Shown here in pieces: positions 1-64,000 of a stretch of 64,000 bases of DNA. The position numbers and the translations under genes were made by a program. Within the stretch, counting starts at the first letter, position 1; each line of letters opens with the position of its first letter. Source of the DNA: Candidatus Aenigmatarchaeota archaeon (GTDB taxonomy: Archaea > Aenigmatarchaeota > Aenigmatarchaeia > CG10238-14 > SCSR01); assembly GCA_038999725.1 (NCBI GenBank), contig JAWBWS010000003.1:52565-116564 (forward strand), read 5' to 3'. The notes below the pieces were generated by a model, which searched no databases, was not told where the DNA came from, and worked only from the letters and a program-made list of their open reading frames with translations.

Positions 1-314
1 AGACTTAAACGATTAGCTATAATAGTTTTTTTCTTTAAATTATAAGAAAATCTGAATGATACAGGACCAATTTTTCGTATATAATATATTGTACTGTTTT
101 TTAGAACATAATATTGATACTTAGCATTTGGTTCTTTTGGAATCTTCACCTCTCCTATTTTAAAATAATATTTATAATTTGCATAAAAATTGAAAAAATT
201 AAGTAAAAAGTTATTATATTCCTCGTTATATTTACAGATTGCAAAACCTTTGAGAGGTAGAATTTCTGTTTGAATTTCTACTATATCCGGAGAAATAACC
301 CATCTATAGTTCAT
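1..314 (-). CDS. Hypothetical protein, partial (runs off the window edge)
   Basis: ATG at 314 overlaps the upstream TGA (ATGA); the frame MNYRWVISPDIVEIQTE... stays open to position 1. Confidence 0.7.
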   Translation of the reverse strand, partial: MNYRWVISPDIVEIQTEILPLKGFAICKYNEEYNNFLLNFFNFYANYKYYFKIGEVKIPKEPNAKYQYYVLKNSTIYYIRKIGPVSFRFSYNLKKKTIIANRLS

Positions 315-1171
315 CCCCTCACCTTACTCACCAAATATCCCAATCCTGCTGAAAAATATCCTGTATAGTAACCAATTGCTTTTATTAGTAGTAAAAGGTG
401 AGATTGTAAACCTAATTTCCAATCCTTTAAAGCTCCCTTCCTTAGTCTGACCTTTTTCTTTAATAAGTCTTTATAGTACCCACTTTTAATAAGATCATAA
501 GTTGATCTTCCATATCTATAATTCTTTTTAACTAAACTCCATAAACTGTTTGGCTCAATATGCCAACAAGCATCTGGAAGGATGCCAACCTTTTGAGAAA
601 TCTTATACGCTTCATAATATATTATCGCATGATCATGAGCAATTACACTAGGAAATAACTTTCTTGGGATTTTTTTAAATGCATTTTCTAAAATTTCTCT
701 TTTGTAAAATCTAGCTAGTAGAACACCTTCTAATGGGTCTATATGAATTTTTGAAAGTTTATGAGTAAGTCGTCTATCAGCATCAAAAAGCTTTTGAATC
801 AATGAATTAGGTTCGTAAGTAAATTCCTCAAGAACAAGCATATCATAGTTTTTCATTAATTCCAAAGCTCTTTTAATTACACTTTCATTTTTTAGAATCT
901 GATCAGAATCCATCATTAGGATAAAACTTCCTTTAGATTTTTCAAAGCCTAAATATCTTGCTCCAAGAAGTTTCCAATTGGTCTGAATAATATCTACTCC
1001 AAATTCTTTAGAAATTTTAACTGTTCTATCAGAACTAGAAGAGTCGACAACAATAACCTCAATATTATTATAACTCTGATTTTTAATGCTCTCTAAGCAC
1101 TTAGCCAAGGTTTTTTCTGAATTGTAAGTTGGAATTACAATTGAAACTAATGGCTTGGAAGCATTTTTCAT
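311..1171 (-). CDS. Glycosyltransferase family 2
   Basis: VSIVIPTYN...VIVVD, DSD (DxD) motif. Confidence 0.9.
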   Translation of the reverse strand: MKNASKPLVSIVIPTYNSEKTLAKCLESIKNQSYNNIEVIVVDSSSSDRTVKISKEFGVDIIQTNWKLLGARYLGFEKSKGSFILMMDSDQILKNESVIKRALELMKNYDMLVLEEFTYEPNSLIQKLFDADRRLTHKLSKIHIDPLEGVLLARFYKREILENAFKKIPRKLFPSVIAHDHAIIYYEAYKISQKVGILPDACWHIEPNSLWSLVKKNYRYGRSTYDLIKSGYYKDLLKKKVRLRKGALKDWKLGLQSHLLLLIKAIGYYTGYFSAGLGYLVSKVRG

Positions 1172-1202
1172 ATTATAAAATAGTTAAGCAAATTAATATA
1201 AA

Positions 1203-1310
1203 AGGTGTGGAAGTCTTGTGATAATTACATGGGGTTATGAAGACGAGATTAAAATTGGGAACAAGAAAATTGTTTTCAAGCCATTATGGAAATGGTTTTT
1301 GAATATTTAG
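1203..1310 (+). pseudogene. C-terminal relic of a COG1373/DUF4143-type AAA+ ATPase
   Basis: Translates RCGSLVIITWGYEDEIKIGNKKIVFKPLWKWFLNI*; no 5' portion; near-identical in motif to the 62835-62945 relic. Confidence 0.65.
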
Positions 1311-1334
1311 ATAATTTAAGATTGTTGTTATTTT

Positions 1335-2420
1335 TCACTTCTTTTTTATAACCATTTTTATAATCTTCTCGAACTCTTTAGCACTTCTATCCCAATCAAA
1401 CTTCCTAGCCCATTCCAAAGCATTCTTACTCAATTTACTCCTTAGCTTCTCATCCTCTAAAACTTTTATTATGGTTTGAGCCAAAGCCTTGGGATTGTTT
1501 TCAACCAACATTCCATTGTAATTATCTTTCAAAGAGTCCCTTAACCCCGGAACATCGTAAGCTATGGCTGGTGTCGCTAATGCATTAGCATCTGTAACAA
1601 CTTGCCCCCAACCTTCCCTTACTCCAGGCACGACAATAACCCAAGCCTTTTTCATCAACTCAATTTTCTTTTTTTCATCTAAATATCCAAAAAACCTAAC
1701 TTCCCCCGTTGATATTTTTTCCAATTTTCTTCTCAAATAGCCATCGCCGACCATCCATAATCTAACATCGCTCATCCTTCTCCTCACAATCTTAAAAGCT
1801 TCCAAGACATCTTGAGGCTTTTTTGCCCTTTTCATCCTCCCAACAAAAATTATTGTTGGTTTCTCGGCTTTTTTTGGAGGTTTTTTAAGAGGCTTAACAT
1901 TTGCCCCATTGTGAACAATAAAGACTTTTTTAAACCCTAAGCTCAGCAAATCCATTTTTGTGCTTTCTGAAACGGTGATTGTTGGGATATCAATGTAATT
2001 CTTTAACCACTTGTTCTCGAGCCAGTAATAGCCAATCCAACTTATTGGAAAAGATGTCTCATAAAACCAAAATTCCCTTGCTAGCTGATGAATTAGACAA
2101 ATTACTTTCTCCCCCCTGACAAACTTTGGGGCAAAAAATGGTATTGTGTTGATTTCATCTATTACTACATCAAACCCCTCTTTAGAGAAATACTTTTTGT
2201 AATATTCTTTCGCCTTTAAGTAGAGGGAATACTTTCCACCCTTTCTAACAATTCTTATCCCCTCTAGGGACTCCTCTTTCTTACAGCCTGGAAATTCTGA
2301 GGTAAAGAGTGTGACTTCATTCCCTTTTGCTATCCTCTTGAAAATTTCATGTGTGTATCTCTCTGCTCCCCCAGCCTCAGGATTTTTTATGTCTCTCCAA
2401 TTGAACACCAATATCTTCAT
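1335..2420 (-). CDS. Glycosyltransferase family 4
   Basis: GGAE N-terminal motif, FVGR, EGWG...DA, GT-B layout. Confidence 0.9.
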   Translation of the reverse strand: MKILVFNWRDIKNPEAGGAERYTHEIFKRIAKGNEVTLFTSEFPGCKKEESLEGIRIVRKGGKYSLYLKAKEYYKKYFSKEGFDVVIDEINTIPFFAPKFVRGEKVICLIHQLAREFWFYETSFPISWIGYYWLENKWLKNYIDIPTITVSESTKMDLLSLGFKKVFIVHNGANVKPLKKPPKKAEKPTIIFVGRMKRAKKPQDVLEAFKIVRRRMSDVRLWMVGDGYLRRKLEKISTGEVRFFGYLDEKKKIELMKKAWVIVVPGVREGWGQVVTDANALATPAIAYDVPGLRDSLKDNYNGMLVENNPKALAQTIIKVLEDEKLRSKLSKNALEWARKFDWDRSAKEFEKIIKMVIKKK

Positions 2421-3148
2421 TTCCTCAACCCATCATAATATCTTAAAATCTTCAAACGATAGAAGATTGCAGCAGTATCCAAAACAATCCTCATCACATC
2501 CCTTACCTTAACTCTACTACCAATCCTTTGAAAGTGTAATTCAACAGGAGCTTCAACAATTCTGAATCCTCTGTGGTTAGCGTTGACGAGCAACTCCAAG
2601 TCAAAAGCATATTTCTTGCACAAAACTCTTGGGAAAACTTCTTTCAAGACCTTATATTTAAAGAGTTTTAAGCCAGCTTGTGTATCTCTTACACTCAAAT
2701 TAAACAAAAATTTTGTTATTAATTGATAACCGTAGCTTAAAATCCTTCTATGTAAAGGATAATCAATTTTTGACAAAGGATGTCTTTTCGAGCCGACAAC
2801 AACATCTGCACCATACTTCTTCATGAAATCAATAAATAAAGGGATTTGTTTAGGATGCAAATCTAAATCAGCATCAATAAAAGTAATGAGTTTTCCGGAA
2901 CAAAAATTGAACCCATATTTTAAGGCAGACCCCTTGCCTCCATTTTCTTTCCTAATAACTCTTACCCTTCTATCTCCTCTAGCAGCTTTTATTGCTTCAT
3001 CGTAAGTGTTATCAGAAGAGCCATCATCAATCACAATTATTTCATAGTCCAATCCAGAAGCATCAAGCACTTTCTCTATTTCTCTTATACTCTTGAATAT
3101 AATCCTACCTTCATTCCAAGCTGGAACTATTACAGATAGTTCTTTCAT
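2417..3148 (-). CDS. GT2, dolichyl-phosphate glycosyltransferase-like
   Basis: LSVIVPAWNE, IDDGSSD, GKG, DADL, DTQAG, FDLE; start trimmed to ATG 3148. Confidence 0.88.
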   Translation of the reverse strand: MKELSVIVPAWNEGRIIFKSIREIEKVLDASGLDYEIIVIDDGSSDNTYDEAIKAARGDRRVRVIRKENGGKGSALKYGFNFCSGKLITFIDADLDLHPKQIPLFIDFMKKYGADVVVGSKRHPLSKIDYPLHRRILSYGYQLITKFLFNLSVRDTQAGLKLFKYKVLKEVFPRVLCKKYAFDLELLVNANHRGFRIVEAPVELHFQRIGSRVKVRDVMRIVLDTAAIFYRLKILRYYDGLRK

Positions 3149-3279
3149 TTTCACTCTCTCCTTAAATTTAAGTAAGAAAAACAATAAAAAATAATTTCCA
3201 TCCTTGCTACTCTTGCAGCAAGACAAGCGACTTTTGTATTGAAAGAAAATAAAGCTTTTGTCAAGAGGCTTCAAACAAG

Positions 3280-4644
3280 TTATGCCAGAAACTGCTCCTC
3301 ATATTTCTTCAAATACTCCACACTTTTCTTCACATCAACAAAAAGCTTCTCCACATAAACAACATGCTCTTTCTCTATTCTTTCAGCTTTTTTCTCTTTC
3401 GCAACTTCAAAGGCAGGAGCCAACAATTGAATTGCATACCTCAAGCTAGTTTTACTACCAATTTCAGTTAGATAATCCAAAGCTTCCTCACTAATCTTAA
3501 TCTTCTCAGATTTTGCTCTTATCTCCAGAATCTTCCTAATTTCCTCTTTCTCGTAGGGCTTTGTGTTTATTATCAGCAACCTGTCAAGCAAATCCAAAGG
3601 CATGCCATGAGCAGCTTTAATGTCAGTTCCCCTTATTGTTGCAAACCCCCTGTTTGTTGCAAAAATTATTATCGGAGCCAATTCCTGCTCCAAAGCCCTA
3701 TTCAAGAAAGCAAAAGTTTCTATGTCGAGCATGCTACATTCGTCAATGAAAACAACCCCTGGTATAAGCTCACATTTACCTTCCTGGACCAAAGTTTTTA
3801 TGTATTCATCAACCTCCTTCCTAACTTCAGGCTCAATTTCTTTTGACTCCTTTCCCCCAAAGAACAAGCTGAAGATATCGCTTCCAGCTCGTGAGCTGGC
3901 CACATCCAAAGCATGCAGAGTCACAGGATAAACAAACTCTTTCTCTTTCAACACTTTCCCCTTTGGCACAGGCACGGGCTTAACTGTTGTTAGATCAACT
4001 TTCTTCTCCTTAGCAGCTTCTTCACTTATACCAACCTTAACTATTCTGCCACCATCCACATCTATGTTCACAACATCCCCTGTTTCTACACCTTGTTGAA
4101 TCAATTGAATTGCAAAATTTTGGTCCATGGTTAATTTCTTGCTTTCATCTTTGGTTGCAATTTTTATTGTTGCCCCAACTGGGATTTGCTGATAAGGATT
4201 GTAGGGATGTTGAGCTTTTTCTATCGAAATTTCTTTAACTTCGCCCTCATATATCTTCCTCATCTCATGAATTCTTGCAGCTATGGCCTTTCTCAATGTT
4301 TGTGTGAGAAATTCGGTTTTCTTGATATCTGTGGAAAAAATTTCACTTGCCGCCAAGTGAACAAATGGAACATCTCTCCCCAATTCCCTTGCTATACCGC
4401 TTCCAAGAGCAGTCTTTCCTGTTCCAGGTGGTCCGGCCAACAAAATTGCTCTTCCAGCAAACTTACCTTCTTTTATCAGCCTAACAATCAAGCCAGCAGC
4501 CTCTCTTGCTTCTATTTGGCCAACCATTCCATCTGCTACTGGCTTTGCCTTCAAACCATCAAGACCCAAGCCTTGGATATGTGAATGAGCAGCAACCCTT
4601 TCCCACTCGCGCAGAGATTCGGGGATTTCCCTAATCTCTGCCAT
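3280..4644 (-). CDS. tip49: TIP49/RuvB-like AAA+ ATPase
   Basis: AAHSHIQGLGL, GPPGTGKT, FIDE, ATNRG, HGMPLDLLDRL, SLRYAIQLL. Confidence 0.95.
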   Translation of the reverse strand: MAEIREIPESLREWERVAAHSHIQGLGLDGLKAKPVADGMVGQIEAREAAGLIVRLIKEGKFAGRAILLAGPPGTGKTALGSGIARELGRDVPFVHLAASEIFSTDIKKTEFLTQTLRKAIAARIHEMRKIYEGEVKEISIEKAQHPYNPYQQIPVGATIKIATKDESKKLTMDQNFAIQLIQQGVETGDVVNIDVDGGRIVKVGISEEAAKEKKVDLTTVKPVPVPKGKVLKEKEFVYPVTLHALDVASSRAGSDIFSLFFGGKESKEIEPEVRKEVDEYIKTLVQEGKCELIPGVVFIDECSMLDIETFAFLNRALEQELAPIIIFATNRGFATIRGTDIKAAHGMPLDLLDRLLIINTKPYEKEEIRKILEIRAKSEKIKISEEALDYLTEIGSKTSLRYAIQLLAPAFEVAKEKKAERIEKEHVVYVEKLFVDVKKSVEYLKKYEEQFLA

Positions 4645-4648
4645 AACC

Positions 4649-5263
4649 TCACCTTTCAATCTCTATTTTTAGCACACCATCTTTAAATTTTTTACTTATG
4701 CTTACATTCTTTGGAATCGGAATCAGTTTGAAATAAGCCTTATCGCCAGCAAAAGCCTTCACTTCTATACTCTGCTCCAATCTCTTAACCTCTATATCTT
4801 CCTCACTTTTAACATCAGGCAGTTTTATAAGTATTATCTGTTTGTTTCCTATGGTTTGAACTTCTGACTCAGGCTCTTCTGTAACTTTTGGCACTTTAAC
4901 TTCCTTCTCCTCTTCTTCAACCTCTTCTACAGCAGGCCTAACGCCAAGCCTTCTTTTTAGTTCTGGTTCAAGTTTTTTGTATTCACCAGAAGTCTTTATT
5001 TCAATTTTTGGTTTCATTCCTCTACCACTGTGAACGGTTATGCTAATGCCCCCGCCCCTAATCCCAGGCTTTATCTTGAAGCTTGGTATCTTGAAAAAAT
5101 CAAACCCGAACATCTTGTCTATCTCTTTAAGCTCTTTATCTATATCATCAAAAATGCTCTCAAAAGGAGCCTCTTCTTCAATCTCCCACCCACAATAAGG
5201 GCAAAAATTCCAATCTTCTTTTATTTTTTTACCACACTTGGGACAAACCTTTTTTTCAAACAT
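4649..5263 (-). CDS. Zinc-ribbon plus C-terminal Hsp20/CS-like domain protein
   Basis: CPKC...CPYC at the N-terminus; IKLPDVKSEEDIEV...KFKDGVLKIEI beta-sandwich at the C-terminus. Confidence 0.75.
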   Translation of the reverse strand: MFEKKVCPKCGKKIKEDWNFCPYCGWEIEEEAPFESIFDDIDKELKEIDKMFGFDFFKIPSFKIKPGIRGGGISITVHSGRGMKPKIEIKTSGEYKKLEPELKRRLGVRPAVEEVEEEEKEVKVPKVTEEPESEVQTIGNKQIILIKLPDVKSEEDIEVKRLEQSIEVKAFAGDKAYFKLIPIPKNVSISKKFKDGVLKIEIER

Positions 5264-5383
5264 AGACAACCATCCAATTGTGTTTAAACTTGAAATATTT
5301 TTGTTTACAAGATATAAATTTCTTTTACATTCAAAACAATTTTCATTTAAATACTTGAAAATAAAAATTTAATTGTGGAAAAA

Positions 5384-5539
5384 ATGGGTAAGAAACCTTT
5401 TGGTGGATATTCGATTTGCTTTAAAGGAAGGAAGGAAACCCTTGAACAAGTATTTGGTACAGCTCCTCTGACCCCAAGTGCGATGACGAAAAAGCTTTGG
5501 GCTTTTGTGAAAGCTAAAAAACTGGCAAAGAAAGAATAG
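5384..5539 (+). CDS. Small basic SWIB/MDM2-like protein (51 aa; not in the ORF track)
   Basis: MGKKPFGGYSICFKGRKETLEQVFGTAPLTPSAMTKKLWAFVKAKKLAKKE; TATA-like TTTAAATA upstream. Confidence 0.7.
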   Translation: MGKKPFGGYSICFKGRKETLEQVFGTAPLTPSAMTKKLWAFVKAKKLAKKE

Positions 5540-5587
5540 AGTCGAAGAGAAGTTAAAAATTCTTTTGTTTGTGCTTAGCCAAAATTA

Positions 5588-5920
5588 TCAAAACCTCTTC
5601 ATCTTTCTTGAAATTTCAATTCCTTTCTTCTTCTCTTTCTTCAAGCTTTTCCCAATTTTTTTACCAAGCCTCTCAAACAAAAGCTTGAGAGCAGAAGGAA
5701 TGTCCCAACCATAAGCTTTGGCCACAAAAATTTTGTCGGAAGCTTTAACCTTAGCGTGAAAGGAATACTTCTTCCTTCCAGCAGGGCTATGTACATCAAC
5801 ATCAAGCTTTAAGCTTGTTATCTTCCAAATTTTTTCAAATTTTTTCAAGAATTTGCTAACTTCTTCTTCTATTTCAAATTTCTCTGGAATTGGTGCATGA
5901 GAAATCTCAACTTGAACCAT
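5588..5920 (-). CDS. Stand-alone HPF/RaiA-like ribosome hibernation domain protein
   Basis: beta-alpha-beta-beta-beta-alpha pattern; RKKYSFHAKV...FVAKAYGWDIPSALK. Confidence 0.6.
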   Translation of the reverse strand: MVQVEISHAPIPEKFEIEEEVSKFLKKFEKIWKITSLKLDVDVHSPAGRKKYSFHAKVKASDKIFVAKAYGWDIPSALKLLFERLGKKIGKSLKKEKKKGIEISRKMKRF

Positions 5921-5950
5921 AATTTTATTTTTTGTTTTTATTCTAAAAAA

Positions 5951-6700
5951 TCACTCTTCCTCAACTCTTGGTGCAAGCACAAAATTCAAGGTGAGCTTAT
6001 CCTTAACTTCAAAACTCATTTTAAGAGGATAGTCTTGAGACCATTCCAACACGACAAAATCGCTAAGCTTTGTGGCTTTCACCATTTTCTTCAAGTACTC
6101 TAAAGGATACCTTGCCTTCACGCTTCCTGTAGCTTTTAGTTCCACCAAAGCTTTGTTTCCTTTTTCAAGCTCAAGCTGGTTGGAACTTATATCACCCTCA
6201 GCCCTCATCAAAAACTTGGAGGAAGAGGCTTCAAAAACTATGGTGTCTGCAGTAACTTCGGCATCAGCAATTCCAGTTTCAAGAACGTCTGAACTTAGTT
6301 GTGCTTTTGTCGTGAATTCAAGCTGATCTATTCTTGGGATTTCCTCTTGGCTTAGCTCCAGCAAGGGCAACACAAACCTCCTCTTGCTAGAATTCTCGAA
6401 AATGATTTCGAGTTTTGAATCTTGTAAGTTAAAGATTACCTTATCGTCTCCTCTTGCCCTCTTCAAGACTGAAAGGAAATTTGAAATATCCAAACCAATT
6501 GACTGCTCTTTATCAATCTCATATTCCTCAAAAGCAAGGGAAGAAATTTTGAAATCAACAGCGGCAACCATTGCTCTATCAGAAGCTATCAAACTTATAC
6601 CATCTTTCGCTAGCTTGAAGACACCCTCATCTATAAGTTCAGCTATTGTAGAAATGGAGTTCACAAGCAAGCCCACATCTTTAAGAGTTGCTTTAAACAT
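5951..6700 (-). CDS. pcn: PCNA sliding clamp
   Basis: MFKATL..., DRAMV, YPLEYL, DYPL, LAPRVEE. Confidence 0.97.
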   Translation of the reverse strand: MFKATLKDVGLLVNSISTIAELIDEGVFKLAKDGISLIASDRAMVAAVDFKISSLAFEEYEIDKEQSIGLDISNFLSVLKRARGDDKVIFNLQDSKLEIIFENSSKRRFVLPLLELSQEEIPRIDQLEFTTKAQLSSDVLETGIADAEVTADTIVFEASSSKFLMRAEGDISSNQLELEKGNKALVELKATGSVKARYPLEYLKKMVKATKLSDFVVLEWSQDYPLKMSFEVKDKLTLNFVLAPRVEEE

Positions 6701-6989
6701 ACAATCCCTCTTTCTTATATAATTCTTCTGCTTTCTTAAATAAATTTAAATCAAATCCTTTTAAATCTTGTACCACATCAGCCTTAAGCTTACCGTCAAC
6801 CAAAGAACAAAAAACTCTCACCAACTCACCTTCTTTAACCTCTTCTTCAGAAAAAATTTCTATCTTCCCGGTCTCGTCTTCAAGAATAAAAGAATTCTCC
6901 GAAACTTTTGCTATTTTGCCAATTAAAGCAACCTTTGAATCGATTCTTGAAATTGATGAGATTTTTCTCGGCAAATAATGTTCTACCAC
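6693..6989 (-). CDS. Small OB-fold protein (RPA14/RPA3-like)
   Basis: VALIGKI...FILEDETGKI...VRVF OB-fold pattern; next to PCNA. Confidence 0.65.
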   Translation of the reverse strand: MVEHYLPRKISSISRIDSKVALIGKIAKVSENSFILEDETGKIEIFSEEEVKEGELVRVFCSLVDGKLKADVVQDLKGFDLNLFKKAEELYKKEGLYV

Positions 6990-7043
6990 AAAGTTAAATT
7001 TAAGAGTTGGAAAATAAAAGCATTTTCTCTTTATTCAAAAATT

Positions 7044-7364
7044 TTAGCCATAAGAACGCCAACTGTATCCACACTTCTTACATTTATAGAATATTGTGGG
7101 AGGTTCATCTGCTGCCCTTGTTTGTTGCATCCACCAATAAGCTTCCATATTCTCACACTTAGGGCACATTATTCTTGTTGTTGGAAACTCGGCAATGCCT
7201 TCATCTTTTCCCATCACTATCACTTCCTTCTTCCTCCCCTCCACCTTCCCTCCAATTTCAATCTTTTCCCTGGACTTGACAGTAAACCCGCACTTCCTGC
7301 AAACCAAGTAACCTTTTCTCTTTTTATCAGCAATCATCAAATTTCCACATTTTGGACAAAACAC
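7044..7364 (-). CDS. tfs: Transcription factor S (RpoM/TFIIS-like)
   Basis: Two Zn ribbons; QTRAADEP acidic hairpin. Confidence 0.95.
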   Translation of the reverse strand: MFCPKCGNLMIADKKRKGYLVCRKCGFTVKSREKIEIGGKVEGRKKEVIVMGKDEGIAEFPTTRIMCPKCENMEAYWWMQQTRAADEPPTIFYKCKKCGYSWRSYG

Positions 7365-8021
7365 TCAAATTCCTCCAAAGATCCAATGAAATATAACTTT
7401 AAAATATCCTAATTTTGGTATAATAAATATTACCCTTCCTTTTATTTGTTCCCTTTTCACAGAATATTCAAATGGAAGCAAACCAGAATTGTGATCTCCT
7501 TTTGTCATGTAGCTTCCATCAGGATTAACTTTAATTATTCTGTGGATCACCGGAATTTTTTGACCAGGGACTTCATAAACTATCACATCCCCCACTTTAT
7601 ACTCATCACTTCCTTGAACTATAGGCAGATCACCTACCTCAAACCCATTTTTTATAGGCCAAGAATCTATATAGCTTCTGTTATAGCCCAAATTTTCTTC
7701 CAACCATCTGTAATGAGTTATTTCTATGGTTTCATCATGAAGCATGGAAGATGTTAAAACAGAAACTGCTGGATAGTCTGTAGCAAGAACCAAACCAAGA
7801 AAGCCTTTAAAAATTAAAGCTGCAATGGCTCCACCTAAAATGTAAGGTAAGTAAGATTCTTGCTTGAAATAATACAGAAGAAGCACGCCAAAAATCACTA
7901 GCAGATAGGTTGTTATGTTTGTGATTGAAAATAGGTAAAGCAAAACAACTGATAAAAAAATGTAAAGGAAGATTCCATACTTCTTTTCAATTTTTTTCCA
8001 CTTTCTCTTAAGCTCTTCCAT
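7365..8021 (-). CDS. sec11: Signal peptidase I (Sec11 type)
   Basis: TM helices, SSM, GDVIVY, VIHRI, TKGDHN. Confidence 0.88.
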   Translation of the reverse strand: MEELKRKWKKIEKKYGIFLYIFLSVVLLYLFSITNITTYLLVIFGVLLLYYFKQESYLPYILGGAIAALIFKGFLGLVLATDYPAVSVLTSSMLHDETIEITHYRWLEENLGYNRSYIDSWPIKNGFEVGDLPIVQGSDEYKVGDVIVYEVPGQKIPVIHRIIKVNPDGSYMTKGDHNSGLLPFEYSVKREQIKGRVIFIIPKLGYFKVIFHWIFGGI

Positions 8022-8589
8022 AACTTTCCCCTCTTGCAATTCCAGTGGCTATTATATGGGCTATCCTCAGAGGCTCTGGTATGTAACTTCTCGTGCAGCT
8101 CAACTTTATCACTTCTCTAGCTGTTGAATCATCAATCCCTATATTTTGGTAATAAACCTTTTTAAAGTCTTTGATGCAGCATTCTTTTATTTTGCCAGCA
8201 TTTTCCACAGCCTTCCACCTTTCTTCAAAATCTTCAAACTTCTTCAAGGCTCTCTTCACTCTTACCAAATCTGGCATCTTTCTGTTTATCACTATTACTG
8301 GGATCTTCGTCTCTTCAAAAATTCTCTTGATGTCAACCATGTTGAAACCTGCCAAAGTAATTCCATCGAACATCATAACTTTAAGTTGCTGTTTGTGCCT
8401 GCTAGAATTCACAAGCTTTATTATTTTTTCGGTTGCATCATTACCATCGACCAAAACTTCAATTTTGAGCACACCATCTAAAAATTTACCACCCCTGAAA
8501 ACCACCCCTACAACAGGAACCAACTCTCTGCTTCTTGGTGTGAAGGCGCTATCATCAAAACCAAGAATTCTTATCTCAGGTTTTAGCAT
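8008..8589 (-). CDS. DUF99 / endonuclease dU (EndoV-like) protein
   Basis: ILGFDD, VDGNDAT, DGITLAGFN, IPEPLRIAH. Confidence 0.88.
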   Translation of the reverse strand: MLKPEIRILGFDDSAFTPRSRELVPVVGVVFRGGKFLDGVLKIEVLVDGNDATEKIIKLVNSSRHKQQLKVMMFDGITLAGFNMVDIKRIFEETKIPVIVINRKMPDLVRVKRALKKFEDFEERWKAVENAGKIKECCIKDFKKVYYQNIGIDDSTAREVIKLSCTRSYIPEPLRIAHIIATGIARGESYGRA

Positions 8590-8751
8590 GTTTTCTAAGT
8601 AAGAGAATAGGATTTTGTAGATATTAAAGTTTTTTACAAAAGATTTCTTTGTAAGTTTATTTAATCTCACATAAGCTTTAAGATTTCAAGAAGCCCCTTC
8701 CATTAATTCAAAATTTATTAAATTTAAAAACAAAATTATGAAGTGATTTGA

Positions 8752-8922
8752 ATGGTGAAAAAAATTTTCCCAGAAGCAATGGCAAGGCTTTATTCTAGAG
8801 TTTTTGTTTGCAGGGTTTGCAAGAGCAAGATGAGGGCAGACCCTGCCAAGGTGAGAGCCGGAAAAATTAAATGTAGGAAATGTGGTTCTAAATCTCTCAG
8901 GCCAAAGAAAAGACCCATGTGA
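8752..8922 (+). CDS. rpl40e: Ribosomal protein eL40 (not in the ORF track)
   Basis: MVKKIFPEAMARLYSRVFVCRVC...CRKCGSKSLRPKK. Confidence 0.93.
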   Translation: MVKKIFPEAMARLYSRVFVCRVCKSKMRADPAKVRAGKIKCRKCGSKSLRPKKRPM

Positions 8923-8926
8923 TGAT

Positions 8927-9166
8927 ATGGAGATAAGTTACATAACAACTCGGGATTTGCAAAATTCTGCAGGCCAAACAAAGGGTAAAGTGAGGGTAAT
9001 TGTTTTGAAAGGTGAAAGCATTGCCAACATAGAGTTAATTTGCCCGGAATGTGGTCAAGCCCAAAAGAAAAAACAAGAATTCAAAATACCTTTGGATTTG
9101 AGATGTGAAAAATGCGGCTTCAGGGTGAAGCTTCAAAGACTGAGGAAAGAAATCAAGAAGAAATAA
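8927..9166 (+). CDS. Small Zn-ribbon protein
   Basis: CPEC...CEKC; lies between L40e and primase. Confidence 0.7.
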   Translation: MEISYITTRDLQNSAGQTKGKVRVIVLKGESIANIELICPECGQAQKKKQEFKIPLDLRCEKCGFRVKLQRLRKEIKKK

Positions 9167-9215
9167 AAACTTATTTTTATATCCCAAATTATCAATTGAA
9201 GAGCATTAGCTCTTC

Positions 9216-10526
9216 ATGATTTCCATGATAGAATTCCAAAGAGTTTGGAACTGGTATTCTCGCGAATCTGTGCTCAAGGCTATTGTTGAGGCTGCAAAAA
9301 ACAGGGAAGTTGTTGCAGTCTATCGTGATGGTATTTTCGGTAAAAGGCCTGACATGCTTCAATACATTCAAGATGTTCTTCAATCGGTGGCCAAAGGTGC
9401 CATATCTTTTCATGGCTCTGTCGAAAGATGGCAACAACCCATGAAACTTGATGTGGGGTTAAGCAAAGCTCAGCTTGATGCCATGAGGATTGGGTGGGAT
9501 GTTTTATTTGATGTTGATGTTGATGTTTTTGAAATTGCCAAAATTACCGTTAAACAACTGATAGAAGCTTTCAAAGACCATGGTGTTTCTAGCTATAGTG
9601 TTAAATTCACGGGGGGCTCTTCTTTCCATGTTGGAATACCTTTTGAAGCCTTACCTGAAAAGATCAATGCTCAACCAACTGCTGCTCAATACCCGGAAAT
9701 CTTGCAGAAAATAATAGAATATGTGAAATGGTACATCAAGGATCAAGTGAAGGAAGAAATCATGGCTTTAGCAAGGCCTGAAGAAATTGCCAGCAGGATA
9801 GGAAAGCCTTTGAAAGAGATAACAGAAAATGGTGAAATTTCTCCATTCAAGATAGTTTCCATGGACGTCTTTGGCTCAAGGCATTTGTTCAGGCTTCCCT
9901 ACAGTTTACATGAAAAAACCCTTAACGTGAGTTTGCCGATAAAACCAGAGCATATAGATAAATTTGAAGTTCATCAAGCTTTGCCAGAAAAAGCCAAAGT
10001 TGAAGAAAAATTTCTTGTGCCAAAATCGAGCTTAAATGATGCAGAAGCTTTGGTTATAGAAGCTTTGGACTGGAGCGCTAAACACTTGCGTGAAATCAAG
10101 GAGGAAATACCAAAAGTGATTACCACCAAAAAGAAAATTAAAACAGTGCCAGAAAATTTCTTCCCCCCTTGCATTAAAAACATCTTACAAGGCTTGAGCG
10201 ATGGAAGAAAAAGAAGCCTTTTCATTCTAACAAATTTCTTGAGAAACATGGGTTGGAGTTTAGAAAAGATAGAAAGCAAGATAACTGAATGGAACTCCAA
10301 AAACATACCCCCTCTAAGGAATAGCTATTTGAGAACTCAGTTGAGGTGGCACTTCAGGCAAGAGAGAAATCTACTGCCACCAAATTGCGATAATGAGAAT
10401 TTTTACAAGGCTATTGGGGTGTGCAAGCCAGATGAAGTGTGCGCAAGCGATGGTGAGATTGTGTTAAAGAATCCTGTCAACTATCCTTTCAAGAAGCTCA
10501 AGACCAAGAAAAAGAAAAGGGTTTAA
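9216..10526 (+). CDS. priSL: Fused DNA primase (PriS catalytic domain + PriL Fe-S C-terminal domain)
   Basis: WDVLFDVD and FTGGSSFHV (AEP motifs); FPPCI...PPNC...C...C...NPVNY (PriL-CTD). Confidence 0.9.
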   Translation: MISMIEFQRVWNWYSRESVLKAIVEAAKNREVVAVYRDGIFGKRPDMLQYIQDVLQSVAKGAISFHGSVERWQQPMKLDVGLSKAQLDAMRIGWDVLFDVDVDVFEIAKITVKQLIEAFKDHGVSSYSVKFTGGSSFHVGIPFEALPEKINAQPTAAQYPEILQKIIEYVKWYIKDQVKEEIMALARPEEIASRIGKPLKEITENGEISPFKIVSMDVFGSRHLFRLPYSLHEKTLNVSLPIKPEHIDKFEVHQALPEKAKVEEKFLVPKSSLNDAEALVIEALDWSAKHLREIKEEIPKVITTKKKIKTVPENFFPPCIKNILQGLSDGRKRSLFILTNFLRNMGWSLEKIESKITEWNSKNIPPLRNSYLRTQLRWHFRQERNLLPPNCDNENFYKAIGVCKPDEVCASDGEIVLKNPVNYPFKKLKTKKKKRV

Positions 10527-10568
10527 ATAATCACTTTTAAGGTTTTATATAAGATTGGTTATAAGCGA

Positions 10569-11126
10569 ATGGGAAAGAAAATGGAAGAAGCAATAACTTT
10601 TGAACTGATAAGGAAGATCCAAAGAGAGGAAGAGAGATCACCAAAACTCTCCAAGCTACCCGAGAATTTTTATCAGAATGTTAAGAATTACCTTCAGCAA
10701 AAAAAGAAGATTCTGGAGAAAATGGAAGATAGGAAAGCTTCAATTGAAATAAAAAATATAGAGAGGTTAGTCGAGGATATCTTCAACAGAAGGGAGAGGA
10801 AGATAGTGACACAAGCTATTAATTCAGCAAGAGTTGGTTTGGTTGTAGAGAATTTAACAGATGAGGAGAAAGAGTTTTTTGAAAAAGTTAGAGATTTGGT
10901 TAAAAATAGGAGGGAAAAAATTTTGAAAGAATTGTTGGAGAAGGAGGAAGAAGAAAAAGAAAGTGTGAGCATGGTTGTTTTCAGGCAAGCTGTTCCTGAA
11001 TTCATTGGCACAGACATGAAGACTTACGGTCCATTTGAGAAAGGTGATATGGCTAAGCTTCCGGAAGAAAATGCTAGGGTTTTGATCGAAAAGGGTTTGG
11101 CAGAAGAGCTCAAAGTTAGCAAATAG
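10569..11126 (+). CDS. gins: GINS complex subunit (Gins15/51)
   Basis: LSKLPENFY, RRERKIV, YGPFEKGD...LP; canonical primase-GINS-L44e-S27e context. Confidence 0.88.
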   Translation: MGKKMEEAITFELIRKIQREEERSPKLSKLPENFYQNVKNYLQQKKKILEKMEDRKASIEIKNIERLVEDIFNRRERKIVTQAINSARVGLVVENLTDEEKEFFEKVRDLVKNRREKILKELLEKEEEEKESVSMVVFRQAVPEFIGTDMKTYGPFEKGDMAKLPEENARVLIEKGLAEELKVSK

Positions 11127-11178
11127 ATTGAAGAATGTAAAGAAAAATTTAAATAGTTTTTTTCTTTACTTAATTGTG

Positions 11179-11409
11179 ATGAGCTTGTCTTCGATTTTGA
11201 ACAAACTGAAAAAAATGGTTGGAAACTCTTTAATTGGGGAAATATCTCTATATTGTGAAATATGTAACAGAGTTGTGATTATTAGTGAGGAAGAAAGAAA
11301 GAAGTTGGGAATATACAATCCTGAAAAAGATCTTAAAATTTTGAGTTGCCCCATCTGCAATGTACCCTATGGTAAAAAGTTTTACCTATACGATTATTCT
11401 AAGGAGTAG
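11179..11409 (+). CDS. Hypothetical Zn-binding protein
   Basis: CEIC...CPIC; own TATA-like TTTAAATA upstream. Confidence 0.55.
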   Translation: MSLSSILNKLKKMVGNSLIGEISLYCEICNRVVIISEEERKKLGIYNPEKDLKILSCPICNVPYGKKFYLYDYSKE

Positions 11410-11538
11410 TTTAAAAATTTAAATTAATGGGAAAAGCGAGAAAGATAATTTAAATTTGTTTAAAGACAAAATAAATTTTGTCTTGATAAAAGAAATAAAC
11501 CCCATAAATTTAAATGAAAAGCATTCAAAGGTATAAAA

Positions 11539-11823
11539 ATGAAATTCCCAAAAGAAATCAGAACTTTTTGCCCATACTGTGGCAAACACACAACACATAC
11601 AATTGAGGTAGCCAAAAGGAGGAAGAAGAGGTCTTTAGCTAGCGGGGAGAGGAGATTTCATAGAGCTATGAAGGGTTATGGCTCTTTCCCCCGTTCAAAT
11701 CCAAGGGGAAGGGAAAAACCAACAAAAAAAATTGATTTGAGGTTCAAATGCAAAGTTTGTGGAAAAGCACACACAAGAGGTAAAGGCTGGAGGGCAAAAA
11801 AATTTGAGTTGGTGAAGGAATGA
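11539..11823 (+). CDS. rpl44e: Ribosomal protein eL42 (L44e)
   Basis: [20 protein letters not shown]. Confidence 0.96.
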
Positions 11824-12014
11824 GGAGTAAAAATCTTGTGACTCTACCCAAGAGCAAATTTTTGAGAGTTCTTTGTTTCAAGTGTAAGAATGAGCAAGTA
11901 ATTTTCAGTAAAGCCAGTTCTCTTGTTAAATGCTTGAAGTGTGGAGAGATTTTAGCAGAACCAACTGGTGGGGAGGCTAGAGTTAGGGGAAAGGTTTTGG
12001 AGAGGTTTGGTTAA
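11820..12014 (+). CDS. rps27e: Ribosomal protein eS27
   Basis: [15 protein letters not shown]...C..CG..LAEPTGG. Confidence 0.96.
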
Positions 12015-12091
12015 CCCAAGAGGGAAAAGTTTTTAAAACTTCGAAAAAAATAATTTTTTTAGTGTTTAAATAATCTAAATTGGTGATTTAA

Positions 12092-12517
12092 ATGATATGG
12101 GAAGAGGCTTGGGATGAACTTGAAAAGATGAGAAGAAGGATAAACTACCTCATGAGAAGGATGTGGATGCCCTTGGAAGAGGAGCTAGAAGCTTTCAAAA
12201 GTTTTCCTGTTGATGTGAGTGAAACAGAAGACGAGCTTATAGTCAAAGCAGATTTACCAGGATTTGAAAAAAGTGATGTGACAATAAGGGCAACTGAAAA
12301 CAGTTTGGAGATAGAAGCTCAACACAAGGAGAAAAAAATTGAAAAAACAGAAAGGATGTTTAGAACAGAAAGAAGACTTGGTGCCATGAGGAGATTCTTA
12401 ACCTTACCTCTTCCAGTTGACTATGAGAAAGCTAAGGCTGAGATGAAGAACGGTGTGCTCACGGTAAGGCTACCAAAGAAGATAAAGAAGGTGGGAAAAG
12501 AAATAAAAATTGAATAG
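12092..12517 (+). CDS. hsp20: Small heat shock protein Hsp20
   Basis: [22 protein letters not shown]-terminal IKI motif. Confidence 0.95.
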
Positions 12518-12637
12518 ATGAGAGCTATGGCAGGAGAAAAGGATGAACTGCCAAAGCCTGAAGGAATCTGTAGGTTTTGCAAGAAGCCTATTTACAAGGA
12601 TCTAGCAAAACATGAGCTGATATGCCAGTTCAAGTAA
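12518..12637 (+). CDS. C2HC zinc-finger microprotein (39 aa; not in the ORF track)
   Basis: MRAMAGEKDELPKPEGICRFCKKPIYKDLAKHELICQFK; starts immediately after the hsp20 stop. Confidence 0.55.
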   Translation: MRAMAGEKDELPKPEGICRFCKKPIYKDLAKHELICQFK

Positions 12638-12640
12638 AAA

Positions 12641-13618
12641 CTAGAGGAATAAGTTTGCCACGGTAAAATAAATAGCCAAAGTAGCTATGTCGCTGAGCAA
12701 GGTTGCAAATGGTCCGGCAGCAAAAGCAGGGTCTACACCAGCTTTTTTCAAGATTATTGGTAAGAAGGTTGAGATTGAAGTTCCCATAATTATTCCCAAA
12801 AACATCGAAAAACCAACAACCCAAGCAATGGAAAGGTCTTTTTGCCAGCCCAATATCTCAAAAATTGCTAAGAGTGAGCCACAAATAACTGCAAGGTAAA
12901 GTGCAACCAAAAACTCTCTTTTCACCCACTTCTTAATGGAAAGTTTTGGGTCTAGGGCAAATCCCCTAACTATAAGAGTTTCAGATTGAGTGCCAGCAGC
13001 ATCACTCACATAAACAAGAACTGGTATGAAAGCTGCTAGAACCAAATACTTGCTTAGCATAACTTCAAAAAAGCTAACTATCATGGCAGCCACAACACCA
13101 CCCAAAATGCCTATCAGAAGCCAGGGAATTCTCCTCCTAGCCATTTTTTTAGGGGAATCTTTTAGCGTGTTGAATTCTTGGCCAACCCTGTGGAAAATTC
13201 CACCAAATCTGAAGATATCTTCCCTGACTTCTTGGTTGAAAATTTGAAGTATGGTATCGTAAGGGATTACACCAAGAAAATGCCTCTCCTTATCAACAAC
13301 AGGTATCATCTTTATGCCGTGAGAAAGAGCAAGGTAAACAACCCTTTCTTGATTTGTGAATGGATGAACATAAATCACATCTTTTTTCATCACCTCTTTT
13401 ATCAACTTATTTTTTTTCACTCCATAAAGTTCTTTGATAGAAAGAACACCCTTGAGCACATTTTCCTCATCGACAACATAAATGTAATCAATAGTTGCAA
13501 ACTGCTTTATCTTATTCAAAATCATCTTCCTTACATTGTTTACAGTTTCATCAACTCTCACCACAGGAACTTCTGTGATCATTTGCCTTCCAGCAGTTCC
13601 CACAGGAAACTTCTGCAT
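12641..13618 (-). CDS. mgtE: MgtE magnesium transporter (CBS pair + TM domain)
   Basis: TAGRQM, YIYVVD, RIPWL, GTQS, DPA.AAGPF.T..SD. Confidence 0.93.
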   Translation of the reverse strand: MQKFPVGTAGRQMITEVPVVRVDETVNNVRKMILNKIKQFATIDYIYVVDEENVLKGVLSIKELYGVKKNKLIKEVMKKDVIYVHPFTNQERVVYLALSHGIKMIPVVDKERHFLGVIPYDTILQIFNQEVREDIFRFGGIFHRVGQEFNTLKDSPKKMARRRIPWLLIGILGGVVAAMIVSFFEVMLSKYLVLAAFIPVLVYVSDAAGTQSETLIVRGFALDPKLSIKKWVKREFLVALYLAVICGSLLAIFEILGWQKDLSIAWVVGFSMFLGIIMGTSISTFLPIILKKAGVDPAFAAGPFATLLSDIATLAIYFTVANLFL

Positions 13619-13648
13619 AATAAAAAATTGTTTTTGTGTGATTAAAAA

Positions 13649-14677
13649 TTAGGGTGTGAAGTTTATTCCCTCAACCTCTATTCTTCTATTGATTTTGTCA
13701 ACTGAAAACTTGCATCCAAGTATTTTTTCACAAACAAAAATGTTTGAGATGCAATGCTGAGTTATTTCTTCTACTGTTACAAGAGATTTGCCGTGTGCTA
13801 AAGCTAAAAATGGAATTATTTGGTCTGCCATGAATTTATCCAAAGCTGCTTTAGATTGAATTGATTTCATTAAATCTTGGGCTGCAGTTCTTCCTATATC
13901 TTCAGCTCTCACTCCTCTTTTACCCAAATTATCTACCCCAAGAATGGAGTTTTCAGTTTCAGCCCAAAGGGTTATGGAAGTACCTTGAGAATAAGTTGCA
14001 ACTGAAAAATGTTGGATTTGAACATTTTCGGTTATCTTGCTTAAAACCTGTTTTGCAGCTTCAGCCTGTCTCAAAGCAACTGATTCAGGCAAGCTACCAG
14101 CTATGGAAATTCCTTTGATTGCTAAAATCTTTCCAGGATCTGTTAAGTTTACAGAGGTTAAAAGCTTGATTGGGGTAAAAGTTATTCTAACTCTTCCCCC
14201 TCCCCTGGGGTAAAAACCTTGCTTCAAAATTTCAATTTCTGGTAATGGAAGGCCAAGCTTGTTTAAAATTGGGAATGTAACAAATTTGGTGAATTCTATT
14301 GTCGGTGATCCTAGACCGGCTGTCCCACCAATTATCTCAAGTGTGACTTTTTTGTTCGCAAAAACGAGCATTGGAGTAAGAGTCTGTAGAAGCAAAGAAA
14401 TGCTGCCAGCAGTACCTATGTCTATGGTTTTATCTTTAACGTCAAACTTTTTTGGTCTGAACTCAACCTCCATAGATCCATATTCAAGACCTGAAACTTC
14501 TGCGTCACAAAATTCAGCGGCTATTTTTATTCCTGTTAGATGTTGGGGCATCAAGCCTGGTTTTGGTCTTGTAGCACGAATGTTTATTACTCTTACTGGC
14601 TTGAGTGTTAGAGCAGATAAAGCTATTGAAGTTCTCAAAACTTGGCCCCAACCTTCTGCTCCATCAATCAAGATCAT
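13649..14677 (-). CDS. rtcA: RNA 3'-terminal phosphate cyclase
   Basis: GQVLRT, NIRATRPKPGL..QH, GFYPRGGG, ADQ, TQH. Confidence 0.95.
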   Translation of the reverse strand: MILIDGAEGWGQVLRTSIALSALTLKPVRVINIRATRPKPGLMPQHLTGIKIAAEFCDAEVSGLEYGSMEVEFRPKKFDVKDKTIDIGTAGSISLLLQTLTPMLVFANKKVTLEIIGGTAGLGSPTIEFTKFVTFPILNKLGLPLPEIEILKQGFYPRGGGRVRITFTPIKLLTSVNLTDPGKILAIKGISIAGSLPESVALRQAEAAKQVLSKITENVQIQHFSVATYSQGTSITLWAETENSILGVDNLGKRGVRAEDIGRTAAQDLMKSIQSKAALDKFMADQIIPFLALAHGKSLVTVEEITQHCISNIFVCEKILGCKFSVDKINRRIEVEGINFTP

Positions 14678-14738
14678 TTTAACCTAAAATCTTTTTAGAT
14701 TTGAATCTCTAAAAACTTCCGATTGTGGCAACAAGCGC

Positions 14739-15923
14739 TTAAACCTTTTTTGAAATTTTTTCCTCAATTCTTATCATCTCATTCAACTTAATTACCCTTT
14801 CACCAGAAATTCCAAACTTCACATAATCACAACCTAAACCAACAGCAAGGTGAGCTATCAAAACATCTTCAGTTTCTCCTGAGCGATGGGAAAATATTGT
14901 GACAATTTTGTTTTCTTTCGCTAGCTCAACAACCTTCATCACATCGCTTATAGTTCCAGCTTGGCTAGGTTTAACTATCATCGCATTTGATGCCTTGAGT
15001 TCCAAACCATCTTTCAACCTCTTTAGATTTGTTGCAAATAAATCATCAGCCACTATAAGCTTGTTTGGTAGCATGCTTGTTAGCACAGCAAAAGAAACAA
15101 AATCTTCTTCCATGAAGGGGTCTTCTATGTAGCTTATGGGATATTCTCTAGCCAAATCTTGCATTAACTTAAGCTGCTCAATTTTGCTTAAGATTTTGTT
15201 TGAATAGCGATAAATATAATATTCTTTACCATCCCAAAGTTGAGAAGCAGCAACATCAATACCAATCCTCAATAAATTTTCATTTGCAATTTTTTTCAAA
15301 ATGTTCAGGAGTTCGATGAAGTTTAAGCTGGTGATCCAGCCAGATTCCCAATTTCTACCGTATGCAAAAGTTGGGTCAGCCAGCTTCAAAGCTTTTCCCA
15401 AATCAAGGTAAGCTTGAGAAATTTTTGAAATTGATTCAAAAAAAGAATTTTGATGAACAGGCAAAAGCAAGAATTCTTGGATGTCGCTCCTGTTCTCTTT
15501 CCAACCACCAACAACATTGCAAACAGGTTTGGGCATCTTCAACTCGGTTTTGGTAAGAGTTGCCAAATATTCGAAAACTTCTAGACCTTCATTCAAGGCA
15601 AAAGCTTTGAGGAAAGCTGAAGAAATAGCTAAAGCCAAGTTGCCACCAATTTCCTTGAACTCAGGAGTCTTGTCTATTGTTCTTAACAGTTCATCAACAT
15701 CTTCTTGATTTTTGAATTCTTCATTGACGAAGCTCTTCCTAATCAAGTTGAACTTGTCTATCACCTCTTCTACTGGCAAGTAAATAACTTCATGCTTTCC
15801 CCTGCTTGTGCCGATTGGAACCGAAGCCCTTACTTTGCCTTTTTCAGTTTCAATTTCAATTTCAATTGTTTTCTTGGAGTTTGTGGCAAAAATTTGCCTC
15901 ATTTCAAGCCTTCTTGCTATCAT
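14739..15923 (-). CDS. eno: Enolase (divergent)
   Basis: IGGN, IQEF, DVAAS, IEDP, DDL, VKPSQ, SHRSGET. Confidence 0.9.
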   Translation of the reverse strand: MIARRLEMRQIFATNSKKTIEIEIETEKGKVRASVPIGTSRGKHEVIYLPVEEVIDKFNLIRKSFVNEEFKNQEDVDELLRTIDKTPEFKEIGGNLALAISSAFLKAFALNEGLEVFEYLATLTKTELKMPKPVCNVVGGWKENRSDIQEFLLLPVHQNSFFESISKISQAYLDLGKALKLADPTFAYGRNWESGWITSLNFIELLNILKKIANENLLRIGIDVAASQLWDGKEYYIYRYSNKILSKIEQLKLMQDLAREYPISYIEDPFMEEDFVSFAVLTSMLPNKLIVADDLFATNLKRLKDGLELKASNAMIVKPSQAGTISDVMKVVELAKENKIVTIFSHRSGETEDVLIAHLAVGLGCDYVKFGISGERVIKLNEMIRIEEKISKKV

Positions 15924-16090
15924 TAATTAGAATTTGTATTGAGCGATAATTAAGTTATATTTAAAACTGCTTTTTAAAGAAAATGGCAACATGGCTATAG
16001 GAAGAAGAACTTATGATTATGCTTCTATGGAAAAAAAAATGTGTATGATGAAAAAGGGTATAGCTTTCATCAAAAAGATATCATATCTTC

Positions 16091-17326
16091 TCATCTACCA
16101 AAAACAATCTTCCAAAGCTTCTTGCCATTTATCAGCTTAAGCTTCCCTTTCTTCACAGAAAGCTCATCAAACTTTTGCACTTCATCTCTACCTTTTCCAT
16201 AAATTAGAATAGGTACTGCTCCAAACTCATGCTTCCTTGTTTTGCAAGAAGTTATATGGTCAGAAGTTATTATCAAGATGCCATTGAAATCTTTCAATCT
16301 TCCAAGATAATCGTCTATTCTCTCTATAACTTTCTGTTTTCTGAAGAAGTCACCATCGTGGGCAGGTTCATCAGGACCTTTAATGTGAGCGTAGACAAAA
16401 TCATATTCTGCCAAAGCAGTTTCTATGTTGTCAAAAATGAATCTCAAGGTTTGCTCGAAATTCAGCTCAGGCACGGTTATTGCATCAAAGCCCGCAAGCA
16501 TACAACTACCCTTCATCACCCCATTTTCTGCAATACAAACGGCTTTTGGAATTTTGTATTTCTTGAGAAAGCTTTTTATTGCTGGAAGCTTATTACCAGC
16601 TTCTCTTGTAACTATATAATTTGCCGGTGGCAAACCCTGTTTGATTCTTTGTTCATTTGCTGGATGAAACTCAATAACCTGCCTAGCCTTTTCTATGAAA
16701 TCTTGAACAAGTTGAGCAGACCTCTCAGCTTCAGGAGAAAATGCCTCAACCTTCTTCACCTTTTCCCAGTCGAAGTAAGGGTCACTATCGCTAATTTTAT
16801 CACTCAGTTTCTCTTTCAAAATTAAAACAGCCCTATGGCCATAAGTGCGCATGAATATATGGTCAACATCAAGCTTAATATGCTCGTTCATGTACCTTGC
16901 GATTTCGTCCAAACCTTGAGAATTTCTCCCAACCCTTCTGTCCAACACTTTAAATTCATTGTCCACGGTTACAAAATTACATCTTAAAGCAAGCCAGCCT
17001 TGTTGATAAGGGATGTTTGCACCAATAGCTTCTATGGGCCCCCTTCTCGTCTCTTCAGGCCTTAGATCATATCCCAAAAGGGAGAAATTGGCTAAATGGC
17101 TTGCACTTGTCCTTATAGCCTCATTCCACCATTTCTTCTCTATCGGTAATATTTCCCCACATACACCATTTTTTGCAAAAAAATCGAAGTTTGGTTTGTG
17201 AGCCGCGGCCAAGGGAGTTTTTGCTTCTGGCAAATCTGGTAAACCATCTATTACGAGAAATATTACTTTCCTTTTAACTCTAGCTACCCCAGTTTTAGCC
17301 CTTTTAACCTTCTTTTTTCTAGGCAT
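16091..17326 (-). CDS. apgM: Cofactor-independent phosphoglycerate mutase, archaeal type
   Basis: IDGLPD, TPL, GYD, RGPIEA, HIKGPD..HDG, TSDH. Confidence 0.9.
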   Translation of the reverse strand: MPRKKKVKRAKTGVARVKRKVIFLVIDGLPDLPEAKTPLAAAHKPNFDFFAKNGVCGEILPIEKKWWNEAIRTSASHLANFSLLGYDLRPEETRRGPIEAIGANIPYQQGWLALRCNFVTVDNEFKVLDRRVGRNSQGLDEIARYMNEHIKLDVDHIFMRTYGHRAVLILKEKLSDKISDSDPYFDWEKVKKVEAFSPEAERSAQLVQDFIEKARQVIEFHPANEQRIKQGLPPANYIVTREAGNKLPAIKSFLKKYKIPKAVCIAENGVMKGSCMLAGFDAITVPELNFEQTLRFIFDNIETALAEYDFVYAHIKGPDEPAHDGDFFRKQKVIERIDDYLGRLKDFNGILIITSDHITSCKTRKHEFGAVPILIYGKGRDEVQKFDELSVKKGKLKLINGKKLWKIVFGR

Positions 17327-17395
17327 TAATTAAAATAGGGGAATGAAAGAAAATAAGTTTTTCATTTAAGAGAAATTGTAAAAAGCTCATGAATT

Positions 17396-17689
17396 TTACA
17401 AGCCTTCTCCAATTTTTCCATAAATTTCATTCAGCACTTTTTCAGCATATTCGACCAATTTCTTTGAAAGTCTTGCCTTGGCCAAAAGAAGCTTTCTCTT
17501 GAAAAGTGGGTCGCCTCCTTTAATTTGTTCGGCAGCAAAAAGTGTGATGAAAGCTGAGTGAAGCTCAAGCCAGAAGAAAGCTTTCTCTAGGAATTTTTTG
17601 CTTTCATCTTTCTTCGGGGTTGAAAGAGCTAAGGCTTTCCATTTCTCATAATTTTCGACACACATTGAAATTTCTTCTTTAAAATCCAT
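17396..17689 (-). CDS. Hypothetical helical protein
   Basis: 97-aa ORF overlapping the upstream ORF by 11 nt. Confidence 0.65.
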   Translation of the reverse strand: MDFKEEISMCVENYEKWKALALSTPKKDESKKFLEKAFFWLELHSAFITLFAAEQIKGGDPLFKRKLLLAKARLSKKLVEYAEKVLNEIYGKIGEGL

Positions 17690-17921
17690 ATTCCTTCAAC
17701 CCCATTTTAACATATTTCTCTATCTCCTCAAGACATCTCTCATGATTTCTTAATTCTCCCTCACTAACTCTAGGTGGATAGGGTAATTTTGAGTATATGC
17801 GCTTGAGGAAGTAAAATTGGGTAAGTAAATCAGGAGGAAGGGATGAAAGCTGTTTTCCATACTCTCTTTCAATCCTGTATATCCTTTTTATTATTTCCCA
17901 CACCTTCCCAATAACCCCCAT
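17679..17921 (-). CDS. Hypothetical protein
   Basis: 80-aa ORF with AGGTGA RBS upstream. Confidence 0.6.
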   Translation of the reverse strand: MGVIGKVWEIIKRIYRIEREYGKQLSSLPPDLLTQFYFLKRIYSKLPYPPRVSEGELRNHERCLEEIEKYVKMGLKEYGF

Positions 17922-18036
17922 TTTACTATCACCTTACAGTAGTTACTATATCCTTACTAATATTTAAGCGTTACTATCTTTCAGTAGCGAAATCTTTATA
18001 TATAGGAAAGAAACTTAAAGAAAAACACCAATTGCT

Positions 18037-19302
18037 TTACTGAACAACAAAAGTTCTATTGTTTGCTAGAGGGGCAACAGCATCAAAACCCCTTTCTCTC
18101 AACTCATTCGCAAATTCTTCTGTGTGGTCGCCGTGGATACAAAAAACTTTCTCCGGATTAAGCTTCTCTACAAACTCAAAAAGTTCGCTTCTGCCAGCGT
18201 GTGCAGAAAAGTCCAGGCGCTTAACAAACATCTTAACTTCCAAATCCAAATCCTTTGTTATAAGTCTTCCTGTTTCAAGCAATATTCTACCAGGGGTGTC
18301 CTCAAGTTGCCATCCTGTAAGCACGAGGCTAGACCTTCTGTCAGCATAAAGTCTCTTGAGGTACCAAATAACAGGACCACCCATCAACATGCCACTAGTT
18401 GTTAAAATAACTCCAGGCTTCTTTAGAACCCTCTTTCTAGATATTTCAGATCCCACATACTCAACCTTTTCTAAAGCTTTATCCAAGCTTTCAGGCTCTT
18501 TCAAAAATTGTTTATGCTGATTGATTATTGTTGTAGCTTTCTTTGCCATACCATCAAGATAAATAGAATAATCAACTCCATATTTATCAAGTACAACTAA
18601 AATTTCTTGTAACCTTCCCACAGCAAAGCCTGCTATCAAGCAGTGACCATCCACACTTAAGGTTTCTTCAATGATTTTCACAAGTTCTTTTTCTTGCAAC
18701 TTTCTCTCAGGATGTTCTCGATTAGAATAAGTGCTTTCAATTATCAGGTAATCAACCCTAGGTAAGTTTAAGTCGGCCCTTTTAAGAAGTCTTGTGTCTG
18801 TTGTTTTTAAATCTCCTGTGTAAAGAAGGTTTTTGTCTCCCAACCTCAATAAAATCATGGCACTTCCAGGAACATGGCCTGCGTCAAAGAACGTGAATTT
18901 AATTGAACGAAATTTAAATTCTTGCCTGTAAGGAATAAGGACAAAGTTTTTTATTGTTTTTTCCACATCTCTCTTCTTGAAAGGTAAACTAACACCTTCC
19001 TCGTGGCTTACTTTCAATGAGTCTAGAAGCAAAAGTTCTGTTAACGGTTTTGTAACATTTGTGGAGTAAATTGGGCAATCTTTACCATTGGCAGAAAAAA
19101 TTGCAATCGCACCAGAATGGTCTAAATGGCAGTGGGAAAGCAAAATTGCGTCAGGCTTGCCTTGAATCGGGATTGGAAAAGTTGGTGGCACTTCCCTTAT
19201 CCTTGTTCCATAATCAAGAAGTATTTTCTCTATTCCATTGTCAACTAAAATTCCAGAACATCCAACAGTTTGCATCGCCCCAAGGAAACTTAACTGAATC
19301 AT
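18037..19302 (-). CDS. MBL-fold beta-CASP ribonuclease (aCPSF-like)
   Basis: LSHCHLDHSG, AGHVPG, YTGD, ESTY, FSAHA, IHGD. Confidence 0.93.
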   Translation of the reverse strand: MIQLSFLGAMQTVGCSGILVDNGIEKILLDYGTRIREVPPTFPIPIQGKPDAILLSHCHLDHSGAIAIFSANGKDCPIYSTNVTKPLTELLLLDSLKVSHEEGVSLPFKKRDVEKTIKNFVLIPYRQEFKFRSIKFTFFDAGHVPGSAMILLRLGDKNLLYTGDLKTTDTRLLKRADLNLPRVDYLIIESTYSNREHPERKLQEKELVKIIEETLSVDGHCLIAGFAVGRLQEILVVLDKYGVDYSIYLDGMAKKATTIINQHKQFLKEPESLDKALEKVEYVGSEISRKRVLKKPGVILTTSGMLMGGPVIWYLKRLYADRRSSLVLTGWQLEDTPGRILLETGRLITKDLDLEVKMFVKRLDFSAHAGRSELFEFVEKLNPEKVFCIHGDHTEEFANELRERGFDAVAPLANNRTFVVQ

Positions 19303-19421
19303 GCTCTTTATTTTTTAACTTTTTTCTATTTATTTTTGAATTTAGCCTTTAATTCTAGCCATCTAAACCTGGCCAACAAATTTATAAACATTGAAATTTC
19401 ATTCAAAAATAAGTGAGGTTG

Positions 19422-19702
19422 ATGGGCAGCCAATATGCTTCTCTAGAGAGCATGAGCAAGAGTGGAAGCGAGTTTTGCTTAGAGCTCTCAAACTGAAGTC
19501 AAAAATTCTAATAGAATTAAATTCAATTGATTTTAGCGACTCTCCCAATTTCAAGTCAGCAAGACTTACCAAGTTAGGCAAACTTGTTATTTTAACAATA
19601 TTTGAAGAAGTGGGGGAAAAATTAAGAATTAATGAAAGGTGGAAAAGTATGTTAAAACTTTTATTAAATACCTTTAATTCACAAATTAAAATATTGGGGT
19701 AG
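19422..19702 (+). pseudogene. Internally deleted and frameshifted winged-helix protein relic
   Basis: KRVLLRAL joined directly to KLKSKILIELNSIDF...ARLTKLGKLV, matching both ends of the 22212-22493 frame; the RBS-led ATG 19422 is out of frame. Confidence 0.5.
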
Positions 19703-19708
19703 AAGAAA

Positions 19709-20797
19709 ATGGATCTGGAAACAAGATTTCAACTTGTTAAAAATGTTGGAGAAGAAATAATAACAGAAGAAGAATTGAAAGAATTGCTTGCTAGGAAAAA
19801 ACATCCGGTAGCATATGATGGCTTTGAGCCTTCTGGGTTGGCCCACATAGCTTTCGGAATTTTAAGACCACTATTAATAGAGATGTTGCTCAAAGCAGGA
19901 ATTCACTTCAAACTTTACTTGGGAGACTATTTTGCTTGGATAAACAACAAGCTTGGCGGTGATTTAGAAAAAATAAGGCTTTGTGGTAAATACTTCATAG
20001 AAGTCTGGAAAGCTGCAGGCGTGGACACAAAAAAAGTTGAGTTTATTTGGGCAAGCGATTTAGCTAGTAGGAAAGAATATTGGAAGAGGGTTATATTGAT
20101 AGCAAAAAACACAACAGTTAATAGGGCAAACAGAGCTTTAACTATAATGGGGAGAAAAGCTGGAGAGATGAAAGAAGTTGCTCAATATTTCTATCCCATG
20201 ATGCAAGTTGCTGATATTTTTGAATTGGAAGTTGACATTTGCCAATTGGGTTTAGATCAGAGAAGAGCTAATATACTTGCCCGTGAGATAGGGCCAAAGT
20301 TAGGATGGTGGAAGCCTGTTGTGGTGAGTCATCATATGCTCATGAGTTTGGAAGGCGTAAAACAGCCAGAAGGTTACGATGAAAACAAAGCAATAGATAT
20401 AGCAATAAGCTCTAAGATGAGTAAGAGCAAGCCTTCGAGCGCAATTTTTATGCATGATAGTAGAGAGGAAATTTTTGAGAAAATAAGAAATGCATTTTGT
20501 CCGGAAAGAGTTGTAGAAAACAACCCAATCCTAGATTACACGAAACACATAATTTTCAGGAAGTTCAAGAGCTTGAAAGTCGAAAGACCATTAAAATATG
20601 GTGGAACGGTAGAGTTTAACTCTTACTCTGAGGTGGAGAAGGCTTTTAAACAGGGGGAGCTTCATCCTCTTGACCTGAAAAATGCTGTTGCCGATTGTTT
20701 GGACCAAATGATAAAACCTGTGAGAGAGCATTTCGAGAAAAACTCAAAGGCCAGAGAGCTTTTGAATTTGGTCAAAAGATTTGAAATCACAAGATAG
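19709..20797 (+). CDS. tyrS: Tyrosyl-tRNA synthetase
   Basis: YDGFEPSG, YPMMQVADI, GLDQR, KMSKS. Confidence 0.96.
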   Translation: MDLETRFQLVKNVGEEIITEEELKELLARKKHPVAYDGFEPSGLAHIAFGILRPLLIEMLLKAGIHFKLYLGDYFAWINNKLGGDLEKIRLCGKYFIEVWKAAGVDTKKVEFIWASDLASRKEYWKRVILIAKNTTVNRANRALTIMGRKAGEMKEVAQYFYPMMQVADIFELEVDICQLGLDQRRANILAREIGPKLGWWKPVVVSHHMLMSLEGVKQPEGYDENKAIDIAISSKMSKSKPSSAIFMHDSREEIFEKIRNAFCPERVVENNPILDYTKHIIFRKFKSLKVERPLKYGGTVEFNSYSEVEKAFKQGELHPLDLKNAVADCLDQMIKPVREHFEKNSKARELLNLVKRFEITR

Positions 20798-22087
20798 CTA
20801 AGAAATTTTCCTAAGTTTACGGATAGCAAAAAATATTGAACCAACAATCAAGATAAATAAAGCCAAAACAATAACTTCAATTTCCAAATAGCCTAGCAGA
20901 GCAAAGCAAGAAATTGTGCCAAAGAAAGCAGTGAGGGGGAATTTCCCTATATTCAAAGGAGCAACAAAACCTCTTCTTACCTTAGGCTTCATAAATCTGA
21001 GATGAATTAAGGAAAGATTTGAAGCTATGAAAGCTAGTAAAGAACTCATGCTTGTTATTTCGGCCAGTCTTCCAATATCATGTAGGAAAAGAAAAGCCAT
21101 TGACAAAACCGCAACAACAACAATTGAAACATAAGGTGTTCTCCTTTTACTATGAATTTTTGACAAAATTCTGGGTATAGAATTTTCTCTTGCCATCCCA
21201 TACATCACTCTAGAGGCACTCAAAATGAGACCAAGAGATGTGTCGGCTGTTGTTAAAAGTGCGGAAAGGGAAAAAATAATAAATGCTTTATCTCCAAAAA
21301 CTTTTGATGCTGCAAAAGCCAAAGGTGCTTGTGATCGAGAAAGTTCTTCCCAGCCCACCAAATTCAACACTGCTATCGACACCATAACATAAATAATTGT
21401 TGTTATTATCACTGAAAGGATTAAAGCCAGTGGAACGATTTTTTCCGGCTTTTTTGTCTCTTCAGCAAGATTAACCACATCTTCAAAACCAAGGTAAGCG
21501 AAGAAAACCAAAGCAGCTGCAGAAAAAACTCCTGTCAAACTGGGGGCTTCAAAATATTTTTGGAAATTTATGGGAGCTCCAAATAGACCTAAGAATATGA
21601 GGAAGAGTAAAGTTAGCAAAACGATTGAAGATGTTGTGATGAAGAATCTTGAACTTTCTTTTATCCCTAAGAAGTTTAGGAAAGAGAGTAGAAAGATGAG
21701 TGTAATTGATATAGCTACTTTAGCTAAAGGTTGTTTGATTCCAAAAAGTTCTATGAAATATCCTGAGAAGCCTAAAGAGACTGTAGCTATCCCAGAGATA
21801 AATGCAAAAATCAAAAGCCAGCCAATCAAGAAGGCCCAGAATTCACTTCCATAAGCTTTCTTCACATAAACAAAAGCTGCTCCTGTTTTGGGATACATGG
21901 ATGATAGCTCAGCATAAGTAAGGCCTGTGAAAATCGCAACAAAAGCTCCAATTAAAAAAGAAATCCAGACGGAATTACCTGCCAAGGCAGCAGCTTCACC
22001 AATTAAAGCAAAAATTCCAGCCCCAATTATCACACTTATTCCATAAAAAGTTGTTTCAAACAAACCCAACTCACGCTTAAGTTTCAT
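20798..22087 (-). CDS. APC-family amino acid permease
   Basis: IIGAGIF, YAELSS, FFAYLGFE, AEETK.P, about 12 TM segments. Confidence 0.93.
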   Translation of the reverse strand: MKLKRELGLFETTFYGISVIIGAGIFALIGEAAALAGNSVWISFLIGAFVAIFTGLTYAELSSMYPKTGAAFVYVKKAYGSEFWAFLIGWLLIFAFISGIATVSLGFSGYFIELFGIKQPLAKVAISITLIFLLSFLNFLGIKESSRFFITTSSIVLLTLLFLIFLGLFGAPINFQKYFEAPSLTGVFSAAALVFFAYLGFEDVVNLAEETKKPEKIVPLALILSVIITTIIYVMVSIAVLNLVGWEELSRSQAPLAFAASKVFGDKAFIIFSLSALLTTADTSLGLILSASRVMYGMARENSIPRILSKIHSKRRTPYVSIVVVAVLSMAFLFLHDIGRLAEITSMSSLLAFIASNLSLIHLRFMKPKVRRGFVAPLNIGKFPLTAFFGTISCFALLGYLEIEVIVLALFILIVGSIFFAIRKLRKIS

Positions 22088-22200
22088 ATTTTATAAAAAG
22101 GATTTTAAAAGATAAGAAATTAAAATTCAAACACCTACGTAAAAAAATTGCACAATAAATTTAAATAGTTGGATATCCATTTTTCTCTTAAGGGTTAAAG

Positions 22201-22493
22201 ATGGTGGTTAAGCCCCAATCCAAGGCAAGCTAAAAATCCTTCTCCTCAGAGTTTTCACTAAACATCAAATTCTTCTTATTAAAGAAATAGTAAATAACAA
22301 TGCATCTATAACACAAATTCTCAAAAAAATTCATCTAAGAGATAAATTGCCGGAAGCTACACTTCGGTACAATGCAAGAAAATTGCAAGAGCTGGGATTG
22401 ATAAAGTTCGGTAACAAGTTTAATAAAGGGGTGAATGCAGAATTAACTCCTCTTGGAAAACTCGTGTATGAAATTTTGAATAGAAAAGGGTGA
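22201..22493 (+). pseudogene. Winged-helix DNA-binding protein, frameshifted near its start (not in the ORF track)
   Basis: Frame 22212-22493: LKILLLRVF...SITQILKKI...LPEATLRYNARKLQELGLIKF...AELTPLGKLV; ATG 22201 is in another frame. Confidence 0.65.
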
Positions 22494-22565
22494 TGACAAT
22501 GTTTGCAAAGTTAAATTTGATGAAATATTTAAAATAAAAATCGGAATAAAATTAAAGGGGAGATT

Positions 22566-23852
22566 ATGCTGGATATAAAGCTTATCAGAGAGAACCCAAA
22601 TCTTGTTAGGGAAAATTTGAGGAAAAGGCAAGATCCTGAAAAACTAAAGCTTTTGGAAGAGGTCATAAATCTAGATAAAAGTTGGAGGGAGACACAAACA
22701 GAAATAAACAAACTCAGACAAAAGAGGAATGATTTGAGCAGAAAGATATCAGCGATGAAAAAGGAAGGAAAAGATATTACAAAACTTTTGGAGGAAGCCG
22801 AGAAAATTCCCGATGAAATAAAAAAATTGGAAAAAAAGGCTGAAGAGCTCCAACAAAAAATAAGATATGGCTTGCTGAGACTTCCAAATCTTTTGGACGA
22901 GAGTGTGCCCTACGGTAAAGATGAAAATGATAATGTGGAAATAAGGAGATGGGGTTCCCCACCAAAGTTTGATTTTGATCCAAAAAGTCATTTGGAGATA
23001 TTGAAGAATTTGGATTTGATAGATCAAGAAAGGGCAGCAAGAGCAGCATGTGCTGGCTTCTTCTACTTCAAAGAAGAGCTTGTTTTGTTGGATTTGGCGA
23101 TTCAAAGGTTTGCGATAGACTTTCTCAGAAAAAAAGGCTTCATTTTGATTGAACCACCTTTCATGATAAACAGGCAAGCTTATGAAGGCATGATTGATCC
23201 AGGTGATTTTGAAACAATGACTTATAAAATTGAAGGCGAGCCCCTCTATTTAATAGCAACAGCTGAACATCCTTTAGGAGCAATGTTTATGAATGAAGTT
23301 TTTGACAAAAAAGATTTGCCCTTAAAACTTTGTGGAGTTTCCCCTTGTTTCAGGAAAGAGATTGGAGCACATGGAAAATTCACTAAAGGTTTGTTCAGGA
23401 TGCATCAATTCAACAAGGTTGAGCAATTTATTTTTTGTTTGCCAGAGCAAAGTAAAGAGATGCATGAAGAAATACAAAGGAATTCTGAAGAACTTTATCA
23501 ACAGCTTGGCTTACATTATCGTGTTGTTCTTGTCTGCACTGGTGATATGGGTACTGTAGCTGCAAAGAAGTATGATATCGAATGCTGGATGGCTGATGGA
23601 AAATTTAGAGAAACAGGGAGCAATTCAAACTGTACAGACTATCAAGCTCGCAGATTGAACATAAGATATAGGGAAGGTCCTGGAAAGCCGCCAGCTGGCT
23701 TTGTCCATACCTTGAACAACACAGCTTTAGCCACAAGCAGGACAATGATAGCTATCATTGAACAATTCCAGCAAAAAGATGGGAGTGTTATAATTCCCAA
23801 AGTTCTGAGACCTTACATGAATGGCATCGAAAGGTTAGAAAAAAAGAGTTAG
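22566..23852 (+). CDS. serS: Seryl-tRNA synthetase
   Basis: MLDIKLIREN coiled coil, ATAEH, FRKE, GLFRMHQF.KVE, SNCTDYQARR, HTLN. Confidence 0.97.
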   Translation: MLDIKLIRENPNLVRENLRKRQDPEKLKLLEEVINLDKSWRETQTEINKLRQKRNDLSRKISAMKKEGKDITKLLEEAEKIPDEIKKLEKKAEELQQKIRYGLLRLPNLLDESVPYGKDENDNVEIRRWGSPPKFDFDPKSHLEILKNLDLIDQERAARAACAGFFYFKEELVLLDLAIQRFAIDFLRKKGFILIEPPFMINRQAYEGMIDPGDFETMTYKIEGEPLYLIATAEHPLGAMFMNEVFDKKDLPLKLCGVSPCFRKEIGAHGKFTKGLFRMHQFNKVEQFIFCLPEQSKEMHEEIQRNSEELYQQLGLHYRVVLVCTGDMGTVAAKKYDIECWMADGKFRETGSNSNCTDYQARRLNIRYREGPGKPPAGFVHTLNNTALATSRTMIAIIEQFQQKDGSVIIPKVLRPYMNGIERLEKKS

Positions 23853-23885
23853 CTTCCTTTTTTCTTAAGATTAAAAGGTTTTAAA

Positions 23886-24755
23886 TTAAAAAGCAAAATT
23901 CATGAAAAGGAATAACAAGTCACCGAAAAATAAAGTGAAGACCAAAGCTAAAGGGAATGTTGGTGCAAATCTCACACCTTCTTTAATCCAAACAAATTTC
24001 TTCCCAGATTTTTTAATTTTTTCCAATTCTTTTTCGGTTATCCCTTCCCAAACTTTGCTTTCAAGCAAAACATCACCAACTTTAAGCTTCGAGATGTGGA
24101 TCTTTCTTTTGAACGCTTTCTCCTCAACAGCTTTAACAAAAATCCAGAGTAAAAACAAGAGGAAAGTTAGGGCCAAGGCCAAGAGAGAATTTGAAAATAT
24201 GAGATGAAAATTCACGGGTAATGCAAAGAAGTTGAAGAGCAAAATGTTTCCAAGAGAAAAGAGAAGAAATAAAGCTATTATTGAGGCTACAATAATTTTG
24301 GAGCTTGATTTCACATTTTTCAAAAACTCCTTGATAATTTTTTTGTTAAAGAGTGCGAGCACAAAAGCATAAACTAGCATGTAGGCAGCACCAACTATGA
24401 AAACATTCAAAAGGTAGCTGAAGGAAAAGGTGAAACGAAGATTTTTAGCCAAAGGTGAGATGAAGGGAGAAAAAAAGCCAATGGCAGCCAGAACTTTGGC
24501 ATCACCACCTCCCCATTGCCCAAGTCTGTACATTAAAAAGCCAAAGGCGAGGAGAGAAATTCCGTGTAATAGACTTTCAATTAGGGGGACAAGGCTCAAC
24601 TCAAACAAACTTTTGAAAAAAGCCAAAATCAAAGCCAATGCAATCATGGTATGGGGAATTTCGTCAGGAATTTCAGTTGGCGTTATTTTGAGGTCAAAAG
24701 CTGCTGCTAGAGAAGAACCAAAAAGAGCGATTAAAAAACCAATTAATTCCAACAT
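23886..24755 (-). CDS. A24 prepilin/preflagellin peptidase
   Basis: AAFDLK..EIPD, WGGGDAK, RFAPTF, multiple TM segments. Confidence 0.88.
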   Translation of the reverse strand: MLELIGFLIALFGSSLAAAFDLKITPTEIPDEIPHTMIALALILAFFKSLFELSLVPLIESLLHGISLLAFGFLMYRLGQWGGGDAKVLAAIGFFSPFISPLAKNLRFTFSFSYLLNVFIVGAAYMLVYAFVLALFNKKIIKEFLKNVKSSSKIIVASIIALFLLFSLGNILLFNFFALPVNFHLIFSNSLLALALTFLLFLLWIFVKAVEEKAFKRKIHISKLKVGDVLLESKVWEGITEKELEKIKKSGKKFVWIKEGVRFAPTFPLALVFTLFFGDLLFLFMNFAF

Positions 24756-24792
24756 ATAAATTTATTTTGTAGCTTGAACTATTAAATTAGAG

Positions 24793-24939
24793 CTAAGAAT
24801 ATTTTTTGAAACCAATCTTCTTCGCCTCTTCCCTAAAACATTGCCTGCAATAAAAAAGACCGTACTTGCTTATTATTCCTCTACCAACCCTCCCACACTT
24901 CCTACAAACCCTTCTTGCCTTTCCATATTTATGAGGCAT
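24793..24939 (-). CDS. rps14: Ribosomal protein uS14 (not in the ORF track)
   Basis: [16 protein letters not shown]...[19 protein letters not shown]. Confidence 0.96.
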
Positions 24940-25128
24940 TCAACCACCAAAATCTCCAAAAATCTCAACGATGTCCACAAATCCAAAGGCTTCCATTTTA
25001 ACTATATGTTCAAAAACTCTTGTGTAAACTTTTTCGAAATCCTTTTCCATTTCAGCTTTCCTCAAAATTGCTCCATTCAGCTTCACCAGAATTTCATCTT
25101 CAATTTCACACAAAATTTCTTCACTCAA
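24940..25128 (-). CDS. Small acidic hypothetical protein between uL5 and uS14
   Basis: 62 aa; overlaps the uL5 stop and abuts the uS14 start. Confidence 0.6.
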   Translation of the reverse strand: MSEEILCEIEDEILVKLNGAILRKAEMEKDFEKVYTRVFEHIVKMEAFGFVDIVEIFGDFGG

Positions 25129-25627
25129 TTATCTCCACCCCAAAATTGTTTTTCACCCATTCCATAGCCTCTTCTCTAGTGATTTTATGTTTTGTGGGTA
25201 TTTTTCTCTTCTGAATTCTTCTATATTTTATTCTGTAGCCACGCCTCTTTAAACTCACACAAACATCCAAACCAAACATACCAACTTCATGGGAATATTT
25301 CACTCCAGGTATGTCTATGTATTCCTTTATTCCAAAACTGAAATTTCCATCTTTATCAAACTGAGAAGATTTGAGTCTTTTTTCCACAGCATGTAGAGCC
25401 TTTTTTAAAAAATCTTCAGCTTCCTTCTTCCTTAGAGTTATCATAACCCCTACCGGCTTTCCTTTTGCAATTCCGAAAGTGCTTCTTTTCTTTGACTTTG
25501 TTATTGCAGGTTTCCTTCCAGTTAAAATTTCCAAGAGCTTCTTCGCCCTTTCAATTTTTTGAAGATCGCCAGCACATCCAATGTTGAGTGTGAGTTTATC
25601 TATTTCAATTCTTCTCATGGGATTCAT
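25121..25627 (-). CDS. rpl5: Ribosomal protein uL5
   Basis: MNPMR, TLR, GNFSFGI.EYID.PG. Confidence 0.97.
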   Translation of the reverse strand: MNPMRRIEIDKLTLNIGCAGDLQKIERAKKLLEILTGRKPAITKSKKRSTFGIAKGKPVGVMITLRKKEAEDFLKKALHAVEKRLKSSQFDKDGNFSFGIKEYIDIPGVKYSHEVGMFGLDVCVSLKRRGYRIKYRRIQKRKIPTKHKITREEAMEWVKNNFGVEIIE

Positions 25628-26325
25628 TCAACCACCCTTATCACTGGGCTTTCTCTACCAACTAGAAAGAAATAGTCAAAAATGACTTCCAACATTTTAC
25701 CTTCACTTTCACATATAACTTTCCTGGGTTCAAGCGATCTCTTGACAACTATTTCCACAACTTTAGCAAGCTTTCCAGCATTTTTCCCTTTCAGTATTAG
25801 CCCTACTGCTCCCTTTTCTAGCTTGAAGTGGTCAAGAATCTTGAGAGAGGGTAATTCTACAAGGATAGAATCCCCAACCTTGTAAACATCTTCCTCCACT
25901 AACAAATTTTTACCATCATGAAAGTTAAGTTGAGTCCTTCCTCCCTTCACAACCCTTTTATTCCTTATGTTTAAAATTTTCATGTTTGCTTCCTTTTCCG
26001 GAATTTCGATAAGCTTTAAACCCTTTTCAAAGGGGACAATTCTGTAATTTTTGTTCAACTTTGGGATTGAGATAACATCCATCAAGCCGGCAGGATAGCC
26101 TGGATCCTTTCTTGGTTTTCCATCAACCAAAATTTCCCCCATTTTAATTATCAATCTTGCCTCCCTTCCCTTCTCGACCAAACCCAAAATATCCCTCACG
26201 ATAACCAAAAGTGGAATGCATTCAAATTTCTTATGTGGCCCAGGACTTGGTGAAACTACCCAAGTAGTCAGTTTCTTCGGTACTTTCCAAAATTCTGGTG
26301 CTAAAAGTCTTTTCAACTTTCCCAT
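25624..26325 (-). CDS. rps4e: Ribosomal protein eS4
   Basis: LKRL.AP..W, PGPH, GLMDVI, QLNFHDG. Confidence 0.97.
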   Translation of the reverse strand: MGKLKRLLAPEFWKVPKKLTTWVVSPSPGPHKKFECIPLLVIVRDILGLVEKGREARLIIKMGEILVDGKPRKDPGYPAGLMDVISIPKLNKNYRIVPFEKGLKLIEIPEKEANMKILNIRNKRVVKGGRTQLNFHDGKNLLVEEDVYKVGDSILVELPSLKILDHFKLEKGAVGLILKGKNAGKLAKVVEIVVKRSLEPRKVICESEGKMLEVIFDYFFLVGRESPVIRVVE

Positions 26326-26329
26326 TTTC

Positions 26330-26701
26330 TCACTTCTTTATTTTTCTTTCAAGCATCTCCACCCTTTTCTTATCATCTAAATTCAAGCTTATAATCTTTA
26401 AATTTGAGGGATGAATTGGAACTTGAACTTCAGCTCCTGTTGTTTTCTTTCTCGTTACACCTTCTATATAGACTTTGTAATTTTTCAAGTCAACTTTTGA
26501 AATCTTTCCCCTTTTTCCCTTGAAAGCTCCAACCATAATTTCAACTTCATCTCCTTTTCTCACAGGTAAACTCCTTCTCTTGTATTTTTCTCTTAGCTCT
26601 TTTGACAAATGGGCTGCCATCATCTTTCTCCTTACATGTAGAGGAGCTGTAAGTAAAAACTTCCTTTGTTTCCTCGCCTTTTTGGATTTTGGTCTTTTCA
26701 T
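26330..26701 (-). CDS. rpl24: Ribosomal protein uL24
   Basis: RKQRK, LSKELR, VRKGD, IHPSN. Confidence 0.97.
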   Translation of the reverse strand: MKRPKSKKARKQRKFLLTAPLHVRRKMMAAHLSKELREKYKRRSLPVRKGDEVEIMVGAFKGKRGKISKVDLKNYKVYIEGVTRKKTTGAEVQVPIHPSNLKIISLNLDDKKRVEMLERKIKK

Positions 26702-27100
26702 TCAAACCACCATGCTTGCAATTTTTCCTATTGATGAAAATCTCTCTACAGCTTCCTTTGCCACGGGCCCTTTTATTTCTGTCCCTTTTGGTTCAAAATT
26801 CTCATCAACTATAACTGCAGCATTATCTTCAAAACTCACCCTGAGCCCAGAGGGTCTTCTGTATTCAGCCTTTTGCCTTATTATAACAGCATTAACAACC
26901 TGTTTCCTCATCTTTACTTCACCTTTTTTAACAGAGCATTTAACAACATCACCAACACCAGCTCTCGGTTGTCTCCTTCTCACTCCCTTGTAACCAAAAA
27001 CAGAAATTATTTGCAAAACTTTAGCTCCAGTATTATCCGCACAATTCAAATAACTTCCGACATTCAAAGCTTTTGTCACACTCGCCTTAACAGCTTTCAT
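26702..27100 (-). CDS. rpl14: Ribosomal protein uL14
   Basis: [22 protein letters not shown]. Confidence 0.97.
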
Positions 27101-27477
27101 TTCCCTCTCCTCTCTACCACTTCAACCACGACAAAAGCTTTAGTCTTGCTCAAAGCTCTACACTCGGCTATTTTAACTATATCACCCTCCTTCGCATCTA
27201 TGCATTCTGGATTATAAGCAGCAATTCTCGAATGTCTTCTTTCATATCTTTCATACTTTGGAACATAGTGTAAATAATTTCTTTCTATTATTGCAGTTTT
27301 TTGTGCTTTTGTTGAAACAACTTTACCTTGAAGTATTTTTCCACGAATTTTCAAGTGACCATGAAAAGGACACTTCCTATCCTTACAAACTGATTTGGGT
27401 GGGTTAACATCTATACCAATATCCCTTGTTGTTTTTTCTTTCAATTTCTCACCTTCGGGCTTAAATTTTATTTTCAT
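27097..27477 (-). CDS. rps17: Ribosomal protein uS17
   Basis: [22 protein letters not shown]. Confidence 0.97.
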
Positions 27478-27556
27478 CCAATATTTTAATCTTTTGGATT
27501 TTGAACTTTTAATTCTTTAAAAATATAGGATAAAAGTTTATAGGATTTTGGATGAG

Positions 27557-27841
27557 TCACCATCTCATAAACTTCTTTTTAATCCTATCTTCAGGTCTTG
27601 CCACCAAGATTTTACCTTCTACTTCAACTTTTTCACCAGAAGGTAAAGTGAAAATGAAAACAGAGTTTGCCTTCGGTATTATTTTTTCTCTCCCTTCTTC
27701 CGTTTCTATCTTGAAGGTTTTATAGGTTTCATCTATGATTTTACCTTTCAAACCTTTTTGTGTGGGGTCGGTAGATTTAGCTATTTTAACCTCTAAACCA
27801 ATTAGCTCATGTCTAACCAAGTTTTTTGGTGTTATTGGCAT
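27557..27841 (-). CDS. rnp1: RNase P protein subunit p29
   Basis: HELIGL, G.IIDET, RPEDRIK. Confidence 0.95.
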   Translation of the reverse strand: MPITPKNLVRHELIGLEVKIAKSTDPTQKGLKGKIIDETYKTFKIETEEGREKIIPKANSVFIFTLPSGEKVEVEGKILVARPEDRIKKKFMRW

Positions 27842-27861
27842 AAGATAAATTTTAATTGAAT

Positions 27862-28197
27862 TTAACTTATCTCTATCTGTTCAGCTTGATAGCCAAGTTT
27901 GATGAGCAAGTCTTTAAGTTTGTTCCTGTGGTCACCTTGAAGTTCTATGTGGTTGTTTTTAAAAGTTCCTCCACAAGCCAATTTTGATTTTAAATGAGAA
28001 GCAATTTCTTTAGCATTTTCCTTTATACCCTCAATTATTGTTATTGGTTTGCCAAACTTCCTCTTTTCTATGTAAATCTTTATCTTCTCTTCTTCCCTTT
28101 CTAAAGCTCTGCAAGTACAAAGCTCTGTAGGTAAACCACACTTTGAACAAATTCCAAGAGATGCAGGAGCTCCACAAGTTGGGCAAACCTCTGTCAT
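27862..28197 (-). CDS. sui1: Translation initiation factor aIF1/SUI1
   Basis: CGLP.ELC.C, LKSKLACGGT, IELQGDH. Confidence 0.95.
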   Translation of the reverse strand: MTEVCPTCGAPASLGICSKCGLPTELCTCRALEREEEKIKIYIEKRKFGKPITIIEGIKENAKEIASHLKSKLACGGTFKNNHIELQGDHRNKLKDLLIKLGYQAEQIEIS

Positions 28198-28199
28198 CT

Positions 28200-28406
28200 C
28201 TACTTCTTTCCCTCTCTTCTTTCTTTTTTTATTGTAAGGATTCTAGCAATGGTCTTTCTTATTTGTCTTATTCTTCCAGGATTTTTTATAGGCCTCCCCA
28301 ATTTTATGTTTCCCCGTTCTTTAAGAAGTTCTAATTTTAGTTCAGAAAGCTTTTTATCCAATTCTTCTTCTTTGAGTTCTCTCAGCTGTTTAATCGCCTT
28401 CAACAA
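28200..28406 (-). CDS. rpl29: Ribosomal protein uL29
   Basis: NPGRIRQIRKTIARILT; start estimated (TTG after AGGAGG). Confidence 0.93.
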   Translation of the reverse strand: MLKAIKQLRELKEEELDKKLSELKLELLKERGNIKLGRPIKNPGRIRQIRKTIARILTIKKERREGKK

Positions 28407-29052
28407 CCTTTTCCTCCTTTCTTTCTTTTTCTTTTTCAACTATAAATTCTTTTTCTTCCCCACCTTTCTCAAATACAAATTCCTTTGGCATCTTTTTCAT
28501 TATCTTCACTTCTATCCCAACTATTCCAGGTTTAATTTTGGCCTGTGCATAGCTAGTTTCAACAAGTGTTTCAGCATAATCACCAGAAAAAGCCACAAAC
28601 CCTTTTTTAAATTTCTGAAATCTTGATCTTTCTTTACCAGCAAGCTTTCCTCCAATCTTAATTTGAACTCCTATAGCACCGGCCTTCATCACCTCATCTA
28701 AATAGTAATTTGCAACTTTCTTGTAGTTTATTCCCCTTTCAATTGCATTCGCAACCCTTCTTGCAACTATGTGCGCATCCAGGAAAGGATTTGCAACTTC
28801 CTTTACATCGATAAGCGGATTTTCAAAATTAAACTTCTTTTTTATTTCTTCAGTTATCTCTTCAACTTTCTTTCCAGACCTTCCAACCACAAGACCAGGT
28901 TTATGAGCAAAAATTATGAGCCTTGTTCCCAAGGGTGTTCTCTGGATTTCTGTATGACTGTACCCAGCCTTCTCAAATTTCTTTGCCAAATAAGCTTCAA
29001 CCTCGGATTCTTTTATTCCTTCCTTAACAAAAATCTTCTCGGTTGCCATCAT
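28390..29052 (-). CDS. rps3: Ribosomal protein uS3
   Basis: TPLGT, PGLVVGRSG, GAIG, GIVGIEV. Confidence 0.96.
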   Translation of the reverse strand: MMATEKIFVKEGIKESEVEAYLAKKFEKAGYSHTEIQRTPLGTRLIIFAHKPGLVVGRSGKKVEEITEEIKKKFNFENPLIDVKEVANPFLDAHIVARRVANAIERGINYKKVANYYLDEVMKAGAIGVQIKIGGKLAGKERSRFQKFKKGFVAFSGDYAETLVETSYAQAKIKPGIVGIEVKIMKKMPKEFVFEKGGEEKEFIVEKEKERKEEKVVEGD

Positions 29053-29408
29053 CTTTCCTCCAGCTCTACAGTTAAATTAACGGCTTTCCTCCTTTGCCTT
29101 CGAAGATGCCATAAACTTCTCGGCCTGTAGAATCTTAAGCCTTTATCTGCTTTTATTTCTTTGAGAAAAAGCCTACCAGGATTCAACCCCTTTTGTCTTG
29201 CGTTGGCTTCAGCTGTTTTCAGGAGTTCCAAGAACTTGTTTGCGGCTTTTGTGTAGTACTTTCCTTTTATGTTTATTTTCTTGGAGAGCAAATCTTCCAA
29301 AAATTTTTTTGCTTTCTCAAGTTTTTTTCTTTTCAAACTTTTACAAAGGACTAGAGAGTGCTTCAAAGAGATTCTTGCATTTGAGATTTTTGCTGTTGCT
29401 GTTTTCAT
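29049..29408 (-). CDS. rpl22: Ribosomal protein uL22 (short)
   Basis: RISLKHS, AEANA..KGL; lies between S19 and S3. Confidence 0.9.
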   Translation of the reverse strand: MKTATAKISNARISLKHSLVLCKSLKRKKLEKAKKFLEDLLSKKINIKGKYYTKAANKFLELLKTAEANARQKGLNPGRLFLKEIKADKGLRFYRPRSLWHLRRQRRKAVNLTVELEER

Positions 29409-29415
29409 GTTATCA

Positions 29416-29805
29416 CTATGTTGGCTTGGCCGCATAGAACTTGCTTCCTCTGGTAGCACCTATTCCTGGGGCAGAATGCTTCACCCTTTTTATTGGAATG
29501 GAAAATTCACCAAGTCTGTGACCAACCATTTCTGGAGTGATGTAAACACTCACCCACTCTTTACCATTGTAAACACCAAGCTTGGCACCAATCATCTGAG
29601 GCAAAATTATCATATCCCTCAGATGGGTCTTGTGGAAACCATCTGGATTTTTCTTTATTTCTTCCAAAAGCTTTTTTTGATTTTCTTGCAAACCCCTTTT
29701 AAGGGTTCTTCTTTCTTTTGCAGTTAGCAACTTGGCAAATTCTTCTATACTCATCTGTTTGAGTTCTTCTAAAGTTTTGCCCCTGAAAGTGAAAACCTTT
29801 GCCAT
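29416..29805 (-). CDS. rps19: Ribosomal protein uS19
   Basis: KTHLRDMII.P, VYNGK, GHRLGEF, GATRGS. Confidence 0.97.
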   Translation of the reverse strand: MAKVFTFRGKTLEELKQMSIEEFAKLLTAKERRTLKRGLQENQKKLLEEIKKNPDGFHKTHLRDMIILPQMIGAKLGVYNGKEWVSVYITPEMVGHRLGEFSIPIKRVKHSAPGIGATRGSKFYAAKPT

Positions 29806-29806
29806 C

Positions 29807-30511
29807 CTAACCACCCTTTTTCCTTCCCATCCTCTTTGGACTGATTGAACCAACCTTTGCTCCTGGTGGTGTTGAACGCTTCACAGCTTTTGAAGGTCTC
29901 GGCCTCTTACTCTTCCCACCATAAGGATGATCTGTTGGAGTCATGGCAACTCCCGCAGTTCTTGGGTAAAGTTTACCTCTTGCCATCATAGCATGCAACT
30001 TCTTACCAGCTTTAATCCAAGGCTTCTCAACCCTCCCACTCCCTGCAGGCACGCCAATGGTTGCTCTGCATTCACCAGGTAGTTCAACAATCTTTCCAGA
30101 TGGGAATTGAATTTTAACCTTACCTCCAACTTTACCAATAACAAGTGCAAAAGTCCCACTAGCTCTACAAAGCTTTGGTCCAGATCCGGGATAAGTTTCC
30201 ACACAAAAAATTTTTGTTCCTTCAGGAATTTGAGATAGGGGTAAAACATTTCCAACCAAAGGCTCGCCACCATAGGTTATAACATCGCCTGCTTTCAAAC
30301 CTTCTGGTGCCACATGCAGCACTTCTTTTCCATCTTCAAATTTTACTATTGCCACGGGGGCACTTCTCCCAGGGTCATGAACTATATCTTCAACTTTACC
30401 ACTTATTCCCATAATAGGCAAATACTCAACTCTACCTAAATACCTGTGGCTTGGTGCTCTATACCTTGGACCACCTTTTCCTCTAGCTCTTGGAATTATT
30501 CTTTTCCCCAT
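29807..30511 (-). CDS. rpl2: Ribosomal protein uL2
   Basis: HDPGRSAP, RASG, GVAM...DHPYGG, PPG.KVG. Confidence 0.97.
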   Translation of the reverse strand: MGKRIIPRARGKGGPRYRAPSHRYLGRVEYLPIMGISGKVEDIVHDPGRSAPVAIVKFEDGKEVLHVAPEGLKAGDVITYGGEPLVGNVLPLSQIPEGTKIFCVETYPGSGPKLCRASGTFALVIGKVGGKVKIQFPSGKIVELPGECRATIGVPAGSGRVEKPWIKAGKKLHAMMARGKLYPRTAGVAMTPTDHPYGGKSKRPRPSKAVKRSTPPGAKVGSISPKRMGRKKGG

Positions 30512-30600
30512 TTCGACACCGGTATTAATTAATTATGATTTGAATAAAATGAATTTTTAATATTTTTAAAGATTTGTGCCAACTGAAATTAAAAACAAGA

Positions 30601-30861
30601 TTAAACAATTCCAAGTTTTGTTGCCACATCCCTAGCCTTAAATTCTGGTTTAAGTTTGATGTAGGCCTTTTTCTCACCTTTGAAAGTTATTTCTGTGTTC
30701 ACCTTTTCAACTTTCACCTCAAACAATTTCTCGAAGGCTTCTTTTATTTGTTTTTTATTCGCTTTCCTATCAACAATAAAAACTATTTTATTCTCCTTAT
30801 CAATCATTCCCACAGACTTTTCTGTTGTATAAGGATACTTCAAAATCTTGTAAGGATCCAT
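30601..30861 (-). CDS. rpl23: Ribosomal protein uL23
   Basis: TEKS, F.V...ANK, KVNT, KKAYIKL. Confidence 0.97.
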   Translation of the reverse strand: MDPYKILKYPYTTEKSVGMIDKENKIVFIVDRKANKKQIKEAFEKLFEVKVEKVNTEITFKGEKKAYIKLKPEFKARDVATKLGIV

Positions 30862-31641
30862 CTACCTTTCCCCCAATTTTTCTATTGCAGATTTTGACCA
30901 GATTGTGAGCCTTCCAGGCACACCACCAGGAGCAAGGATTTCTACATTCAAATTTTGAACCAAACAAACATCCAGTCTCAAGTTCTTTGCAGCCTTGGTT
31001 ATACCTTTGTCCTCACTCACGATTATAAGAGGACCAACCTTTTTCTTATATCTTTTACCTTTTATCTTCTTTTCTTTTATTCTCTTCAATTCTTCTTCAA
31101 GCCCGACTTCCTTCAAGAATTTCAGCAATTCTTTACTTTTCTTTACTTCTTGAATTTTATCTTCAACAACTAAAGGCAACTCTTTTAATTTCTCAATCTT
31201 GTGTCCTCTTTTCAGAACAATTTCTTTCATCGCAGTTGCTGCTATAGCAGATTTTATCGCCTTCTTCCTCTCCTTTTCATTTATTTTTTGTTCCCAAATC
31301 TTCTCAACTTTTGGTGGGTGTGCTTCTCTTCCTTTAACAGCTTGAGGCACAAATCTAGCTCTAAACATTTGTTGCAAAGGAATTTTCCCATGTAAGCGAG
31401 GCATTCTTGCCATTTCTCTTGACATCATCGTCCAGCGATGTCTTCTGTACCCATGGTAATGAGCAGATGTTCTTTTTCCAGCCATGACATCAGTACCATA
31501 AGCTTGACGCTTGTTGGCTTGTATGGCTAAGAAAGCTCTTCTTATCAAATCTTCTCTCAAAGGCTCTTGAAAAACTTTTGGCAACTCCACTTCACCCACC
31601 ATTTTTCCTTGTAAGTCAAACAAGCCAGCTTTCATTTCCAA
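30862..31641 (-). CDS. rpl4: Ribosomal protein uL4
   Basis: R.DLIRRA, AGKRTSA, GREAHPPK, LAPGG.PGRLT. Confidence 0.97.
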   Translation of the reverse strand: MEMKAGLFDLQGKMVGEVELPKVFQEPLREDLIRRAFLAIQANKRQAYGTDVMAGKRTSAHYHGYRRHRWTMMSREMARMPRLHGKIPLQQMFRARFVPQAVKGREAHPPKVEKIWEQKINEKERKKAIKSAIAATAMKEIVLKRGHKIEKLKELPLVVEDKIQEVKKSKELLKFLKEVGLEEELKRIKEKKIKGKRYKKKVGPLIIVSEDKGITKAAKNLRLDVCLVQNLNVEILAPGGVPGRLTIWSKSAIEKLGER

Positions 31642-32613
31642 TCACTTCAATATTTCTTTTATTTCTGGTATAAGAAATCTTGCTTTTGGAGGCCTTATTC
31701 CTGCTCTCAATCTTATGAGCCTCTTATTTGGTCCAGGGACGGAGCCTTCCAAGAGCAAGTAATTGCTCTTGATAACACCATAATTTTTAAAACCGCCTTT
31801 AGGGTTGACTTCTTCTCCATTTTCACCAATCTTCAAAATCCTTTTATTGAATTCTGTTCTTGTTTGAAAACCGAGCTGGCCAGCCATTGGGACTGTATAC
31901 CTAACTTTTCCAGGCTGTTCTTGACCCAAAGTTCCAACATGTCTTCTCTTTTCTTTCGCATGTCTAGATTGGATAAAAACACCAAACCTTTTAACAGGGC
32001 CAGCAGTTCCTTTTCCTTTAGTTACTGCTATAACATCAACATACTCACCTTGTCTAAAAACATCAGAAACTTTTAACTCCTTTCCTAAAATTTGCTTGGC
32101 AAACTCAAATTTTTCTCTAATTTCTTTACCACCAACTTCAATTTCAAAAACTTCAGGCTTTTTCTTACCAAGACCGGAAGTTTTGGGTTGGGTGGCAACA
32201 ATAAGTCTAATCTTGGAAATCTTATCTAAGTTTTTTTCTATTTCATTGAGATTTTCTTCATTTGGCCTAACTTTGGTTTTTCTCTCTATTTCTTTTGGCA
32301 AATTTTTCATCCAAGCTTCTGTCAACACTTGAAGGCCCTTTCTTGTGAGTTTGTAAGCTCTTATTCCAACTACTTTTAAAGGCGGACATTCCAACACAGT
32401 TGCTGGGACTGCAATTTCTTGACCAAAGGTGGGAGAACTTTTAACATTGTCTATCAAAATCACGGTAGTCATCCCAGCCTTATAACCAGCAAAATCTAAG
32501 AGCTTTGGTTTTTCTGTTTCCGGATAGGTAGAAACAGTTGGATAAATCCTCTTAGCTCTCTTCCTAGGATAAAATTGAAGCGAGCCTTTTCTTGGTCTTT
32601 TTACAGCCGGCAT
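31642..32613 (-). CDS. rpl3: Ribosomal protein uL3
   Basis: PRKGSL.F.PRKR, YKAGMT, TKGKG, GSVPGP. Confidence 0.97.
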   Translation of the reverse strand: MPAVKRPRKGSLQFYPRKRAKRIYPTVSTYPETEKPKLLDFAGYKAGMTTVILIDNVKSSPTFGQEIAVPATVLECPPLKVVGIRAYKLTRKGLQVLTEAWMKNLPKEIERKTKVRPNEENLNEIEKNLDKISKIRLIVATQPKTSGLGKKKPEVFEIEVGGKEIREKFEFAKQILGKELKVSDVFRQGEYVDVIAVTKGKGTAGPVKRFGVFIQSRHAKEKRRHVGTLGQEQPGKVRYTVPMAGQLGFQTRTEFNKRILKIGENGEEVNPKGGFKNYGVIKSNYLLLEGSVPGPNKRLIRLRAGIRPPKARFLIPEIKEILK

Positions 32614-32687
32614 TTTTCATTCCCTGAAATAATGATTAGAAATGGAATAAATAAAAAGGTTTAAGGATTGGGTCAGAATAAATAATT

Positions 32688-33197
32688 ATGGAAGAAAAGC
32701 CTTGTGTTTTTTGCCAGATTGTTGCTAAGCAAATTCCTGCAAGAATTGTTTATGAAGATGAGGATTTTATGGCATTTTTAGATATAAGGCCGCTAAACCC
32801 TGGGCACACTTTACTGATTCCAAAGAAACACTATCGTTGGGTTTACAATGTTGAAAAATTTGAAGAAATGTGGAAAGCTGTGAAGAAAGTAACTTCTGCA
32901 ATCATTTCGGCTTTAAATCCGCTTTCAGTTTCTTACGCAACTTTGGGTTTTGAAGTTCCACATGCCCACATCTGGATCATACCAAGGTTTGAAAATGATG
33001 GACATGGTGGAGCAATAGATTGGAGTGCTGTGAAAGAAATTCCCCCACAACAAATGGATGAGATTGCTAAAAAAATAAGGGAAAAAATTCCAGAGGAACC
33101 GAAGAAAGTGGAAGAGAAAGTGGAAGAGAAAAAAGAAGAAAAAGAGAGAAGCGAAGAAGAAATATGGTTGATAAGGAGGGAACTGGAAATTACTTGA
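32688..33197 (+). CDS. HIT-family nucleotide hydrolase
   Basis: CVFC, FLDIRP..PGH, VPHAHIW. Confidence 0.92.
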   Translation: MEEKPCVFCQIVAKQIPARIVYEDEDFMAFLDIRPLNPGHTLLIPKKHYRWVYNVEKFEEMWKAVKKVTSAIISALNPLSVSYATLGFEVPHAHIWIIPRFENDGHGGAIDWSAVKEIPPQQMDEIAKKIREKIPEEPKKVEEKVEEKKEEKERSEEEIWLIRRELEIT

Positions 33198-33309
33198 TTT
33201 CAAATCGAAGCAGAAGCTAAATATAAATCATTTTCAAAACACATTTGGCGTCAATTTCATTTGAAACATGAAGACAATAAATAATTTAAAAAGCATTTTG
33301 AATATTAAT

Positions 33310-33399
33310 GCGCCAGTGGTCCAGCCTGGTCTAAGACCCGAGCCTTCCAAGCTCGAGACGGGGGTTCAAAAGGTAAACCTGAAATTCCCCCCTGGCGCA
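33310..33399 (+). tRNA. tRNA-Gly(TCC) with a 15-nt intron in the T-loop (33371-33385)
   Basis: Acceptor stem GCGCCAG/CTGGCGC; anticodon arm CGAGC-CTTCCAA-GCTCG; T-arm interrupted by a BHB motif. Confidence 0.93.
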
Positions 33400-33429
33400 T
33401 GTTTTTGTTGATATCCTTAAATAGAGAAA

Positions 33430-34149
33430 TTAAAAAGGGTTGATTTTTAATTTTTTTAATCTTCTTGCCACATGAGGATAAATTATGAGAGTTTCAAATT
33501 CAATTTTCTTTGGCAAACTTTCATCTATTTCTTTCAATTTTCTCTTGAGAAAGTCAATGTTTTTCTTATCCACAAGATCAATTAAAACAGCTGGATGGCA
33601 AGGAATTTGATGGGTAATACAATATTCCAGAGCCTTAAGCTGAAGGTTGAAAGCTTCAGGCTTTGCTCCAGTTAGCTTTGAAAATTCCTCTTCATCACAA
33701 CCTTTTAAAGAAATCCTGACATACAAATTTTCAAATTTCTTAAGCTCTTTCACATAACCCTCATCACTTCCAAGCAAAATACCATTCGTCTCAAGAATGA
33801 AAGTTAAGTTTTTTGGAATTTTCTCCAACACAGAAATTAAATGCTCTCTTGAGATTGTTGGCTCATTCCCTGTTATCCTCACTTGTTTAAACCCAAATTT
33901 TCTAGCAATTTCAACAAGCTTTGAGGCAACTTCTTCTGGAGAATAGAATTTTCCAATTTTCCCCTCCCTTACCAAATCATTGCTCCAGCAATAAACACAA
34001 CGCAAATTACAACCACAAACATCAGCACTGCTACACCCCAAATAAAAACGTGCTGGTCTAAACCGGTAATATTTTCTATAAACTTTTCCCCCTCTCCTCC
34101 TTGCTACTTTCCTTTCAACATTTTTTGATAACTCAAGTGGATTGTACAC
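33430..34149 (-). CDS. Radical SAM protein (COG5014-like)
   Basis: CNLRCVYC, GNEP, ETNG, RISLKG. Confidence 0.88.
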   Translation of the reverse strand: MYNPLELSKNVERKVARRRGGKVYRKYYRFRPARFYLGCSSADVCGCNLRCVYCWSNDLVREGKIGKFYSPEEVASKLVEIARKFGFKQVRITGNEPTISREHLISVLEKIPKNLTFILETNGILLGSDEGYVKELKKFENLYVRISLKGCDEEEFSKLTGAKPEAFNLQLKALEYCITHQIPCHPAVLIDLVDKKNIDFLKRKLKEIDESLPKKIEFETLIIYPHVARRLKKLKINPF

Positions 34150-34224
34150 GAAATAATCTTAAAAAGGAGAAAATTTAATCTTTTTAAATCAAATATTCTT
34201 TAAACTATTGTATAAGGTGGTAAC

Positions 34225-34611
34225 TTGAACAAAGACAATTTGGCGGACGCTTTAGTGGCAATAAAGAATGCTGAGAGGGTTGGGAAAAAGGAATGTGTTA
34301 TACCTGCCTCTAAACTTATAAAAGCTGTTTTGAACATTTTGCGGGAAAAGAATTACATAGGCTCTTTTGAGTTCATAGATGATGGGAAATCAGGGAAATT
34401 CAGGGTAGAGCTCAAAGGTAAAATAATAGATTGTAACGCAATTAAACCAAGATTTTCTGTAAGGGTAGACGAGTTTGAAAAATTTGAGAAAAGATTTTTA
34501 CCTGCGAGAGACATGGGCATGTTGATAGTCTCAACTCCAAAAGGAGTAGTTGACCACAAAAAGGCAAAAGAGATGAGGAGTGGTGGAAAACTTCTGGCTT
34601 ATTGCTATTAG
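34225..34611 (+). CDS. rps8: Ribosomal protein uS8
   Basis: [31 protein letters not shown]. Confidence 0.97.
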
Positions 34612-34619
34612 TGATTTTT

Positions 34620-35141
34620 ATGATTTCGGTTGAGGTGAAAATCCCGGAAAACGTGAAAGTTGAAGTTGAAGGGTCGAAAGTGAAAGTTTCTGGGGAGAAA
34701 GGAGAGCTTGAAAGAAGTTTCCCTGAGAAAGGAATAAGAATTGAATTGGTTGAGGGGAAAATAGTTGTTTCTTCAGAATCGGATAGAAAGCGCTTCAGGG
34801 CTTTGGTTGGGACAATCTCCGCTCACATAAGGAATATGATAGAAGGGGTTACAAAAGGCTTCACTTACAAGCTCAGAGTTGTTTATTCTCATTTTCCAAT
34901 AACAGTTAAAGTTGAGGGTGAAAAAGTTTTAATTCACAATTTTTTGGGTGAGCGTGTACCAAGAGTTGCAAAAATTGTTGGTAAAACTCAAGTTAAAGTG
35001 GAAGGTCAAGAAATTACAGTCTCGGGAATAAATTTGGAGGAGGTTGGCCAAACCGCAGCCAACATAGAGCAAGCTACAAGAATCGTGGGTTATGATAGAA
35101 GAAGGTTTATGGATGGTATTTTTTTAGTGAGTCGTGAATAA
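34620..35141 (+). CDS. rpl6: Ribosomal protein uL6
   Basis: NMIEGVTKGF, YSHFP, NFLGE, VGQTAANIEQ, DRRRF.DGI. Confidence 0.97.
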   Translation: MISVEVKIPENVKVEVEGSKVKVSGEKGELERSFPEKGIRIELVEGKIVVSSESDRKRFRALVGTISAHIRNMIEGVTKGFTYKLRVVYSHFPITVKVEGEKVLIHNFLGERVPRVAKIVGKTQVKVEGQEITVSGINLEEVGQTAANIEQATRIVGYDRRRFMDGIFLVSRE

Positions 35142-35233
35142 AATCTTCATCAAAATGTGTTTATGAGCCAGTTATAAGCGAAAGGGACTAATTTAATTTA
35201 ATTTTTAACTCTAATTTTTTACTTAGTGATGGA

Positions 35234-35689
35234 TTGAGGGCAAGGTTCCCTACAGTTGACATAATAATTGAAAAAGGTAGTAAGATTGTTTTGATTAAGA
35301 GAAAGAAAGAACCTTTTAAAGACAAGTGGGTCTTACCTGGTGGCCATGTTGAAGAAAATGAAACTGTAGAAGAGGCTGCAATTAGGGAAGCTAAAGAAGA
35401 AACTTCTCTTGATGTTAAGCTAAAGGGAATTCTTGGTGTTTATTCTGATCCTAAGAGAGACCCGAGATATCTGACCATCTCAACTGTTTTTATAGTTAAG
35501 CCATTGAGTAAAAAAATTAAAGCTGGCTCTGATGCTGCAAAAGTGGAGTGGATTGATGTGAGGAAAATTGATTGGAATAATCTTGGTTTTGATCACTTAA
35601 AAATTTTAAAGGATTACTTAAAATATAAGTATAGGAAAGGGACTTATTGGTCTAAAAAGTGGGATCATGAACCCAAGAAAAAAACCTGA
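35234..35689 (+). CDS. Nudix hydrolase (ADP-ribose pyrophosphatase-like)
   Basis: Nudix box GGHVEENETVEEAAIREAKEET; YSDP.RDPR; AGSDA; GFDH. Confidence 0.92.
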   Translation: MRARFPTVDIIIEKGSKIVLIKRKKEPFKDKWVLPGGHVEENETVEEAAIREAKEETSLDVKLKGILGVYSDPKRDPRYLTISTVFIVKPLSKKIKAGSDAAKVEWIDVRKIDWNNLGFDHLKILKDYLKYKYRKGTYWSKKWDHEPKKKT

Positions 35690-36005
35690 ATTCAAGAGAT
35701 GGATGAGTGAAAGTTTGAAAAGGCTTAAGCCAAGCTGGAGAAGACCAAGAGGAATGCACAGCAAGATAAGGATAAGAAAAAAAGGAAAGCCCAAGATGCC
35801 AAGCATTGGCTATGGTGCACCAAAAAGTTTAAGATTTCTCCATCCTTCAGGCTTTCAAGAGGTTTTGGTTTCAAACTTGAAAGATTTGGAAAAAGTTAAT
35901 CCTAGCAAGCAAGCCATAAGAATTGCTCATACGGTTGGGAGGAAAAAAAGACAAGAAATCCTGAAGAAGGCTGAAGAGCTGAAGATAAAAGTTTTGAATC
36001 CCTAA
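35667..36005 (+). CDS. rpl32e: Ribosomal protein eL32
   Basis: WRRPRG.HSK.R, IGYG, LHPSG, VLNP. Confidence 0.96.
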   Translation: MNPRKKPEFKRWMSESLKRLKPSWRRPRGMHSKIRIRKKGKPKMPSIGYGAPKSLRFLHPSGFQEVLVSNLKDLEKVNPSKQAIRIAHTVGRKKRQEILKKAEELKIKVLNP

Positions 36006-36191
36006 TTTTTTCTTTTGAATCATAAAGAATAGATAAGGCCAGGATTGCTTTAAAGTGATTATTTAAAAATAACTTTTTAAACAACTTACAATTTCAAATT
36101 GTTTGATTCCCATGGAAATATTGGAAATTTACTTCCCAAAAAAAGGATACAAGAAGACACTAAATTTTCTTTGAAGAAGAATTGAAAAGGA

Positions 36192-37274
36192 ATGAGAAAA
36201 ATGATGAGAAGTGGAGTAGCAGAATTACCTCTTCACTGGGGGAAAGCTCCTAAATGGCTCTTTAATAGGATGGTCAAGCTAGGTAGAACCATTAGTGAAG
36301 TAGTTATCCTTGAATATGGAAGGGATGAATTTTTAAGAAGAATTTCAGACCCATTTTGGTTTCAAGCTTTGGGTTGTGTGATGGGTTGGGATTGGCACAG
36401 CTCAGGCCTGACCACAACTGTCACAGGAGCTTTAAAAGAAGCCAACTTGAAAGAATTTGGAATTGCTGTTCTTGGTGGAAAAGGCAAAGCCAGCAGGAAA
36501 ACTCCTTCTGAGATTGAAGTTGTGGGAGAGGAATTTTCTCTCAGTGATAAAAAAATTGAAGAATTGAAGAAAGCTAGCAAGTTGGTTGCAAAAGTTGATA
36601 ATGTTGCCTTACAAGATGGTTTCCAGCTTTACCATCATGCTTTTCTTGTGACTGAAGAAGGAAAATGGGCAGTGATTCAACAAGGCATGAATCCTGAGAG
36701 CAGATATGCAAGGCGTTACCATTGGCTTTCAGAAAAAGTTAAATCTTTTGTTAGTGAGCCTCATTTAGCAATTTGTTGTGACATTAAAACCCAAGCTCTA
36801 AATATGGTTGCCAAAGAGAGTGAAGAAGCCAGAAAATGCTCTGTAGATTTAGTTAAAGATAATCCCATACATTTGAGAAAATACCTTGTCCCAAACAGAG
36901 AGCAAAAGACGATATTCAAATATTTACAAATGCCCCTAAAGCATGAGATTGAACTCAACAACTACAAAGCTTTACAAGAAGCTTTTGAACAGCAGCCAAA
37001 AGATTATGAGGAACTCTTACAAATCAAAGGAATCGGGCCGAAGACTGTGAGAGCTTTGGCTTTGATAAGTAGTTTGATTTTTGGAGCAGAATTAAGTTGG
37101 CGCGATCCTGTTAAATATTCTTTTGCGCATGGGGGTAAAGATGGGCATCCTTACCCTCTAGACAGAAAGACTTACGATGAATCTATTCAATTGCTTCAAA
37201 ATGCTATTCAACAAGCAAAACTTAACCAAATGGAGAAAATTGAAGCGATAAAAAGATTAAATGTTTTTTATTGA
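36192..37274 (+). CDS. DUF763 family protein (contains an HhH motif)
   Basis: LPLHWG.AP.WL, DWHSSG.TT, QQGM, ARRYHW, GIGPKT, FAHGGKDG. Confidence 0.92.
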   Translation: MRKMMRSGVAELPLHWGKAPKWLFNRMVKLGRTISEVVILEYGRDEFLRRISDPFWFQALGCVMGWDWHSSGLTTTVTGALKEANLKEFGIAVLGGKGKASRKTPSEIEVVGEEFSLSDKKIEELKKASKLVAKVDNVALQDGFQLYHHAFLVTEEGKWAVIQQGMNPESRYARRYHWLSEKVKSFVSEPHLAICCDIKTQALNMVAKESEEARKCSVDLVKDNPIHLRKYLVPNREQKTIFKYLQMPLKHEIELNNYKALQEAFEQQPKDYEELLQIKGIGPKTVRALALISSLIFGAELSWRDPVKYSFAHGGKDGHPYPLDRKTYDESIQLLQNAIQQAKLNQMEKIEAIKRLNVFY

Positions 37275-37457
37275 AATTTTTGAAATATCTTGGTAAAACA
37301 CATTCAGCTCCCATTTCTTCATACACAATGGAAGAACCACCGATGACTTTCATAAGTTGGTTTAAGATTAAAGAATAAAAATTTAACTTTTCAAAAGAAG
37401 GCTTAAAATAATTTAATTATTCAGCTCACTAATATAGTTGTATAGTTGGTAGATGAC

Positions 37458-37880
37458 ATGTCAAACTTGCAGAAAAAGCTTGCAGCCCAGATATTGAAAG
37501 TTGGTGAGAGTAGAGTATGGTTAGACCCGAGTAAGCAGAAAGAGATAGAGGCTGCCATAACAAAAGCCGATGTCAGAAAGCTGATACAAAAAGGCTACAT
37601 CAAAGCCTTGCCAGAAAAAATTCACAAACCAAAAGAAGAAGGAAGGAAGAAAAGGGGACCTGGAAGCAGGAAAGGAGCTAGTGGAGCGATAATGCCGAGA
37701 AAAAGGAGGTGGATCTCAACTGTAAGACCCTTGAGAGAAATGCTTAAAGAGTTGAGAGATGAAGGTAAGATTGATAGAGCAACTTATCATATGCTTTACA
37801 AGTTGGTAAAGGGAGGAATGTTCAGGAGCAGAAGCCACCTGAAAATTTATTTAGAGCAGCATGATTTGATAAAAAGGTGA
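37458..37880 (+). CDS. rpl19e: Ribosomal protein eL19
   Basis: QKKLAA.ILKVG..RVWLDP, GPGSRKG, KGG.F. Confidence 0.96.
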   Translation: MSNLQKKLAAQILKVGESRVWLDPSKQKEIEAAITKADVRKLIQKGYIKALPEKIHKPKEEGRKKRGPGSRKGASGAIMPRKRRWISTVRPLREMLKELRDEGKIDRATYHMLYKLVKGGMFRSRSHLKIYLEQHDLIKR

Positions 37881-37884
37881 TGCT

Positions 37885-38400
37885 GTGAAACTTAGCCCAA
37901 CCTACAAAATGCCTTTTAAGAGGAGAAGGCTTGGCAAAACTGATTACAGAAGAAGGTTAAAGCTTCTGTTGAGTAAAAAACCAAGGCTTGTTGTGAGGAG
38001 AAGCTTGAAATACATACTTGCTCAAATAGTTGAATTCTCCCCAAAGGGGGATAAAACTTTGGTATCAGCAAGCTCAAAGGAACTGAAAAAACTTGGATGG
38101 AACTTTGCTTGCGATAATTTACCAGCAGCCTATTTAACAGGCTTGTTGATAGGTAAGAGGTCCTTGGCAAAGGGAATAAAAAATGCTGTTTTAGATTCTG
38201 GTCTTTATTCTTCAACAAAAGGCAACAGAATTTTTGCTGTTGTGAAAGGGGCGAGAGACGCTGGTCTTGAAGTTCCTGTTAGTGAAGAGGTTCTCCCAAG
38301 TGAAGAAAGGATAAAGGGTTTGCATATAGCAAGCTATTTGGAGAGATTCAAATCCATGCCAGAAAAATTTGAAGAGATAAAAAATAAGATTGGTGGTTGA
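37885..38400 (+). CDS. rpl18: Ribosomal protein uL18
   Basis: RRR.GKTDY..R, RLVVR, NLPAAYLTG. Confidence 0.96.
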   Translation: MKLSPTYKMPFKRRRLGKTDYRRRLKLLLSKKPRLVVRRSLKYILAQIVEFSPKGDKTLVSASSKELKKLGWNFACDNLPAAYLTGLLIGKRSLAKGIKNAVLDSGLYSSTKGNRIFAVVKGARDAGLEVPVSEEVLPSEERIKGLHIASYLERFKSMPEKFEEIKNKIGG

Positions 38401-39177
38401 ATGGCAGAAGAGGAGAAGAATGAAGAAATAGTGAAAGAGGAAGAGGCACCGAAAGAAGAGGAGAGAAAGATAGAAAAAATACCAACAGAAGAGGAAGTTC
38501 CTACAGGAGAAGAAGTTAAGCTTGTTGTACCAACTCCCCTTGAAAAATGGGTACCAAGAACAAGCTTAGGAAAAGAAGTTTTTGAGGGCAAGATCACAAA
38601 TATAGAAGAAATTTTTAAGGCGGGCAAGATTATAAGAGAACCAGAAATTATAGATAAACTTCTACCCAATCTTAAGAGTGAGATAATCTTGATAGGCAGG
38701 AGGACAGGAAAGGGAGGGGGAGCTCAAAGAATCCCTATCAGGATAACAGCAACGATGCATAAATCTGGAAGAAGGTTTAAGGCTTCTGCTTTTTCTGTTG
38801 TCGGGAATGAAGATGGTATTGTTGGTGTGGGAAAGGGGGCGGCACCAGAACCCAGAGATGCAATAGCAAAGGCTATTCAGAGAGCCAAACTGAATTTAAT
38901 AAAAATTAAGCGTGGATGTGGAAGTTGGGAATGTGGTTGTGGAGAAGAGCATTCTATCCCCTTCAAAGTTGAGGGGAAAAGTGGTTCTGTTAGAGTTGTG
39001 CTCATGCCTGCACCAAAGGGTGTTGGTATTGTTGCCGATGATGAATCCAAAAAGATTTTAAGGCTTGCTGGTATAAAGGATGTGTGGGTTAAGACTTTTG
39101 GGAATACAAGCATGAGAATAAATCTTATAACTGCAATTTACAATGCCCTTAAGAATCTTTACATCTACGAGAGGTGA
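38401..39177 (+). CDS. rps5: Ribosomal protein uS5
   Basis: WVPRT.LG, RGCGSWE, PAPKGVG, LAGIKDVW. Confidence 0.96.
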   Translation: MAEEEKNEEIVKEEEAPKEEERKIEKIPTEEEVPTGEEVKLVVPTPLEKWVPRTSLGKEVFEGKITNIEEIFKAGKIIREPEIIDKLLPNLKSEIILIGRRTGKGGGAQRIPIRITATMHKSGRRFKASAFSVVGNEDGIVGVGKGAAPEPRDAIAKAIQRAKLNLIKIKRGCGSWECGCGEEHSIPFKVEGKSGSVRVVLMPAPKGVGIVADDESKKILRLAGIKDVWVKTFGNTSMRINLITAIYNALKNLYIYER

Positions 39178-39638
39178 AGCAAGTGTTTGCTGTCATCAGG
39201 ATAAGGGGGGAGGCAGGATTGAGAAAAGAGGTTAGAGATACTTTGCAAATGCTTCGTTTAAAAGCTCCAAACAATTGTGTTCTCATACCAGAAACAGAAA
39301 GTTATAAGGGTATGTTGCAAAAGTGCAAAGACGTGTGCACGTGGGGAGAAATAGAAAAGAGTACTTTAATAAAACTCTTGCAGAAAAGGTTGAGAGCAGA
39401 AGGGGATAAAAGGGTTGATGAAAAGCTGCTTAAAGAAATCACAAACTTCAACTCTTTTGAGGAATTTGCTGATGCTTTGCTTTCAGGTAGAGTAAAATTG
39501 AAAGATTTCAAGCTTAAACCTGTCTTCAGGCTTACACCACCTAGCAAAGGCTTCAAGTCTGTGAAAGATGCTTGGCCAAAGGGTGATTTAGGCTATAGGG
39601 GGAAAGAAATAAATGAGTTGATAGAGAGGATGATTTGA
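39174..39638 (+). CDS. rpl30: Ribosomal protein uL30
   Basis: TLQML.L, TWGE, FRL.PP.KG, GYRG..IN.L..RM. Confidence 0.96.
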   Translation: MKQVFAVIRIRGEAGLRKEVRDTLQMLRLKAPNNCVLIPETESYKGMLQKCKDVCTWGEIEKSTLIKLLQKRLRAEGDKRVDEKLLKEITNFNSFEEFADALLSGRVKLKDFKLKPVFRLTPPSKGFKSVKDAWPKGDLGYRGKEINELIERMI

Positions 39639-39640
39639 AC

Positions 39641-40048
39641 ATGAATTGGATTGTTTTATCTTTACTAGCTTTGGTTTTGTATGGAGTCTGGGGATTTTTC
39701 ATAAAACTTTCTACACTCCATCTTAATTGGAAACAATGTATAATAATTTCCTCCTTGGGAATACTTACCATCAACATTCTAATTTACTCCTTCTATAGAC
39801 CAGAAATAAATTGGAGGTTGAGAGGCTCAAAATATGCTTTAGTTGCTGGTATCATTGTTGCCATTTCTTCAATTTTCTTTTTCCTAGCTATAGAATCAGG
39901 AAAAGCTTCTATTGTAATAGCTTTAACTGGGCTTTATCCAATCGTGACACTAGTTCTTGCATATTTATTTTTACATGAGCAACTCTCACTAGTTCAAACC
40001 ATTGGAATTATTTTAGCTCTGATAGCTATAGTTTTAATGTCTGTGTGA
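39641..40048 (+). CDS. EamA/DMT single-repeat transporter
   Basis: 5 TM segments; G.ASIV...GLYP...FLHE motif. Confidence 0.88.
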   Translation: MNWIVLSLLALVLYGVWGFFIKLSTLHLNWKQCIIISSLGILTINILIYSFYRPEINWRLRGSKYALVAGIIVAISSIFFFLAIESGKASIVIALTGLYPIVTLVLAYLFLHEQLSLVQTIGIILALIAIVLMSV

Positions 40049-40053
40049 TTTGA

Positions 40054-40470
40054 ATGGTTGTAAGAAAAGAGAAGAAGCATAGGAAATTTAGAGGAAGAAG
40101 AACTTATCATGGTAGCCATAAGAAAGCAAGAGGAGGAGGCTCGAGAGGGGGAAGAGGTAAGGCAGGCATGCACAAGCACAAGTGGAGTTATACTGTGAAA
40201 TATGAGCCAGATCATTTTGGGAAAATTGGATTTAAGCCTGTAAAGAGAAGAGAAGTGAAGGTAATAAACTTAGAAGAATTGGATAAAATTGCAAGAGAAA
40301 AAAATTTGGAAAAAATCAATGTGGTAGAACTTGGATTTGAAAAGGTCTTGGGTAAAGGTAAACTCTCAAAGCCGCTAACAGTAGAAGCAATAGAATTCTC
40401 GAAAAAAGCTGTGAAAAAAATAGAGGAAGTTGGAGGGAAAGTTGTTAAATTGGAAAGTGAAGGAAAATGA
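40054..40470 (+). CDS. rpl15: Ribosomal protein uL15
   Basis: RG..T.HG, GGRG.AG..KH, FGK.GF, KVLG.G. Confidence 0.96.
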   Translation: MVVRKEKKHRKFRGRRTYHGSHKKARGGGSRGGRGKAGMHKHKWSYTVKYEPDHFGKIGFKPVKRREVKVINLEELDKIAREKNLEKINVVELGFEKVLGKGKLSKPLTVEAIEFSKKAVKKIEEVGGKVVKLESEGK

Positions 40471-41903
40471 ATGAAGAAAAACAGGATTTGGAAAAAAAGA
40501 TAGCAAGATTTTTGCCAAGCGTGAAAAGACCAACCTATCAACTTCCCTTCAACACAAAACTGAAATGGACTGCTCTTGCTTTGCTCATGTACTTAACTTT
40601 ATCTTACATCACAATCTATGGTGTTGAAAAAGCTTCTTATGAGCACTTTAGGTTTTATGAGATTGTTTTGGGTTCTAAATTTGGAAGTGTGATGACTTTA
40701 GGTATAGGACCAATAGTCACAGGTGGAATAATCTTACAACTTTTGGTTGGAGCCAAAATCATAAATTGGGACATGACGAAAGAAGAAGGAAGAAGTAAAT
40801 TTCAGACATGGAGCAAATTCTTAGCTTTGGTCTTCTGTGTGGTTGAGGCAGTCGGATTGGTAATAGCAGGGGCTTTGCCAATAACAGGTGGGTTTTTAAT
40901 AACAATTCTTGTAATAGCTCAGCTGGCTGCAGGTGGAGCAATTGCTCTGCTTTTGGATGAACTTGTGAGTAAGTGGGGGTTTGGTTCTGGGATAAGTTTA
41001 TTCATAGCAACTGGAGTTGCAAACCAAATTTTTATAAGAGTTTTCTCCCCCTTATCCATAACTTGTATTCCAGGTAATTTCGATTCCTGCCTACCTTCCT
41101 CAGAGAAGTTACCCTCTGGCCTTATCTGGCAAACTTTCATAAATCTGTTTTCGGGGAAATTGGCAGAAAGTTTAACCTTCGCCTTCCCCATGCTCTCAAC
41201 CCTTGCAATTTTTCTCTTAGTGGTTTACATTCAAGACATAGGCATAGAAATTCCTCTTTCTTTTTCAGCCATAAGGGGGTTTGGAAGAACTTGGTCCCTT
41301 AAACTCCTTTACACCAGCAACATTCCAGTTATTTTGGCGGCAGCCTTGATAGCAAATCTTCAGCTTTTGGCAAGGGTTGGTGTACAGCCTGTAAGTGCTG
41401 AAGTTAGTTGCAGTATGTTGGCTTGCTACAACAAGGAGAATCAAATTGTTGGTGGTATAGCTTACTACTTAACTTCTCCAAGCAATATTTTGGTACATGT
41501 TGTTCAAGGCACCTTAACTTTAAATGAAATCATAAGAGCTTTCACCTATCTCATTTTCTTGAGCATTTTAGCCATGATTTTTTCTGTTTTTTGGGTCTCA
41601 ACTTCAGGGATGGATGCAGCATCTGTTGCAGAGCAGCTTGAAAGCATAGGCATGCAAATCCCGGGCTACAGAAGTGATAAGAAGTCTATGGAAGCTGTCC
41701 TAAATCGCTATATTCCCTATCTTGCAGTTTTAGGTGGTCTTTTGGTTGGTGCTTTGGCTGCAATAGCAGATTTTCTGGGAGTGATAGGAAGTGGAACAGG
41801 AATACTTTTAACTGTTATGATACTTTATAATTACTATGAGCAACTCTCGGTAGAAAATCTTGAGGGGGCGCACCCACTTGTGAAGAGAATTCTAGGTGGA
41901 TGA
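40467..41903 (+). CDS. secY: Preprotein translocase SecY
   Basis: LGIGPIVT, WGFGSGISLFI, YTSNIP, QIPGYR, GTGILL. Confidence 0.97.
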   Translation: MNEEKQDLEKKIARFLPSVKRPTYQLPFNTKLKWTALALLMYLTLSYITIYGVEKASYEHFRFYEIVLGSKFGSVMTLGIGPIVTGGIILQLLVGAKIINWDMTKEEGRSKFQTWSKFLALVFCVVEAVGLVIAGALPITGGFLITILVIAQLAAGGAIALLLDELVSKWGFGSGISLFIATGVANQIFIRVFSPLSITCIPGNFDSCLPSSEKLPSGLIWQTFINLFSGKLAESLTFAFPMLSTLAIFLLVVYIQDIGIEIPLSFSAIRGFGRTWSLKLLYTSNIPVILAAALIANLQLLARVGVQPVSAEVSCSMLACYNKENQIVGGIAYYLTSPSNILVHVVQGTLTLNEIIRAFTYLIFLSILAMIFSVFWVSTSGMDAASVAEQLESIGMQIPGYRSDKKSMEAVLNRYIPYLAVLGGLLVGALAAIADFLGVIGSGTGILLTVMILYNYYEQLSVENLEGAHPLVKRILGG

Positions 41904-42387
41904 AATGCTTGAAGTCCTTGCAAAATTGATGAACTTCATCTTTTGGCCACTTGCAAGTTTGCCTCCAACCTTATCAGTCTTTCTTGCAGCCCTTATCCTC
42001 ACTGTCTTGATGATTCTGATAAATAGAATTTTCATCAATAAAAATGTTGTGAATGAGCTCAAAGACAGGATGAATGCCTTAAGAGAGGAATTGATTGAGT
42101 TGCAAAAACAAGGAAATTTGGAAAGGGCAAAGGTGGTTTTGGAGGAGATAACAAAATACAACTTAAGCTATATGAAGCATGTTTTAAAATCTTTGCTTGT
42201 ATCTTTTGTGGCGATAATCTTGATTTTACCATGGATTCAATACACTTACAAGGATGTACCAGTGGCAAAACTTCCCTTAACTTTACCTTACATTGGCTCA
42301 AGCTTGAATTGGCTCATTTGGTATTTCTTAGCTTCACTCACAATTGGCTGGATAATAAGAAAGCTCATGGGAGTGGATTATGGCTAG
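41896..42387 (+). CDS. DUF106 / EMC3-TMCO1 (Oxa1 superfamily) membrane protein
   Basis: TM-coiled coil-TM layout, W..WYFL; canonical position before L34e. Confidence 0.88.
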   Translation: MDEMLEVLAKLMNFIFWPLASLPPTLSVFLAALILTVLMILINRIFINKNVVNELKDRMNALREELIELQKQGNLERAKVVLEEITKYNLSYMKHVLKSLLVSFVAIILILPWIQYTYKDVPVAKLPLTLPYIGSSLNWLIWYFLASLTIGWIIRKLMGVDYG

Positions 42388-42649
42388 TGTAGCCAAAGTT
42401 AAAGTTAAGTTACCTTCAGGAAAAGTTGTGATTAGGGAGAAATGGAGAAAGGCTTCCCCTGCTAAATGTGCTGTTTGTGGTAAACCTTTGCAAGGGATTC
42501 CAAGGTTAAGACAACAAGAGATGAGAAAATTGAAGAGAAGTGAGAGAAGGCCTGAAAGACCTTACGGGGGTTATCTTTGTTCTGAGTGCATGAGAGAGGT
42601 TTTTAGGGAAAAGGCGAGAAGAATTTTGAGTTCAGAGAATCAAGGCTAA
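42380..42649 (+). CDS. rpl34e: Ribosomal protein eL34
   Basis: PSG, CAVCG..L.G, RPERPYGG.LC..C. Confidence 0.96.
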   Translation: MASVAKVKVKLPSGKVVIREKWRKASPAKCAVCGKPLQGIPRLRQQEMRKLKRSERRPERPYGGYLCSECMREVFREKARRILSSENQG

Positions 42650-43459
42650 AATTCCAAGGAACATTGGTATGGGCAAACCTGGCAAAGGAGTTTTTTTCTT
42701 CCTGAGAAGGTAGATTGTCAACAAAACTCCAAGGTTGGTTGCAATCAAGGTGAAGACCATTTTCTCCAAACTGTATAGCATGAGCCCAACAGCAGGAAGC
42801 ATGGAGTAAAAGATTATATCACCAAGACCAATTTTCACAAAATTGAAATCCACTATAAGCAGGGGGAGAAAATCTAATCTGATTTTCAATTTCCTTCTTC
42901 CAACAGGTCCGCCCAGGATTTTCTTCAAGGGCCCTGCAAACACAGCATAGATATCATAGATAGCAAGCAATATAGGAAAAACAAAAATTGTTGGTGGTTG
43001 TAGAATTGTGGCAAAGTAACCAGCAACCTCTGCTCCTATGAGAAGAGAAAGGAATTTGGAGAGTGGGTAAAAACTTTTGAAGTAGGCTGTGAGGAAGATT
43101 AAGAAGGCAAGGAAAATGGAGAGCGTCCAAGGTAGAATTGGATCAAGAAAAATCGTGGAAAAAAGGATTAGGTTTATGGAAAAGATAGAGCTGATTAAAA
43201 AACTTGTGATAAGAGCTTTGACAAGGTTAAACTTTCTCCACTTAACCAGAAAAGCTAAGAAAAAACCAAAGATAAAAATTGAGGCTACAAGCGGTAGAGA
43301 ATTTGCTATTGCTCCTTCGATTGTATTGCCAAAAGGTTCATAAACTTCTTCTACTATTGGTGAGATGTAAAAAATTTTTGTGAAGAAAATGGCTAGAAAT
43401 TGAGCAGCTAAAGTAAAGGTTAAAACATTTACAGACATCAGTTTGAATTGTTTTTCCAT
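42632..43459 (-). CDS. Presenilin/SPP-like intramembrane aspartyl protease (A22)
   Basis: IYDIYAV, GLGDIIFY, C-terminal PGLP (PAL-like), multiple TM segments. Confidence 0.88.
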   Translation of the reverse strand: MEKQFKLMSVNVLTFTLAAQFLAIFFTKIFYISPIVEEVYEPFGNTIEGAIANSLPLVASIFIFGFFLAFLVKWRKFNLVKALITSFLISSIFSINLILFSTIFLDPILPWTLSIFLAFLIFLTAYFKSFYPLSKFLSLLIGAEVAGYFATILQPPTIFVFPILLAIYDIYAVFAGPLKKILGGPVGRRKLKIRLDFLPLLIVDFNFVKIGLGDIIFYSMLPAVGLMLYSLEKMVFTLIATNLGVLLTIYLLRKKKTPLPGLPIPMFLGILALIL

Positions 43460-43462
43460 AAG

Positions 43463-43816
43463 CTATTTCACATTCTTCTTTGCTATTTCACCAACTAGAG
43501 GAAGCTCGAATTGCTCACCTTGGTAGGCTTTTATCATGCACACTATCCACACCACAATTGTCAACAAAAACACAATTCCTGATAAAAAGGCTCCAATTAT
43601 TGGAATTATAGCAACAATTGCGCTTGTTGCATTAAGTGCTAAAAAAGCAAGCGTAGACTGTAAAGCATGAAACTTAACAAACCTGCTCTTTTTTTCTAGC
43701 AGGTAGAATGCGATGCCCGTAGGCCAACCAAGCGAGTAAGCTAATAAGGCTTCCAGGTTTTCATTCCAGCCTAAGGATGTCTTCCCGCTCACTCTCTTTT
43801 TTCTTTTTCTCTCCAT
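43463..43816 (-). CDS. DUF4870 family membrane protein
   Basis: TSLG..EN....LAY, FVKFHALQS, KAYQGE..ELP..G. Confidence 0.85.
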   Translation of the reverse strand: MERKRKKRVSGKTSLGWNENLEALLAYSLGWPTGIAFYLLEKKSRFVKFHALQSTLAFLALNATSAIVAIIPIIGAFLSGIVFLLTIVVWIVCMIKAYQGEQFELPLVGEIAKKNVK

Positions 43817-44009
43817 TCCAATCTTTTTAATTTTTGGTTTGAGAGTTTATAAGCTTTTTATTTAATTAATCTCAACCAAAATTATTTTTGGCATTTCCTC
43901 TTCTCCATCATTCCTTTTTAAACCTTTTGTTAGCGAGATGGGATGGTGTTAGCTTAAAAAAGTTAAGAAATAAATTTATAGGATATAAATTAAGGTAGTG
44001 GGGTTAATC

Positions 44010-44393
44010 ATGACCTCCTTGGAAGTCGGAAGAGTTGTGATGAAAGTTAGTGGAAGAGAAGCAGGAAAGTATGCTGTTGTTATTAAAGCTGGGGGAAAAG
44101 AAAAAGATGATAAAAATTTTGTGACAATAACTGGACCAAAGTTTTTAACAGGAGTGAAGAGGAGGAAGTGCAACATCAATCATTTAGAGCCCCTACCCTA
44201 TATTCTTGAAATCAAAGAAGATGCAAGTGATGAAGAAGTTTTAACTGCTTTTGAAAAAGCTAACTTGATAAGTAAGCTGGGTTTAAAGAAGCCGTCTGCT
44301 GCTGAGCTTAAAGCCGAGAAAGCTAAACCTAAAGAAGAGGCCAAGCAAGAGAAGAAAGAGGAAAATAAAACTAAGAAAGAAAAGAAAAAATAA
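44010..44393 (+). CDS. rpl14e: Ribosomal protein eL14
   Basis: EVGRV..K..GREAG, TGVKRR..N..HLEP. Confidence 0.95.
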   Translation: MTSLEVGRVVMKVSGREAGKYAVVIKAGGKEKDDKNFVTITGPKFLTGVKRRKCNINHLEPLPYILEIKEDASDEEVLTAFEKANLISKLGLKKPSAAELKAEKAKPKEEAKQEKKEENKTKKEKKK

Positions 44394-44395
44394 TT

Positions 44396-45346
44396 ATGTT
44401 GATAAGATCTGAAGAAGAAACCGACCCAAACTATGGAAAAAAACCTGAAGAAAGGACAATAGAAGAATTGATAAAATCTTCTGTGATTATAGTTGACAAA
44501 CATGCGGGCCCAACTTCTCATCAAGTTACTGCTTGGGTGAAAGAAATTTTTGGTGTCAAGAAAGCAGGGCATGCTGGTACCTTAGATCCTGCTGTAACTG
44601 GTGTGCTGCCTGTAGCTTTAGAAAATGCAACAAAAGCGATGACTGTTCTCATGGGCCTGGAAAAAGAGTATGTTGGAATCATGCATTTACACAAGGAAGT
44701 GGATGAAAGCTTGTTGAGGAAAACTATCTTGGATTTTATTGGGAAAATAGTTCAAGTTCCTCCTGTAAGATCAGCAGTGGCCAGAAGGCCAAGGGAAAGG
44801 GAGATAAAATTTTTTGATGTCTTGGAAATTGAAGGAAGAGATGTTTTGTTTAAAGTTGGGTGTGAAGCTGGGACTTATGTAAGAAAAATTGTGCATGATT
44901 TGGGTCAAAAGCTTAGTGTTGGTGCTCACATGACAGAACTTAGAAGAACAAGAGCTGGTAGTTTCACAGAAGACCAATCTCATTCTTTAGTGGAAATAAA
45001 AGACGCTTATGAATTTTGGAAGGAAGGAGACGAAAAGCCTTTGAGGGAAATTTTGATTCCTGTGGAGCATGCCATCTTACATGTGAAAAAAGTTTTTGTT
45101 AAAGATTCTGCTATTGATTCAATTTGCCATGGGTCGCCAATATTTGTTTCTGGCTTGAGTAGGATTCAAGAAGGTATAGTTAGAGGAGAAACTGTTGCTG
45201 TTTATAGTTTGAAGAATGAGCTTGTGGCTTTGGGAATAGCCAAGATGGATAGTAGAGAAATGTACGAAAAAAAGAAAGGTTTGGCAATAAGGACTGATAG
45301 AGTTTTCATGAAAACCGGAACTTATCCTTCAAGAAGAGCTGAGTAA
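44396..45346 (+). CDS. cbf5: H/ACA pseudouridine synthase Cbf5
   Basis: GPTSH, GHAGTLDP, CEAGTYVR, ELRRTR, PUA domain. Confidence 0.96.
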   Translation: MLIRSEEETDPNYGKKPEERTIEELIKSSVIIVDKHAGPTSHQVTAWVKEIFGVKKAGHAGTLDPAVTGVLPVALENATKAMTVLMGLEKEYVGIMHLHKEVDESLLRKTILDFIGKIVQVPPVRSAVARRPREREIKFFDVLEIEGRDVLFKVGCEAGTYVRKIVHDLGQKLSVGAHMTELRRTRAGSFTEDQSHSLVEIKDAYEFWKEGDEKPLREILIPVEHAILHVKKVFVKDSAIDSICHGSPIFVSGLSRIQEGIVRGETVAVYSLKNELVALGIAKMDSREMYEKKKGLAIRTDRVFMKTGTYPSRRAE

Positions 45347-45985
45347 AAATTTGTTTGTTAGCTTGATGTAAATTGCAACCAAAAGTTGCAAAAATCTGGA
45401 AATTCTGAATTTTTTGCCATAGCCTTTTAAGAATTCTTTTTTTGCTTCTTCACTTTTCAAAGTTGAAATAAAAGAAAGGATATCACAAAAAACCAAAAAT
45501 TTTTTCGATTTTGCAGATTTCCTGAAAAGCTCTAAATCCGTTCTGATTATTTCACCATCAAACATCCAGTTGCTTGTTCTGTTGTCTATGAAGTAAAAAT
45601 TTTTGTCATTAAGCTTCCTTGTGATTTCTCCTATTTTTCTTACAAACTTCAAAGTTTTTTTAGGACTTTCGAGCTCGAGGTCATTTATTGTTGAAGCTTT
45701 TACATTAAACTCCTCTTCCACAAATCTTTCTGAAAAAGAGAAGGAGTTTATTTTTGTGGTCTTGATTCCCATTGAAGCCAAAATTTTTCTTCCTTCAAGC
45801 TCGTTGAAAATTTTCCTTTTTGGTGAAATTGGTGCTATCAAGCGAAAGAAGAAAGCAGAAAAAGCGAGAAGGGCTAAATCGTGGAGAATATAGCCGTAAA
45901 TCGAAGGGTAGAATTTAACAACTTTCATTTTTCTCAGAAAAACTTTTCTGCTTGAAGCATGTTTGAGCTTTTCTCCATCCTTCAT
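45329..45985 (-). CDS. Atypical protein-kinase-like fold protein
   Basis: FIDNRTSN (DxxxxN loop) and TDLE (DFG-like). Confidence 0.5.
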   Translation of the reverse strand: MKDGEKLKHASSRKVFLRKMKVVKFYPSIYGYILHDLALLAFSAFFFRLIAPISPKRKIFNELEGRKILASMGIKTTKINSFSFSERFVEEEFNVKASTINDLELESPKKTLKFVRKIGEITRKLNDKNFYFIDNRTSNWMFDGEIIRTDLELFRKSAKSKKFLVFCDILSFISTLKSEEAKKEFLKGYGKKFRISRFLQLLVAIYIKLTNKFLLSSS

Positions 45986-46050
45986 ATAAAAAATTTAGTT
46001 TTTTGCAAAAATAATCAAAACTTTATTTTGTTCTTTATCAATTAAAAATT

Positions 46051-46875
46051 ATGAAATGGTATGGGCTTTTTGGTCTTTCTACTATGATATTCGCTGAAGC
46101 TGCCCTATATTTTAGAATTCCGCCCTTCACTTCTTTTTTCTGTCCGCTCATATGGCTCGGTTATATTGTTTTTGTTGACAACATTGTATTTTATTTAAAA
46201 AAAGATTCTCTGCTAACAAAACATCCTAAAAAAACAGTTTCTTTATTCATACTTTCCGTAATTTTTTGGCTGATTTTTGAAGTTTACAATCATTTTATTC
46301 AAGGTTGGAGGTATTTGAATATAAGTGAGCTTGAGGTTGTTGCCGGTGTAGTTGCTTTTGCCACGATAATTCCTGCAGTTTTTGAGACTGCAGAGTTAAT
46401 CAAAAGTTTACATCTTTTTGACAAAATTAAAACACCAAAATTAGAAATAATTGCCAACAAAAAAATACTGCAGTTTTTCGTAGTAATTGGTGTTTTGTTT
46501 TTGATTTTACCATTTTTCTTCTCAAGATATTGGTGGGCTTGGACAATGGTTTGGACTGGATTTTTCTTCCTTCTCGACCCAATCAATTATTTGAACGGGG
46601 AGCCTTCGATAATTAAGGATATTAAGAACAGAAAATGGAAAATTCCACTATCCTTTGCCTTAGCGGGTCTTGTTTGTGGCTTTATTTGGGAATGGTGGAA
46701 TTGGAGAGCTGTTGCTAGATGGGAATATGTTTTGCCCGGTTTGCCACTAGGTGAAATAAAAATTTTTGAGATGCCAATTCTGGGTTATTTGGGTTATCCT
46801 CTCTTTGCTTGGGAATTGTATGCCATGTGTCATTTTGCCTTTTCTGTTCTTAAAAAGAGGGAAGGAAAAGGTTAA
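46051..46875 (+). CDS. Hypothetical multi-pass membrane protein
   Basis: About 8 TM segments; W.IFE.YN, WEWWN, FEMP.LGY.G motifs. Confidence 0.75.
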   Translation: MKWYGLFGLSTMIFAEAALYFRIPPFTSFFCPLIWLGYIVFVDNIVFYLKKDSLLTKHPKKTVSLFILSVIFWLIFEVYNHFIQGWRYLNISELEVVAGVVAFATIIPAVFETAELIKSLHLFDKIKTPKLEIIANKKILQFFVVIGVLFLILPFFFSRYWWAWTMVWTGFFFLLDPINYLNGEPSIIKDIKNRKWKIPLSFALAGLVCGFIWEWWNWRAVARWEYVLPGLPLGEIKIFEMPILGYLGYPLFAWELYAMCHFAFSVLKKREGKG

Positions 46876-46908
46876 ATCTTAATGCAAACTAAATTTAAAG
46901 GTGAAATC

Positions 46909-47199
46909 ATGAAGATAAGAGACATAAAAGTTGGGATGAGCAACATAAGCGTGGAAGGTAAAATAACAGAAATTTCAGAAACTCGTGATGTTCAAACAAA
47001 GTATGGGAGGAGAAGTGTTGCAGACGCTACTCTTGAAGATGAAACAGGAAGCATAAACTTAAGCCTTTGGGGTGATCAAATAGATTCGGTTTCTGTTGGC
47101 GACCGTGTTTTAATTTCGGGGGCCTTTGTCACAGAATTCAGGGAAAAGCTTCAGTTAAGCGTACCGCGCTCTGGCAAGATAGAAATTTTAAAAAGTTAA
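46909..47199 (+). CDS. ssb: Single OB-fold SSB/RPA
   Basis: KI.D...G, DETGSI.L.LW, EFR..LQL. Confidence 0.9.
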   Translation: MKIRDIKVGMSNISVEGKITEISETRDVQTKYGRRSVADATLEDETGSINLSLWGDQIDSVSVGDRVLISGAFVTEFREKLQLSVPRSGKIEILKS

Positions 47200-47225
47200 T
47201 TTATCTAAACGAAAAAAATAAATTT

Positions 47226-48362
47226 ATGAGGAAGTGGGTTTTGCTATTGATTTTCATTCTCTTATCTTTTTTTTCTGTTTCTTCCTCCTCAGCTTCAATC
47301 TACACTTGTGACTTGTTGGGGAATGAGAAAACAAGCTTCTACACAAATGACACAGTTTATATAACAAGTAGCCAAAACATCACGAATGAATCAAAAACAA
47401 TTAAATTTTATGTCTCGCCCCATAGAATTTGGTCTTCAGGTACCAATTTGGCACGAGTTTCAATTTTCTCCAAGAGCATAAATACAAATTCTTCAGGCCA
47501 TGTACCTGTAACAGTTTTGTGGAACCAAGGCCTAACAGTTGGTAGGTATGATGTTGTGGCTGATATCAATGGCAACGGTATTTTTGATTCTCAAGATCTA
47601 CTTTACAATGCAGGTGGCAACGGTTTCTCTTTGGTTGAGCAACCACTACCAAGGTTAACGATTTCCAAGGGTGCGAAATCACCGAAGGATCATAGTATTC
47701 GGGAAACCGAATTAAATTTACCGAACGAAATGCTTCAAATCAAGCTTCAAGCAGGAAGCTATGAAGGCATAGTTGTTAAATCTTTCCTCCTTTCAGCATC
47801 TGGAAATGGGGATGATAGAAATGTAAAGTATGTTGCCGTTTGTGTGGATAAGGATGAAAATGGAACTTGTGGGTTTGGTGAAAACCTTGTTGGTGTTGGG
47901 CAATATACAAGAGATGATGGAATTCTTCAGATTTATTTGAAAGATTTAATACTGCGTGAAAATTCGAGTTTAAGCTTGGTTTTTTATTATTCCATGAAAA
48001 ACGGCTCTGGAAGTTATGGGGGAAAAACCTACAGCTTTGAATTAGCTATGGTAGAAGCTTTCGGCTCTGTTACAGGTGATAGGGCTATAGTGAGTGGCCT
48101 TCCAATAAAGTCAGCAGTTAAAACTGTTTATTCTCAACCTGCTCCAACCACAACAACCACTTCAACAACAACCATAATTACAACAACCACTTCAACAACA
48201 ACTTCAACAACAACTTCAACAACAATTTTAAGAGAAGGAGAAGAAAGGGTGGATTTGTTTATTGGTTTGGGTGTAGCGATTTTCATTGCTGTTGCAATCA
48301 TAACAATATTTTATTTTTTCTTCTTGAAACCTCCCCAACAAACTTACACTTTCAAACCATAG
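47226..48362 (+). CDS. Secreted, C-terminally membrane-anchored surface protein with a Thr-rich linker
   Basis: Signal peptide, N-x-S/T sites, DINGNG Ca-binding-like motif, poly-Thr, C-terminal TM. Confidence 0.8.
   Translation: MRKWVLLLIFILLSFFSVSSSSASIYTCDLLGNEKTSFYTNDTVYITSSQNITNESKTIKFYVSPHRIWSSGTNLARVSIFSKSINTNSSGHVPVTVLWNQGLTVGRYDVVADINGNGIFDSQDLLYNAGGNGFSLVEQPLPRLTISKGAKSPKDHSIRETELNLPNEMLQIKLQAGSYEGIVVKSFLLSASGNGDDRNVKYVAVCVDKDENGTCGFGENLVGVGQYTRDDGILQIYLKDLILRENSSLSLVFYYSMKNGSGSYGGKTYSFELAMVEAFGSVTGDRAIVSGLPIKSAVKTVYSQPAPTTTTTSTTTIITTTTSTTTSTTTSTTILREGEERVDLFIGLGVAIFIAVAIITIFYFFFLKPPQQTYTFKP
48146..48224 (+). repeat. Thr/Ser-codon low-complexity repeat (ACAACAACCACTTCAACAACA-type)
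   Basis: Direct repeats visible at 48151 and 48181. Confidence 0.8.
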
Positions 48363-48436
48363 AGTTTAAAAATAAATTTACTGAAATTTAATATTGACTG
48401 AAATCTGGCTCAAGGTCTGATAAAAGATGATGAAAA

Positions 48437-48533
48437 GCCGAGGTCGCATAACCTGGTAGTGCACCAGCCTTGAGCCTTCGCTTGAAAGCTGGCGCCCCTC
48501 TGGGGCATGTGGGTTCAAATCCCACCCTCGGCG
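48437..48533 (+). tRNA. tRNA-Ser(TGA) with a 12-nt anticodon-loop intron (about 48475-48486)
   Basis: Acceptor stem GCCGAGG/CCTCGGC, G73; long variable arm GCCCC-TCT-GGGGC; GTGGG-TTCAAAT-CCCAC T-arm. Confidence 0.92.
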
Positions 48534-48637
48534 CAATCAAATCTTTATATGCTTTTCGCTTTTTCTCCTTCTGATATCTTTTGGGATAAAGTTCAAAAAA
48601 TAAGGAAGTTTTGTGAAAAGGAAAAATGAAGGAAAGT

Positions 48638-48811
48638 TTAAGCTCCGTATAGTTTTTGTAGCCCTGTTATGTCTGGTTGTGCTAGATCTCTCTTCTGGAT
48701 CTCTCCGTACCAACTGTAGCCATACATTGTCACATAGCTGCATGCATCTTCATAGACGTCTCCTAAACCTATGCCGTGACCTGTTTCATGCGTTGCTATG
48801 TTAGGAAGATC
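48638..48811 (-). pseudogene. C-terminal relic of a matrixin/M10-like zinc metalloprotease
   Basis: DLPNIATHETGHGIGLGDVY...VTMYGY...DITGLQKLYGA*; N-terminal part absent. Confidence 0.75.
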
Positions 48812-48882
48812 GGAAGAAAATTTTAGAAATCGCTGATTATATTATTCCTGGGTATGGTAAGATGTTTAGGGTTAAGAAATGA
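48805..48882 (+). pseudogene. C-terminal relic of an MBL-fold hydrolase
   Basis: EDRKKILEIADYIIPGYGKMFRVKK* (PGHG motif decayed); preceded by an in-frame stop. Confidence 0.6.
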
Positions 48883-49152
48883 ATAAAAAAAGATTAATCT
48901 CTGGTATAAAATCTTGCTGCTTGTTGTTCTGAACTAAGCATGCTCCGCGTTTTCATTTCTGTCATTTAGAAGCAGAAATTGCAAGAACAGTTTTAGAAAA
49001 ATCTGTGATTGTGGAAGAGCAACCCTATTTTTGTTGGATTTGTATACACTGACCACACCAATATCTAAACTTCTGTACACAATCCCCTAAAAAGCTTGCG
49101 CAAACTTTTTTTATATAAGTTAGAATTAATTATTAGGAAAGGGGGTGTTATA

Positions 49153-49431
49153 GTGGCGACTACATTTAACAGATATGATGGACCATCTTTAAACTTACCA
49201 GAAGTATTGGCTTGTATAGTCTATCTACAAGAGAAGAATGGGATAGGGCCGACTGAAGAAGAAATAGTTGAGGAAATTCATAAGAGCGATTATGCAGGGT
49301 GTGAAAAAGATTGGGTAAAAAATGGTGTTAAGCGTGCATTAGAAATTGGTTTGAGAAAGGGATATATTCAGCATAAGGACGAGGACGGTACAATACGATA
49401 TTATGGAAAGAAAATCTGGGAGAAAAGTTGA
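49153..49431 (+). CDS. Hypothetical winged-helix-like protein
   Basis: GGGGGTG RBS + GTG start; three helices plus wing pattern (GPTEEEI...L..G...GYI). Confidence 0.6.
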   Translation: MATTFNRYDGPSLNLPEVLACIVYLQEKNGIGPTEEEIVEEIHKSDYAGCEKDWVKNGVKRALEIGLRKGYIQHKDEDGTIRYYGKKIWEKS

Positions 49432-49736
49432 AATCAAAACTAGCGTAAGCCAAAGATGTGTGTAATAGCAAATGAAAGATTACACCAAAAATAAAGATAA
49501 AGAGCAATAACATTTGGAATGAGAAAAATGTTAAATATATGAAATTAAACATGAGAACAACTTACCGAAGAAGTTTTAGGTTTTCTAAATAAGATTGGCA
49601 AAACCATTGAAAGAATATGTGACTGGCATAGCTACATTTTTCCCACTTTTAATAATGGCAAAACAAACCGCAAACTTTTCCCACACACTTTACAAATTGT
49701 CGCTGAGAAAATTGATTTTTAAAACATACAACTAGT

Positions 49737-50252
49737 TCAAAAAAGGTGTTTTACCAAGCTTCCCAATTTTTTGCTTTTAATTCTTTTTTCAAACCTTTTC
49801 TCTATCTCAAAACTTTTGATCAAATCCACAATTCTTTTATCTACATGTTTTTCCCATCCATTTTCTCCATTAATGAGCATTCTCCTTATCTCTCTGCCCC
49901 TTATACCTAACCTTCTTTCATACTTCACATTTAACCTAAAGAGAGGAAACAAAATACTGAAGAGAATGTATTCATCTAAATCTCCAGTAACATAGGTTGT
50001 CCCTTGAGGCACATATTTTCTTATAATTTTCAAGCTTTTGATGATGTTTTTGTCAAGGTACAAAATGTCCGCATTTGGATGACAAACCTTTATCATCTCC
50101 CCCACTTCTTCATGTGTGAAGGGGTTGTAAATACTTGACTTCTTACATTTTATCACACCAACATAAACCTTTCCTTTCTCTACCAAACTTCTCAGAAGGG
50201 CTTCATGGCCAAGATGGTAGGGCTGAAACCTCCCGATTACCAAATAGCTCAT
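49737..50252 (-). CDS. NMN adenylyltransferase-like cytidylyltransferase
   Basis: GRFQPYHLGH, NPFT..E, I.G..IR. Confidence 0.82.
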   Translation of the reverse strand: MSYLVIGRFQPYHLGHEALLRSLVEKGKVYVGVIKCKKSSIYNPFTHEEVGEMIKVCHPNADILYLDKNIIKSLKIIRKYVPQGTTYVTGDLDEYILFSILFPLFRLNVKYERRLGIRGREIRRMLINGENGWEKHVDKRIVDLIKSFEIEKRFEKRIKSKKLGSLVKHLF

Positions 50253-50442
50253 ACTTCAAGTTTCAAACTAAAAATTTAAGAAATTAACCTTTGTTAAACC
50301 CAACTTTTTTGATGATTCCACCCTGATATAAAGCTTAAATAGTTATCCAAAGAATTAACATTTAACAGGGAGGAAGGTAGAGGAATAAACTCTACTTCTG
50401 ACTCATGAGGTGAAATAAAATAAAGTAAAGGAGGTTTTGTAA

Positions 50443-50748
50443 ATGCCTTTTAAGAGAGGTGGATTTAGAAAATTTGGCCCTAGAGTAGACATTCCAAAAC
50501 CAGTAAAAGTTGGTGAGGAATATGATGTGAATATAAATGAAGTTGGTTCGAAGGGAGACGGGATAGCAAGGATAAAAAATTTTGTTGTCTTCGTCTCTGG
50601 AACCAAACAGGGGGAAAAAACAAGGATAAAAATAAAAGAAGTGAGAAACAGGTTTGCAATCGGGGAGAAAGTTTCTGGTGAGGTAAGAGAAGAAACTAGA
50701 GAGGCGCCAGAAGAAGAAGTTGAAACAGAAGAAGTAGGAGAGGGATGA
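50443..50748 (+). CDS. Single TRAM-domain RNA chaperone
   Basis: PVKVGEEYDV.I..VG.KGDGIAR..FVVFV. Confidence 0.92.
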   Translation: MPFKRGGFRKFGPRVDIPKPVKVGEEYDVNINEVGSKGDGIARIKNFVVFVSGTKQGEKTRIKIKEVRNRFAIGEKVSGEVREETREAPEEEVETEEVGEG

Positions 50749-50767
50749 AAAATCCTTTCTCCTATTT

Positions 50768-51499
50768 TTATTTTATTAAATTCATGAATTCCAAAGCATT
50801 CTTATACATCATACTATTGTTAAACATAACCCATATTTCTTCACACTCTTTCTCAAATTGCTTTATTTTTTCCTTCAATTCCTCAAGTTCTTTCTTGCTG
50901 AAGTTGTAATTATACATACTGAGCAAACCAAAGCCGTGTAAGCGAAAGTAGGCTATCTTCTCTTTTCCAAAGTAAAGGGGTTCATTTCTGAAAGGGTCAA
51001 CACATTCAATCAATTCAAACTTCTTGCAAATTTTCTTTATCAAATCTGGTTTTTCATACCATTCTCCTCTTGGCTCCCAAGTTAAGGTCAATTTTTCTCT
51101 TTTTATTGATTTGAAGAATTCTTCCATCCTTTTTACATTTTCCTTGCTTGGTTTAAAGCTCGCTGGTGACTGAAACAGCAAAATTCTCGCTCTCAAAGCT
51201 TTGCAGATTTCTTTCATCATGTTGAACAAATTTACAGAAGCTTTGGAGAATTTTATCTGATGTGTTATTAACTGGCTACACTTCACGCTGAATTCAAAAT
51301 CTTTGTTAATTTCATCAACTTCATTTCTCCATTTTTCTGCTGTAGCAACTTTAGGAATTCTATAAAAGGTTGAGTTAACTTCAACACAGGGGAAAAGAGA
51401 AGAATAGGCTTGCAGAATAGACTTAAATTTATTGGCTTTGCTTCCAAAGAAGTCTCTTGGTCTAAAGAAACTCCAGCCACAACAACCTACTTTTATCAT
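50768..51499 (-). CDS. DUF72 (UPF0759) protein
   Basis: VGCCGW, VEVNSTFY, ITH, Q.P.SF, WEPRG, YFRLHG, FNN. Confidence 0.92.
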   Translation of the reverse strand: MIKVGCCGWSFFRPRDFFGSKANKFKSILQAYSSLFPCVEVNSTFYRIPKVATAEKWRNEVDEINKDFEFSVKCSQLITHQIKFSKASVNLFNMMKEICKALRARILLFQSPASFKPSKENVKRMEEFFKSIKREKLTLTWEPRGEWYEKPDLIKKICKKFELIECVDPFRNEPLYFGKEKIAYFRLHGFGLLSMYNYNFSKKELEELKEKIKQFEKECEEIWVMFNNSMMYKNALEFMNLIK

Positions 51500-51500
51500 T

Positions 51501-52076
51501 TCACCTTGATACAAATTTGTTGTTTTTAATAAAAAATCTCAATGGTTTAGCCAAATCTTTTGTAACACCGACCCTATGCGAGCAAGTAATTTCAAATTTT
51601 TTCCCTCCAACATCAAGAAAATTTATTGGACTTTCTTTCCTTGTGGAATCAATTCCATTGAGACTTTTATCTATTACCAAAGCTTTGGAAAGCTTTCCCG
51701 GCCCTTTTGTCAAGTCGAAAACATCTCTCGTCTTTCTATTTTTCTTCATTTCTTCCACTCCTTCTATTGGTTCAACAGCTCTTATCAAAACAGCTCCTGT
51801 TTTTCCCCTCTCATGAGCAACCACATTCAGCAGCCAGTTGTTATGAACATTATAAACCAAAATTTTTCCTGGCTCATCTTTCATAAGCTTGACACAATAC
51901 TTAGGTCTTCCCAAATAAGCTCTAGAAGCAGGATCTTTCTCTCCAAAGTAAGCTTCAACTTCAACAATTCTTCCAGACAAAATTTTATTTCCAAACTTTC
52001 TCACCAAAATTTTCCCCAGTAACTCTTTAGCCACTTTTTCCGTATTTCTTTCAAAAAATTTTTTCTTCAACAGCAT
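51501..52076 (-). CDS. mpg: 3-methyladenine DNA glycosylase (AAG/MPG)
   Basis: LLGK.L, GRIVE.EAY, D.AS, AVLIRA.EP, GPGKL, RVGV. Confidence 0.92.
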   Translation of the reverse strand: MLLKKKFFERNTEKVAKELLGKILVRKFGNKILSGRIVEVEAYFGEKDPASRAYLGRPKYCVKLMKDEPGKILVYNVHNNWLLNVVAHERGKTGAVLIRAVEPIEGVEEMKKNRKTRDVFDLTKGPGKLSKALVIDKSLNGIDSTRKESPINFLDVGGKKFEITCSHRVGVTKDLAKPLRFFIKNNKFVSR

Positions 52077-52612
52077 TTTATCAGCTTCTTAAGCTTAAGA
52101 AAATCTTCTTCCATTAGCTTTCTAATTTTTGGAAATCTCATCCCAGCAGCAGGATGGAAAGTGAAGAAATAAATCCTTCCATCTTTCTTCAAGAATTTAC
52201 CATGAATTTTTGAAATTTTTTCTTTGAAACCAAGAGCTTCACATGCAACCTCTCCAAGCAAAACTACAATCTTCGGTTTTATGGCTTCAAGTTGCTTAAG
52301 GGTGTAAAGTTTACAGACTTCAATTTCATTCTTAGTTGGTTTTCTATTTTTTGGAGTTCGACACTTCACTACTCCCGTGATGAAAATTTCTTCTCTTCTT
52401 AATTTTATTAATTTCAAAAGTTTGTTCAAAAACTTCCCAGCCAAACCTATAAAGGGCTTACCTTCGATGTTTTCCATCCTACCCGGGTTTTGCCCCAAAA
52501 AAACAATTCTTGCATTTGATGGACCTTCTCCAGGTACTGCTCTTTTTCTAATTCTCCAAAGCTCACATTTTTTACAATTTCTTATTTGTTCTGCAATTTC
52601 CTCTAGTTTCAT
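52067..52612 (-). CDS. udg: Uracil-DNA glycosylase family 4 (Fe-S)
   Basis: C..C.L, VPGEG, GQNPG, PF.G.AG, VKCR, HPAA. Confidence 0.88.
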   Translation of the reverse strand: MKLEEIAEQIRNCKKCELWRIRKRAVPGEGPSNARIVFLGQNPGRMENIEGKPFIGLAGKFLNKLLKLIKLRREEIFITGVVKCRTPKNRKPTKNEIEVCKLYTLKQLEAIKPKIVVLLGEVACEALGFKEKISKIHGKFLKKDGRIYFFTFHPAAGMRFPKIRKLMEEDFLKLKKLIKCC

Positions 52613-52674
52613 ATTCTCTATTGTAAGCATCGAAAAGCTTATGCTTTTAGATTTTCATATAATATGCGATTTCT

Positions 52675-55353
52675 ATGATACGCTACGTCAACATAAAAAA
52701 ACCAAAGCGAGATGAGGAAGTTTTAGCTTTGCTCAGACCTTATGTTAGGGAGTGGTTTAAAAGAAATTTCAAGGAACTTATAATTCATCAAAAATTTGCG
52801 GTAGAATTGATTCACAAAGGTGAAAACACTTTAATCACAGCACCCACAGGTTCTGGTAAAACCCTCAGTTCTTTTTTATCAATTCTTGATGATTTATTCA
52901 GACTAGCAGAAGATGGAAGGCTTGAAGATATTGTCTATTGTATCTACATCTCCCCACTTAAAGCTTTAGATAATGACATTCGAAGGAATTTGCTCATCCC
53001 CCTTAAAGAAATAAGGGAAATTGCGAAGGAGATGGGATTAGATTTACCTGAAGTGAGAATTGCTGTGAGAACTGGGGATACCTCAGCAAATGAAAAACAA
53101 AAACAGCTCAAAAAGCCTCCTCACATCCTTGTTACAACACCAGAAACTATTGCAATAGTTTTGAGCACTAGAAAGTTTAGAGAAAAATTCAGAAATGTCA
53201 AATGGGTAGTTGTGGATGAAATTCATGAGTTGGCAAATTCTAAACGTGGTGTGCACTTAAGTTTAAGCTTGGAAAGATTGCAAGAGTTCGTGGGCAAACC
53301 TTTTGTAAGAATAGGGCTAGGTGCGACTTTAGAACCTTTGGAAGAAGTAGCAAAGTTTTTGGTTGGTTATGAGAATGGAAAAGAAAGAGATTGTACAATA
53401 GTTGATGCACGTTTCGTAAAACCAATGGACATAAAAGTTTTGTCTCCTGTTAAAGATATAGTTTACACTTCAGCTGAAGAAATAACAAACTCAATGTATA
53501 AAATTTTACACAAGCTGATAACTACACACAAAACCACTTTAATTTTTACCAACACAAGAAGCGGAACTGAAAGGGTTGTTCACCATTTAAAGCAAATGTT
53601 TCCTGAAGTTTACGGGGATGAAGATATAGGAGCACACCATTCTTCAGTGTCAAGAGAAATAAGACTTGAGCTTGAAGAAAGACTAAAAAAAGGCTTACTT
53701 AAGGCCATAATTTCAAGCACGAGTCTAGAATTGGGAATAGATATAGGTTACATTGATCTTGTTGTTCAACTTGGTTCACCGAAAAGTATTGCAAGAGGAT
53801 TGCAAAGAATTGGGAGAGCAGGACATAAGCTGCATGAAACTTCTGTTGGAAGGATAATTTGTATGGATAGGGATGATTTAGTTGAGACTGCTGTTATGTT
53901 CAAAAAAGCCTATGAATACTTTTTGGATAAAACACAAATTCCACAAAACTGTTTGGATGTTTTGGCTCAACACATCATGGGAATAAGTTTGGAAAGAAAA
54001 TGGAATGTGAAAGAAGCTTTTAATTTGGTAAGAAGATCTTATTGCTACCGCAATTTAGAGTGGAAAGATTTCATTTCAGTTTTAGAATACCTATCAGGCT
54101 CTTATCACACTTTAGAAGATAAGAAAGTTTATGGAAAAATTTGGGTTGATTTCAAAGATATGGTTTTCGGGAGAAGAGGTAAGTATGCTAGAGTCATTTA
54201 TTCTTTAAACATAGGAACAATTCCTGATGAAGTAAAGATAAAAGTCAAAAGCTTGGATGGAAGGTACATAGGAAGCATAGAAGAGGAATTTTTGCAGAGG
54301 CTTGTCCCTGGAGATGTGTTTGTTTTAGCCGGGAAAACATATCAATTTGTTAAGGCTAGGCAAGCTAACGCTTTTGTTTTGCCAGTTAAAGAAAAAAGGC
54401 CTACTGTACCAAGTTGGTTCTCCGAGCAACTTCCCTTGAGTTTTGAGTTAGCTATAGAAGTTGGAAAATTTAGGGAGAAAATGTTCAGCTTGATGAAAGA
54501 AAAATCAAGGAAAGAAGTAGTTAAATGGCTCTTAGATAATTATCCCATTAACGAGTGGGCGGCCAAGGCTATAGTTGAATATTTCCATTACCAAAAAAAA
54601 TTTTTGGAAAAAATGAAAGTTAAGAGATTCCCGTCCCACAAAAACATTTTGATTGAAAATTACATTGATGAAAGAGGGAATCAAAACATAATTTTTCATT
54701 CACTATACGGGAGACGTGTTAATGATGCATTGTCAAGAGCTTTTGCTTATGCTTTGACCAAAAAACTCGGAAAATCTATAGCTGTGACGATAAGTGATAA
54801 TGGCTTTATGCTTTCATTGCCACCAGAAACTTTGGAGCAAGGGTGGCTTTTCATCAAGAAAGTGAAAGAAATTAAGCCAGGGAGAATTGAACCAAGAGGA
54901 ATTGTTAAACTCGTCAATTCAAGAAATTTGGAAGAAATCTTGAAAAAAGCTTTAAGGCAAACAGAACTTTTGAGGAGAAAGTTTAGGCATTGTGCGGTTA
55001 GAGCTTTTATGGTCTTGAGGAATTACAAAGGTTATGAGATAAGGGTTGCAAAACAGCAAATGAATGCCGATAGGCTTATAAGGATTTGTGAAAAAATTGA
55101 AGATTTTCCTGTACTGAAAGAAACTTATCGTGAAATTTTACAAGATTACATGGACATAGAGCATGCCAAGGAGATTTTGAAAAAAATTGAGGAAGGAGAA
55201 ATTAAATTTGAGTTTCTTCCAAAGAGTGATTTGCCGAGCCCATTTTCTCATTCACTGATTGTTTTGGGAGAAAGTGATGTTGTTTTGATGGAAGATAGGA
55301 AAAAATTATTATTAGAACTCCACAAAAAAGTTTTGGAAAAGGTGGGAAAGTGA
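52675..55353 (+). CDS. lhr: Lhr-core SF2 helicase
   Basis: APTGSGKT, SPLKAL, RTGDT, TTPE, DEIH, SLELGIDIG, QRIGRAGH, IGTIPD, PSW. Confidence 0.95.
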   Translation: MIRYVNIKKPKRDEEVLALLRPYVREWFKRNFKELIIHQKFAVELIHKGENTLITAPTGSGKTLSSFLSILDDLFRLAEDGRLEDIVYCIYISPLKALDNDIRRNLLIPLKEIREIAKEMGLDLPEVRIAVRTGDTSANEKQKQLKKPPHILVTTPETIAIVLSTRKFREKFRNVKWVVVDEIHELANSKRGVHLSLSLERLQEFVGKPFVRIGLGATLEPLEEVAKFLVGYENGKERDCTIVDARFVKPMDIKVLSPVKDIVYTSAEEITNSMYKILHKLITTHKTTLIFTNTRSGTERVVHHLKQMFPEVYGDEDIGAHHSSVSREIRLELEERLKKGLLKAIISSTSLELGIDIGYIDLVVQLGSPKSIARGLQRIGRAGHKLHETSVGRIICMDRDDLVETAVMFKKAYEYFLDKTQIPQNCLDVLAQHIMGISLERKWNVKEAFNLVRRSYCYRNLEWKDFISVLEYLSGSYHTLEDKKVYGKIWVDFKDMVFGRRGKYARVIYSLNIGTIPDEVKIKVKSLDGRYIGSIEEEFLQRLVPGDVFVLAGKTYQFVKARQANAFVLPVKEKRPTVPSWFSEQLPLSFELAIEVGKFREKMFSLMKEKSRKEVVKWLLDNYPINEWAAKAIVEYFHYQKKFLEKMKVKRFPSHKNILIENYIDERGNQNIIFHSLYGRRVNDALSRAFAYALTKKLGKSIAVTISDNGFMLSLPPETLEQGWLFIKKVKEIKPGRIEPRGIVKLVNSRNLEEILKKALRQTELLRRKFRHCAVRAFMVLRNYKGYEIRVAKQQMNADRLIRICEKIEDFPVLKETYREILQDYMDIEHAKEILKKIEEGEIKFEFLPKSDLPSPFSHSLIVLGESDVVLMEDRKKLLLELHKKVLEKVGK

Positions 55354-55517
55354 AAGAGCTCATTGGAAAAAGAGTTAGGCTTATGGTCATTATGGGTGAT
55401 ACCACATTACCTTTTGAGGGAATTTTGAAAGAAGTGGACACATGGGTTGTTTTAGAAGAAAGGGGGAAGAAAAAAGTAATAAATAAAGATGCTGTGATTT
55501 ATGTTGAAGAAAAATGA
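55350..55517 (+). CDS. Sm/LSm-like microprotein (55 aa; not in the ORF track)
   Basis: VKELIGKRVRLMVIMGDTTLPFEGILKEVDTWVVLEERGKKKVINKDAVIYVEEK; GTGA overlap with lhr and overlap with the MPE start. Confidence 0.7.
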   Translation: MKELIGKRVRLMVIMGDTTLPFEGILKEVDTWVVLEERGKKKVINKDAVIYVEEK

Positions 55518-56265
55518 GATTGAAATTTTCCCAGGAATCAAGATAATTGATAGCTATCGTGCTATTTACCTGGAGAGATTGAGGCTACTCGCCATTTCTG
55601 ACCTACAGCTTGGGGAAGAGCTTTATTTGGCAGAGCAAGGGATTCTTGTTCCACAAGTTCAACTGAAAGAAATCTTGAAATCTTTTAAAGGAATTTTCAG
55701 GATGGTTAAGCCTAAAGGTGTTGTGATAAATGGCGATGTCAAGCATGAGTTTGGTGAAGCCTCTTCTCAAGAGTGGAGAGAGGTGAAAGAGCTAACAAAC
55801 TATTTGAGAAAAAAAGTTGAGGAGGTAATTTTGGTCAGAGGGAATCATGACAACTATTTGCTTACAATTGCAAACCAGCTTGGACTCAAAGTTCACGACC
55901 CTTATTATTTGGTTGATGGAATTCTTTTCACTCATGGCCACAAAAAAATTGAGTTGCCAAAAGAAGCCAAAACTGTGGTAATCGGGCATGAGCAGCCGGC
56001 AATCCTCTTGGTTCAAGGTTATGATAGGATTAAAGTGCCTTGCTTGCTTTATGGGAAGATGAAAGATGGAAGGAATTTCATTTGTTTACCAGCTTTCTCA
56101 CCATTGGCTTCAGGGGTGGCAATCAATTTGGTTGGAAATGAAGAATTGCTTTCTCCTATTTTGAGGGAAGAGGTTGATAAAGAGGATTTAATTCCCATAG
56201 CTTTGGATGAAGAAACTGGAGCATTAAAATTCCCGAAGATAAAGTTCCTTAAGCAAGAAATTTAA
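55501..56265 (+). CDS. Lhr-associated metallophosphoesterase (MPE)
   Basis: SDLQLG, NGDVKH, RGNHD, THGH, GHEQP, LPAF. Confidence 0.88.
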   Translation: MLKKNEIEIFPGIKIIDSYRAIYLERLRLLAISDLQLGEELYLAEQGILVPQVQLKEILKSFKGIFRMVKPKGVVINGDVKHEFGEASSQEWREVKELTNYLRKKVEEVILVRGNHDNYLLTIANQLGLKVHDPYYLVDGILFTHGHKKIELPKEAKTVVIGHEQPAILLVQGYDRIKVPCLLYGKMKDGRNFICLPAFSPLASGVAINLVGNEELLSPILREEVDKEDLIPIALDEETGALKFPKIKFLKQEI

Positions 56266-56285
56266 CCCAAATACAAATAATAATT

Positions 56286-56723
56286 ATGGTCAAATACAAG
56301 ACTTCAAGAATATCTTTCTTCTACAACTATACCTTCGCCCTTTTCCTCATCCTATTTTTGTTTTTCATTCATTCACTCGAGCTAAGCGATTCCTTCCGCT
56401 CAGTTGCATTAGTTGTTTGCATTCCCTTGATTGCTATAGTTTTGGCTGAACCAGAGTTTGTTAGAATTTACACCCATTATTTGGTGGAAGAAGATAGCAT
56501 CACAATGGTTGAAGGACTCCTATCAAAGAAAAAGGTTTCCATACCCCTCAATCAAATAGCAGGAATAACTTTACATAAAACCCTGCTTGGGAGGATGCTG
56601 AAATTCGGTAATATAAAAGTTTCTGGTTTTAGAAGTGAAGTGTTGATGAGGGGGATAAAAGATCCTGATAGCCTATACAAATATCTTCAGGAAAGGCTGA
56701 GAGCTATAAAAAAGAAAAAGTAG
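56286..56723 (+). CDS. Membrane protein with a bacterial PH (bPH_2) domain
   Basis: 2 TM segments, then Y...G.L.K....IPL..I...LGR.L.FG. Confidence 0.75.
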   Translation: MVKYKTSRISFFYNYTFALFLILFLFFIHSLELSDSFRSVALVVCIPLIAIVLAEPEFVRIYTHYLVEEDSITMVEGLLSKKKVSIPLNQIAGITLHKTLLGRMLKFGNIKVSGFRSEVLMRGIKDPDSLYKYLQERLRAIKKKK

Positions 56724-56728
56724 GTGAA

Positions 56729-58009
56729 ATGTCAAAAGCCTATCTTGAAGTTTATGGTTGCTCATCTAACTTGGCAGATTTTGAGATAGCTTCAGGTCTT
56801 CTTAAGCAAGCAGGGTTTGAAATGGTTAATGCAGAAGAATTCGATTTGGTTGTAATTTTTACTTGTGTGGTGAAACAACCGACTTTTAATAAGATGGTCC
56901 ACAGGATTAGAGAACTTTCAAAATTTGGGAAGCCGTTGATTGTTGCAGGCTGCATGACAAAAACAGATGCCAGTTTGATAGAAAAAATAAATCCAAGAGC
57001 TTCTTTGCTTTCCCCAGATAATATTGAAAAAATAGTTGAAGTTGCAAATGCTGCAATGAAGGGGGAGAGAATTGTTCTTACAGGAGACTTGAAGAAGCCT
57101 AAACTGGGATTTCCAAGATGCAGGAAAAATCCACTTGTGGCAATAGTCCAGATAGCTAGAGGATGTACTTCAAACTGTAGCTACTGCTATGAGCCATACA
57201 GAGGCAAACTTTTCAGTTATCCTCCAAAAGAAATAGTGAAAGAAGTTAAGAGGGCTTTAAATGATGGTTGCAAGGAAATCTGGCTTACAAGCTTGGATTG
57301 TGGTTGTTATGGCCTTGACATAGGAACAAACTTGGCTGAGCTTTTGAGGGAAATTTGTAAGATAGAAGGAAAGTTTTTTGTAAGGGTGGGGATGGCAAAT
57401 CCTTTGCATGTAAAGAAAATTTTGGGCAAACTCATAAAAGTCTATCAAGATGAAAGGATTTTCAAGTTCTTGCACTTGCCTTTGCAGTCAGGAAGTGATA
57501 GGATCTTAAAGCTCATGAAAAGGGGCTACAACACAAAAGACTTTTTGGAAATTGTGGAAAAATTCAGAAAAGCTTTCCCACAACTCACTCTTAGCACAGA
57601 TATCATAGTGGGATTTCCCGGAGAAACTGAAGAAGATTTTTCAGCCACGGTAAAGATTTTGAGGGAAGTTAAACCAGATGTTGTGAATTTATCGAAGTTT
57701 GGTGCAAGAAAAGGGACGGAAGCTTCCAGGATGAAGCAATTGGAACCAAAAATCTTGAATGAAAGAAGCTTGAAGTTGAGCAAGATCATCAAAGAGATTT
57801 CCCTAGAGAAAAACAAGAGTTGGGTAGGTTGGAGGGGAGAAGCTCTGGTTGATGAAATTGGCAAGAAAGAAAGCTTTGTTGCCAGAAATTTCGCTTACAA
57901 GCCGATAGTTTTGAAAACAAGAGAAAAAATTTTTGGAAAATTTGTTGAAGTTGAAGTTGAAGAAGCGAGAGAAAATTTTCTAATCACAAAGATCCAATCT
58001 CTGATATGA
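56729..58009 (+). CDS. mtaB: tRNA t6A37 methylthiotransferase (MtaB-like)
   Basis: YGC..N, TC.V, AGC, CTSNCSYC, HLP.QSGS, DIIVGFPGET, TRAM. Confidence 0.92.
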   Translation: MSKAYLEVYGCSSNLADFEIASGLLKQAGFEMVNAEEFDLVVIFTCVVKQPTFNKMVHRIRELSKFGKPLIVAGCMTKTDASLIEKINPRASLLSPDNIEKIVEVANAAMKGERIVLTGDLKKPKLGFPRCRKNPLVAIVQIARGCTSNCSYCYEPYRGKLFSYPPKEIVKEVKRALNDGCKEIWLTSLDCGCYGLDIGTNLAELLREICKIEGKFFVRVGMANPLHVKKILGKLIKVYQDERIFKFLHLPLQSGSDRILKLMKRGYNTKDFLEIVEKFRKAFPQLTLSTDIIVGFPGETEEDFSATVKILREVKPDVVNLSKFGARKGTEASRMKQLEPKILNERSLKLSKIIKEISLEKNKSWVGWRGEALVDEIGKKESFVARNFAYKPIVLKTREKIFGKFVEVEVEEARENFLITKIQSLI

Positions 58010-58200
58010 ATTGAAAACAAAAGTATTTTCAATGCTTTATCGTTTGCTTTTTATAAACATTTTGTTTCTAATTTTGGATGCTGTCCACATAACTCACCTT
58101 AACTCCCTATACCAGTATGCAAACATTTTCATGAACAACTCTATATTCTTGATATCACCGTTGACATTGTTATAGAATACTTTTTATCCTCTCCTGAGCG

Positions 58201-58393
58201 GAGGATGCTTCTACTGATAAGATTGAGGATGACATCAATTGGTTATATGGCAAAATTGGGCTGGGAAGACCTTAAATAGATGTTTCTGACAACATTCTTG
58301 CGCAAAGAATGAAGAAATTGAAGAGAAAGGAATGGGGAGCAGGTGGATAACCAAGTGATGGGACAAGTGGAGGGTAAGTTTTCTTATGGATAG
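58201..58393 (+). pseudogene. Decayed relic resembling phage-type QVxxQV-repeat (DUF6745-associated) proteins
   Basis: DKIEDDINWLYGKIGLGRP*IDVSDNILAQ, then in a shifted frame EQVDNQVMGQVEG. Confidence 0.3.
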
Positions 58394-58450
58394 TATCATC
58401 TGGTAAAACAAAAAAAAATCTTTAACTATTCTTTTATTTTTTCATGTTAA

Positions 58451-58959
58451 ATGAAGGGAAAAAAATACGAAATTGTTGGAGAAGTGAAAGTAGCTTGGTA
58501 TAGTCAACCTTTGAAGAGAATAAGGGCTCTACGCGATATTCCTTCTTATTCAATTAGAGAAGGAGAGCTTGGTGGCTTAATAGAAAGTGAAGATAATCTT
58601 TCTCAAGATGGGAATGCATGGGTGTGTGGGGATGCATGTGTGTATGGTAGGGCAAGAGTGTCTGAGGATGCACGTGTTTTGGAGAATGCACGGGTGTCTG
58701 GGGATGCATCTGTGTTTGAGAATGCAGAAGTGTCGGGAATGCACGTGTTTTGGGGGATGCATGGGTGTTTGATAAGACAAGTGTGAGTGGTAATGTAAAG
58801 GTGAGTGGTACTACTCATATAGGGTTGCCCCTCCATATTAAAGGAGATTTTGAATTAGTGAACGAAAAACTCTACTTTCCAGAAATTCCTATTTCTACCA
58901 AAGAGGATTTAGAAAATTTTAAAAAAATGATGTTAAAAATAGCTCCTCCAAAAATTTAA
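58451..58959 (+). pseudogene. Phage-type hexapeptide-repeat (left-handed beta-helix) protein with a 1-nt frameshift at about 58734
   Basis: KKYE...RIRALRD...GELGG.IE.EDNLSQ.GNAWV.GDA.V; repeats continue in the 58750-58959 frame. Confidence 0.8.
58610..58806 (+). repeat. 11 x 18-bp degenerate tandem repeat (GRGRATGCAnnnGTnTnn)
   Basis: Units read directly; the 7th unit is 17 nt. Confidence 0.85.
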
Positions 58960-59051
58960 GTTTTTAAGTAAGGAAAATAATTTTTCAAAAAAATTTAAAT
59001 AGAAGAAGCGCAAATTATTATTATCACACTTTCAAGAGGTTATAGAAAAAG

Positions 59052-59480
59052 ATGTTTGGCCCCCATTTAACTTTAGACTTATATCATTGCAATAAGAAAA
59101 AACTTTCTGACAAAAAATTCATACTCGCTTTTCTTGAAGAATTGGCAGATGTAATTGGAATGAGGAAAATTGCCCCTCCCCAAGCAATAGAATATGAAGG
59201 AAATCCAAATTCTTTTGATGCCGGTGGCATCTCAGCCTTTCTTCTGATTGCAGAAAGCCATATAAGCATTCACACTTTTGTGAAACAAGCTTTTGCTTCG
59301 CTCGATATCTTCTCTTGCAAAGATTTTGATTTGAAAAAAACTGAGGATTTTGTGGTTAAAAAGCTTGAGCCTAAAAAAGTTGAGAGGCATTTCATCCTGA
59401 GAGGGAAAGAGTTTCCGAAAGAAGTGGAGAAAGCAAAGAAGATTGTGGCAAAAGAGAGGGAAAAAATCATTTTTTCATAA
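59052..59480 (+). CDS. speD: S-adenosylmethionine decarboxylase proenzyme (pyruvoyl type)
   Basis: G.HL..D, GIS...IAESHISIHTF, DIFSC. Confidence 0.85.
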   Translation: MFGPHLTLDLYHCNKKKLSDKKFILAFLEELADVIGMRKIAPPQAIEYEGNPNSFDAGGISAFLLIAESHISIHTFVKQAFASLDIFSCKDFDLKKTEDFVVKKLEPKKVERHFILRGKEFPKEVEKAKKIVAKEREKIIFS

Positions 59481-61338
59481 GCTTCTTCACAACTTTCATA
59501 ACAATTTGGGCTTCTATTCTTCCCCTCACCTGGCTCATCACAATACCAACAGCCTTCTCATAACTCAACCCAGGTTGAGAGGCAACTTCTTCAACAACTT
59601 TCTTGAGCTCTTCTAAACTCATTGGCCTTAAGTTTAACTCTTTTATCACATTTTGTACGCTCTCGCCAGGATAGTTTGCAATGTATTTCAAGATTTCTGG
59701 TATTGCCTCTTTTACAATTTCTCTTTTGCTTAAAGCTTCAAAAAGATCGAAAAAATGTTGTTTGGAAATCCTTTCCACATCTACCCTTTCCCTTCTTTGT
59801 AAATCCTTGAGCGTGTTGACAAAGGTGTTTGCAACAATAGAAGGAACAATTTTATATTTTTTCACCACCTCTTCAAAAAGTTCAAAATAGTTTGATTCCA
59901 AAAGTGGCTTAGCAAGCTCATCTGAAAGCTTGTATTGCTTCTTAAATCTTTCATATTTCTTCATCCATGGTTCAGGAAGCTCTTTTTTCATCTTACTCAA
60001 AAATTCTTTTTCGAGCAACACAGGTTTGACATCAGTTTCTGGGTAAAGCCTGGCAGCACTTGGTAATGGTCTTGTGAATTTTGTGATTCCTTGCTCATCT
60101 GCAGCTCTGGTTTCTTTTTCAGGACCAACTTCTAGAATTCTGTTAATCTTCTCCAAAATCTCTTCCGAGACCCTTCCTTCGGTTTTGGACTCACCTACAA
60201 GAATTATCGCATCTTGCTCTTTAGCTTTTAAAAATTCTCTTATCTTCTTGAAATCAGCTTCCACTTTGTATTTAGACAAATCTTCATCCGAATGAATTAT
60301 TCCTTCCAAACCAAAAATTTGTACAAACTCGGCCAGCTCTTTCCCAAGGGTCTTGCCTGGGAAAATTTCTCTTTTCAGATAGCCAGCAAAACCTGGAAGC
60401 CTTAAAGCAAAAACTTTTCCTCCAGTTTCAACTATAGCCCGCAATATCCTACAACTACTATCTTTTAGGAAGTTGCTGACATCAACTGGCTTGAAATTTA
60501 TCTTCTTCACACCCTTTTTTCTGAGCTCGTTTTTCATGGCAAGCAAAGAAAGTTGCCTTTTGACCTCATTTTCTATAACTTTTGAGAGCAAGCCAAGCTC
60601 TTGCACTCCTTTGATTTCGCTTCTCTCGCAACCCTTGATTGAAATGTTCAGATCTTGCCTTATTGCTCCGATTCCTCGCTTGGTTTTTCCGGTTGAGCGG
60701 CAAATCATTCCAATCTGGTAAGCTATGTCTTCTATTTCTTCCGGGCTGAAGCCTTGAATTATCCCTGTGGAAATTTCCACAAGCGGAATGCCGAGCCTGT
60801 TGAGGCGGTAAGTTACTTTGCCTTTTTCTTCTGAAACAATAGCAGCAGCATCTTCTTCCAAACTTACAGTTTTGATCTCAATTTTTCTCCCCCTGTACTT
60901 CAAGAAGCCATTCAAACCAATCACCATAGTTCTTTGAAAGCCTGAAGGGTTGCTTCCGTCTATCACAGTTTTCCTCATAACTTCAATTTCTTCGGGAATT
61001 TGGCAATTCAGCAACAAAGCAATTTGTAGAGCAATTTGCAAAGCTTCTGGGTTGATTTCATGAGGAGGCTCTTCGTCTAGCTCAACCAAGCAACTTTCGT
61101 TCTTGAAAACTTGGTAGTAAAAAGTTCTGTCTCTCAAGTACTCGTGCTGAGCTGCAATGTCTATTTCACCAAGCTCGCTTGCAACTGGATGCTGCTTTCT
61201 CATGATTATTGCTGTTGGTTCTTTCTCTTGCATTGTTGTTGAGCATGAGCAGAAAAGTTTTTCTTTAGTGTTAAGCTGCTGGTGAATCTCAAGCCCAACC
61301 TTCAAGCCAATTTTTTTGTAATTTATCTTTTCACTCAT
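59467..61338 (-). CDS. gatE: Glu-tRNA(Gln) amidotransferase subunit E
   Basis: GLEIHQQL, CLVE.DEEPP, MRK.VIDGSN.SGFQRT, RLGIPL.E, RPLP..AR.YPETD. Confidence 0.97.
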   Translation of the reverse strand: MSEKINYKKIGLKVGLEIHQQLNTKEKLFCSCSTTMQEKEPTAIIMRKQHPVASELGEIDIAAQHEYLRDRTFYYQVFKNESCLVELDEEPPHEINPEALQIALQIALLLNCQIPEEIEVMRKTVIDGSNPSGFQRTMVIGLNGFLKYRGRKIEIKTVSLEEDAAAIVSEEKGKVTYRLNRLGIPLVEISTGIIQGFSPEEIEDIAYQIGMICRSTGKTKRGIGAIRQDLNISIKGCERSEIKGVQELGLLSKVIENEVKRQLSLLAMKNELRKKGVKKINFKPVDVSNFLKDSSCRILRAIVETGGKVFALRLPGFAGYLKREIFPGKTLGKELAEFVQIFGLEGIIHSDEDLSKYKVEADFKKIREFLKAKEQDAIILVGESKTEGRVSEEILEKINRILEVGPEKETRAADEQGITKFTRPLPSAARLYPETDVKPVLLEKEFLSKMKKELPEPWMKKYERFKKQYKLSDELAKPLLESNYFELFEEVVKKYKIVPSIVANTFVNTLKDLQRRERVDVERISKQHFFDLFEALSKREIVKEAIPEILKYIANYPGESVQNVIKELNLRPMSLEELKKVVEEVASQPGLSYEKAVGIVMSQVRGRIEAQIVMKVVKKLMKK

Positions 61339-62681
61339 TTTTCACCCCTCTTTGAAATTTCGCCAGCATAATTTGTGAGCATCATTTCTTTGACTTTCTT
61401 CAAATCTTTTGTATGACCCAAAACCCAAGCAAGCTTAACAAAAGCAACTTCGGGAAGCCAGTCGCAGCCATTTCCTATAACTCCAGCCTCTTCCAAAAGT
61501 CTTCCTGTTGAATAAACTTTGAGGTTGATCCTGCCGAAGATTGTTTGTGGAGCAATGACAACAGGAATTCCTGAAGAAATTAAGCTTTTGATGGTGGGAA
61601 GCAGACTTCTAGCAAACTTATCATTGTTTGGATTGGTTGGAACATGGCCCAAGCCTGTACCTGCTAAGACTATACCTTCAAATTGCTTACCCAAGCTTTC
61701 GATGAACTCTGGCTTTATGCCTGGATAAACTTGGATTAAGCCAACATTCGGGTTGATTTTGTCATCAATCTTCAAGTTCCTCTTTCCCCTTTTCTTGAAA
61801 TCATTTCTCAGGTACTCTATTTTCTTTTCTTGATACCAGACTTTTGCAAAAGGCAATACATTGACAGACTGGAAAGCATCTCTCCTGCTTGTATGCAGCT
61901 TCCTTACTTTGGTGCCTTGGTGTAAGAAACAAAAATCGTCATTCATGCTCGCGTGCATGCAAACAGAAACCTCAGCCACCTCACTTTTGGCTGCAGCCAA
62001 GACTGAGCAAAACAAATTCATCGCATTGTCGCTGCTTCCTCTGTCGCTGCTTCTTTGGGCTCCAACCAAAACAACAGGAACTGGCAAATCTTGGAGCATA
62101 AAACTTAGGGCTGCTGAAGTATAGTGCATGGTATCTGTGCCGTGCATGAGAACAACCCCATCAGAACCAGCTTTAACCTCTTTTTCAACTTCCCTAGCTA
62201 TGAGTTGCCAATGGCTTGGTGTCATGTCTTCTGAAAACAAGTCGAAGAGTTTTCTGGCTTTTATGTTCGCTATTTCACCAATCTCGGGAAAAGCAAGAAG
62301 CAAGTCGGCAGGAGAAAAAGCAGGAAAAACAGCCCCTGTTGTGTATTCCACCCTTGAAGCTATGGTGCCCCCACAACCCAAAATCGAGACTGTTGGTTTA
62401 GCCTTATCCATTCTTGGCTTGAACTTGGCTGGCTTGAACCTTATGGGCTTTCCCTTCTTCAGGAGCTTGAGTTGCACACCCTTCTCAAACCTTATCCCTA
62501 TATTATAACCGTTGTCGAGTTTGATCACAAGAATATTTGGGTCGCCCAAGGCTATCCTTGGCATGAGCAGACCTTCGTAGCTTGTTTTACCTTTGGCAAT
62601 TCTTATCCTATCTCCAACAGAAATTCTTTTACTTTTTAGTAGTGACAAGATTTCCTGGGAGTACAAATTTTCACACTCCAT
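61335..62681 (-). CDS. gatD: Glu-tRNA(Gln) amidotransferase subunit D
   Basis: KLDNGYNIG, GGTIASR, HGTDT, GAQRSSDRGSSD, KLHTSRRDAF. Confidence 0.97.
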   Translation of the reverse strand: MECENLYSQEILSLLKSKRISVGDRIRIAKGKTSYEGLLMPRIALGDPNILVIKLDNGYNIGIRFEKGVQLKLLKKGKPIRFKPAKFKPRMDKAKPTVSILGCGGTIASRVEYTTGAVFPAFSPADLLLAFPEIGEIANIKARKLFDLFSEDMTPSHWQLIAREVEKEVKAGSDGVVLMHGTDTMHYTSAALSFMLQDLPVPVVLVGAQRSSDRGSSDNAMNLFCSVLAAAKSEVAEVSVCMHASMNDDFCFLHQGTKVRKLHTSRRDAFQSVNVLPFAKVWYQEKKIEYLRNDFKKRGKRNLKIDDKINPNVGLIQVYPGIKPEFIESLGKQFEGIVLAGTGLGHVPTNPNNDKFARSLLPTIKSLISSGIPVVIAPQTIFGRINLKVYSTGRLLEEAGVIGNGCDWLPEVAFVKLAWVLGHTKDLKKVKEMMLTNYAGEISKRGEK

Positions 62682-62824
62682 TAATTAATTGGAAGGAAGG
62701 GTATTAATTTGTTTAGGGTTTAATTTTGTTCAAAACTCCTCAATAAATTTTTTACATCAGATACAAGCTTTTGGAAAAGTGTTTGAATCAATTAAAGATA
62801 TAAGCTTTTAATTTTAGGTGTAAA

Positions 62825-62945
62825 ATGAAGTCCTAAGTGCAAAAATTTGCTTGTAATAACATGGGATTATGAGGGTGAGCTAAAAGTTAAGAATGAGAGA
62901 ATTGTTTTCAAGCCTTTGTGGAAGTGGCTTTTGGAAGAGAAATAA
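62825..62945 (+). pseudogene. Second relic of a COG1373/DUF4143-type ATPase (start codon joined to the C-terminus)
   Basis: AGGTG + ATG AAG TCC TAA, overlapping the frame KCKNLLVITWDYEGELKVKNERIVFKPLWKWLLEEK*. Confidence 0.65.
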
Positions 62946-62987
62946 CTTTGCTCAAGAAATTAACATTTTATTCAACAATTCATAATT

Positions 62988-63806
62988 ATGCCTGCTAACT
63001 TGCCTGCTGAATGGTTTGCGATTGAAAAAGAATATTTGGAAGAGAAAAACTTGGAAAAGAAAATAGAGCTCTTGAAAAAGCTCATTTCAGCAACACCAAA
63101 ACACAAAGGTACAGAGAACCTTTTAGCAGATTTAAGGAAAAGGCTTTCAAGGCTTGAAGACCAGCTTGAGAAGAAAGCTAGGAAGCCAGGTAAAAAACAA
63201 GCTTCTATCAAGAAATCTGGCGACTTGCTCGTTGCTATCTTGGGCTTGACCAAAAGCGGTAAAAGCTCTTTGCTCAATGCTTTAACAAATGCTAAAGCTG
63301 AAGTTAGCTCTTTACCATACACAACAAAAGAGCCTGTAACTGGAATTTGCTTTTTTGAAGGTGTAGCTATTCAGTTTGTTGAGATTCCTTCTTTCTTCTT
63401 GCCTAAGCACATGAGCTTAGCTCATGCTTCTGACTTGCTTTTGATTTTGGCTAACAGCGAGGGAGAAAAAGCTGAAGTTGAGAGAATTCTTTCTGAGCAA
63501 AAAATAGAGAAAAAGAAAGTTTTTTGGTCAATTGATAGAAAAGATTACGAGCAACTGCTTAAGAAGATAATAGAGGAAGCTGAAATTGTGAGGGTTTTCA
63601 CTAAACCAATAGGAAAGCCTAAGGAAGAAAAGGCTTTGGTTTTGAAGAAAGGGAGTAGCTTGAAAGATTTGATTGAAAAGATAAACAAGAACTGGATAAA
63701 AAGCTTCAAGTTTGCAAGAATTTTTGATGAAACTGAATTTTCTGGTAGAAGAGTGGGGCTGAATTATTTGCTTAAGGATAGAGATGTGGTTGAGTTGCAT
63801 GTGTGA
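62988..63806 (+). CDS. DRG/OBG-family GTPase-like protein with a TGS domain (shortened, degenerate G3/G4)
   Basis: MPANLP, PKHKGTE, GLTKSGKS, YTT, C-terminal VG..Y.L.D.DVVE. Confidence 0.85.
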   Translation: MPANLPAEWFAIEKEYLEEKNLEKKIELLKKLISATPKHKGTENLLADLRKRLSRLEDQLEKKARKPGKKQASIKKSGDLLVAILGLTKSGKSSLLNALTNAKAEVSSLPYTTKEPVTGICFFEGVAIQFVEIPSFFLPKHMSLAHASDLLLILANSEGEKAEVERILSEQKIEKKKVFWSIDRKDYEQLLKKIIEEAEIVRVFTKPIGKPKEEKALVLKKGSSLKDLIEKINKNWIKSFKFARIFDETEFSGRRVGLNYLLKDRDVVELHV

Positions 63807-63917
63807 AATTTTCTTAAACTTCTTTCAAGAATTGAAATGTATATCTTGTCGCCACTGAAAGTGGTAGCTTAATTTTATATGCTGCTCTTGAAAATTAATA
63901 ACTGAAAGGTGATAACA

Positions 63918-64000
63918 ATGATAGATTTAGTTTCGATAGCAAGCTTCATGTTCTACTCAGGCTTGGGAGCAATCACAGGAACTTTATTCGGAATTTACAA
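63918..64000 (+). CDS. Partial membrane protein (runs off the window edge)
   Basis: AGGTGA RBS; MIDLVSIASFMFYSGLGAITGTLFGIY. Confidence 0.55.
   Translation, partial: MIDLVSIASFMFYSGLGAITGTLFGIY

Follow-up and report, generated by a model that had tools for sequence, protein, structure and literature searches.

The protein encoded directly upstream of the TIP49 gene in this archaeon, here called ZnCS, is probably a lineage-specific paralogue of the small heat-shock proteins (sHsps) that would act as an ATP-independent binder and that appears often to be co-transcribed with TIP49, a reading to which we give a probability of about 0.6. ZnCS carries a zinc ribbon ahead of a beta-sandwich whose closest matches, by profile and by predicted fold, are alpha-crystallin domains (ACDs). 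The window, that is the whole stretch of DNA that was analysed, comprises 64,000 nucleotides of a contig from a Candidatus Aenigmatarchaeota archaeon.

The gene pair and its junction

The features of the locus are listed below, with their coordinates in the window and the basis of each assignment.

3280..4644, minus strand: TIP49 gene (RuvB-like AAA+ ATPase), 454 aa; PF06068 and TIP49_C matches
4645..4653, minus strand: gene junction with a Shine-Dalgarno-like site, TGA and spacer; sequence read directly
4649..5263, minus strand: ZnCS gene (zinc-ribbon/alpha-crystallin-domain protein, 204 aa), stop codon included; open reading frame and sequence
5264..5587, minus strand: AT-rich intergenic region 5' of the ZnCS-TIP49 pair, likely promoter region; sequence only
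12092..12517, plus strand: canonical small heat-shock protein gene, 141 aa; PF00011 match

ZnCS runs from an ATG at 5263 to a TGA at 4651-4649; the TTG that lies two codons earlier (5269) is a less likely start because the relatives of the protein begin MF..KK.C. Four nucleotides (GGTT, 4648-4645) separate the stop codon from the ATG of TIP49 (4644-4642), whose gene ends at 3282-3280, and a Shine-Dalgarno-like GGTGAGG (4653-4647) overlaps the ZnCS stop. The tight coupling of two minus-strand genes, from which the first-pass annotation had deduced co-transcription, is therefore confirmed down to the 4-nt spacing. A TATA-like TTTATAT lies upstream of ZnCS at about 5312-5318, and the promoter of the pair is likely to be found within 5264..5587. 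A second TATA-like element, AAAAATAG, is internal to the pair, some 20 nt ahead of the TIP49 start codon, and could allow separate transcription of TIP49.

Both are real genes rather than chance open reading frames, as judged from the many relatives of each: for ZnCS, 380 at E<=1e-3 among 1158 candidates scored, with 341 cluster representatives at E<=1e-10, and for TIP49, 4107 at E<=1e-20 among 8000 candidates scored. The TIP49 protein matches PF06068 over the full length of the profile (1-347 of 347, E 8.6e-135) and TIP49_C (PF17856) at E 2.1e-25, so that Pfam recognises both the P-loop domain with its DII insertion and the TIP49 lid domain. The Walker A (GPPGTGKT) and Walker B (FIDE) motifs are invariant across 53 homologues. 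Identity to the TIP49 proteins of other archaea ranges from 67 to 91%, and those of other archaeal phyla are 67-69% identical to the present one. A single match above the cut-off was obtained in the 730-kb genome, which identifies TIP49 as a single-copy gene. We know of no function established for TIP49 in archaea, and likewise of no established chaperone role.

Domain architecture and ancestry of ZnCS

The first-pass annotation had described ZnCS as a zinc ribbon followed by an acidic linker and a beta-sandwich, and Pfam, the sequence and an AlphaFold2 model all agree with this layout. Its parts, all on the minus strand, are as follows.

5183..5251, minus strand: C4 zinc ribbon, residues 5-27 (CPKC ... 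CPYC); Pfam
5111..5161, minus strand: predicted helix, residues 35-51; AlphaFold2 secondary structure H35-51
4946..5068, minus strand: conserved middle module, residues 66-106; family consensus and AlphaFold2 model
4886..4945, minus strand: variable linker, residues 107-126, acidic in this protein; sequence
4652..4885, minus strand: predicted C-terminal alpha-crystallin-type beta-sandwich, residues 127-204; model, profile and fold matches

The zinc ribbon is matched by Zn_ribbon_3 (E 2.3e-9) and Zn_Ribbon_1 (E 7.4e-9), and its four cysteines (C7, C10, C21 and C24) vary little or not at all among 105 diverse family members. The helix that follows is modelled with moderate confidence only (block means 62-77). 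The middle module is predicted to form a beta-hairpin (72-78, 86-92) and a helix (93-105), with the family consensus GxSIxIxxxxGxxPKVxVxTFG, in which G72, I75, I77, P85, T91 and G93 are invariant or at least 90% conserved. In the full-length model this module reaches a pLDDT of 87-89, which falls to 56-62 if residues 1-122 are folded on their own, a construct that gave a poor model overall (pLDDT 57), and a protein atlas search with residues 28-122 returned no usable match. The conserved G-x-S-I-x-I/V of this module (S-I-x-I/V at residues 74-77) resembles the IXI/V motif of sHsps and may be its counterpart. Within the linker, the acidic run VEEVEEEEKE occupies residues 112-121. The beta-sandwich is modelled with very high confidence (pLDDT 97-98 over residues 125-204), and the protein ends about one residue past the last strand, without a C-terminal extension.

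Several searches place this sandwich with the sHsps. The best solved match of the ZnCS family profile among PDB sequences is 4rzk, the ACD of Sulfolobus (Saccharolobus) solfataricus Hsp20.1 (SsHsp20.1; E 5.9e-6, over the whole domain), and the next ACD matches are further sHsps. The sole NCBIfam match of ZnCS is archaeal Hsp20 (NF041800, E 7.9e-7), with a score of 28.8 bits against an equivalog cut-off of 140. Foldseek also puts 4rzk first (E 1.3e-6, 29% identity, TM 0.76 on the target) at the top of a list headed by sHsps, and the first 24 ranks of VIA-align are sHsp ACDs only (Z 12.6-10.4). When the ZnCS family is aligned with that of the neighbouring canonical sHsp, hhalign returns a probability of 94.9% and E 4.7e-8. 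Alignments with SsHsp20.1 contain LPGV...DI.V and F.nG.L.I, which we take to be typical sHsp motifs. At the level of single Pfam profiles the signal is fainter: HSP20 (PF00011) does not match ZnCS itself at E<=1 and reaches 9 of the 105 family members at E<=0.1 (best E 2e-4), ArsA_HSP20 reaches 8 of the 105 at the same threshold, and GvpH families are absent from the Pfam and NCBIfam matches of ZnCS.

SsHsp20.1 (4RZK, NF041800) is the closest characterised relative of the ZnCS domain (28-29% identity, Z 12.0) and is a working sHsp holdase according to passages of two papers (PMC9133787, PMC4359974). It differs from ZnCS in that the zinc ribbon and the hairpin/helix module stand in place of the N-terminal arm, and in that ZnCS has no C-terminal extension. 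The hhalign alignment leaves ZnCS with two gaps, of 6 and 12 residues, opposite the beta5-beta7 stretch of the sHsp, an indication that the beta6 loop is missing as well. Canonical prokaryotic sHsps, such as M. jannaschii Hsp16.5 and the product of the gene at 12092 (PF00011, E 4.7e-20; NCBIfam Hsp14, E 1.9e-25), have an ACD homologous to that of ZnCS. They dimerise and oligomerise by means of the beta6 loop and an IXI tail at the C-terminus; ZnCS lacks both, and for this reason classic sHsp behaviour and assembly of ZnCS are uncertain.

The first-pass annotation had likened the same domain to the CS domain of PIH1 (the motif string that it quoted covers about residues 129-202 of the 204) and had proposed that the pair represents an ancestral R2TP module. 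Were ZnCS a true homologue of the PIH1 CS domain, some resemblances would be accounted for. PIH1D1 and yeast Pih1 (Nop17) are beta-sandwich proteins tied to TIP49/RUVBL, as ZnCS is genetically; PIH1_CS (PF18201) is the only Pfam match of ZnCS within the HSP20 clan (residues 118-184, E 0.023); PIH1D1-CS superposes well on the modelled domain (VIA-align rank 25, Z 10.4, rmsd 2.3 over 77 residues); and the beta6 loop is missing from both. However, PIH1_CS scores 15.6 bits, short of its cut-off of 23.3, and the family as a whole has no preference for this profile, which matches 10 of the 105 members at E<=0.1 with a best E of 0.0042, a count close to that of HSP20, whose best E is better. The family profile finds no PIH1 chain among PDB sequences at E<=10, compared with 5.9e-6 for the archaeal sHsp, Foldseek lists none through rank 49, and identity to PIH1D1-CS is 13% as against 28-29% to SsHsp20.1. 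The PIH1 N-domain (PF08190) does not match ZnCS at E<=1; it is also unmatched elsewhere in the genome, but control genomes gave no match either. PIH1 ancestry is further disfavoured because all named relatives of ZnCS belong to the Aenigmatarchaeota, which is unexpected for the ancestor of a pan-eukaryotic module. Homology to PIH1 is thus very improbable, and the best matches are generic or archaeal sHsp ACDs.

The resemblance in shape extends to other CS/p23-type domains (Sgt1, Shq1, USP19 CS2), which have in common with ZnCS a compact sandwich of seven to eight strands that lacks the beta6 loop. VIA-align gives Z 10.1 for Sgt1 and 9.4 for Shq1 at 9-11% identity, so that the ZnCS domain is as near in shape to CS domains (PIH1D1-CS and Sgt1 included) as it is to some sHsps, whereas the Pfam CS profile (PF04969) does not match ZnCS at E<=1. 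On profile and model comparisons together, the end domain is identified as an ACD without the beta6 loop and not as a PIH1 relative.

The wider R2TP comparison leads to the same result. Hsp90, the usual partner of CS/p23 domains, was not found in the 93%-complete genome (PF00183; the control matched in five bacteria), and R2TP contains a RUVBL1/2 pair whereas the present genome has one TIP49. The R2TP set as a whole (two RUVBL paralogues, a PIH1 protein, a TPR protein and Hsp90) was not recovered from the genome; with a single TIP49, no PIH1 domain in its neighbour and no Hsp90 found, the proposal that the pair is ancestral to R2TP is not supported. Among the matches listed for archaea, TIP49 and PIH1, all literature concerned eukaryotic snoRNP assembly; titles and abstracts on archaeal or Asgard RuvBL/TIP49 name no archaeal TIP49 partner, the passages available from PMC11896706 contain nothing relevant to such a partner, and no literature linking an alpha-crystallin domain, a zinc ribbon and archaea was found.

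Distribution of ZnCS and its linkage to TIP49

All named relatives of ZnCS that were found are Aenigmatarchaeota (the contig scan used patterns from this one protein). Their annotation reads "zinc ribbon domain-containing protein", or "HSP20 family molecular chaperone IbpA" in the case of JGI records. Across 151 Aenigmatarchaeota genomes ZnCS occurs in 83, TIP49 in 28 and both in 26. The two genes form a tight pair in 14 of these 26 genomes and lie apart in 11. In metagenomes, 62 TIP49 loci extend far enough upstream to be informative: ZnCS adjoins TIP49 in 25 of them, in addition to four loci that are cut, and 31 of the 62 have no ZnCS within 3 kb. Conservation of the adjacency holds in part: the pairing recurs in genomes and metagenomes alike, and it is absent from about half of them. 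The TIP49 link of ZnCS is real but partial.

The pair might be a meaningless leftover of ancestral gene order, in which an sHsp paralogue happens to lie beside TIP49. Adjacent genes are seen only in a single order-level clade, within which the arrangement has been lost repeatedly (its label requires seven changes on the tree), and about half of the TIP49 loci lack it. ZnCS is moreover independent of TIP49: it is kept in 57 of its 83 carrier genomes with no TIP49 detected, and therefore does not need it, and in the tree the TIP49-less copies stand beside TIP49-linked ones with similar branch lengths. Such an accident would nevertheless have to accommodate a spacer that is shorter than about 20 nt in every pair observed and a pair that outlasts many rearrangements of its flanks (13 loci that hold the pair show at least 8 different neighbour clusters upstream and at least 9 downstream), including removal of the sHsp from the ZnCS side in the present genome. 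We consider a purely accidental adjacency unlikely.

The sHsp is of interest in this context since gene order in relatives (primase-GINS-L44e-S27e-sHsp-ZnCS) and its position directly upstream of ZnCS in 13 of 31 sampled genomes with both genes identify a canonical sHsp as the ancestral upstream neighbour of ZnCS. In the present genome it lies about 7 kb away on the opposite strand, and the gene at 12092 is the only one found by a genome search with PF00011. Among the 151 genomes, 31 have ZnCS and HSP20, 52 ZnCS only, 44 HSP20 only and 24 neither; the two are anticorrelated (odds ratio 0.33, not corrected for phylogeny), which fits partial redundancy but is confounded by shared ancestry.

A closer relationship has also to be weighed, namely that ZnCS serves the TIP49 ring as a dedicated cofactor or adaptor, analogous and not homologous to the PIH1D1, SHQ1-CS and zf-HIT partners of RUVBL1/2. 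It would bind the TIP49 hexamer, for instance through the DII domains, and deliver clients to the ring, and in genomes without TIP49 it would have retained only a stand-alone holdase role. According to passages of PMC9406135, RUVBL1/2 take CS-domain and zinc-finger partners, mostly through their DII domains; the same source states that in R2TP the CS domain of PIH1D1 binds Tah1/RPAP3 and not the ATPase. The genomic pattern is partly what an adaptor would leave. ZnCS is present in nearly all TIP49 genomes (of the two exceptions among 28, one is a contig end and the other has a divergent TIP49), and this near-constant presence could be more than co-regulation, although the co-occurrence follows phylogeny and is confounded by shared ancestry. 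The translationally coupled pair is retained while its flanks change, and the gene most often next to TIP49 on its upstream side is ZnCS (22 of 71 metagenomic loci with a recognised TIP49 open reading frame, the runner-up being an ABC transporter with 10), no other recurrent chaperone-like neighbour being seen at these loci.

The linker is equivocal in this respect. Among 80 relatives, most lineages of the order that bear TIP49 have an acidic linker, with a His-rich or basic one elsewhere, and, in qualitative terms, the motif (V/I)EE(V/I)EEE of most TIP49-bearing lineages is degenerate in three TIP49-less sister groups; an independent-pairs test of linker charge against TIP49 presence nevertheless gave no signal on five pairs on supported branches. 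The carriers without detectable TIP49, the genomes in which the genes are apart and the metagenomic loci without a nearby ZnCS all speak against dedication to TIP49, as does a domain that is closest in sequence to bona fide sHsps. A predicted TIP49-ZnCS complex scored 0.05 against a mark of 0.32 in a prediction run without controls, a result that speaks neither for nor against binding. A dedicated adaptor is a tentative possibility, clearly less probable than the paralogue described at the outset.

A proposed role for the pair

Under the preferred reading, a lineage-specific sHsp paralogue, the C-terminal 80 residues of ZnCS are an ACD trimmed of its beta6 dimerisation loop and of its C-terminal tail, and in place of the usual N-terminal arm of sHsps the protein carries the C4 zinc ribbon, the helix and the conserved beta-hairpin/helix module with its IXI/V-like motif. 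The internal IXI/V-like strand may dock on the ACD, either its own or that of a neighbouring molecule, and the zinc ribbon may provide an additional binding surface. The protein would thereby serve as an ATP-independent holdase or adaptor for non-native or unassembled proteins.

The ancestral gene string, in the order of this genome, would have been sHsp-ZnCS-TIP49, of which ZnCS and TIP49 would still form a single transcription and translation unit here, with presumed co-regulation, and the two proteins would therefore be made together. The likely reason for the pairing is that a holder and an AAA+ ATPase share one proteostasis or assembly response. The setting is that of a hot-spring archaeon in whose genome (93% complete) one thermosome and one sHsp were found, and no Hsp70 or Hsp90. 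Gene pairs of this kind occur in other heat-shock systems, such as hsp20 and an aaa+ atpase in the Pyrococcus Phr regulon and bacterial IbpA/B with ClpB. There, as in ZnCS-TIP49, an ATP-independent holder is encoded or regulated with a ring ATPase; they differ in that the ATPase of the present pair is TIP49, which is not known to have a chaperone role in archaea.

A more speculative and rather improbable extension would make ZnCS an sHsp-derived zinc-ribbon adaptor that docks on the TIP49 ring and holds unassembled or heat-damaged proteins, having arisen independently of R2TP. If true, the pair would be a holder-plus-AAA+ assembly or repair machine with an R2TP-like logic, in which a beta-sandwich client adaptor serves a TIP49 ring.

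The combination of a zinc ribbon, a hairpin module and an ACD without the beta6 loop represents an uncharacterised architecture in the sHsp superfamily, and the apparent trimming of an ACD to a CS-like core bears on the relationship between CS/p23/PIH1-type domains and sHsps. In 52 of the 151 genomes no ACD protein other than ZnCS was found, so ZnCS is probably a main holdase of these very small Aenigmatarchaeota genomes. As a recurrent and translationally coupled neighbour, it also provides a concrete candidate partner for archaeal TIP49.

The gene junction and the ZnCS protein family

ZnCS, a zinc-ribbon protein with a C-terminal alpha-crystallin domain (ACD), is encoded directly upstream of TIP49 in a genome of 730 kb (estimated completeness 93%). 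The DNA runs containing this stretch are hot-spring metagenomes, and the nearest named relatives of both ZnCS and TIP49 belong to the Aenigmatarchaeota (DPANN archaea).

Features of the gene pair and of the canonical small heat-shock protein (sHsp)
5263 (ATG) to 4651–4649 (TGA), reverse strand: ZnCS gene, 204 codons, read from the sequence
4653–4647, reverse strand: Shine-Dalgarno-like GGTGAGG across the ZnCS stop codon, read from the sequence
4648–4645, reverse strand: 4-nt spacer GGTT between the ZnCS stop and the TIP49 ATG, read from the sequence
4644–4642 (ATG) to 3280, reverse strand: TIP49 gene, 454 aa (PF06068, TIP49 lid domain)
12092–12517, forward strand: canonical sHsp (Pfam HSP20, E 4.7e-20)

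The first-pass annotation described this sequence correctly, both in the 4-nt spacing and in setting the canonical sHsp apart, and the GGTGAGG motif is what one would expect of an internal operon gene. The TIP49 product matches the entire PF06068 profile (E 8.6e-135) and the TIP49 lid domain (E 2.1e-25), and the N-terminus of ZnCS is a C4 zinc ribbon (Zn_ribbon_3, E 2.3e-9). The putative ZnCS promoter region is bordered on its upstream side by a 110-aa ORF (5588–5920, reverse strand), kept at 80–86% identity in same-genus relatives (loci L047 and L065), with weak, sub-threshold matches to ribosome-hibernation factors (Ribosomal_S30AE, E 1.3e-4, 23.1 bits, cut-off 23.7; TIGR00741 yfiA, E 4.8e-4); an HPF-like protein would be unusual in an archaeon.

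Relatives of ZnCS numbered 380 at E<=1e-3 among 1158 candidates, and a complete HMMER search of the representatives clustered at 50% identity returned 1220, 341, and 37 at E<=1e-3, 1e-10, and 1e-30, respectively; their source names are "zinc ribbon domain-containing protein" or, at JGI, "HSP20 family molecular chaperone IbpA." Over an alignment of 105 diverse members the plan is constant: the ribbon, whose C7, C10, C21, and C24 are invariant or almost so, is followed by a helix, then by the conserved segment GxSIxIxxxxGxxPKVxVxTFG, a linker that varies between members, the motif PK.TEEP and the C-terminal domain (consensus I.LPGVKS..DIEI..LE.SIEVKA.AGDKAYFKI...P.......F..G.L.LE.). No Pfam or NCBIfam family matched by scanning ZnCS is dedicated to this architecture of zinc ribbon, hairpin module and loop-less ACD, and both the architecture and an archaeal TIP49 partner are undescribed in the literature searched, which excluded most subscription journals.

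A shorter second paralogue (open frames of 163–174 aa; G006:C4:23475-23969, G010:C11:104801-105289, G073:C1:96502-96996, G078:C11:139301-139792, G041:C7:58572-59033) matches the profile only in the ribbon (2–80) and the ACD (about 108–201) and is devoid of the middle hairpin module. Within the same family, a clade without TIP49 (genus code g5; loci L100, L102, L105, L107, L108, and L112) has a linker that is histidine-rich (HHHHE, HEHK runs) rather than acidic and that might bind metal.

An alpha-crystallin domain rather than a PIH1-type CS domain

The first-pass annotation had proposed that the C-terminal domain resembles the PIH1 CS type and that the gene pair could be an ancestral R2TP module. 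The PIH1 lead has a real basis: PIH1_CS is the sole match of ZnCS within the HSP20-like clan of Pfam (E 0.023, 15.6 bits vs. a gathering score of 23.3), with Pfam HSP20 and CS giving no match at E<=1. The preference fails under closer examination. A one-by-one scan of the 105 members at E<=0.1 matched PIH1_CS in 10 (best E 0.0042), HSP20 in 9 (2e-4), and ArsA_HSP20 in 8 (0.0026). Searched against all PDB sequences, the family profile matched the Hsp20.1 ACD of Sulfolobus solfataricus (4rzk, E 5.9e-6) over the whole domain, followed by weaker sHsp matches (3w1z, 6ewn, 7oa6) and by no PIH1 chain at E<=10; the single NCBIfam match, far under the equivalog cut-off, is "archaeal heat shock protein Hsp20" (NF041800, E 7.9e-7). 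The AlphaFold2 model built on the 105-member alignment (mean pLDDT 85; 97–98 for residues 125–204) gave 4rzk as the top Foldseek match (29% identity, E 1.3e-6, TM 0.76 on the target), ahead of other sHsps, with CS domains (USP19 CS2, Shq1, SIP) from rank 39 on and no PIH1 chain among the best 49 PDB matches. With VIA-align, ranks 1–24 are sHsp ACDs (Z 12.6–10.4), PIH1D1-CS (6gxz_D) stands at rank 25 (Z 10.4, rmsd 2.3, 77 residues, 13% identity), and Sgt1-CS and Shq1-CS score Z 10.1 and 9.4. Finally, hhalign of the ZnCS alignment against one of canonical sHsps from the window and relatives gave 94.9% probability (E 4.7e-8, 72 columns), with gaps of 6 and 12 residues in ZnCS opposite the sHsp beta5–beta7 segment.

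The C-terminal domain is thus an ACD that has lost its beta6 loop; the chain stops about one residue past the last strand and therefore has no C-terminal extension. This trimming probably produced the CS-like outline from which both the initial impression and the weak PIH1_CS match arose. True PIH1 homology is very improbable, and the ancestral R2TP module does not hold as proposed: Pfam finds no defining PIH1 N-domain in ZnCS, and Hsp90 was not found in the 93%-complete genome by a search whose control was positive in five bacteria. According to a review, the partner of the Pih1 CS domain in R2TP is Tah1, clients are bound through the PIH1 domain, and it is the Tah1-Pih1 dimer that touches the DII domains (PMC9406135), so that even the analogy of a CS domain binding TIP49 is loose.

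In the full-length model the hairpin (72–78, 86–92) and the following helix (93–105) have a pLDDT of 87–89, which falls to 56–62 when residues 1–122 are folded alone (69 sequences; a poor model, mean 57). Because confidence drops once the ACD is removed, the hairpin may, cautiously, be predicted to pack on it. The first hairpin strand (S74-I75-x-V77; positions 75 and 77, isoleucine, at least 90% conserved) has the same form as the sHsp IXI/V motif, which binds the beta4/beta8 groove of an adjoining ACD (PMC4359974); by analogy, this strand could dock in the ACD groove.

Gene order and distribution across the Aenigmatarchaeota

At 36 ZnCS loci from named genomes, TIP49 lies immediately downstream in 12, about 400 nt away in 1, about 1 kb away in 1 and outside the fetched flank in 22, 4 of which have <900 nt of downstream DNA. 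An even sample of 151 genomes, including that of the window, was scored for TIP49 (E<=1e-40) and for ZnCS (family profile, E<=1e-8).

Genomes carrying ZnCS, TIP49 or canonical HSP20 (n = 151)
ZnCS (83) and TIP49 (28): both 26; TIP49 only 2; ZnCS only 57; neither 66
ZnCS (83) and HSP20 (75; PF00011, E<=1e-6): both 31; ZnCS only 52; HSP20 only 44; neither 24

The adjacency recurs: in 14 of the 26 genomes with both, ZnCS immediately precedes TIP49 on one strand, with a gap of under about 20 nt; the genes are apart in 11 and separated by 526 nt in 1. Likewise, among 80 metagenomic TIP49 loci (67–89% identical to that of the window), 62 extend at least 650 nt upstream, and ZnCS is directly upstream in 25 of these, further upstream within 3 kb in 6 and missing in 31; the other 18 comprise 4 cut-short loci with a partial adjoining ZnCS and 14 uninformative ones.

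The chief competing explanation, though an unlikely one, is that ZnCS and TIP49 form a direct complex. The pairing is tight and recurrent, and TIP49 almost never occurs without ZnCS (2/28); in one exception the contig ends 66 nt upstream of TIP49, and in the other TIP49 is divergent (49% identity) with unrelated upstream ORFs. Against a complex stand the 57 ZnCS carriers devoid of TIP49 and the many genomes in which the two are unlinked. That the adjacency is pure historical accident is distinctly unlikely. The flanks of the pair vary (at least 8 upstream and at least 9 downstream neighbor clusters over 13 loci), and the other neighbors of TIP49 on both sides are unrelated (ABC transporter, MFS, radical SAM, UbiD, phosphatase, AdoMet decarboxylase, AcnX). 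A tree of 80 ZnCS proteins, built by a quick maximum-likelihood method, places every TIP49-adjacent copy inside one 43-row clade (SH-aLRT 90), interleaved with unlinked copies and copies from TIP49-less genomes, the "adjacent" label requiring 7 changes vs. a mean of 13.0 after shuffling. Most simply, the pair would be ancestral to this taxonomic order, and TIP49 would then have been lost, or the pair broken up, repeatedly, with ZnCS retained each time.

In some relatives (L003:4879-6452; L049, equivalent to G146:C29, TIP49 pieces 5760-6005 and 7569-7916) an insertion of ~1.5 kb, within one open frame of 721 aa, splits TIP49 after about residue 81, next to Walker A; a 773-aa homologue (P0353) carries intein/LAGLIDADG domains (PF14890, PF14528). 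The insertion resembles a P-loop intein and does not occur in the TIP49 of the window.

Relatives also conserve a one-strand string of primase, GINS, L44e, S27e, canonical sHsp, ZnCS and (TIP49), and in 13 of the 31 sampled genomes with both, the sHsp is the gene immediately preceding ZnCS, on the same strand and at most about 600 nt away. In the genus of the window the primase-to-sHsp block (9216–12517, forward strand) is inverted away from the pair, and the interval between it and ZnCS, upstream of the latter, is now occupied by PCNA, a 98-aa ORF, TFS and other genes; two same-genus genomes (L047, L065) show the same rearrangement. Beyond this taxonomic order, the genes next to ZnCS differ widely and are uninformative (T2SS-F-like, DUF2391, Nre, NYN, L15e, CorA, Ogg). 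Genome G100 has the sHsp and a Cys-rich, ferredoxin-like 61-aa ORF (L204:2802-2987; CIGCGYC ... CP) in front of TIP49, with ZnCS elsewhere; the 61-aa ORF between sHsp and ZnCS in L049, L054, and L056 (cluster 52) may be the same gene. The 436-aa primase (9216–10526, forward strand) is a fused PriS-PriL, because a scanned relative (L002:309-1625) matches both the small-subunit PF01896 and the large-subunit PF04104; such fusions occur in some DPANN archaea. Locus L025 (CAZPZA010000026.1), titled "uncultured Gammaproteobacteria bacterium," has an archaeal primase-GINS-L44e-ZnCS-aRF1-type string typical of Aenigmatarchaeota and is probably mislabeled.

ZnCS and canonical HSP20 co-occur with an odds ratio of 0.33 (Fisher p 0.001), which is only indicative because genomes were counted as independent despite shared ancestry. 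Some families have ZnCS only (f14, ZnCS 7/7 and HSP20 0/7; f9, 2/2 and 0/2) and others favor HSP20 (f8, ZnCS 0/7 and HSP20 7/7; f15, 0/12 and 9/12). This partly complementary distribution fits an sHsp-like job for ZnCS.

A putative holder, probably made together with TIP49

The favored reading, with a probability of about 0.6, is that ZnCS is an sHsp paralogue that would hold non-native or unassembled proteins independently of ATP, its zinc ribbon and IXI-like hairpin taking the place of the usual sHsp N-terminal arm and C-terminal tail, and that it would share a transcript with the genome's single TIP49 and be translationally coupled to it. Pairings of sHsps with AAA+ proteins exist in other systems. 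Since neither Hsp70 nor Hsp90 was found in the 93%-complete genome, which encodes one thermosome and one canonical sHsp, it is plausible that a holder and a ring ATPase made together would constitute one stress or assembly unit. ZnCS is a testable lead to the function of archaeal TIP49, and not the ancestral R2TP module that had been proposed.
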